A stretch of DNA of 64,000 nucleotides from Heterodontus francisci. Its lineage: Eukaryota. The position numbers were made by a program, and so were the translations under genes. Where the stretch lies: contig NC_090411.1 in the NCBI RefSeq assembly GCF_036365525.1, forward strand, positions 32,954,804-33,018,803, read 5' to 3'. A model generated the notes under the pieces. It was not told the DNA's origin, ran no database searches, and was given only the letters and a program-made list of their open reading frames with translations. Position 1 is the first letter of the stretch. Each line of letters opens with the position of its first letter. This document shows, in pieces, positions 1 through 64,000 of this stretch.

Positions 1-1338
1 GGATTTCCCTTTAGTAAAATCATGTTGACTTTTTGATCATACTACAATTTAAGTGCATTGTTAAGACTTACTAGATTCCAGCATTTTCCTGATGACTATT
101 GGGCTAACTGGCCTGTAGTTTCCTATTTTCTCTCCCTCTTTACAGAATCACAAATATTACAGAAGGAGGCTATTCGGTCCATCGTGTCTGCACCAGCTCT
201 CCAAATGAGCAGTTCACTTAGTGCCATTCCCCCACCTCCCTGTAACCTTGCACATTCTTCCTTTCCAGATAAATCTAATTCCCTTTTGAATGCTTGTTGA
301 ACGTGCCTCCCACTCCACTCACTGCATGAAGTTTTTCCTCTTGTCGCTTTTGCTTCTTCTGCCAGTTACTTTAAATCTGTCTTTTCATGAGTGGGAACAG
401 ATTCTCTGTCTAGATCCCTCATGATTTTGAATACCTCTATCAAATCTCTCAACCTTTCTTGAACAGTATTAGTGTTACATTTGCTAACTTCCAATCTGCT
501 GACTGGCTGAACAGGCTTGATGGGGTGAATGGCCTACTCCTGTTTATATATACAGTAGTAATTATCCCTGCTGGGTTGGCTGACCATGCATATAACTTGC
601 ACTTTCGTTTACAGCACCTTTTCATCTCCCAAAGGGCCCCTCGGGGTCCGGTGGAGGAAGGGGAAGTTTCTGAAAGCATGGTTCAAGAGATTGCTTTGAG
701 GGGAGGGGAGTGGAGAGGTTGAGAACCTCAGTGCTGTCACTGGGAGCTGGAGTCACTTCCACACAGGGTTGTACAAGTTTGGAACTCTCTTCTGCAAATG
801 ACAACTGATGCTAAATTAATTTAGTATTAAAACTGAGTGATAGATTTTTGTTAGGTCTATTAATGAATAGCAACATGAGTAGGTCATTCAGCCCTTTGAG
901 CCTGCTCTGCTGCTTGTCAAGATGACTGATCTGATTGTGGTCTTAACTCCACTTTTCTGTCTGACTCCCTTTTCTATGAAAAATCTATAGGTACATGAGT
1001 AGGATATGGGGAAAAGGTGGTTATTAGGTCAGTTGCAGATCAGACACGATCTCTTTGAATGGTGGAACAGGCCCAAGGGGCAGCATGGTCATCTCCTATT
1101 CCTATAAGCTTTGTCTTAGTTTTCGACTTCCTCACCAGAGGAAATAGGGTAGATTGAGAGAAATAGCAACTCATTTTGATCAACTTAAACACCTCAATTT
1201 AATTGCTCCTTAATCTTTTCTACTCATGTGAATAGAAGCCTAGTCTGTGCAACCTCATAATTTTACCCTTTAGGATAGAGATGTAGGATCAGCAATGCAA
1301 CATGAACCTGTTACTGATGGTGGGTTATTTGTTTCCAG

Positions 1339-1447
1339 TGATGCACTAGATGCATTGGGCCTGAAACGATACTGCTGTAGACGGATGCTGTTGTCCCACG
1401 TGGACCTGATTGAAAAACTCCTGAACTATGCACCTCTGGAGAAGTGA
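1339..1447 (+). CDS. POLR2L: RNA polymerase I/II/III subunit RPABC5 (RPB10), last coding exon; exon 1 lies upstream of the window
   Basis: After acceptor ttgtttccag it translates (G)[35 protein letters not shown], the highly conserved RPB10 C-terminal half. Too short for the ORF track. Confidence 0.97.
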
Positions 1448-1584
1448 CACACTCTTGGCTTCTGGATCATGGCGATGGGAAGTATTAGTCAAACTCTACA
1501 CATGGATCTGAATATTGCGATCGCTGTTTAGTCCATGTTTTTAGGACTGGGACAAGAGAACACTTTACTTTATATTGTTTCTCA

Positions 1585-1590
1585 AATAAA
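1585..1590 (+). terminator. Likely polyadenylation signal of POLR2L
   Basis: AATAAA about 140 nt after the stop, followed by GT/T-rich sequence (tgtgtttttgt). Confidence 0.7.
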
Positions 1591-2874
1591 ATGGGGATTT
1601 AACTCATCAGAGCCATGTGTTTTTGTAGAGCTGCACTGGAAATTTCTACTAGTAAATATTTCTACAGGGTAATCTGATTTGAATTACTATATATGTTGAG
1701 GCAGAATGCCTTACTGGTCTGCTGTTCATCTCCTTGATGTGGTCAGAGCTGGAAATAACCATATTGTCATAAGATCATTTATAGCATGAGGGCATTTTCC
1801 CACTATGCCATTGCTAGCTGTTTGTTATCTGCTCTAACCCTACATCTTTTTATAATCAATACTTATCTAAGGTCCCCTTTAAATATCATTAAGCATGGCA
1901 TGAAATCTGAGATTGTATTGTCTTCACATTGCCCTTTGGAGAGGGATTTGTGTGTTCTCAAGGTGATCTCCAACCAACACTTTGAAAGTAGTAAGAACAT
2001 TTAGACATGAATAAATTACTTTTCTAACACTTCAGTGTTGTGGATTGCTTCAAGAGATTCCCATTTGTCTAGGCCAGCAGTCTTCCCCAGCCAACACCAA
2101 AACAAGGCAAGCAGTATTCATCTGTGGGGTCTTGCTAGTGCAGTACAACTAGCATTTTACTTCTGTCACAATTCAGTGTTAATTCTGTCTGCCATTTGTG
2201 TTCATGGCTAAACCTTCTTCCATAATGACCCTTAAATGGATTGTGCTACCACTTAATTTTAATTTTGTGTCCTGTGAAGTTGCAAAAACTTAAGGTAGTG
2301 TCATAATATTGTATGGTGCAGGAGGAGGCTGTATGTGGAATAGTGAATAGGGATCACTGGTTGAACGTGACTGGTGTATGGCCTTATCTAAAAAAAAAAG
2401 ATTCAAACTAGGTGAATGGAACCTGGGGCCTCACTGTCCATATTTCACAATTGATGCAGATTTCTGAAGACTAATGTGCATACCCAGCATTTGCTGCCCT
2501 TCTGCCAGGTCTGTGCAGGTGATCATTTGGAAATGGAGCTGAGTTGGGAGGTTAACTTCTGTCCCACAGCAATGTTTAAATAAAAGCTATTGAAATGTAC
2601 AAGTCTTGTTTTTGTCTGTAAATGATGCAAACATCTCATTGCTGATCAACATATTTGCATGTTCCAATTTAGGAATCAGATTCAGGGAAAAAGGAAAAGG
2701 ACAAATTGGACCAGGTTGCCTGGACTTCCTGGGATGGCATGACTAAGACACATGTCAGTTGAAGTAGGGATTTGTCTTATCACTGGTTTGAAGTGATTTC
2801 AGCAGCAATAAGTGTCAGTTATAAAGTCAGTCTATAAGAACCAGGGGAACTCCTGCATCTGCATTTATGCCACT

Positions 2875-3126
2875 GGGGTGGCCCAGTGGTTAGCATCACA
2901 GCTCCAGCAAGCCGGGTTCAGTTCTAGGTACTACCTGTGTGGAGTTTACACTGCATAGGTTTCCTCCCACAGCCAAAGACTTGCAGGTTGGTAAGTAAAT
3001 TGGCCATTGTAAATTGCCCCTAGTGTAGGTAGGTGGGGATTAATGTAGGATTAGTATAATGGGTGGTTGATGGTTGGCACAGACTTGGTGGGCCGAAGGG
3101 CCATTTTCAGTGCTGTATCTGACTAT
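2875..3126 (+). mobile_element. tRNA-derived SINE (V-SINE/HE1-like), decayed
   Basis: A/B boxes, tgtgtggagttt and ggtttcctcccac core, CR1-like tail. Confidence 0.8.
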
Positions 3127-3339
3127 GCTTCAGGCCATCATGTAAAACATTTTACAAATTTCTGGCAATAAACAAAGTTTTGAAATACCAAGTATAGTTG
3201 CTATTGTAGGGAAATATAGCAGCTGAGTTTGCACGTGGCAAGCTTCCCCTAACAGCTGTGGAACCAGCCAGATCATGTTTTAGTGATGGGCCACAGCACC
3301 AGAGAATGCCTACTCATTTAAAATCTGTTTAGGGCTATG

Positions 3340-3530
3340 GGCATTGCTGGCATTTGTTGCCCAGCTCTAATTGCACTTTAACTGACTTGGTAGGCCATTT
3401 CCGAGGGCAGTTGTTAACCACATTGCTGTGGGTCTGGAGTCACATTGACCAGACTAGGTAAAGACAGTAGATTTCTTTCCCTAAATGACATGAACCAGAT
3501 GAGTTTTTAGGACAATTGATGCCATGCAAC
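3340..3530 (-). mobile_element. Decayed SINE-like derivative joining the 5' body and 3' tail of the tRNA-headed LINE
   Basis: Matches 15330-15490 (aaccacattgctgtggg...) joined directly to the 3' tail (taattgc...) with no coding region. Confidence 0.7.
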
Positions 3531-3553
3531 TATTACTGAGATAACTCAATTAA

Positions 3554-3694
3554 GGATTTACATTAAAATGTTTCAAAATATCAGTACAGTAGCTTAAAAA
3601 TGGTTTCAAATAACATGTGGCAACAGCTCATACTATGCTACAGTATTCAACTTATCAAGAGGAGAAAGAGTCACTTACATAACCAAATGTTATT
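3554..3694 (-). repeat. Diverged duplicate of the proximal PRMT1 3' UTR (7888-8120)
   Basis: Shared colinear blocks ggatttacattaaaatgtttc, agtacag.agcttaa.aatggtt, gtggcaacag, ttcaact.atcaaga, aaccaaa. Confidence 0.85.
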
Positions 3695-4129
3695 CTAAAA
3701 ACAAGCAGTGGCTTGTATACTGAAGTGCCTGGAGTGGACTTCAACCCACAATCTTTAATCTAAAGGCCAGAGTGCTACTGATTTGAGCTGGATGACTTCA
3801 GTGCTGCACTGAGCTACCAGGCTGGTGGTGGCTATGTCTTTTGTTGCCAGTATTGGTTCTGTAATTACGTCAAGTTGGATAGGAGGGGGTTAGGGTATGT
3901 TTGCTGACTGTCCATTGTCTATACACCAGAACAAATAAAAGCACCAATGTGTTGATCTAAAGTAGTGTCTTGCTTATTGTAACAATTTCTGAATAGTAGC
4001 AGTCTTGAAAGGGTGCACAAACTACCACTGCTTGACAGTAAGGTGCAAAGGGAAGACCACCTGCTTTTCACTTGTTTTTTTAAACAGGCCCAAGACAAGT
4101 CAACCAGACATCAAGACTGACTCTTTCAA

Positions 4130-4600
4130 TTCTTCCCTTCCCATCATCCAGAACTTCAAATTTACTTGTACATCTCCCAGATTAGTATATGGTATTCCCT
4201 GCTCGAGATGCAGTCTCCTCTACATTGAGACGACCAAACAGTGTTTTGCTAAACACATCAATCTATTCCATCCACAATCTTGGCCAAGCTTAATCCCTTC
4301 TCACTTTAATTCTCCATCCTACTCCTGAACTCTTGACCTCAGCCTCTTGCATTGAGCTTCATTGGAACAGCAACTCAAAGGTGATATGATGGGGCAAGGC
4401 AGAACTGTCATTTAATCACTTGCCTTCCACCCAATCACAGACCTTCCCTTGCATATTTTCTCCCCCTGCATCCCAATGTACTTGCTTATATACTGCTGGA
4501 TTCTAACCTATTCCAGTTCTGATGAAAGGTTAGTTGACCAGAAATGCAGTTTCTCTCGCTCTCTACAGATGCTGCCTGACCCAAATGTTTTCAGCATTTC
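4130..4600 (+). mobile_element. Penelope-like fragment (GIY-YIG)
   Basis: FTCTSPRLVYGIPCSRCSLLYIETTK followed by the ctacagatgctgcctgacc terminal motif. Confidence 0.7.
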
Positions 4601-4925
4601 CTCAAAGCAACGACAGCTGCCACTGCAAATCAAACAAAAAATAAAAATATGCTGGATAAGTCATAGCAAACAAGTTCACTTTTTGGGTATGGACTCTTCA
4701 AAAAGTTTTAGCAAAGGAGTCAGTCCTAAAATATTTTATCAGTTCTCCTGGCTGGCTGAGCATTGTCAGATCCTGCATTTATCTCAAACTTGAGGAGTGA
4801 TCTGCATTATCATAGCATTACAACAGGGGAAAATCATTGCTACTTGTCTCTAAAATGGTATCTCAAAGGTGACAAGTGGCAGCTGAAGAAAACAGACTTG
4901 CACAAGAGAAAGTTTAAGTCAAACT

Positions 4926-4931
4926 TTTATT
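4926..4931 (-). terminator. Candidate distal polyadenylation signal of PRMT1 (implies a 3' region of about 3.3 kb)
   Basis: AATAAA on the minus strand at the edge of the TE-free block that runs from the PRMT1 stop codon. Confidence 0.55.
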
Positions 4932-5968
4932 CTCAATGAATGTCACCATATATAAAAACAACAAAAGCATAATTTACTACACAGTCACAATGTTTGCCAG
5001 TCAGTACTTAGGGGTTTAGAAGACCAACATGGCAGTCTCAACATACACTAATACTCTTTAAAAAGATCAATTTTAGGTACAAGTCAGGGCTGTAACAAGG
5101 CTTAGAAATACAACTGTCCCTTTAAAACTAAAAGATGTGTGGGGGGAGAAAAAAAAAAGTAGTTTCTACTACTCCTTATCCCTAAAGAAAATCTTAAGGG
5201 TATCAGGACTGCAATACAGAGCAACTTGCTCAGATCCCTGGCTCGACTCTAACGTGCTAAAAACCATCAGATGACAGCTTCTAAACAGCAGTCGGGCGAC
5301 AGGCCGAACCGCGGGCACAACAGCATTCGCAGCAGCCCACCAGGCCTTGGCTCAGTAACAGCAGAGATGAAATTGCACCCAGGAAGCAAATGTCAAATAA
5401 TAGCTGCAGGCCAAAACATTCCCAATTAAAGATTCAATTAGGGTGGAATGTGCACCTTAAAAACTGAGGAAAAGCACATATAGGAAAAGTTAAAACATTC
5501 TGCCAAGAATTGCCATTCAGTCAAATCAAAGCTTGGTCACAGCCCTTGGATATTGTATTGTACATAACTGAAACACCATCTCCACATATCAAAAAAAATT
5601 GGTATAGCAAGGCATCACTCAGATTCCAAGGAGCATCTTGTTTCTAGTTTTACTTTCAGACCTGATGAACAGACCTAACCAAATAGGTTAGTGGGGAACC
5701 ATCCGATGCACCAACTGGTGTCGTACTGAGCCATATCTGTGCAGAACTCAGTGAAGATAGCAAGGGGTGTTACAATTAGCTACAGCAATTGATGAGGCTG
5801 GTAAGGGTAGAGAGAAAAAAGATCAGCCAGGGCGTGTGACCTTTGCTGGACAGCAGACAGGTGTGAAAACCAGAATTCAGTCAGAGATGACTGTCAGCTG
5901 TATCACTGGTCAATGCTCCCTAGCCAGACTCTCAAACCATATCACCAGGACGGTAAAACATGCTTGCG

Positions 5969-6029
5969 TCACACTTTAAGTGGATCGCCAGATGATGGAG
6001 CATCATAAATGACATCCACCACTAAAGGT
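5969..6029 (-). ncRNA. Candidate structured RNA or pre-miRNA-like hairpin, copy A
   Basis: Arms nearly identical to 6874-6938 and mutually complementary; loop differs. Confidence 0.45.
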
Positions 6030-6873
6030 GGTTCTCATGAAACTTGCAGTACAAGCCAATTGGAGGGAGGGAAATGAAACATTAGTGTTTTCAGCCAAAT
6101 ACAGTCACATGCACAAGACCTAGAAGTTAAAACCCCTTTTCTCAACCTGAATGGTGCGTCGCTAAGGAGATCATATTCTGCTCAAACAATAACCGTTTAA
6201 GATAGTGTTTACAAAGCAATGATTTCCATCGCACCAGGGCTGTAACGTATACCACAGCTACGCCAACCTGCAGCCTTACAAATGTCTAATTCCTCACCTG
6301 GTGCAAGCACTACTTGCAAATAGAAGGTGGTGTTGGGTTTAAAAAAGGGGGGGGGGGGGGGGGGACACACATGGAGAACAGAGTGAGAAGATAACAAAGG
6401 ATAGTTACAGCCCTCAGGTGACTATTTTACTCAAGATATGCAGCCACTTCCATTCAGCTTTTTAAAAACAAGCTCAATGGCAATCGCTTACCAGGCACAA
6501 TGGGTACCACTATCAGGTGATTTTTACACATAGTGTCTCTGCCCAGAGCAGATTCAAAATTCCCTAAGTTTCAGAACAACTCCCCCAATTTCTTACCGCA
6601 CAGCGCATTCCCAATCACCAAGTGAATTAGCAAGGTAGTTGTTCAACTGGACCGGCAAGGTTATAGAGCTTGGATGACTTGGCTCTGCCAAGTTTCACAG
6701 TAACATGGACTCTTGCAATGCGCAAAACAAGCAGGCCGTCACAAACCTTCGACACAGGTGCTCAGACCTGAAGACTCTACATACACAATGGAATTTACAT
6801 AGAGCCTTGTGCAGAGGATAAATGAGCAGCAGCTACGTAGAGGTGAAGCAACAAACTCAAGTCACACTTAACT

Positions 6874-6938
6874 TCACGCTTTAAGTGGATCGCCAGACGA
6901 TGGGTTATCGAGCATAAGTGACATCCACCACTAAAGGT
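6874..6938 (-). ncRNA. Candidate structured RNA or pre-miRNA-like hairpin, copy B
   Basis: Paralog of 5969-6029, with 53 of 56 arm positions identical. Confidence 0.45.
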
Positions 6939-8213
6939 TACTTGGCAATTGCTCGAGAAACAAAAAGTTAACACTGAACCTAGAGTTCTTTGCACCTGAA
7001 GGCGGGAGGGAGGACAGATATTTCAAAATGTTGCCAATTTAATGGATGGATAAATCACTGTAGAAAAATCATTTAATTTTGGGACAAAAAAGGCAAACTA
7101 AAGTCAAGTTGAACTACTTTGAAGGAGATGGAGAGAGTCAATCATGGTGAGACCAGGGACTCAAGGAACAGACATGACACCCCAGCCAAACAGCAACCTT
7201 CTTGCAATGAGTCGAATTTTTACAAAATACAAGACGTTCACAGAAGCTACAATTCAGTATTGCATGTACCAGATTTATCACAACCAGCTGTAGTTGGCCT
7301 AAACGCAGAAGCACAACTCAGATCCACTCTTGGCACTGGGAATTTTGAGCCTTGCGTTCCAGTGGAATCAGGAAATTTGTGCTCATGCAGTCTTACAGAA
7401 GCTACAGAATGGGTACAACTGAAATATTAGCTTCCGATGCAGCAAACAAGTTTGAAAATAAATCTCCAACCCATCTGCCAATCACCCCAAACAGTTTTCT
7501 CAACCCGACTGCATTTGTTTGAGGGGGAGGGGGTGGGGTTAATGGTTTAGATCTCACCGTTACTCTTGAACTCCACCTCCCATCTCTGAAGGTTTATATA
7601 GTAACAATAGTTTTAACACTCTTCCCCCACCACACATCGAAATGCAACTTCACTCAAGAAAACAAAGTGTTCGCCAGTCACGAACGAGGTCCCAAAAATA
7701 AATTTTTAAAAACCGCAAAAGTATGACGCACTTGAAGTTAGGTCGTAATTGCTCTGCTGACTGAAGGATGATTTGCCAAATTAGGGAACTAGCAGAAATC
7801 TAAAGTACCATTCTTAAAAAAAAAATCAAAACAAACTTGATCTGATCGCAGCTCCTCCCTGCCAAGGTAGATATAGCTCAGAATCAGGGATTTACATTAA
7901 AATGTTTCTGTTTCAAAATAGAACAAAAACATAATGAGTACAGCAGCTTAAGAATGGTTCCATAATAGCGCAAGTGGCAACAGTTATTCCTAGAATTACT
8001 CTAGATTTCTTTCCCCCTCCTCCCAGCTCATATGCCGTGTTAACGGACTTCAACTGATCAAGAAGAGGAGCAGTCAGTCGCACAACCAAATTACTTTTTT
8101 TTTTAAATCCTGAAAATGTTATCTTTATATAGGACACTACAGTGGTCGTGCTGGAGACTGAATGGAGCGGTGAGGACGGTGCGCGCAGCTGGAGGAGGGG
8201 GATGGAGGTCGAT

Positions 8214-24290
<16,077 letters not shown>

Positions 24291-24645
24291 CTTGTGAAAG
24301 AAATGCCGTCATGTTCGTCGTCTCTTTTATACCCAGAAGGCACAGCTGAGCCCTCGCCCCTCCAGCGCTCTGATTGGCTGGTCTGAGCGCCCTCTGCTTC
24401 TCCATTGCTCAGTGCGGCTGCCACTCACTGACGCGTCACTATCTTTCCACCCTCCCACTGTAACGACGGAAACAGCAATTGGTGCATTGGCATGTCAATC
24501 AAACTTAAAGCGGACATACCATTGGGTGGTGAAGCAGGAGGGCGGTGCTCCAACACGTGTATTCCATTGGATCTTTATTATGTCAATCAGAGAAGGAGGC
24601 GGTCTTTCTCATTTACCGCCCCTTAAGAGGCAGCCGATTGGCCAG
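24291..24645 (-). promoter_or_regulatory. PRMT1 promoter within a CpG-rich island
   Basis: TATAAAA at 24331-24325 (-). Six CCAAT boxes (ATTGG on + at 24373, 24478, 24486, 24521, 24566, 24637). Palindromic CRE-like TGACGCGTCA at 24429-24438 and a GC box near 24540. Confidence 0.85.
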
Positions 24646-24799
24646 TGCTGCTCAACAGGAAATATTAAAGGTTACAGCTGTACGCACGTGGATTCAGAGC
24701 AGCTTCGGTCATGGAACCTAATGGTTGGAGATTCAAGTCCCTTAAAATCATCTTCATTTTAATTACTGGCACAAATTACTCAAAACCCCACAAATAGCT

Positions 24800-26388
24800 C
24801 CTCCTGAGGTCCCCAGCATCATAGATGCCAGTCTTCAGCCACACTCCATGGGATATCAACAAACAGCTGAAGGCACTGGATCCTGCAAAGGCTATGGGCT
24901 CTGACAACATTCCGGCAACAGTACTGAAAACCTGTGCTCCAGAACTGTTCCAGGACAGCTACACCACTGGCGTCTACCCGGCAATGTGGAAAATTGCCCA
25001 GGTATGCCCTGTCCACAAAAAGCAGAACAAATCCAAACCTGCCAATTACCACCCTCTCAGCCTACTCCCGCTCATCAGTAAAGTGACGGATGGGGTCATC
25101 GACAGTGTTGTCCCTCCCCAGCTCAGCAATAACCTGCTTACTGGCGCTCAGCTTATTTTCTGCCAGGGACTGTCAGCTCCTGACCTCATTACAGCCTTAT
25201 TCCAAACATGGACAAGAGAGCTGAGCTCCAGAGATAAGGTGAGAGTGACTGCCCTTAACTAAGTATGGCACCAAGGAGCCCTAGCAAAACTGGAGTCAAT
25301 GGAATTCAGGGGGAAAACTCTCCGTTGGTTAGAGTCATACCTAGCACAAAGGAAGATGGTTGTGGTTGTTGCAGGTTAATCATCTCAGTGGCAGGACATC
25401 ATTGCAGGAATTCCTCAGGATAGTGTCCTAGGCCCAACCATCTTCAGCTGCTTCATCAATGACCTTTCCTCCATCATAAGGTCAGAAGTGGGGATGTTCA
25501 TTGATTGCACAATGTTCAGTACCATTCATGACTCCTCAGATAATGAAGCTGCCCATGTGCATATGCAGCAAGACCTGGGCAACATCCAGGCATAGGCTGA
25601 TAAGTGGCAAGTAACATTGCACCACACAAGTGCCAGGCAATGACCATCTCAAACGAGAGAGAATCTAACCATCTCCCCTTGGCGTTCAATGGCATTACCA
25701 TCATTGAATTCCCAACTATCTACATCTTGGGGGTTACCATTGACCAGAAACTGAACTGGACCAGCCACATAAATACTGTGGCTACAAGAGCAGGTCAGGG
25801 GATGGGAATTCTGCGGTGACTAACTCGCCTCCGGTCTCCCCAAAGCCTATCCACCATCGACAAGGAACAAGTCAGGAGTGTGATGGAATACTCTCCACTT
25901 GCCTGGATGTGTGTAGCACCAACAACACTCAAGAAACTGAACACCATCCAGGACAAAGCAGCCCGCTCGATTGGCACACCATCCACCACCTTCAACATTC
26001 ATTCCCTCCACCACCGACGCACAGTGGCAGCCGTGTGTACCATACACTGCAGCAATTCACCAAGGCTCCTTCAACAGCACCTTCCAAACCCACGACCTCT
26101 ACCACCTAGAAGGACAAGAGCAGCAGATGCATGGGATCACTACCACCTGCAAGTTCCCCTCCAAGCCACATACAATCCTGACTTGGAACTATATCGCTGT
26201 TCCTTCACTGTCGCTGGGTCAAAATCCTGGAACTCGGTTCCTAACAGCACTGTTGGTGTACCTACACCCAGGGACTGCAACAGTTGGAAGCAGCAGATCA
26301 CCACCACCTTCTCAAGGACAATTAGGGATGAGTAATAAATGCTGGCCTATGCAGCGACGCTCACATCCCCCAAACGAATCAAAAAAAA
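24800..26388 (+). mobile_element. 5'-truncated copy of the same LINE family as 9730-15654
   Basis: RT fragments (KAMGSDNIP, LGVTIDQKLNW, SKSWNSVP) and the shared 3' end ...attagggatg...cacatccc plus A-tail. Confidence 0.88.
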
Positions 26389-26529
26389 ATATTCAAAGTA
26401 ATTGCTCACCATAAAAAAAATCAGACCCATTTTGATTTTTTTCACTCTTTTCATGTGTTGATTTAAATGCACACTTTACCTACATCCATCATTACTACTC
26501 AGGTAGTTCCCTTGCCGCCACTGCCTTAC

Positions 26530-26950
26530 TTGGTAGGACTCTCACCTCAAGGTTGTGGGTTTACGTCCCACTCTGGAAATTTGAGAACGTTCTCTCTGCT
26601 GACACTCACTGCGGTACTGAGGGAATGCGGCACTGTCAGTGGTGCCGTCTTTGGATGAGATGTTAAACCAAGGTCCCGTCTACCCTCTCAGTTGAACGTG
26701 AAAGGTCCCATGGCACTACTCGAAGAGGAGCAGGGAATTCTCCTGGTGTCCTGGCCAATATTTATCCCTCATACCAACACTTAAATACAGATTATCTGGT
26801 CATTATTTCAACTGCTGTATATAGGACCTTGCTGCTATGTTTCCTACATTAGAACAGCGACTACACTTCATAAGTAGCTATTTAACTATAAACTGTTTTG
26901 AGACATCCTGAGGCTGTGTAAGGCACGATAGCAACGCAGGTCTTTCTTTC
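26530..26950 (+). mobile_element. Deu-domain/SacSINE1-like SINE
   Basis: gatgagatgttaaaccaaggtcccgtc and gtcctggccaatatttatccctca core. Confidence 0.8.
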
Positions 26951-26989
26951 AGCCTTAATAGGTGTTTATGTAAAGTATTCAGGCTAGTC

Positions 26990-28918
26990 TGCCTCATCAG
27001 CCTGGACCAGGAGAAGGCTTTTGACAGGATATCGCACACCTACATGATGGACGTGCTTTCCAAAATGGGGTTTGGGGAGGGAATCTGCAATTGGATCCAA
27101 CTGCTCTACACAAACATCAGTAGCGCAGTCTCAATCAACGGGTGGGAATCGGAAAGTTTCCCGATCAAATCTGGAGTCAGACAGGGCTGTCCTCTGTCCC
27201 CGGTCTTGTTTGTTTGCTGTATTGAACCCTTTGCTGAGTCTATTAGGAAGGATGCGAGCATAAGAGGGGTGACAATCCCAGGCAGCGGAGGCACTCAGGT
27301 CAAAACCTCCCTGTACATGGACGACGTCGCCGTTTTCTGCTCGGATCCGCTGTCAGTGCGCAGACTGATGAGCATCTGCGACCAGTTCGAACTGGCCTCG
27401 GGAGCCAAAGTTAACCACGGCAAGAGCGAGGCCATGTTCTTTGGCAACTGGGCTGACCGATCCTTTGTCCCCTTCACCGTCAGGTCAGATTACCTGAAGG
27501 TGCTGGGGATATGGTTCGGAAGGGCCGGGGCGTGCACCAAAACATGGGAGGAGCGAGTAGCCAAGGTACGACAAAGGTTGGGCATGTGGGGGCAGCGATC
27601 TCTCTCCATTGTGGGTAAGAACCTGGTCATCAGGTGCGAGGCGCTCACGTTGTTGCTCTACGTGGCGCAAGTCTGGCCCATACCCCACTCCTGCGCCGTG
27701 GCAGTCACCCGAGCCATTTTCCGCTTCGTCTGGGGATGTAAAATGGACCGGGTCCGGAGGGACACGATGTTCAAATCTCTGGACAAGGGCGGGAAAAATG
27801 TACCCAACGTGGCCCTCATCCTGATGACCACCTTCGTGTGCGGCTGCATCAAGCTGTGTGTAGATCCCCAGTACGCAAACTCCAAGTGTCACTACGTGCT
27901 GAGGTTCTATCTGTCCCTGGTGTTGCGAAGGATGGGCCTGGTCACATTGCCGCGGAACGCACCATGCAGTTGGGCGGCGCCGTACCACCTATCCTTCGTG
28001 GAGCAGTTTCTGCGGGAAAACACCTTTGACCACCGGTCCATCAGGCAGTGGTCTGCACGGAATGTCCTCAAGGCCCTACGGGAAAAGGAAACGGTGGATC
28101 CTGTCGGATGGTTCCCCAAGCAGACCGCCAAAGTCATTTGGCGGAATGCCTCATCACCAGAACTTTCAAACAAGCACCAAGACGTAGCTTGGCTGGTGGT
28201 GAGAAGGGCCCTCCCCGTCAGATCCTTCATGCACACCCGAAGTCTCGCCCCCTCCGCACAGTGCCCCCGCGTTGGCTGTGGTGGGGAAGAGACGGTCGCC
28301 CACCTCCTCCTGGAATGTGCCTTTGCAAAGCAGGTGTGGAAAGAGATGCAGTGGTTTTTGTCAAGGTTCATCCCAAGCAGCTCTGTAACACAGGAGTCTG
28401 TGCTCTACGGGCTGTTCCCAGGGACGCACACCGAGACAAACATCAACTGCTGCTGGAGGACTATCAATTCGGTGAAAGACGCCCTTTGGTCTGCCCGAAA
28501 CTTGCTGGTCTTCCAGCGCAAAGAGTTGTCCACCACCGAATGTTGCAGACTGGCACATTCCAAGGTCCAGGACTACGTGCTGAGGGACGCACTAAAGCTT
28601 GGGGCAGCCGCAGCAAAGGCTCAATGGGGAAAGACCACAGTGTAAGGTTCCCCCACCAAGCTGGACTGAGGGGCTGGATCACTGGGAAACCCCTCGAACT
28701 GTATCGTTAATATTCTCAATTGCTGTAAATGTAAAACTGTAATTGACATGACAATTGTGAAACGGAAGGGTTGGGAAGAAACTCATGACAGTATTGAAGG
28801 AAACTGATCTCCCTTGCAATGTTTGTATTTTTTGGTGCTGTTTGGAAACTGTTTGGCAATGTAATTTTTACAGATTTTTATGAATAAAGTATATTTTGGA
28901 AATAAATAAAAAAAAAAA
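26990..28918 (+). mobile_element. Tx1/L1-clade LINE, 5'-truncated, young
   Basis: Uninterrupted 533-aa ORF (LDQEKAFD upstream, GVRQGCPLSP, YMDD, C-terminal zinc knuckle CPRVGC..ETVAHLLLEC), poly-A tail, TSD attcagg(c/a)tagtc at 26977-26989 and 28919-28931. Confidence 0.93.
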
Positions 28919-29436
28919 ATTCAGGATAGTCAATAGCTTGGATAGACCATGGAGGCAAAAAAGTGGCATGGCCAGTTGTTATACCTACTAGATCATTTGA
29001 CCTGCAGACAGAACTTGGTTCACTAGTGCGCATTAATATGAAACAAAAAGTATTACAATGAGATGAGACTCTGCGGAAAAGTGGCTCAGAGAATAGACTC
29101 ACATTGAGAGTACAGTTCCATTGCTCAACCACCTTCTGGTATCTTCTGTGAACCCAGTGAATCCCAGCAGGTTCTTCAAACTTGGCATGGCGCAACAGCC
29201 AGTCACAATCCTGGCTTCACCGGAGGTCTACCCACACAATTTTATGCATCGCAATTAGGATCAGGAATTCTAGTAGTTTTTTTGCACGCTGACTTTGGCA
29301 ATCTTCTCCCATCAGCAAACCAGGGACTGAATCTGGTATAACTCAATTCCATGTTAGCAAGCACAATGTACCAACTGAGGCATGGATAGAACATGTTTTA
29401 ACACTGCTGATGAGACATAGGCCGAGACTAGGCGGT

Positions 29437-30562
29437 TAGCCGTGGCTCAGTGGGCATGGGTAAGGCTTCCACTGCTATGTCCAGACTGGCCAAGAGAGTG
29501 TGGGAAAATGGCGCACTGACACGGAACACAAAAGTCCGAGTGTATCAGGCCTGTGTCCTCAGTACCTTGCTCTACGGCAGCGAGGCCTGGACAACGTATG
29601 CCAGCCAAGAGCGACGTCTCAATTCATTCCATCTTCGCTGCCTTCGGAGAATACTTGGCATCAGGTGGCAGGACTATATCTCCAACACAGAAGTCCTTGA
29701 AGCGGCCAACACCCCCAGCTTATACACACTACTGAGTCAGCGGCGCTTGAGATGGCTTGGCCATGTGAGCCGCATGGAAGATGGCAGGATCCCCAAAGAC
29801 ACATTGTACAGCGAGCTCGCCACTGGTATCAGACCCACCGGCCGTCCATGTCTCCGTTATAAAGACGTCTGCAAACGCGACATGAAATCGTGTGACATTG
29901 ATCACAAGTCGTGGGAGTCAGTTGCCAGCATTCGCCAGAGCTGGCGGGCAGCCATAAAGACAGGGCTAAATTGTGGCGAGTCGAAGAGACTTAGTAGTTG
30001 GCAGGAAAAAAGACAGAGGCGCAAGGGGAGAGCCAACTGTGCAACAGCCCCAACAAACAAATTTCTCTGCAGCACCTGTGGAAGAGCCTGTCACTCCAGA
30101 ATTGGCCTTTATAGCCACTCCAGGCGCTGCTTCACAAACCACTGACCACCTCCAGGCGCGTATCCATTGTCTCTCGAGATAAGGAGGCCCAAAAGAAAAA
30201 GAAAGAAGAAGTGGGTCCCACTCTTACCTTTGAGTCACAAGGCTGTGGGTTCAAGCCCCACTCTAGGAACTTGAGTGCCAACTCTAGGCTTGAGACGGCA
30301 GTTTAGTGATGAAGGAGTGCTGAATTGACAGAGGTGCCGGCTTTCGGTTGCGACATTAAATTGAGGCCCATCTTCCTTCGCGGTTGGACACAAATGATCC
30401 CATGGCGCTATCTGAAGAGATGGGGCCTCCTGGTGAATATTCAACTCTCAATAATACACAAAAACAGATTGTCTGGTCATTATCACATTGTTGTTTGTGG
30501 GAGCCTGCTGTGCACAAATTGGCTTCTGTGTTTCCTACATTACAACAGTGACTGCACTTCAA
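29437..30562 (+). mobile_element. Deu-domain/SacSINE1-like SINE split by an RTE insertion
   Basis: Head begins agccgtggctcagtggg and resumes at 30210. Confidence 0.78.
29455..30209 (+). mobile_element. RTE-clade LINE 3' fragment inserted into a SINE A box
   Basis: ORF LLYGSEAW...RRLRWLGHVSRM...C2H2-like CSTCGRAC; (GAA)-rich tail; TSD AGTGGG at 29449-29454 and 30210-30215. Confidence 0.92.
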
Positions 30563-31223
30563 ATGTCATGATGTCCCATTTTGATGACATCATAAGCAGG
30601 AAGTGCTGCCCACTATAAGTTAGCTACACAAGAGGGGAAGTGTGAAAGAGGAGGCAGCAATCCAACCAGGAAACCCCCAACTGCTCTGCCCACATCCATC
30701 TATCAGTCTCCAGAATGTGTTTGATCAGAGGGTTTCAACAAACAAAAACTGACAGGACACCCCTACATGGTCGCACAACATTCTCTGTGATCCATTTTCA
30801 TTATTGTTTAAAATTAACGAACGGCTCCTGATTTTAGACGCTGGAATAAGCTAAATCATGAACAACTTGTGTTTGTACAGCACCTTTAATGAAGTAAAAT
30901 GGCACAAGGCGCTTCTTAGGAGCATTACCAGGTAACATTTTAAACCGCGTAGGGAGATGTTAGGACAGGTGGACAAAAAGCTTGGTCAAAGAATTGATTT
31001 TAGAGGAGCATCATAAAGGAGGAGTAACAGGCAGAGAGGTTTAGGGAGAGAATTCCAGAACTTGGAACTAAGACAGCCGTAATCACCGCCACCAATGGTG
31101 GAGCAATGAAAATCGGGGAAAGCGCAAAAAGGAGATAAAGGTGGATAAATCCATAACCATGTCAGAATCAGAATTCCATGTTGAAAAAAAAAAACAATTT
31201 CTTATAAAAGCTTCTTAGAAATA

Positions 31224-31229
31224 TTTATT
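31224..31229 (-). terminator. Candidate polyadenylation signal of BCL2L12 (3' UTR about 5 kb)
   Basis: AATAAA on the minus strand at the end of a TE-poor block downstream of the stop. Confidence 0.45.
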
Positions 31230-34200
31230 AGTGGAACATTAATACAGACATTATTAAAGGGGTGAATGGCCCCTTGTGCTGTAACCATTCTATACATGTA
31301 CTGAGTAGTTCCCGAGTAGCAACGGGAAAGTTACAGACAGTCAATTAGCATCATTCTAGTTGCACAAAGACTTTCCCTTGCCCTGGTTTTCCATGCTTTT
31401 TGTTCCTATAATTTCCTGACTCATGCTGGGGATTGGCTTCCATGGACACAGGAAGACCTTTGCCAAAGTGAACATCATTCAGAAGCATCGGAACAGGAGG
31501 AGGCCATTAGCCCCTCAAGCCTGTTCTGCCATTCAATTAGATCATGGCTGATCTGTAATGCAACTCCATTTGCCTGCCATAGATCCATAATCCCTTGATA
31601 CCCTTAACCAACAAACAGCTATCATACAGGAGTCTAGATGGCCTGGCCAAGCATCAGCAGGCCATTCGACCACGGGATGCCTCACAGCCAATCTTCACTT
31701 CCCGACACGCATAGCTTTAATTCTACATTTCAGCAGGGGCCAAGTAGTGGGAAACATGTTGGATTTCTCCCCCACTGTTCCCCCTTGCCCCAGCCCCAGA
31801 GGTTAGTTGCAGTGCTACAACAATATCTTGGCTGTGACTGATTAACCCAACGCAAGCCAGGAGATTGAACGCGAGACCTGCTGGATCTCGGTTTCGCACC
31901 ATGTGGTAGTCTAAGTCAGTGAGCTACTTGAAGGAGAATTTTTTATTTTTTTTTTAAATTGTATGGACGGTTTTCTCCATTTGAGAACTAATGGCTCTTT
32001 GCACCATTCCCACTTAATGCAAGGTCAGTCGAATGATTTGTGCAATAAAGTAGGATGATTTGGCTCTGTCTCTGTAAACATTCTGAATATGACTGGCTCC
32101 CAAAAGTAGAAAATTCACGCCACAGAGAATCCAGAAGGAAAGTCAACAAAATCCTGTAGCCTCACAGTTTAACGTCTAAGACTTCATAAAACAATACAAA
32201 TCATTTTTAAAAAACCATTCACAATTACACATCATACCAAAAAAAAAGCAATGCACATTTTATACATCCATCTGCAAACACCAAAATCAAGTATACAGAA
32301 CATATGCTGGTGCAGAATTCAAACCTTTCGAAATAAAACATGTACAGTATTTGCTGATATGGCAGCTTTATAAAATAGAGCAACTTGTACACCAGATTTT
32401 ACGGTAGTGGTCAAAATCATTGGAGTCTGGGAAAAAAATGGTTCTTACCGTAAGCCAGTTTTAAAAACTTGTGCCAATTCATACTGCAATATGGATCCAT
32501 GAACATAAACTACACACCCCAATCCCATACCACACCAGATCAAGTGCAAACTGCATGTGTCAGTGGGCTTTAAGACAGTCGTAGGCATCATTGCTTATTT
32601 ATGCTTCTGTCCTCACCCATTGGCACACACACTGTCCAGGAGGGAGGTAGTGGGGTCACTGGATCGTGACCAGGACCTGGTCGATTCCTCTGCCCTGCCC
32701 AAGAGTGCAAAGATCAATTGTAGACCCTCCAGAGCCATCTTTAGCTGAAGGCAGCTAACTTAGCACAGACCAAAGGCTTTGCCAGGTTAGTGCCAAGAGG
32801 AGACAATGTTTCCAGAGTCCTTTAAAAGCACTGTGGAGATTTACCTCTGAATGCAGTTTTGTTCTGATTCCCCACACTAAGCCCAGACTTGCACTACACT
32901 CAAGGTGGGACTAAGGATGTACATAAAACAGCCATAGGATATTTTCATACATATTGGAAGATCACCTCCTTCCCTTGTGCCCCAGTACATAACTCTTTGT
33001 GATCAGCTGGTGGGGGTGGGAAGGGGTGAATCTCAGCTTCCTTTGAGTGCCTAAAAAGTCAAATAAGGAGTGCGGCACATGACAGTGCAAATGACTAGCG
33101 ATATCCCTGATATTGAGCTCTTAGCTACGATCAAGGCAATGTAAAGGAGCAGGTGGCACTGGCTGACAGGAAGAGGAGTGGTCTTTGGAGTGATAGCTGG
33201 TACTTGCTACCCCTGGTTTAGGGGTTCGTTATGGACATATGGGGTGGGGGAGGGGCCTTGCTAGTTGTTGGTTATTTATATAGGTGGACAATGGGCACAG
33301 AAACTGGAGTGGAAGAGTTACAAGAACTTTGTAGCATCAGAACATCTGGAATACAAAAACATCCATTTTTAAGGGGTGCACAATATGACTAACTGCAGCC
33401 ATTGCCCTTCGTCATTTACAGTGACTTTCTTCCCAATGATTACAAGTGCTGAGTTTCAGGCCCTCGTTCTTTGCAAAACTTAACTTTTAAGTCCATCTTA
33501 CTTAGTTACTATTGATTCAGCAATAGTAACCGGCCAAGTGACACATGTTGGAGGTTTCCAGGTGCTCACAATTCTGGAATCCACAAAACCATTAAAAGAT
33601 GATTGCCAGGTCTAAAAAACAACTTTAAAAATGTTTTTAAAACTTTTAAAATAAGGAATACCTCAAAGTACTCAAGAAGTCATAGTGTTCTTAATAAAGT
33701 TTGAAGCTAGGCTCCTTAAAAACAATGGCAAACACAAACATGAGACAGAGTGAGTGTTATGTGCTTGGGAGGAACAGGTGACTTTGGATCAATGGTTCCC
33801 AAAGCTCTCCCATCACTGAGCGTTTTCCTCACCTCATGTCTGGGTCTGTGTAGATTCATTGACAGAGATTGATCGCTGTAATTAAACAACTCCATTATCA
33901 TTGTTACATATGATACCATGGTGGGAGAAGGTGAACTGGATGGATCCTGGTCTTTTTCATTCGACAACTCCTACATACCCAAACCAATCAATTTCATGTT
34001 TGAGCCAAGCGAGTCAAGGGTCTGAGGTAGAAGATTATGAACTTGCTTCCTTATCTAATTAAGTAATTCAGAAGTCAACTATTATACATCACATCAGAGC
34101 ACAAAGAATGGGCTAGAGGTGTAATCGCTGACGACAAACCAAGCCATTAACACGCTCACTCACCTCAACATTGGGTGAATAACAGAATACAGCAAACTGC

Positions 34201-36303
34201 TTCACCAAACGTTGGGTGAGTGAAGGTGTTTGAAGACTGAAAGTGTGGCCCCCTCAATCCCAATTCTGACATGCAGGAGTCCCTCTCACTGCATGTCACT
34301 GAGGGACAGTCAACAGTTTCCACCCTTCACTTTGTGTCAAGTCCAAGGGAGTGAGATTCATTTGGCCTTTAATTGGCTCGTCTACCTTTAGTTGGTACCA
34401 GCCCATGATCAATGATCATTCATACAATCGCACTATGTCAAGCAAGTCTCTTAGTTGATGTTGTCAGTGGTTTAAATGTAGATTACAGTCCACTGATAGT
34501 GAATCAAACAGAATTCAGGACATAATGCAAAGGGTACATGTGTAGTCGAACACACCAACACCTAGTAACGACAGTAATCAGAGCAAGTCACTGGGGAAAA
34601 ACTGTAGAAATAGCGAGAATTAGTCCTGCTCTCGCAGAGCTGGAGACTCCAATGTTGATATTTGTACTGTATTAAAATTGTAACAATCAGAATTTTGCCA
34701 TGTGAAAGGGGGTAATTAGTTGGTTGATCATCTACTGTTTTCAGGAACAGTAGGTGATCTGTACATTCAGCAGCAAGTTCAGATAATCAGCCTGATTATC
34801 TGTAAAGATTTGCAATTCTCCCATCTCGCTCTCTCTCTCCCCCTGTAGGTTACATCTTGAAATTACATGTAAAAGAGGGAACAAGTAAACACACAATCCT
34901 ACCAGTAGTCTGGGTAGCAGTGTCCCAATGTGGGATCTACAGCTCGTCCAAGAGGACAGATAACGAGAGGTTAACTTTCACGACTGCTTCCCCATTGGAA
35001 ATACAACATACCCCTGCCAAGCATGCACCAAATCTTTCACAATTATACACAAGAGGGAAAGACCATGTAAATAATGGAGGAAGAACCACTTTGAATATAC
35101 CTGTCCCATTATCAACAGCGACACATTGCAACTTTGGAATAGGTAGGAGATGTTCACCTGTGATGTCACCTCCCCAACACCACAACCAAACTGAACAATT
35201 TCTGCTCACATCTCTCTTCTTTCTTCTCCATATTTACACAGTAACAGATTAATAAATAGATACAGAGTTGATGCAGTCTATACCACCTACATGTACCCAG
35301 TTTTCCAAACTTGACTGGTTTGATTTACTCACTGATGTCCACACAAGTTATGGACCATCTGCACTTAATCAAACCCAGTTATACACTGCTACACATTGGT
35401 TACTCATCATAAAGTTTTAGTCCCAAATTGGAAATCCCAAACCTTTGAATGACAGAGCATTAATTGTCAGAATTTAATCTATTGAGGAGAGCGAGGTGGA
35501 TTTCCATGCTCCAGTATATTTTTCTCTCTCCAATACCTCGGTTCCTCTCATTATGTTATAGCCCTAATCTCAGCCAATCTCCTTGCATTATCTGTTCTCT
35601 AGAGGCAGGAACCGTCATCACTTGGATATGCACTTGAAGTGCCGCAAACTGTAGGGCTACAGATCAAGAGCTGCAAAGTGGGATTAGGCTGGATAATTCT
35701 TTTTCAATGTGCTGAATGACCTTGTTCTGTGCCGTAACTTTTCTAAGTTACCATGATCAACCTGTAACATCATTCAGTGGAATAACTCGTTTGAAAACAG
35801 GGAGCATTACCTCGAAGGCACAAATTTAGGATTTTCTACACTACAATCAGAAATTAGAAGGTTATATATTATTAGGACAACAGTTTGCTGCAAGGTAGTG
35901 TTAAGACTTTGAAAGGTGCTAAGGGGGAAAATGTGTGTGAAGTAGTGCACACACAGGTGGCATAGACAATCACTAATTCACTTGTATAAAGTACAACTGT
36001 TGCCACAGTAATACCAGTAAACATGAAAAACAGATGGATTTTACCAAGTTTCTCTAGAGGAAATGTCAGAGGCAGATTCATCCCTTTCATTTGTGGCTCA
36101 GAAGGTTCTCGGCTACCCATCATGCTCTCGGCAGCATTAACCCGCTCAGTCGTTCGATGGCTGCAGCCCTGTTGAACACTTTGGACAGTTCCTAGATTTA
36201 AAAAGTTGTTCCTGTTTCTTTGATCAAGGCAAAGGCCAAATCAAAAATTCTCTTCCTCCTGCAGCACTGGGGTTTTGTTTTAATCTCCTTTGTTTGGCAG
36301 ACG

Positions 36304-36351
36304 TCAATCTATTTGGTGTTCAGACACATCATCCAGAGGCAGCACCATTGT
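36304..36351 (-). CDS. BCL2L12: BCL2L12 terminal coding exon (TMVLPLDDVSEHQID*)
   Basis: Strong acceptor gtttcttatcctctgacag, phase 0. Short acidic tail ending in hydrophobic-Asp, like BCL2L12/BCL2L14 C-termini. Confidence 0.75.
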   Translation of the reverse strand, partial: TMVLPLDDVSEHQID

Positions 36352-39300
36352 CTGTCAGAGGATAAGAAACAAGTTTTTCAATAAATACAGTCAGTCCCAT
36401 ATCACTGATGGTCATATGCCCTTGTAAACACACATAGCTTTCAGGGGCAAGCTGGACTAGCATCCCAGATCAACATGGAGTGCTTACTCTCAATTTAGCT
36501 CGGACACCAGTTTGACTTCAGCTGATTACATTCTTACCTCTGAGTCAGTCCATATCAACTTGGCCACTGTTAATTGGGGTCTTACTTGAGCATTTATAAA
36601 GGAGACACTTACTGAGACTGGGAAAGCTTTGTGAGTGAGGAGCTAGATGTTTGTGATTCTTTCACTCTGTACAATAAATGTGAAACTGAGTAAAAAGATT
36701 ACAAACATGTAGCTCCTCACTCAAAAACCTTCCCCAGTTTCAGTGAGTGTCTTCTCATATGTGCTCAAATAAGACCCCAATTAGCACCCTCCACCTGCAT
36801 ATAATTAGACAACAGTCACATGATCTAGACTGACATGTCAATGCACTACTGAGGGAGTACTGCATTGTCAGGTGGCATCTTTTGTACGAGGCTCCATTTG
36901 TCTATGGAGGGGTGTGTAAAAACTCCTTTGGCGCTATTTGGAGGGTGATTCTCCAGGGCAGTGCCCTGGCCCAACTTTGCTCCCTCCCTCACCCACCTAC
37001 TCTCACCAAAAATAGACTAAGTAACTGGGCATTGATTACATTTGCTGTTTGTGGGAATGTGCCATGTGCAAATTGGCTGCCACATTTGGCTGAGTGACTG
37101 CACTTCAACTGTAATTCTTTTTGTTGTAAAGTTCTTTTGAGGTGACAGAAGGATGTGACGCGTCGATATATAAATGCACATTCTTTCTTCCTCTTTGCTT
37201 TGTGAATGGGATAGAGAATGTAGAGCAACAACTTGTATTTAATGTAGTAAAATATTCCAAGGGAATTCACAGGAACGTGATCAGATCAAAAATAACAGTG
37301 AGCCACATAAAGAGATATTAGGACTTGTGACTAAAGGTTCGGTCAAAGAGGCAGGTTTTGAGAATTGTCTTAAAAGGAGACAGAGAGGCGGAGAGGTTTC
37401 AGGAGGGAATTCCAGAGCTTGGGGCTGAGGCAGCTGAAGGCATGGCCGCCAATGGTAGAGTGATGGAAATTGGGAATGCTCAAGAGGCCAGAACTGCAGA
37501 GATGCCAACATTGTAGGGCTGGTAGAGATAAGAGAGAAGGAGGGGCGAGACCATGGAGAGATTTGAAAACAAGGGTGAGAATTTTAAAATTTAAAGAGAG
37601 AGAGAGAGATCAGCCCTCCCCTTCAGTGAGAGAGAGAGATCAGCCCTCCCCTTCAGTGAGAGAGAGAGATCAGCCCTCCCCTTCAGTGAGAGAGAGAGAT
37701 CAGCACTCCCCTTCAGTGAGAGAGAGAGATCAGCACTCCCCTTCAGTGAGAGAGAGAGATCAGCACTCCCCTTCAGTGAGAGAGAGAGATCAGCACTCCC
37801 CTTCAGTGAGAGAGAGAGATCAGCACTCCCCTTCAGTGAGAGAGAGAGATCAGCACTCCCCTTCAGTGAGAGAGAGAGATCAGCACTCCCCTTCAGTGAG
37901 AGAGAGAGATCAGCCCTCCCCTTCAGTGAGAGAGAGAGATCAGCCCTCCCCTTCAGTGAGAGAGAGAGATCAGCCCTCCCCTTCAGTGAGAGAGAGAGAT
38001 CAGCCCTCCCCTTCAGTGAGAGAGAGAGATCAGCCCTCCCCTTCAGTAAGGACAGTTCTGGACCTATCTGGAAAACAAATGGTGCACCAGCTAAACTATT
38101 CTTAACATTGGTGACATCTGACACAACAGGCCTTAGCCCTTCATCTAGATTTCTTATTGAAAGAAAAAGTCCCTCATTCCTCGTTCGGGGATGGTTTAGA
38201 ATCCTGTCATTGATGCTGTCATGTCTAATGCATCACACCATCTGCGTCGTCATAAAGACAGACATCAGAGTGCGTCAGAATAAAGTTCTAGAGATCTGGT
38301 TGGGTAAGACAAACTCTTGTTGAAATAGGAACTGGAGAACGTGGCTTTTGTCCCATGACTGGTGGATCCAGCCTGACAGAATTGGGCAGTTGTCTTCTCT
38401 TGCTGTGATACGGAGACTGAGCAGGAAGATCCCACATTCTTGAGCTTAGCTAATTAATCTCTAATCAGGCCTGAGGTGCAAAACACTACAATTGCCTTAT
38501 GTCCCGGGGGCATGTTTTGGAAAATTAGCTTGTAATCACTATCTGGTGATCTCTGGGGAAAGCCAAAAAGACAGTGACTGAAGACAAGCTAGAGCTCATT
38601 GTGATGCCTTCTGCAGTTGGACAGCCTACCCATACTCAGTCTATAGCTCAAGGTACTGGAAGCTACAGGTGCCTGTAGGTGTTATGGTCTTCAAGAAAGG
38701 AAGGGGGGGCTTTTTTTTTTCTTCTATGTCGGCTGTAGGACCCTTGGCCGTTCTGAAGCCAACTTTACCCTGGGAGAGAAAGGTCCTTCTTTTAATGCCA
38801 GTGATGTGCACTCACCCATCCGCCATTCTCCTGCAGCCAGGGGACAAACATATCCATGTACTGCATGCTGTAGCCCATCAGCTGCTGCACCGGGTGGCTG
38901 CTGATCCCGGCCACTCTCCGTGTTAGTTCCATTGTCAGTGCGATCTTTGTGAGCTCGGGGCTGGTGGTGGGACCCTTGTGTTGCTCTTCAACATTAGCCG
39001 TAAAGACTTTCACCAGCTGCGAAAAACTGTGGTAGGACATCCGGCTCATAGTACGCTGAAGCACAGGGTCGTTCTTTATCTACAAGACAGTAAGTCTAAC
39101 ATGAAGCACTTTTAAACTTGAAATACTATATACATATTTCTTTTAAATCTTATATCGGTACTCACTTCACATCTCCAAGTTTTTTTTAATTCTCTGGTTC
39201 TTGTCAATTTTTTGTGCCAAACTTTCTCTTTTATAATGTCTACAGCTAATGTAAACTAAATGGTCCAATTTTAAAAGGGGTGCAGGAAGGGAGACCTGGA

Positions 39301-42300
39301 AGTGGATGTACACAATTCTTTAAAAAGATAGCAGAATAAGTTTTGAAAGTTGTTTGGAAAAAAAAAATATACAGGAGCTGTGGCTTTATCGTTTGAGGCA
39401 TAGAGTTATAAAAGGCAAGGATGTTATGCTAAACCTTTATTAATCACGGGTTAGGCATCAGCTGAAGTATTGCATTCAATCCTGGGCACCACACTTTAGA
39501 ATGCAAGACAAGACTTTGGAGAGGGTGCAGAGGAGATTTACCAGAATGGTACCAGGGATGAGGGATTTCGGTTCTGTGGAGAGACTGGAGAAGCTGGGGT
39601 TATTCTCCTTAGAGCAGGGTATATATAATAGAGGTGTTCAAATAGTTTCTCCCTATTTAATCTGTTTGCACCAGCAGGAGGGTCAGTAATCAGAGGACAG
39701 GTTTAAGGTAATTGGATGAAGAGCCAGAGGAAAGATGAAAGCATTATTTTTACACAGTGAGTTGTTGTGATTTGGAATGCACTGCCCAAAAGGGCAGTGG
39801 AAGCAGATTCAATAGTAACTTTCAAAAGGGAATTTAAATAAACACTTGAAGGAAAAATTGCAAGGCTATGGGGAAATAGCAGGGAGAGCACCTAATTGGA
39901 CAGGTCTATCATAGGGCCGACACAGGCATGATGGGCCGAATGGCCTGTTTCTCGTTCTAATGGGAACTTCCCATGCAACTTGCCCTCAGAATTTAAGATA
40001 CCTTTCCATTGAGATTCATTCTCTAGGCTCCACTTGGGAAAGGTATGGGTTTGTGGTTCACAGTTTGGAATCTGGCCCAACAAGGGTCACTCCCTCAGGA
40101 GAGATGGGGAACGAAGTGAAATCTAACTTTTGTGTTTCTGAGGGGTCCAATCCAAGTTAAGAATGAATTTGAGCTCCGTGTATGGGGAAGGGAACTGCCC
40201 ACAGGGCCCATCTCAACATTACGGCTCCTTTACCTTGCTGGCAGGGGGTAATTTCCAGAGAGACCCTTCCATAGAGATCATTGGCAAAAGGTCTAGGTGG
40301 AAGATGAGGAGAAACGTTTTCACTCCGAGAGTTGTCAGGATCTGGAACTCTCGACCTGAAAAGGTGACAGAAGCTGATGTGAAATAATTTGAAAAGGGAG
40401 TTGGACAGGGACCTGAGGATGAGGAACTGGCAGGGTTACGAACAAAAAGCGGGAACTGTGGAATTTATTTATTTTTATTTATTTAGAGATACAGCACTGA
40501 AACAGGCCCTTCGGCCCACCGAGTCTGTGCCGACCAACAACCACCCCATTTATACTAATCCTACATTAACCCCATATTCTCTACCACATCCCCACCATTC
40601 TCCTACCACCTACCTACACTAGGGGCAATTTACAATGGCCAATTTACCTATCAACCTGCAAGTCTTTGGAGGTGGGAGGAAACCGGAGCACCCGGCGGAA
40701 ACCCACGCAGACACAGGGAGAACTTGCAAACTCCGCACAGACAGTACCCAGAATCGAACCCGGGTCGCTGGAGCTGAGAGGCTGCGGTGCTAACCACTGC
40801 GCCGCCCCCACTGCGCTGCCCAATTTAGCACAACTGCTCTTTCAAAGAGCCAGCACAGACATAATGGGCTGAATGGCCTCTTTCTGTGCTATAAGTCTCT
40901 ATGAGACCCTGCATGTGAGCACAGAATGGTGCATGTTTGTACACTGAAAGCATCCCCAAAGCCAATGCAAGCTGGAATAAGTCACTTCTATGGTCTGAAA
41001 CAAAAACAAAAATGCTGGAAATACTTAGCAGGTCTGGCAGCATCTGTGGAGAGAGAAGCAGAGTTAACGTTTCAGGTCGGTGACCTTTCATCAGAACTGG
41101 CAAAGGTTAGAAAAGAATTAGGTTTTAAGCAAGTGAAGGGGAGGGGGATGGGGGACAGAACAAAGGGGAAGGTATCCGATAGGGGAGAGGGTGATGAAAT
41201 AACAAAACTGTCCTGGGGCAAAGGCAAAGCGTGTGTTGTTAATGCTTGTGTGGTGAATGCCTGGCTACCCGACCTGAACCCGACTAGACCTGACTACGTG
41301 TGCCGGGGTCGGGTCAGGTCTATATTCTGAGTCCAGCATCGGGTCAGGTCGGGCTGGACAGTGCTGCCTTCGGGAACTCACGGGATTAGGCTCACCCATG
41401 ATTCCCTACAAATCCATCTGCAGGAATAGCCTGCTGGCGGAATGGATGAACAGGACCACAAATATTACCATTGGACAAGGTAGAGCACAATAACATGTTT
41501 GATATCATTAAATTTATTGCAATGTTCGGGTCGGGCACGGAAAAAAAAATGAAGAGACTCAGGCCCGGGTCAGGTTTCAATTTTAGATCCGAGCAGGCCT
41601 TTACAAAGCATTAGTCCAGAGATAGTGTTAACAGCAGAATAATGAGCAGCTACATTACTGCACAAAAAGTAGGCACATGGTTAAAAAAATAAAAAAAATT
41701 TTTTTTTTTTTTTAAAAGGGCCAGTCACGCTCTGAAGTTACTGAACTCAATGTTCAGTCCGCGAGGCTGTAGAGTGCCTGTTCAGGTGCTGCACCTTGAG
41801 CTTGCGTTGATGTTCACTGGAACACTGGAGCAGGCCAAAGACACAAATGTTGGCGTGAGAGCAGGGGGGAGTGCTGAAATGGCCAGCAACCGGAAGCTCG
41901 GGGTCATGCTTTCGGTCTGAGCAGAGGTGTTCAGCAAAGTGGTCACCCAAGCTATGTTTGGTCACCCCAGTGTAGAGGAGACCAGATTGTGAGCAGTGAA
42001 TACAGTATACTAAATTGAAAGAAATACAAGTAAATCGCTGCTTCACTTGGAAGGAGTGTTTGGGGCCTTGGATAGAGAGGAGAGAGGAGGTAAAAGGGTA
42101 GGTATTACACCTCCTGTGGTTGCATGGGAAGGTACCACAGCATGCTACAGCCTTGCAAACATTGAGTTCAATAACTTCAGAGCATGACCGGCCTTTTTTC
42201 AATATTTTATTTTTTAACCATGTGTCTGCTTTACATGCAGTCAGAGCTGCTCATTATTCCACTATTAACAGTCTCTCTGGATTAATGCTTTGTCTTTCAC

Positions 42301-45300
42301 CACAAGCATTAACACACGCTTTGCCTTTGTCCCAGGACAGCTTTGTTATTTAATCACCCTCTGCCCTATCAAACACCTTCCTCTTTGTTCTCTCCCCCAC
42401 TCCCCTCCTCTTCACTTCACTTGCTTAAAATCTAATTCTTTTCTAAACTTTGCCAGTTCTGATGAAGGGTCACTGACCTGAAACGTTAACTCTGCTTCTC
42501 TCTCCACAGACGCTGCCAGACCCGCCGAGTATTTCCAGCACTATGTTTTTATTTCAGATTTCCAGCATCCGCAGTATTTTGCTTTGATCACTCCCGTGGT
42601 CTGTTGGATTTGATCTGTGGATCGCATTCTCCACAGGCATTTAGTTCACCACGGCTGATCTCAGGCCACATTGCTGCCTCTCACCTTCTTGTCGATTCCA
42701 TCGCCTTGGTCTTGTAACAGCAGCACAATTTTCTCAATCATCTTCTCCTTGTCAGTCATCACATTCTGCGGGACATTATTGTTCACTAAAGAAATTCAAT
42801 GAGAACAGACGTCAGGTGGCAGAAACTGTACCGAGTGAATTTGCAGTTGCTCCTATTCATGCCAGCCAGTCCTCTGTGCCCACATCATACTAATCCCCTT
42901 TCTATTAGATGGGATATCCAGCTGACAAACCTCTCCACAGACTCTAGAATGGAGGGAAGGTCAGGCAGGACTGAAAGGTCGGGAGGGTTTTTTAAAAAAT
43001 GTTGCTTGCTGGAAAAATGAGCATTGTAAATTCCCCCACACCTTTTCGGGGAATGTTGAATAGGTACATTCAACCTGGTTCCCTTACTCCCTAAACATCC
43101 CCTTCCCCTCGAGTTTCAGACCCCGCCCTCCAGTTCCAGAGCCTCCTCCTTCCCTCTCAGGTTCCAGACAACACTTACCTGCTTCTGCTGCAGCAACTTC
43201 AACGCTCGGACTGACGCGGTCAATGCTGGCCTGAGCGCAGTATTGCTGTGCCAATTTATCCAACTTCTTTGCCACTTTTGAGTAGAACTCTTCATTTTCA
43301 TTTTTGGTTGACCCTAGAAACAATGGAAAAAAAAAGTCCACCAGAAGCTTGAGATAAACAGTACGGATGGAGAACTATAGGATGGCTGAGAGTGTGATGA
43401 GTGGCAACACAAGAGGGTTAGACATAATCATTTTATTTTATTAATTTATTTTTATTTAGAGATACAGCACTGAAACAGGCCCTTCAGCCCACCGAGTCTG
43501 TGCCGACCATCAACCACCCATTTATACTAATCCTACACTAATCCCATATTCCTACCACATCCCCACCTATCCCTATACTCCCCTACCACCTACCTATACT
43601 AGGGGCAATTTACAACGGCCAATTTACCTATCAACCTGCAAGTCTTTGGCTGTGGGAGGAAACCAGAGCACCTGGCGAAAACCCACACGGTCACAGGAAG
43701 AACTTGCAAACTCCACACAGGCAGTACCCAGAAATGAACCCAGGTTGCTGGAGCTGTGAGGCTGCGGTGCTAACCACTGCGCCACCATAGTGTCAGCCAT
43801 GGCTCAGTGGGTCACGCTCAAATCACTGAGCCAGAAGATTGTGGGTTCAAGTCCCACTCCAGATAATTGAGCACAAAATCCAGGATGACACTCCAGTGTA
43901 GAATCAAGGGAGGTGCTCTCTTTTGGACGAGACTTAAGCTGAGGCTCAATCTGCCCTCTGCTTTGAAAAAGAGCATATGAGTCCTCCCCAGTGTCCTGGC
44001 CAATATTTATCCCTCAATCAACATCATTGAAAAACAGATTAACTGGTCACTATCTCATTGCTGTTTATAGCAGCTTGCTGTAAGAAAATTGGCTGCCACA
44101 TTTCCTACATTACAACAGTGACTACACCTCAAAAGTACTTCACTGGTTAACATTAGTGAATGGCAGAAAAGACATAGAAGGGATGAATAGCCTCCTCCGG
44201 TTCCTATATGGCCCATACTTTGCAGTTAACCAATTGCTACAGAAACCAGAATGAAACCCATCTACTTTTGTCATTCTTACTGCAGCCCAACACTGGATCA
44301 CTTGTTTCACTAACTCCTCCAGTAGAACCCTTGGATGTATTACAAAGTATTTCCAACACTGAACAGGCCATCCAGTCCAACAGGCCTATGCCAGAGTTTA
44401 TGCTCCACATGAGCCTCCTCTTCATCAAACTCGATCAACATATCCTTCTCCCATCATGTGTTTATCGCGCTTCCTCTTAAATGCATCTACACTATTTGTC
44501 TCAACCACTCCCCATGATAGCGAGTTCCACATTCTCACCATTCTCTGGGTAAAGAAGTTTCTCCTGAATTCCCTATTGATTCTTTAGTGACTGTCTTTAT
44601 ACCCTAGTGGCGCTCTGGCCTACAAGTGGAAACATCTTCTCTACGTCTACCCTATCAAACCCCTTCATAAATCTAAAAACCTCTATCAGGTCATCCCTCA
44701 GCCTTCTCTCTTTAGAGAAAACAGCCCTAGCCTGATTAATCTTTCCTGATAAGTAGAAACTCTCAGTTCTGATACCTCTCTAGTAAATCTTTTTTGCACG
44801 TTCTCCAGTGCCTCAGTAATCCTTCTTATAAACTGAAGATCAGAATTGTGCATAGCACTCCAAGTGTAATCTAATCATGGTTTAATACAAGTTTAATGTA
44901 ACTGCTCTGCTTTTCATTTCTATCCCTCTAGAAAGGAGTTCCTTTCTTCAAAAGCACCCAGGAAGCTTCTAAACAGGGTTCCACCAGCTCCTGAAGGACA
45001 AATTGCTCACCTTTGTCAGTGCTTTTCATTTGGTCAGTAATTAGCGGGAGTGTGTTGGGCCGTGGTGAGGGAGGCTCAGGATCCTGGCCTTTTTCTGACG
45101 CTGGAGAAGAAGCTTCAATTTTCCCGTGTGACTGTTTCCTGAACAGATTAAAAAATCTCTGGCTCTTCTTGGAGTTATGCTTGCTGTTCTCCTCTGGGGT
45201 GTCTTCCTTTGCAATGGAGGTGACAGAATCTACCGAACCAACTGTGCAGGCTATTAAAGGGTTGGTATTCTTCTGTCTCCTCAAGGAATTGGACTTTCCA

Positions 45301-46842
45301 TCAACTTTACTGCTATTCTTCCCGGACCCATGATCTTCGAGTGGGTCTAGAGACTCCTTGGACTTTTTGTCAAAGGCATCGTTGCTCCTCTTCTTCCTCT
45401 GCCGTTTTATTAGCCTCTTGATAGTCGTTTTGAAGCCATGCTTTTTCTCCTCTGCCTGGGCGATTTCCTCATCTGTTGTATCCCAATCACTGTTGCCCTC
45501 AGTTCCTTCGGTTCGTTTCAGACTCCTCTTTTTCTCCTCCGCTTCTCGTTCCAAATTCCCTTTTTGGTTCGATTTTCTCCGAACATGCGATTTTACAGTG
45601 ATGTTGGAATCCTGGCCTTCGGTGGTCCTTTTAACAAGAAAATATTAAATAGACATGGTAATTAAAACATGCACCATGCTAATGACCAAGGGAAGTCGAT
45701 TTTTCAGATTGGGTAGCTCCCTGTAAATCCCTGCCTCCGAGGAAAGGCTAGGTAATCAATGTGAGTGAGATCGGAAGGAAATGACTGGGAGCAGCAAGAG
45801 GTAGAAGGTGGACTTTATAAGCAGCAAACCTTTGGATGAAATACTAAAATTGAGGCCCCGTCTGCCCTCTCAGGTGTAAAAGATATGCTATTTCAAAGAA
45901 GAGCAGGGGAGTTTTTTCCAGCGTCCTGGTCAATATGTATCCCTCAACCAACATCACTAAAAGAGAGCATCTGGTCAATATCACATTGCTGCTTGTGCGA
46001 TCTTGCTGTGCACCATTTGGCTGCAATGTTTCCTATAGCACAACAATGACTGCAAGTCAAAAGTGTGCCCTTAATTATTAAGTGCTTTAGCACATGCTGA
46101 GGTTCATAAAGGCTTCACATAAATGCAACGCTGTTCTATCAAATGATGTGTTGGGCTTCAAGAGCACCAGGGCACGGTGGAGGGGTGGGGTTGGGGGTTG
46201 TGGAGGTAGTGCATGGGTGCAGGGTTACCAGAAAGGGGGACGTCAGAGTCTGGGACCATTGGTGGGGCATGAGATGAGGGAGCAAGGAGGGTGGAGTTAA
46301 TGGGGCCTGAGGATGAGTAGGCTGGAGTTGGGATTTTGCATTATTTTGTTGGTTGGGGGGGTGGGGGGGGGGGGAAGGAAAATCAATTTGTGCATGTATA
46401 ACATGGCCTCATCCCATCCTATCTCTAGAAGGTCCTTCATCCCGCTCTCTTAACACTTCCACTGCAGCTCGTCCTCCGTTCTGTGCTCTTGTGGAAAACG
46501 TTGGCGCAGACAGGATGGGTAAAATGGGTAAAAACATTCTACAATCCATACATATTCGCCAATGTGCCAAGACATTCCTTCCCCTCATCCCCTCCCACCA
46601 CGAGCAAGACACAGAAAGTCATTGACACAAGAATGAGAGACTTACTTTGACAGGAACCTCTTAGTGTCGTGGTAGTAACGACCAACATGTCCAATGTTGG
46701 TGGCCTCGTCATTCTTCAGCATCTTCCGTAGGAAGGCCTCCATGACCAGCTTAGTTTCATTTTTTAGGACTATAAGGCTGTGCCTCTCCTCTTGGCACAG
46801 CTTACTCTCCGCCATCCCGGGGTCAAGCGAGTTAGTTCCCAT
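36304..46842 (-). CDS. BCL2L12: Bcl-2-like protein 12, complete CDS: join(46646-46842,45011-45627,43179-43313,42685-42785,38816-39079,36304-36351); 1362 nt, about 453 aa
   Basis: GT-AG introns with matching phases. Blocks LKNETKLVMEAFLRK, SPRPNTLP, FYSKVAKKLDKL, DKEKMIEKIVLLL, SPELTKIALTMELTRRVAG and BH2 WLQENGGW parallel human BCL2L12. Syntenic with PRMT1. Confidence 0.88.
36571..36783. repeat. Imperfect inverted repeat, about 97-bp arms and 19-nt spacer
   Basis: taattggggtctta...cactc versus gagtaaaaag...taagaccccaatta; roughly 85% complementary by eye. Confidence 0.9.
36830..37190 (+). mobile_element. Deu-domain/SacSINE1-like SINE, decayed
   Basis: tactgagggagtactgca...aattggctgcc...tatataaatgca. 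Confidence 0.7.
37225..37590 (-). mobile_element. L2-like LINE 3' fragment (similar fragments at about 15880-16090, 22520-22940, 30860-31125, 52190-52350)
   Basis: aacaacttgtattt...agggaattccagagctt pattern recurring across the window. Confidence 0.65.
37598..38047. repeat. Minisatellite, 15 x 30 bp (gagagagagagatcagc[c/a]ctccccttcagt)
   Basis: Counted directly; variant order 3 C-type, 7 A-type, 5 C-type. Confidence 0.98.
38816..39079 (-). CDS. BCL2L12: BCL2L12 coding exon 5 (ends in BH2 GGW)
   Basis: IKNDPVLQRTMSRMSYHSFSQLVKVF...FVPWLQENGGW|gtgagt; the intron after GGW is typical of the Bcl-2 family. Confidence 0.93.
39255..39955 (+). mobile_element. Degenerate CR1 3' fragment
   Basis: LERVQRRFTRMVPG...LEKLGLFSLE. 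Confidence 0.85.
40463..40815 (-). mobile_element. tRNA-derived SINE (V-SINE/HE1-like)
   Basis: Full head-core-tail with (TAAA)n tail; high identity to 43430-43787 and 60437-60796. Confidence 0.88.
40996..42585. mobile_element. Penelope-like element remnant with inverted terminal repeats and GIY-YIG fragment; interrupted at about 41258-41602 by a GC-rich non-autonomous element
   Basis: 40996-41250 is the reverse complement of about 42300-42550. The minus-strand ORF FTCISFNLVYCIHCSQSGLLYTGVTK...FAEHL is a GIY-YIG endonuclease pattern. Confidence 0.82.
42685..42785 (-). CDS. BCL2L12: BCL2L12 coding exon 4 (BH3-like)
   Basis: VNNNVPQNVMTDKEKMIEKIVLLLQDQGDGIDKK, with an LxxxGDxI BH3 pattern; |gtgaga. 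Confidence 0.9.
43179..43313 (-). CDS. BCL2L12: BCL2L12 coding exon 3
   Basis: GSTKNENEEFYSKVAKKLDKLAQQYCAQASIDRVSPSVEVAAAEA; |gtaagt. Confidence 0.9.
43430..43787 (-). mobile_element. tRNA-derived SINE (V-SINE/HE1-like)
   Basis: Same family as 40463-40815. Confidence 0.88.
43794..44146 (+). mobile_element. Deu-domain/SacSINE1-like SINE
   Basis: A box tggctcagtgg, B box ggttcaagtcc, conserved core. Confidence 0.8.
44350..44930 (-). mobile_element. Degenerate CR1 3' fragment
   Basis: Reverse-complement match to CR1 3' ends elsewhere in the window (gagttccacattctcacca). Confidence 0.8.
45011..45627 (-). CDS. BCL2L12: BCL2L12 coding exon 2 (long charged low-complexity region)
   Basis: 617-nt open exon, phase 2 to phase 1, ending ...PPSPRPNTLPLITDQMKSTDK|gtgagc. 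Confidence 0.85.
45851..46127 (+). mobile_element. Deu-domain/SacSINE1-like SINE fragment
   Basis: gaggccccgtctgccctctcagg core. Confidence 0.75.
46646..46842 (-). CDS. BCL2L12: BCL2L12 first coding exon (alternative ATG at 46815)
   Basis: MGTNSLDPGMAESKLCQEERHSLIVLKNETKLVMEAFLRKML...; an acceptor just upstream implies a non-coding exon further 5'; |gtaagt donor. Confidence 0.85.
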
Positions 46843-47422
46843 TCTGGAGCTGAAGAAGAAAACAGAAATAACAAGCACTGCACGTTACTCACCAACATGC
46901 AATCAGATTCACAAATAGGGAGGAAGGTTCAAAGTAAACTACTCACAACAGCAGGGAACTGCAATTAAAATAAAACGCCCAAAGCAAGTATTTTGTGACT
47001 CGCGCACATACTGAAAAGAAAGGGCTGATTAACCCTTTTGAGCACTGAATTATTGGGCCCGATTTTAATTCAGTGTAAGTGGATGAATTTTGAGTGGACT
47101 AAAATTGGGAATGCCTTGTGCAACTTGAGAGTGTTTAACTGCCAAAAATAATTTTTCTTAAATTTATAATTTACCTATCAGCTACAAATAAAATAAACTA
47201 GCAGGATATATATTTTAAGACATATGGGTGTATATTTTGCTGGTAGTCTTGGCTATAACCGTAAAATAAAATACTTTTGCAAAAAATAAATAAAAAGCAC
47301 TGATGGTGAACCAGCAGGTAATACAACATGTGGTTTATTCCCTCAATCCACTTGTATGGGTCATGTGGGAGAAGGGAGGGGAGGGGACAAGGAGAGCATT
47401 GGAGAGGATGACTTCACGGAAA

Positions 47423-48848
47423 CTTCTTTGGCCTCCTTGTCTCGAGAGACAATGGGTAAAGCGCCTGGAGGTGGTCAGTGGTTTGTGGAGCAGCGCCTGG
47501 AGTGGCTATAAAGGCCAATTCTAGAGTGACAGACTCTTCCACAGGTGCTGCAGATAAAATTGGTTGTCGGGGCTGTTACACAGTTGGCTCTCCCCTTGCG
47601 CTTCTATCTTTTTTCCTGCCAACTGCTAAGTCTCTTCGACTCATCACACTTTAGCCCCACCTTTATGGTTGCCCGCCAGCTCTGGCAGTCACTGGCAACT
47701 GACTCCCACGACTTGTAGTCAATGTCACAGGACTTCATGTCGTGTTTGCAGACGTCTTTAAAGCAGAGACATGACGGCCGGTGGGTCTGATACCAGTGGC
47801 GAGCTCGCTGTACAATGTGTCCTTGGGGATCCTGCCATCTTCCATGAGGCTCACATGGCCAAGCCATCTCAAGTGCCGCTGGCTCAGTAGGGTGTATATA
47901 CTGGGGATGTTGGCTGCCACACACACAGGCTTGATACACTCGAACTTTTGTGTTCCGTGTCAGTGCGCCATTTTCCCACACCCTCTTGACCAATCTGAAC
48001 ATAGCAGCGGACGCCTTTCCTATGCGCTTGTTGATTTCTGCATCAAGAGACAGGTTACTGGTGATAGTTGAGCCTAGGTAGGTGAACTCCTGAACCACTT
48101 CCAGAGCATGGTCGCCGATATTGATGGATGGAGCATTTCTGACATCCTGTCCCATGATGTTCGTTTTCTGGAGGCTGATGGTTAGGCCAAATTCGGTGCA
48201 GGCAGCCGCAATCCTGTTGATGAGACTCTGCAGACACTCTTCTGTGTGAGATGTTAAAGCAGCATCGTCAGCAAAGAGGAGTTCCTTGATGAGGACTTTC
48301 CGTACTTTGGTCTTCGCTCTAAGACGGACAAGGTTGAACAACCTGCCACCTGATCTTGTGTGGAGGAAAATTCCTTCTTCTGAAGACTTGAACGCATGTG
48401 AGAGCAGCAGTGAGAAGATCCCAAACAGTGTAGGTGCGAGAACACAGCCCTGTTTCACGCCACTCAGGATAGGAAAGGGGTATGATGAGGCGCCGCTATG
48501 CTGAATTGTGCTTTTCATATGGTCATGGAATGAGGTGATGATACTTAGTAGCTTTGGTGGACATCCAATCTTTGCTAGTAGTCTGAAGAGACCACGTCTG
48601 CTGACGAGGTCAAAGGCTTTGGTGAGCTCTATGAAAGGAACGTAGAGGGGCATCTGTTGTTCATGGCATTTCTCCTGTAGCTGGCAAAGAGAGAACAGCA
48701 TGTCAATGGTGGATCTCTCTGCTCGAAAGCCTGCACTGTGCCTCAGGGTAGACATGCTCAGCCAGCTTCTGGAGTCTGTTCAAAACGACTCGAGCAAAGA
48801 CTTTCCTCACTATGGGGAGCAGAGATATTCCACGGTAGTTGTTGCAGT
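47423..48848 (-). mobile_element. RTE-clade LINE, older 5'-truncated copy of the same family
   Basis: RT motifs GVKQGCVLAPTLF and FADD; 3' end homologous to 29455-30209. Confidence 0.92.
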
Positions 48849-50125
48849 ATTACATTTTTCCTGGTAGCTGGTGAAATACTGAAATGTGCTCGTCACTCAA
48901 TTCAATTCTGCTAAAGATACATTTGCCTTAACCATTATCATCCTCTTCCAAATTTTCTCCCCATCTCTCCTGAAGGTGTTGAGGTGAAGAAGCTCCATGG
49001 ATAGCGTCCATCACCTTGTCCTAGAGCCCCTGGGAGAGTCTGGACAGTGTCAACAGGCCATTCAAACAGAAAAGAGATATTCCCCTCCTCAGATCCTCAT
49101 CCAACACCCATGCACTTTCCAGAGGTCACTGGGGAGTGCAAGGGAGCAGAATTTTCGGTTGATTTCATCTCTGCCACCCAGAGGTGCTGAGTGCACTGTA
49201 TTGCCAAGTTAATTGGTCTGCTTGAGAACAACTAACTTGGCATAGACTCAGTTACCACAGCAGTCGGCACACTTAACTACTAGGTATATTCTCAGATCAT
49301 CAGAGTTTAATGAAAAGGTTTAATCAGTTCTTTGCAAACTTTTCCATTTCATCAGTTTCTTTCGCCCTCCAAGATGGTGGAGGGCATGTGGGATTTTGGC
49401 ATCATAGCCAAACTTGAGTTGAGACTGGGGAGAGCAATTTGAGCGGTACTGTACAACAATGGCTCAGTTGGCAGTACTTTTGCCTTGAAGCCAAAAGGCC
49501 CCAGAATTGGCCGAACCTGAATCCACAGTCTAGGCTGATGGTCTTATTGCAGTAGCGAGCTGTTGGAGGTGGCGTCACTTCGAATTCAATGTTAAACCAA
49601 GGACCCCACCTGCCCATTCAGGTGTGTGTTGAAGGGAGGGAAAAGTCGTGGGAGTGACGGCAAACATCCCAAAAGTGTTTTACATGCCATGAAAGACTGC
49701 GGAATGCAGTTACTCTTGTTATGCAAGAAATGTGGTGGCCCTTTTGCACGCGGCATTGAGAGAAATAATCACGTAGAATGCAGTGAAGAGTCTTGGTATT
49801 AGAAAAAGGATGCAGAGGCACTGGAGAAGGTGCAAATAAAAAAAAAAGATTTACAAGAATGAAACCAGAACTGAGTGGTTATAACTATCAGGAAAGATTG
49901 AACTGGCTGGGGCTGTTTTCTCTAGAAAAACGGCTTGGGAGTAACCTAACAGAGGTTTTTAAAATTATGAAGGTGTTTGATAGGGTAGACAGAGATGTTT
50001 CCACTTGGGGGGAATCCTAAAGTAGGGACCATAAATATAAAAGATAGTCACTAATAAATCAGATAGGGAATACAGGAGAAATTTCTTTCCCCAGAGAGTG
50101 GTGAGAATGTGGAACTTGCTACCAG

Positions 50126-51897
50126 TGTCATGACCAGTAGAGGCATCTATTCATAGCTTTAAAAAATGGACTATATTCAGTATGGCATCATCTGGAACTG
50201 AATTTTCCTTTTGTTTTAAATGAACCACAGTGTACATTAAAAGTGGGCATGGGCGGCAAAGATGGCTACCAAATGTCAGCTGACCTGACCTGTGTATTCA
50301 AGAACTGACTCACTGTCTTGAAAGGACAAAAGAATACCCCCCAGACTAAGGGGTGTCATCAACACCCCTCGTCGTTGGCTGTCCCTCGATTCGAGGATGA
50401 CGTCTACTCAAGGTTGCTAGTTTCTGCCGTGCATCTTCAGGCGACTAAACAGGCCGATTCTCGCCCTGCAGATCTTTTGGGCCCATGGGGCAGGATGTCC
50501 CACAAGGTAGCAGGATCCGGAGTTCAGGATTTATTTCCTTTTCTTCCCTTCTCTGCCGCCGCTCTGCCTCCTCATTAAAGGCGTTTGGACTCAAAGCATG
50601 ATGCAGCTTGACGGACAGGTTGTTGCCATTTTGAACGATTGGTAACAAGCTCCTCCCAGTCACCAATGTCAATGCTGCCGTGCTTCAAAGAGCACTTCAG
50701 ACTGTATTCGAAGCGTTTTCTTTGTCCACCCCAGAACGCTGGCCATTTGAGAGTTGAGAAAACAGGACCGCGTGGTTGAGACGGTTTGCAGCCATCCAGA
50801 CAGTGTCCAGCCCATCGAAGTTGGTTTTTGCTGGAGTTTTACCTGAATGCTTGTGGAGCTGGCTTCAAGAAGGACACTCGTGTTTGTTCGACAGTCCTCC
50901 CATTGAATCCGGAGGATGCGATGGAGGCATTGCTGACCGAATTTCTCCAGTGCTCTTATGTGTCGCTGATACACAGTCCAGGTCTCACCGCAGTACAGAA
51001 GTGTGGTGACAACTGCTCCGTACACTAGCATTTTGTTGACATGCGGAGGTCTTTGTTGCCAAACACTCACTGCCGTAGTTTGTAGAAGGCCCATCAACGC
51101 CCATCCTGAAACCATCAGGAGACATTCCTGAATTGAATTGGGTTTCTCCTGAAACAAAGGTGATTGTCTTAACCTTCCTCAGGATGAATGTCTTGCAACT
51201 GTAAACCAGGATGGGACACCCTCCCCCCGACCATATTTGGAAAAGGAACTGGGAGAAGTCACATGGTGGGACAGCCATGTTAGACTCCTTTTAAAAATCT
51301 TTTTAAATACAGACTACAGAGAAAGCAGAACCATTGTGCCTTAAAAGAACTGGAGATTGTAACATCTTAAGGTCTCCGAACCTTTTCAAGTCCACCAGTA
51401 CAGAAAACCAACCTCCTAGTGATGAGACTACCAGCAATAACTTCATGACCTACTAATAAAATCCACCTCTTTGAGAGAATTCTGCAATGACTGTGATATA
51501 CGACTCCGACTAGCGAATCTACTTAACGACACGTCGGGAGTGAAAACGCCTTCTTCTCCGTGTCCGCAATGCATGCCAAGATGAGCGAAATCACGCGACT
51601 TACAAACTATTCCTTTGTTTGCAATTTGTAAAAGTGCATTATCCTTTTAACGGCGTTCTTTCTCGTGTGTTTATGTGTGTGTGTAGTGAATGAGCGAGTG
51701 AAGTAGTGTTCGACTATTGGAGTGAAAGTTTGAATAAAAATAATCCTCTTTATTTAAACCCACGAAAAGCTGGTTATTCAAATTGGCCATACACCCAGGG
51801 GTTAAGAAAAACACACAAGTGGTCAAAAAACACCCGGATTACGGTCAGTAAAGGGAGAAGAACTGGGGTTTCAGTTCTCTCAGTTCTGTCCATAACA
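50126..51897 (+). mobile_element. Probable solo LTR inside a CR1 3' fragment, itself containing an RTE insertion
   Basis: TGTCATGAC...GTCCATAACA termini, AATAAA near 51733; the CR1 fragment 49785-50125 resumes at 51898. No clean TSD seen. Confidence 0.65.
50368..51091 (-). mobile_element. RTE-clade LINE 3' fragment (different family)
   Basis: TTLLYCGETWT...RILRIQWED; TSD catcaac(a/g)ccc at 50357-50367 and 51092-51102. Confidence 0.85.
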
Positions 51898-53377
51898 AGA
51901 AGTGGTTGAGATAAATAGCATCGATGCATTTAAGAGGAAGCTGGATAAACACGAGAGAGAAAGGAATAGAAGGATATGCGACGTTGTAGGGTGGGAGGAG
52001 GCTCGTGTGAAGCATAAACACAGGCATAAACCAGCTGGTCTGAATGGCCTGTTTCTGTGCTGCAAGCTCTAGATAATTCCAAATGATCTTTCCCTAGCTG
52101 GCATTGATTCAGGGAGGAATTTTGGCTGGGACCCTCATCCTCTTTGATTAGTGCCTGCAATATTCTACATCCAAACCAAACTACAACCAAACAACATTTA
52201 TATAACACCTTTAATGCATAAAAGTATCCCAGATGCTTAGAAGTGAATGGGAATTTAATGGACTCCAATTCAACTAAGGGCTGATAAGAAGGATGCCACA
52301 AAATTTTGTCAGAGGTGGGTTTCAAGGTGGACGTTAAAGGAGGATAAGGAGCTACCGGATAAGGCAGACAGGGCCACTGCTGAACGTCTGACCTGTGGGT
52401 CGACACTTCTGATAATGCAGCACTCCCTCAGTCAGCCGAAGTGACCTGTCCTAATCCTGGAGCAGGGATTGAACCCATAACCTCGTGTCTCAGAGTATCT
52501 GGATGAGCCAAGCTGACAAGTGGAGGCGGTGGCGCAGTGGTAGTGTCACTGGACTAGCAACCCAGAGCTCCAGGCTGATGGTCTGGGGACATGGGTTCGA
52601 ATCCCACCACAGCAGATGGTGAAATTTGAATTCAATTAAGAAATCTAGAATTAAAAGCTAGTCGAGGAGTGACCATGAAACCATTGTCGATTGTTGTAAA
52701 AATCCATCTGGTTCACTAATGCCCTTTAGGGAAGGAAATCTGCCATCCTTTCCTGGTCTGGCCTACATGTGACCCCAGACCCACAGCAATGTGGTTGACT
52801 CTTAAATGCCCTCCGAGATAGCCAAGCAAGCCACTCCATTGCATCAAACTGATGCGAAGTCCAAGAAAAGGAATGAAACCGGACAGACACCTGGCATCAA
52901 CCTAGGCACTGGAAACGTCAACAGCAAACAGCAACGGTACAAAATGTACTCTGAGTGGCGGACTTCAATGTCTATCATCAAGAGTGGCTTGGTAGTATCT
53001 CTACTGACCAAGCCCTCAAGGACATAGCTGCTAGACTGAGTCTGCGGCAGGTGGTGAAGGAACCAACAAGAGGGAAAAACCTACTTGACCTCGTCCTCAA
53101 TCTACCTGTCACAGATGCATCTGTCCATGACAGTATTGGTAGGATGGCCACCTCACAGACCTTGTGGAGACAAAGTCCATTCTTCACACTGAGGGTACCC
53201 ACCATCGTGTTGTGTGGCACTACCACTATGCTAAATGGGATCGATTTTGAACAGATCTAGCAACTCAAAACTGGGCATCCATGAGGTGCTGTGAGCTATC
53301 AGCAGCGGCAGCAGAATTGTATTCAACCACAATCTATAACCTCACGGCCTGCATATCCTCCACTCTACCATGAGCAT

Positions 53378-54331
53378 TGTTACGACCGAGGCAGGAGGGG
53401 TGCCTGTCTTTTCTAGTTCCACTTCTCCACAGGTCACAACATATATTTTAATGTTTACCCAGTTACCGAAATGGTCAATCATAGACTCTACTCTTTATCC
53501 CAGAATAAAATACACCAACCAGGTTTCATTAATAAACAACAAAATTATCATAAAACAAGACATAACCAGTTTCGAAGCAAAGCATTAACACACATATTGA
53601 AATATGAAAGTTCCCTTTTACCTTAGCCCCTCTCATACAAACACAATAACTGAAAAAAATAGATTTTCTTTTTAGAGCTCTGTTACAAAAAAAAGACAAA
53701 AAACAACTTTGGCCAAATACTTGCTAATTCTTGAAGAAAAAGAGCTTGAGCTATGCAAAGATGTCAGATCTCCTTTATTTGGTTCGGTGTCCCAAATACG
53801 CGTAGATGGCTGTCACTGGGATCTTTCTCTGGAGCAATTCATTAAGGTGGCATCAAGGATTTAACCGGCAGGATTTCCCAGCATCTCAGAAGAAATGCAG
53901 CCTTTCAGGAGGAATGCATCATCAATTTCTCTATTTTTTATACTTGCTTCTAAGAGTTTCTCAAAGAGACAGAAAAACTGGCAGGCTTTTGACAGAGATG
54001 GAACAAGCTGAGCTGGGGTTTTGTCCTTCAGGTTGATTTTTAAAACTCCAACTGAATGCCCAAAACGAAACCAAAATATCTCAAGAGTGAAGCCTACTGA
54101 CCCCTATAAATCTTGACCTGTCACTTCTCTGTAAACATCTCCAAGAAAAAAAGCCCCTGCTGGGTATTTATCTGAAGACAGATGACCTCCAGTACATGTT
54201 GTTTGTAAACAAGACCTCTCAGTCCTTTCAATCACCCGAGTAAAAAAAAAAATCCATGGACTCCTTTTCAGTTTTCCCAAATGAAACACAAGTCCTCAAA
54301 ATTTAACAAAAAATGGAAGTACTTTCATACA
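53378..54331. mobile_element. Probable solo LTR
   Basis: TGTTACG...CATACA termini with 4-bp TSD gcat/ccat; cleanly interrupts the host LINE. Confidence 0.72.
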
Positions 54332-56213
54332 CCATCAAATTGGGGGATCAACCCTGGTTCAATGAAAAGTGCAGGAGGGTGTGCCAGGCATACCTAAAAA
54401 TGTGGTGTCAGTCTGGTGAAGCTACAACCCAGGACTACTTGCATGCCAAACAGCGGAAGCAGTATGTAATGGACAGAGCTAAGCGATCCCACAACCAATA
54501 GATCAGATCTAAGCTCTACAGTCCTGCCACATCCTGTCGTGAATGGTGGTGGACAATTAAACAACTGACAGGAGGAGGAAGCTCCACAAATATCCCCATC
54601 CTCAATGATGGGGGAGCCCAGCACATCAGTGCAAATGACAAGGCTGAAGCATTTGCATCCATCTTCAGCCAGAAGTGCCAAGTGGATGATCCATCTCGGC
54701 CTCCGCCCGAGATCCCCAGCATCACAGATGCCAGACTTCAGCCAATCCAGTTCATTCCAAATTATATCAAGAAATGGTTGATGGCACAGGATACTGCAAA
54801 GGCTATGGGCCCTGACAACATTCCAGGAATAGTACTGAAGACCTGTGTTCCAGAACTAGTCGTGCCACTAGCCAAGCTGTTCCAGTACAACACTGGCATC
54901 TACCTGGCAATGTAGAAAATTGCCCAGGTATGTCCTGTGCACAAAAAGCAGAACAAATCCAACCTGACCAATAACCGTCCTATCAGTCTACTCTTGATCA
55001 TCAGATAAGTGATGGATGGGGTCGTCAACAGTGCTATCAAGCAGCACTTGCTCAGCAATAACCTGCTCACTGACACCCAGTTTGGGTTTTGCCAGGGCCA
55101 CTCAACTCCTGACCTCATTACTGTCTTGGTTCAAATGTGGACAAAAGAGCTGAACTCCAGAGGTGCGGTGAGAGTGACTGCCTTGACGTCAAGGCAGCGT
55201 TTGACTGAGTATGACATCAAGGAGCCCTAGCAAAACTGGAGTCAATGGGAATCAGGAGGAAAACAGTCTGTTGGTTGGAGTCATACCTCGTGCAAAGGAA
55301 GAATGTTGTGGTTGTTGGAGGTCAAGCATCTCAGACCCAGGACATCACTGCAGGAGTTCCTAGGCCAATCATCTTCAACTGCTTCATCAATGATCTTCCA
55401 TCTATTATAAGGTCAGAAGGGGGATGTTCGTTGATGATTGCATAACGTTCAGCACCATTCATGACTCCTCAGATAATACATCCATGTCCATATGCAGCAA
55501 AACCTGGACAACATCCAAGCTTGGGCTGATAAGTGGCAAGTAACATTTGGGCCACACAAGTGCCAGGCAATGACCATCTCAAACAAGAAAGAATCTAACC
55601 ATCTCCTCTTGACGTTCAATGGCATTACAATCGCTGAATCCCCCACTATTAACATCCTGAGGGATCACCATTGACCAGAACCTGAACTGGACCAGCCACA
55701 TAATGCTGTGGCAACAAGAGCAGGGCAGAGGCTGGGAATTCTGCGGCGCGTAACTCACCTCCAGTCTACCCAAAGCCCATCCACCATCTACAAGGCACAA
55801 GTCAGGCATGTGATGGAATAGTCTCCACTTGCTTGGTTGGTTGCAGTTCCAACAACACTCAAGAAGCTCGACATCATCCAGGTCAAAGCAGCCCACTTGA
55901 TTGGCACCCTATCCACAAACATTCACTCCCTCCACCATCGACACACAGTGACAGCAGTGTGTACCATCTACAAGATGCACTGCAGCAATGCACCAAGGCT
56001 CCTCAGACAGCACCTTCCAAACCTGTGACCTTTACCACCCCGAAGGAAAAGGGCAGAAATTGCATGGGAACACCACCAAGTTCTCCCCCAAGCCACACAC
56101 CATTCTGACTTGGAACTATATCGCCATTCCTTCACGTCACTGGGTCAAAATCCTGGAACTCCCTTCCCAACAGCACTGTGGGTGCACCTACACCACATGG
56201 ACTGCAGCGGTTC

Positions 56214-57160
56214 AAGAACACAAGAAATAGGAACAGAAGTAGACCATATGGCCCATTGACCTTGCTCCGCCATTCAGTACAATCATGACTGATCTTGGGC
56301 TTCAATTCCACCTTCCTGCCCGCTCCCCGTATTCCTTCATTCCCTACAAAGCCAAAAATCTATCTATCCCAGCCTTAAATTGTATTCAATGATGGAGCAT
56401 TCACAACGCCTCTGGGATAGACAATTCCAAAGATTCACAACTCTTTGAGTGAAGTAATTTCTCCTCATCTCAGTCCTGAATGATTGACCCCTTATCCTGA
56501 GACTGTGTCCCCGTGATCTAGATTCCCTGACCAGTGGAAACAATCTCTCAGCTTCTACCCTGTCAAGCCCTTTCAGAATCTTGTATGTCTCAGTTAGATC
56601 ACCTCTCATTCTTCTAAACTCCAGAGAATATGGGCCCAATTTACTCAGCCTCTCATCATAGGACAACCCCCTCATCCCAGGGTCCAATTTAGTAAATCTT
56701 CACTGCACTGCCTCCAGTGCAAGTATATCCTTTCTTAAATGTGGAGACCAAAACTGCACACAGTATTCCAGATGCGGTCTCACCAAAGCCCTGTACAATT
56801 TTAGTAAGACTTCTTTATTTCTGTACTCCAATCCCCTTGCAATAAAGGCCAACATGCCATTTGCCTTCCTAATAGCCTGCTGCACCTGCATGTTAACTTT
56901 GTGTGTTCCTTGTCCAAGTTCCTCTAAGTCTCTCTGAACATCAACACTTAACAATTTCACACCTTTTAAAAAATATTCTGCTTTTCTTTTTTTATGACCA
57001 AAGTGAACAACTTCACACTCCCCTACATTATACTCCATTTGCCATCTTGTTGCCCATTCACTTAACCTGTCTATATCTCTTTGCAGCCTCTCTCCATCCT
57101 CATCACAGCTTACCTTTCCACCGAGCTTTGTATCACAGGCAAACTTAGATTCGTTACTCT
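56214..57160 (-). mobile_element. CR1 3' fragment
   Basis: ALVRPHLEYCVQFWSP and RVVNLWN motifs; interrupts the host LINE 3' end. Confidence 0.9.
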
Positions 57161-58328
57161 AAGGCAGCTCACCACCACCTTCTCAAGGGCAATTAGGGAT
57201 GGGAAATAATTGCTGGCCTAGCCAGCGACGCCCACATCCCCCGAACAAATTTTAAAAAGTGGTGGTTATAGGTCTGCCAATGATGGCGGGGAGATGACTT
57301 AGAATATTGCACAACCTGTGTGTGGAGTTCCTCCTGTGCACTCCGTTGGCACGGAATGAAATATTGTTGGCACAGAGTGAAATATAGTTGGTGACAATGT
57401 TGTAAAGATGACTGCAGCAGACTGCACAGAGCAAAACAGTACAGAGTAAAAAGAGCCACAAGCAATTAAGCCCTCTGATTTGCGTTACGCTGATGTGTTA
57501 TTGTGGTGGGGTCACATGCAGAAAAGTATTGACTGCAACTACAGAGAGGAAGCAAGAGAATGCAGACAGGTTAGAACATGAAGAGAGAGCCCATGCAGGA
57601 AAAATAATAGGCAGCATAAAAATAAACTCTTTCAAAATTAAATAAGACGTGTGCAAGGAGGAGGGGAAGACAGGCAGACGTGGGCCGGGGAGACGGGCAG
57701 ACAGACACACATGGAGGCCGTTTGGAGAGTCTGTCGAACTAAGCTACAGTAATGTTCCTTTAGATCTGAAATAAACTACCCAGAAGAAAGGAAGAAGCGA
57801 GAAATTGAACCACAAGAGACAACAGAAAAGGAGAATTTTCAGGCCCACAGAATTTGCAGCGGAGCGATTTACAAATGCAACTGCACGTTGGTGGGGGGGG
57901 GTTCTAAGATCAGTCTGAGAGGGACTCCCCTTCCCCACAGCATGGCTAGGATAATTCAATATCAGCCTGGCTTCAAAGTGATGCTGGTGCCCAGATTCCC
58001 ATGGTAACCGGCAAAATCCCCAGAGCAAACCTGCCAGCAGCCAGGAAAAACAGAGGGAAAGAGAGACTTGAAAGGCATGTAATTTACACAGCACCTTTCA
58101 CTACCTCAGAGCATCCCAAACTACTTCAACAGCCAACAGATTACTCATTGTACAATGTAGTCACTGTTGCATAGGTACACAACTGCAGCGGTAGGTCCGC
58201 GTTCCGGCAATCCTTTACCCACCCAGCACTTTCACAGTTGAAATACTTAACTGCTCTGGCCTGGGCGGTTTGCTGAATTCATCTCTTAATGGCAGTATGA
58301 CAATGCAATTAATGAACTCGCAGTAAAA

Positions 58329-58600
58329 GAACTTGCATTTCTACAGTGCCTTTCACAACCTCAGAAGATCCCAAAGCGCTTCACAGCCAACGAAGTACTT
58401 TTGAAAAGGAGTCACTGTTGTAGGAAACACAGCAGCCAATTTGCACACAGCAAGCTCTGACAACTGATCGATGAGATAATGACATGATAGTCATTTTTCG
58501 AAAGAGTGGCTGCTGACCAGGATGCTTCTTTGAGATCTTTTACATCCACACGAGAGGGCAGACAAGGCCTCGGTTTAACATCTCATCTGAAAGACGGTTA
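58329..58600 (-). mobile_element. Deu-domain/SacSINE1-like SINE fragment
   Basis: Reverse complement of the same core and tail. Confidence 0.75.
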
Positions 58601-59032
58601 GGGGGTGTGTGGTCAGGAACCCCCCACAGGGCGGCCTTTGGCTGCATCTGCACCCAGGCAGGCGGGGCAGGGTGAGGCCTGTCGGCCTGACGCTAGGCAC
58701 CCACCTCCAGGCAGTTAAACCTCCCCGTCGGGTCGGGAAACCGGAGGCCGACTGAAAAATTCCAGTCAGTCTCAAAACAGTGCCCTAAACAAGGCTCTTA
58801 ATGAGCCTAATTGGCTGGCTGCCTCATGGGGAGGGGGGCAGGAAGCCTTGCCTGGCCCCAAACCCACATCCCCTAAAACGGCCGGCACTGGAAAATTGGC
58901 ACACCGACTGGTATTTTCGAGCCCCATTCGTGACCTTGGCGGGGCCCAAAAATCCTGCTTCTGGTGTCAAAAGGTGCTTGTAAAATGCAAGATAAGCATG
59001 TAAAAAAAAAGAGAGGTTTGATATTAATGATG

Positions 59033-59315
59033 AAAACAGAACGTGCTTGAAATACTCAGCAGGTCAGCATTCGTGGGGACCGAAGCAGAGTTAACGTTTC
59101 AGGTCAATGACCTTTCATCGGAACTGGCAAAGGTTAGAGATAAACAGGTTTTATGTAGGTACAAAGGTCAGGGGCGGGACGGGATGAATAAAAGGTAAGG
59201 AGTATCTGGGATTGGGAGGAAGGCAGGAGAGACTAAATGACAAAAGGGATGATGGTGCAAGGCAAAAGGAGATGGTAATGGGACAGGTAGAGAAACTAAA
59301 GATGGGTCTAGAGGT
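59033..59315. mobile_element. Penelope-derived terminal fragment
   Basis: Homologous to 40996-41230. Confidence 0.7.
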
Positions 59316-59728
59316 TTAACATTGGGGAATTCTGACTAGAAATGACGCTAAAAATCCTTCTTTTCTACCTTTGGAACGCTGATTCCCAGTTATATCTGCT
59401 ACAGATTTCTCCCTTAATCTTAATAACTCAGCAATTGGGTTTATCCAAAATGATTTGGTTATCTAAATGAGGGACGCTTCCCAATTCTTCTGATAAATCG
59501 CATCTAACTACACAGATCCAGTAAACTAAAACAGCAATTAAACTGTCAACAGTCCTGCCAGCAAGGATGAAAGTAATTTTTTTTTTCATCGATTATATTT
59601 TTCTGGCACTGTTTTCTGTGTAAATGATGTACTTGCAGCTTTGGGTGAAGGCAAATTACTGTCACCATTCGCAGCCATAGCAGAAAGAACAGCAGGCTTG
59701 CAATGTTTTCCTTGCAGGAATGTTTAAA

Positions 59729-59880
59729 CGCGAGGGGGGAGGGTGGGGGAAGAGCGAGGGGGGAGGGTGGGGGAAGAGCGAGGGGGGAGGGTGGGGGAAG
59801 AGCGAGAGGGGAGGGTGGGGGAAGAGCGAGAGGGAAGGTGGGGGAAGAGCGAGAGGGAAGGTGGGTGGGGGGGGGTGCGG
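59729..59880. repeat. G-rich tandem repeat, about 24-bp unit (gcgaggggggagggtgggggaaga), about 5-6 copies
   Basis: Direct reading. Confidence 0.9.
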
Positions 59881-60436
59881 GGAGAGAAGAGAGAGAGAGA
59901 GATCAAGAAGCAAGTGTCATAGTCAGAATCATTCCAGCACAGATGTGGGCCACTCCACCCACCTCGAGTCCATGCCAGCTCTCTGTAGAGCAATCCAGTC
60001 AGTTCCATTCCCCGATTGGCCTGTAAGTTTATTGCTCTCAAGTACCCATCCAATTTCCTTTTGAAATTATTGATCGTCTCAGCTTCCATCACCTTTGTGG
60101 GCAGCGAGTTCCAGGTCATTACCACTCACTGTGCAAAAAAAGTTCCTCCTCACATTCCCCCGGCATGTCTTTCCCAAAACCTTCAATGTGTATCCTCCTG
60201 GTCCTTGTACTATCTGCTACCTGTTTATTTAAATGATCTAAGCCTGTCTAACCATACTAAATCTCCTTTGCTCTATGAACAACCCCAGCTTTTCCAATCT
60301 AACCTTATAGCTAAAAATTCTCCATCCCTGGAACCATTCTGGTAAATCTCCTCTGCACCCTCTCAAGGACCCTCACATCCTCCTGAAGTGTGGTGACCAG
60401 AACTGGATGCAATACTCCAGTTGGTGCCTAACCAGA

Positions 60437-60796
60437 GCTTTTTTTTTTAGATTAGAGATACAGCACTGAAACAGGCCCTTTGGCCCACCGAGTCTGTGCC
60501 GAACATCAACCACCCATTTATACTAATCCTACACTAATCCCATATTCCTACCAAACATCCCCACCTGTCCCTATATTTCCCTACCACCTACCTATACTAG
60601 TGACAATTTATAATGGCCAATTTACCTACCAACCTGCAAGTATTTTGGCTTGTGGGAGGAAACCGGAGCACCCGGAGAAAACCCACGCAGACACAGGGAG
60701 AACTTGCAAACTCCACACAGGCAGTACCCGGAATCGAACCCGGGTCCCTGGAGCTGTGAGGCTGCGGTGCTAACCACTGCGCCACTGTGCCGCCCT
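60437..60796 (-). mobile_element. tRNA-derived SINE (V-SINE/HE1-like)
   Basis: Same family; inserted into the older CR1. Confidence 0.88.
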
Positions 60797-60992
60797 ATAA
60801 AGCTTTATAAAGGTTCAGCATAACTTCCCTGCTTTTGTACTCAATGCCTCTATTTATGACACTTAAGATCCCATATGCTTTACTACCCAGCCTCTCAATA
60901 CGTCCTGCCACTTTCAAAGATCGATGCACATCTATCCCCAGGTCCCTCTGTCCCTGCACACTCTTTAGAACTGTGCCATTAAGTCTATACTG

Positions 60993-63681
60993 GGATTTAG
61001 ATGTTTCAGAAAGAACAGAGAAGAGGGTAAAAGAGGGGGGGGTGTGGCATTGTTAATCAAGGAAAGTATTACAGCGGCAGAAAGGACGTTTGAGGACTCG
61101 TCTACTGAGGTAGTCTGGGCCGAGGTTAGAAACAGGAGAGGAGAGGTCACCCTGTTGGGAGTTTTCTATAGACCTCCGAATAGTTCCAGAGATGTAGAGG
61201 AAAGGATAGCGAAGATGATTCTCGACAGGAGCGAGAGTAACAGGGTAGTGGTTATGGGGGACTTTAACTTTCCAAATATTGACTGGAAATACTATAGTTC
61301 GAGTACTTTAGATGGGTCTGTTTTTGTCCAGTGTGTGCAGGAGGGTTTTCTGACACAGTATGTGGACAGGCCAACCAGGGGCGATGCCACATTGGATTTG
61401 GTACTGGGTAATGAACCCGGCCAGGTGTTTGATTTAGATGTAGGTGAGCACTTTGGCGATAGTGATCACAATTCGGTTAGGTTTACCTTAGCGATGGGCA
61501 GGGACAGGTATATACCGCAGGGCAAGAATTATAGCTGGGGGAAAGGAAATTATGACGCGATTAGGCAAGATTTAGGATGTGTAGGATGGGGAAGGAAACT
61601 GCAGGGGATGGGCACAAACGAAATGTGGAGCTTATTCAAGGAGCAGCTAATGCGTGTCCTTGATAAGTGTGTACCTGTCAGGCAGGGAGGAAGTTGTCGA
61701 GCAAGGGAGCCGTGGTTTACTCAAGAAGTTGAAGCGCTTGTCAAGAGGAAGAGGGCGGCTTATGTTAGGATGAGACGTGAAGGCTCAGTTAGGGCGCTTG
61801 AGAGTTACAAGCTAGCCAGGAAGGATCTAAAGGGAGGGCTAAGAAGAGCAAGGAGAGGACACGAGAAGTCATTGGCGGATAGGATCAAAGAAAACCCTAA
61901 GGCTTTCTATAGGTATATCAGGAATAAACGAATGATAAGAGTTAGAACAGGGCCAATCAAGGATAGTAGTGGGAAGTTGTGTGCGGAATCAGAGGAGATA
62001 GGGGAAGCGTTAAATGAATATTTTTCGTCAGTATTTACAGTAGAGAAAGAAAATGTTGCCGAGGAGATTACTGAGATACAGCCTACTAGGCTAGATGGGA
62101 TTGAGATTCACAAGGAGGAGGTGTTAGCAATTTTGGAAAGAGTGAAAATAGATAAGTCCCCTGGGCCAGATGGGATTTATCCTAGGATTCTCTGGGAAGC
62201 CAGGGAGGAGATTGCAGAGCCGTTGTTGTTGATCTTTAAGTCGTCATTGTCGACAGGAGTAGTGCCGGACGACTGGAGGATAGCAAATGTTCTCCCCTTG
62301 TTCAAGAAGGGGAGTAGAGACAGCCCTGGTAATTATAGACCTGTGAGCCTTACTTCGGTTGTGGGTAAAATGTTGGAAAAGGTTATAAGAGACAGGATTT
62401 ATAATCATCTTGAAAAGAATAAGTTCATTTGCGATAGTCAGCACGGTTTTGTGAAAGGTAGGTCGTGCCTCACAAACCTTATTGAGTTTTTCGAGAAGGT
62501 GACCAAACAGGTGGATGAGGGTAAAGCCGTGGATGTGGTGTATATGGATTTCAGTAAGGCGTTTGATAAGGTTCCCCACGGTAGGCTATTGCAGAAAATA
62601 CGCAAGTATGGGGTTGAAGGTGATTTAGAGCTTTGGATCAGAAATTGGCTAGCTGAAAGAAGACAGAGGGTGGTGGTTGATGGCAAATGTTCATCCTGGA
62701 GTTTAGTTACTAGTGGTGTACCGCAAGGTTCTGTTTTGGGGCCACTGCTGTTTGTCATTTTTATAAACGACCTGGATGAGGGTGTAGAAGGGTGGGTTAG
62801 TAAATTTGCGGATGACACGAAGGTCGGTGGAGTTGTGGATAGTGTCGAAGGGTGTTGTAGGGTACAGAGGGACATAGATAGGCTGCAGAGCTGGGCTGAG
62901 AGATGGCAAATGGAGTTTAATGCGGAGAAGTGTGAGGTGATTCACTTTGGAAGGAGTAACAGCAATGCAGAGTACTGGGCTAATGGGAAGATTCTTGGTA
63001 GTGTAGATGAGCAGAGAGATCTTGGTATCCAGGTACATAAATCCCTGAAAGTTGCTACCCAGGTTAATAGGGCTGTTAAGAAGGCATATGGTGTGTTAGC
63101 CTTTATTAGTAGGGGGATCGAGTTTCAGAGCCACGGGGTCATGATGCAGCTGTACAAAACTCTGGTGAGGCCGCACCTGGAGTATTGCGTGCAGTTCTGG
63201 TCACCGCATTATAGGAAGGATGTCGAAGCTTTGGAAAGGGTGCAGAGGAGATTTACTAGGATGTTGCCTGGTATGGAAGGAAGGTCTTACGAGGAAAGGC
63301 TGAGGGACTTGGGGTTGTTTTCGTTAGAGAGAAGGAGGAGGAGAGGTGACTTAATAGAGACATACAAGATAATCAGAGGGTTAGATAGGGTGGATAGTGA
63401 GAATCTTTTTCCTCGGATGAGGATGGCAAACACGAGGGGACATAGCTTTAAGTTGAGGGGTGAAAGATATAGGACAGATGTCAGAGGTAGTTTCTTTACG
63501 CAGAGAGTAGTAGGGGCGTGGAACGCCCTGCCTGCAACAGTAGTAGACTCGCCAACTTTAAGGGCATTTAAGTGGTCATTGGATAGACATATGGATGTAA
63601 ATGGAATAGTGTAGGTCAGATGATCGGCGCAACATCGAGGGCCGAAGGGCCTGTACTGCGCTGTAATATTCTAATTCTAAT
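60993..63681 (+). mobile_element. CR1 LINE, young, 5'-truncated within APE
   Basis: Uninterrupted 856-aa APE-RT ORF with FADD, (ATTCTA)n tail, perfect TSD TCTATACTG at 60984-60992 and 63682-63690. Confidence 0.96.
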
Positions 63682-64000
63682 TCTATACTGACTCTCCCTA
63701 TCTCTTCTGCCAAAACGCATCATCTCACACGCGTTTGTATTAAATTCCATCTGCCACTTCTCTGCCCATTCTGCTAACCGATCTGTGTCCTGTTGCAGTC
63801 AATTTGGAGAATCGATGCTGTTTGCCACACCTGCAAGTTTGGGATTGTTGACAAATTATGAAATTTTACTTTGTATTCCAATATCCAAGTCACTGAGATA
63901 TTTCAAAAAGGCAGGTAGTCCCAGCACTGATCTTTGGGGAACACCACTGTCTACCCCACCCCCACCCCCACTGTCTACCCCCCCCACCACCAGACTGAAA

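Follow-up and report, generated by a model that had tools for sequence, protein, structure and literature searches.

The window, by which is meant the whole 64,000-nucleotide stretch of Heterodontus francisci DNA that was analysed, carries on its minus strand the gene for PRMT1, a SAM-dependent enzyme (Table 1). A search of two of its exons against the Protein Data Bank (PDB) ranks PRMT1 above PRMT8, by a modest margin. For comparison, contigs were used that had been assembled from four of eleven runs of two organisms, denoted A and B. The joint between the two exons (8297-9022) shows canonical intron ends in four of the four runs compared, and in organism B exon 9022-9145 is linked to 8297-6913 within one contig. 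Since this joint is present, the runs appear to contain spliced molecules, their RNA nature itself being a guess. An organism A contig spans 5514 to 8297, across both copies of the repeated block described below, with 0 substitutions, and none of the splice joints listed (15 of 17) lies inside the UTR. The sole AAUAAA of the UTR is found at 4931-4926 and probably marks the poly(A) site; the contig cover of the UTR ends at 4951, 5053, 5110 and 5173 in the four runs. Together, the splice joint, the unspliced contig cover and the single AAUAAA place the two copies within a 3′ UTR of ~3.3 kb and not in an intron, in agreement with a preceding sequence-only reading that had located both downstream of the stop codon on the PRMT1 sense strand. 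The human PRMT1 3′ UTR is far shorter. Two AUUAAA motifs near 7043-7077 could serve a shorter isoform from which both hairpins would be absent. Upstream of PRMT1 and on the same strand, exons of a Bcl-2-family-like gene are observed at 38792-45648, with a weak Pfam match (E 0.0085) below the curated cut-off. This gene is probably BCL2L12, which would fit the BCL2L12-PRMT1 order in human. The repeat content of the window suggests a cartilaginous fish.

Table 1. Features of the PRMT1 3′ region and local duplications, in window coordinates.
Feature	Position	Strand	Remarks
PRMT1 long 3′ UTR (~3.3 kb)	4926..8213	-	contig cover without a listed splice joint
Last PRMT1 exon, coding part	8214..8297	-	from translation; TAG stop at 8216-8214
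Penultimate PRMT1 exon	9022..9145	-	spliced to 8297 in 4/4 runs
Distal copy of duplicated block	5969..6029	-	25-bp bulged hairpin; probable donor
Proximal copy of duplicated block	6874..6938	-	lower stems as in distal copy, loop 7 nt longer, upper stem damaged; probable acceptor
Exact 9-nt repeat of 5968-5976	6861..6869	.	directly adjoins proximal copy
Pyrimidine (CCCU) tract	6062..6071	-	full decamer, 32 nt upstream of distal copy on mRNA
Nine-letter version of pyrimidine tract	7005..7013	-	66 nt upstream of proximal copy
Direct pair in PRMT1 intron	17486-17562 vs 18364-18440		77 nt, 76/77 identical, 878 nt apart
Older direct pair	3538-3626 vs ~7870-7983		69% over 114 columns; PRMT1 3′ UTR vs region beyond the gene's end

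The 3′ UTR contains two copies of a block of 61-65 nt, in the same orientation and with a spacing of 905 nt. The arms of the two copies match at 28 of 30 positions (5969-5998 versus 6874-6903) and at 25 of 26 positions (6004-6029 versus 6913-6938), exactly as first reported, and the window has nothing comparable. The next best ungapped arm matches in the 64 kb reach only 20/30 and 18/26, a third copy of the block is absent within the window, and the two-arm pattern occurs twice in the window versus 0 times in 100 shuffles. Self-BLAST of the UTR recovers the pair with an E-value of 6e-13. In public collections the two-arm pattern was found at eight metagenome and two viral loci, all of which were rejected as chance matches; the metagenome loci have a GC content of 53-69% and only the pattern in common, and the contigs of the viral loci equal L004 and L005 in length.

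The middle parts of the copies had been regarded as unrelated; instead, they differ by one 7-nt indel in the loop and a 3-nt loss in the proximal copy of this genome. The flanks had likewise been called unrelated, which is true for most alignments, 6 of 7 of which score no better than shuffles, but not for the stretch 6861-6869, an exact copy of 5968-5976. This 9-nt repeat is possibly templated filler from the copying event, or the product of later slippage. For the 800-nt downstream flank pair a z of 1.7 is obtained, with 2 of 60 shuffles reaching its score. The density of shared 6-mers at an offset of 905 (z 0.45) gives no residue of a longer tandem duplication, and an old tandem duplication of ~905 nt was rejected, the flanks being without residual similarity. 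A ccctccctcc tract said to accompany both copies is complete only near the distal one, the tract near the proximal copy matching nine letters. Both tracts lie outside the duplicated block, and similar tracts are present elsewhere in the UTR.

On the minus strand, the distal copy (5969-6032) folds with an energy of -24.0 kcal/mol (z -4.0; 0 of 200 shuffles as good) into a bulged hairpin with, counted over this segment, 25 bp in three helices (8+11+6 bp) and a 3-nt loop. The proximal copy forms 22 bp on this strand, at -16.2 kcal/mol (z -1.2; 26 of 200 shuffles as good). Folding of the plus strand is less favourable for both copies (-18.3 and -13.1 kcal/mol, respectively), which bears out the earlier proposal that the arms pair and that G-U pairs favour the PRMT1 strand. 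When the three lost nucleotides are re-inserted into the proximal copy, the model restores the six-pair upper helix and the energy improves from -16.2 to -20.2 kcal/mol. Three substitutions separate the copies, two at unpaired positions and one changing a U-A to a U-G pair, and none of them is compensatory. The pairing probability of the distal core helix is 0.43-0.88 in wider context and 0.14 under a 150-nt span limit; that of the proximal core helix falls from 0.38-0.67 with flanks of 10-40 nt to 0.0-0.09 with flanks of 80-150 nt. Among 1617 UTR windows of 64 nt the distal copy is the third most stable after merging of overlaps. Of 1500 random unique windows of 61 nt, 19 give an end-to-end hairpin of this type at -20 kcal/mol or better, and 89 at -15 kcal/mol.

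Two single-copy stretches of the UTR also fold well on the mRNA strand, i.e. 5240-5355 (z -4.3 for 5240-5303), which sits in the stretch differing most between organisms A and B, and 6424-6499 (z -3.4). The quietest part of the UTR between these organisms is 5450-5787, with at least one substitution and one indel in 338 nt versus ~2-3% elsewhere, a segment chosen post hoc and for which the contig may hold up to two further substitutions beyond those listed. Judged by sequence comparison, this segment would be more promising than the hairpins as a constrained element.

Searches for known RNA families give nothing on the hairpins. Rfam yields no match at the gathering score in the window, and under relaxed thresholds three matches in 4800-8300 (E 8.7-9.1), none of them on the hairpins. 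Comparison by eye with the consensus of the SECIS element, the C/D box, the K-turn, the IRE and the hammerhead shows that none fits; PRMT1 ends in TAG. ARAGORN reports two tRNA-like hits, both far from the hairpins (52525-52615 and 60719-60791) and, lying in repeat-rich DNA, probably the heads of tRNA-derived SINEs. In the accessible main text of the RLMHelix preprint on conserved human RNA structures (10.64898/2026.10.24.761493) PRMT is not mentioned, and in the accessible part of the literature searched no description of a PRMT1 UTR hairpin was found.

Organism B, represented by runs X5 and X8 from two studies, is the one relative compared, at ~2% divergence. Across the UTR 65 of 3240 positions (2.0%) differ between it and the window, versus 24 of 735 (3.3%) in flank and intron pieces (Fisher p 0.05). 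The details given here are taken from the 40 of 135 substitutions and 12 of 40 indels listed; all gap letters (25 and 23) are accounted for in the two B contigs concerned. In both runs 16 nt from 5972 have no counterpart in organism B, so that in the distal copy both lower helices are deprived of their 3′ strand. In the model, the shortened copy can still fold an upper hairpin in a shifted register. Organism B also has three extra letters after 6912 that are missing from the proximal copy of this genome. The letters are present in the distal copy as well, and a loss in this genome is accordingly the most parsimonious account. At 5993, in the distal copy, organism B carries the letter of the proximal copy. 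The contigs of organism B are interrupted at 6000/6027 and 6913/6936; if words of 31 letters were used in the assembly, its two copies would share a stretch of 32 identical nt. From these sequences it would appear that no more than about one substitution distinguished the ancestral copies in their arms, in addition to one 7-nt indel in the loop.

The rates of change since the species split were compared with those of the UTR as a whole. The hairpins have accumulated about two known substitutions in 126 nt, where the UTR rate of 65/3240 predicts 2.5, and two stem-damaging indels, where UTR rates predict 0.5-0.6. For the B contig with the proximal copy 13 of 18 substitutions are listed, and the other five could fall in the proximal copy. 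As the pace of change in the hairpins is not below that of the UTR, the likeness of the copies is best explained by youth or by recent gene conversion; since the copies were nearly identical before the species split, the duplication would be young. The identity of the arms had been taken as a sign of conservation. The identity itself is real, but the 16-nt loss in the distal 3′ arm and the background substitution rate in the one relative speak against its being conservation. Lack of conservation at orthologous loci, which the initial description had named as counter-evidence, is thereby partly seen in this single relative.

With moderate confidence, we regard the pair as a young and neutral proximal duplication that arose by DNA repair. 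A piece of ~60-70 nt of the PRMT1 3′ UTR, self-complementary by chance, would have been duplicated a single time, ~0.9 kb from its source, not long before this species and organism B diverged. In the repair of a double-strand break, the broken end would invade nearby DNA, copy a short tract and rejoin, generating a 'doublet', with the distal copy as the putative donor and the proximal copy as the putative acceptor. Both copies would since have changed as fast as the UTR around them, and the recent origin of the copy, and not selection, would account for the likeness of the arms. The low pairing probability of the proximal core helix in wide context and the lack of compensatory substitutions agree with this reading. 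Doublets are reportedly described by Thomas et al., as cited in Pace et al.

According to Pace et al. (2009, PMC2671141), repair-mediated duplications are at least 50 bp long (50-619 bp), lie less than 5 kb apart, show filler of 1-68 nt, occur also in zebrafish, include UTR sequence among the copied material, and are defined as events by an empty site. The block described here fits these limits with its 61-65 nt and its spacing of 905 nt. It resembles the published cases in being present in two copies only, in the same orientation, without target-site duplication and without the poly(A/T) tail that retrotransposition leaves, none being observed in the flanks of either copy. The 9-nt repeat beside the proximal copy might be filler at one junction, or else later slippage. 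Unlike the published cases, the block is an end-to-end hairpin, and it is shorter than their reported mean (162 bp). The case for a neutral duplication rests on small counts and one relative at ~2% divergence, in which both sites are occupied.

Short local copying is common at this locus, as follows from the 77-nt intron pair and the older 69% pair (Table 1), and is in line with the duplications of PMC2671141. Self-comparison of the window gives 131 hits, with four two-copy pairs at ~5 kb or less, the PRMT1 hairpin pair among them. The 77-nt intron pair forms no strong hairpin (minimum free energy only -12 to -14 kcal/mol). Its member at 17486-17562 is part of a longer dispersed repeat, and the pair looks like a textbook repair-mediated duplication. 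Two inverted two-copy pairs are also seen, at 41603-41772/42145-42293 (75%) and 44515-44831/49799-50124 (77%), with sizes of 170 and 335 nt; these are probably dispersed repeats.

Several observations do not follow readily from a neutral duplication. The block extends just to the hairpin base at both ends, the length difference of 7 nt between the copies is confined to the loop, the balance of G-U pairs is in favour of the mRNA strand, and the damage is reciprocal between the species, each of which seems, from the sequences at hand, to keep one full copy. The shortened distal copy of organism B can still fold an upper hairpin, and the distal helix of this genome stays likely in wider context, although not under the 150-nt span limit. 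The main, though less likely, alternative is that a single functional 3′ UTR hairpin was duplicated recently and that each lineage keeps a different copy. The bulged stem would be read by a double-stranded-RNA-binding or structure-binding protein that tunes the stability or translation of the PRMT1 mRNA; one copy would be enough, the distal one being retained here and the proximal one in organism B. In favour of such a role, the block is a hairpin end to end, for which the base rate is 19/1500, the indel in the loop is tolerated, all three inter-copy substitutions are compatible with pairing, and the mRNA strand folds better, with the distal copy surpassing all 200 shuffles and ranking third in stability among the merged UTR windows. 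The reciprocal damage between the species points in the same direction. However, neither covariation nor excess conservation is found, other UTR windows fold equally well or better (5240-5303), no motif points to a binding partner, and the pair was picked for being a hairpin. In addition, the intactness of the B proximal copy is partly assumed, as five of the 18 substitutions of its contig could lie there. We consider it possible, if rather unlikely, that the cartilaginous-fish PRMT1 mRNA carries an undescribed regulatory hairpin read through its stem, which duplication made redundant and of which sister species kept opposite copies.

It is improbable that the block descends from a transposon or MITE of low copy number, with imperfect inverted repeats at its termini, that either inserted twice or hopped locally. 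Palindromic MITEs and low-copy ancient hairpin repeats such as Made1 and Eulor form short, self-complementary dispersed copies, and the block resembles them in its shortness and self-complementarity; both of its copies end at the same points, between flanks that are unrelated. Unlike these repeats, it has no further copies in the 64-kb window or in the contigs compared, and no target-site duplication longer than 2 nt, the 2-nt candidates differing between the copies. Moreover, mismatches and bulges are the same in both copies. A high copy number, which had been named as evidence for a MITE, is not observed in the sequences covered: there are two copies in 64 kb, and in runs X1 and X2 the bins containing the hairpins stay at single-contig depth at 80% likeness, in contigs that are transcriptome-like and not genomic. 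In the same runs the repeat-like stretches 4374-4721 and 8376-8723 draw many contigs.

Very improbable is an ancient, conserved pair of hairpins of the MAT2A type, kept alike by selection or gene conversion and perhaps coupling the level of PRMT1 to the supply of methyl donor. The dependence of PRMT1 on SAM would suit it, as would flanks without trace of a longer duplication, which are expected if only the hairpins outlived an old one. It would, however, require two stem-damaging indels and two substitutions within ~2% divergence, versus about one substitution in all earlier time. According to PMC7927073, the MAT2A 3′ UTR hairpins hp1-hp6 are read by METTL16; they have a loop nonamer that is conserved among vertebrates, whereas their stems are interchangeable. 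Like them, the PRMT1 hairpins are repeated in the 3′ UTR of a SAM-linked gene; in contrast to them, here the loop varies and the stems decay between close relatives. The METTL16 nonamer UACAGAGAA and its hp5 variant have no match in the PRMT1 UTR. The analogy with MAT2A drawn in the initial description fails because those hairpins conserve the loop nonamer that is absent here.

That the copies are precursors of a pair of microRNAs or other small RNAs in the 3′ UTR, as had also been suggested, is hardly credible: like a canonical pri-miRNA the block is a bulged hairpin of ~60 nt with similar arms and a variable loop, but PMC11100773 gives a stem of ~35 ± 1 bp and an apical loop of at least 10 nt, so that the stems of 25 and 22 bp are ~10 bp too short and the distal loop of 3 nt too small (10 nt in the model of the organism B proximal copy), forcing of the core does not yield a contiguous basal stem common to the copies, organism B has lost one arm, Rfam has no match, and two sets of shark small-RNA tables contain neither arm motif. 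These tables, which come from other or unknown shark species, comprise one supplementary file of PMC3789328, in which sequences are present, and seven files of PMC6048248 (shark sheet of 205 rows), with 0 matches in either set.

The sequence-only reading thus remains valid in describing two paralogous copies on the PRMT1 sense strand, within the 3′ UTR, the distal one a good hairpin; its arm conservation, small-RNA precursors and MAT2A analogy are not supported, and the pair may be a cis element restricted to its lineage. The pair is real and transcribed within the PRMT1 3′ UTR. Most likely, a stretch able to form a hairpin was duplicated recently by a repair-type event, and the result is now decaying in the two species compared. 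If the duplication is neutral, it is one more short local duplication, of little weight, and a warning that a pattern of 'conserved arms, divergent loop' in paralogues may reflect youth and not selection. Should the hairpin instead be functional, it would be an apparently undescribed element of post-transcriptional PRMT1 control and a clear example from nature of duplicated RNA structures decaying reciprocally: a cis-regulatory RNA element in reciprocal loss, possibly serving feedback control of the main arginine methyltransferase.
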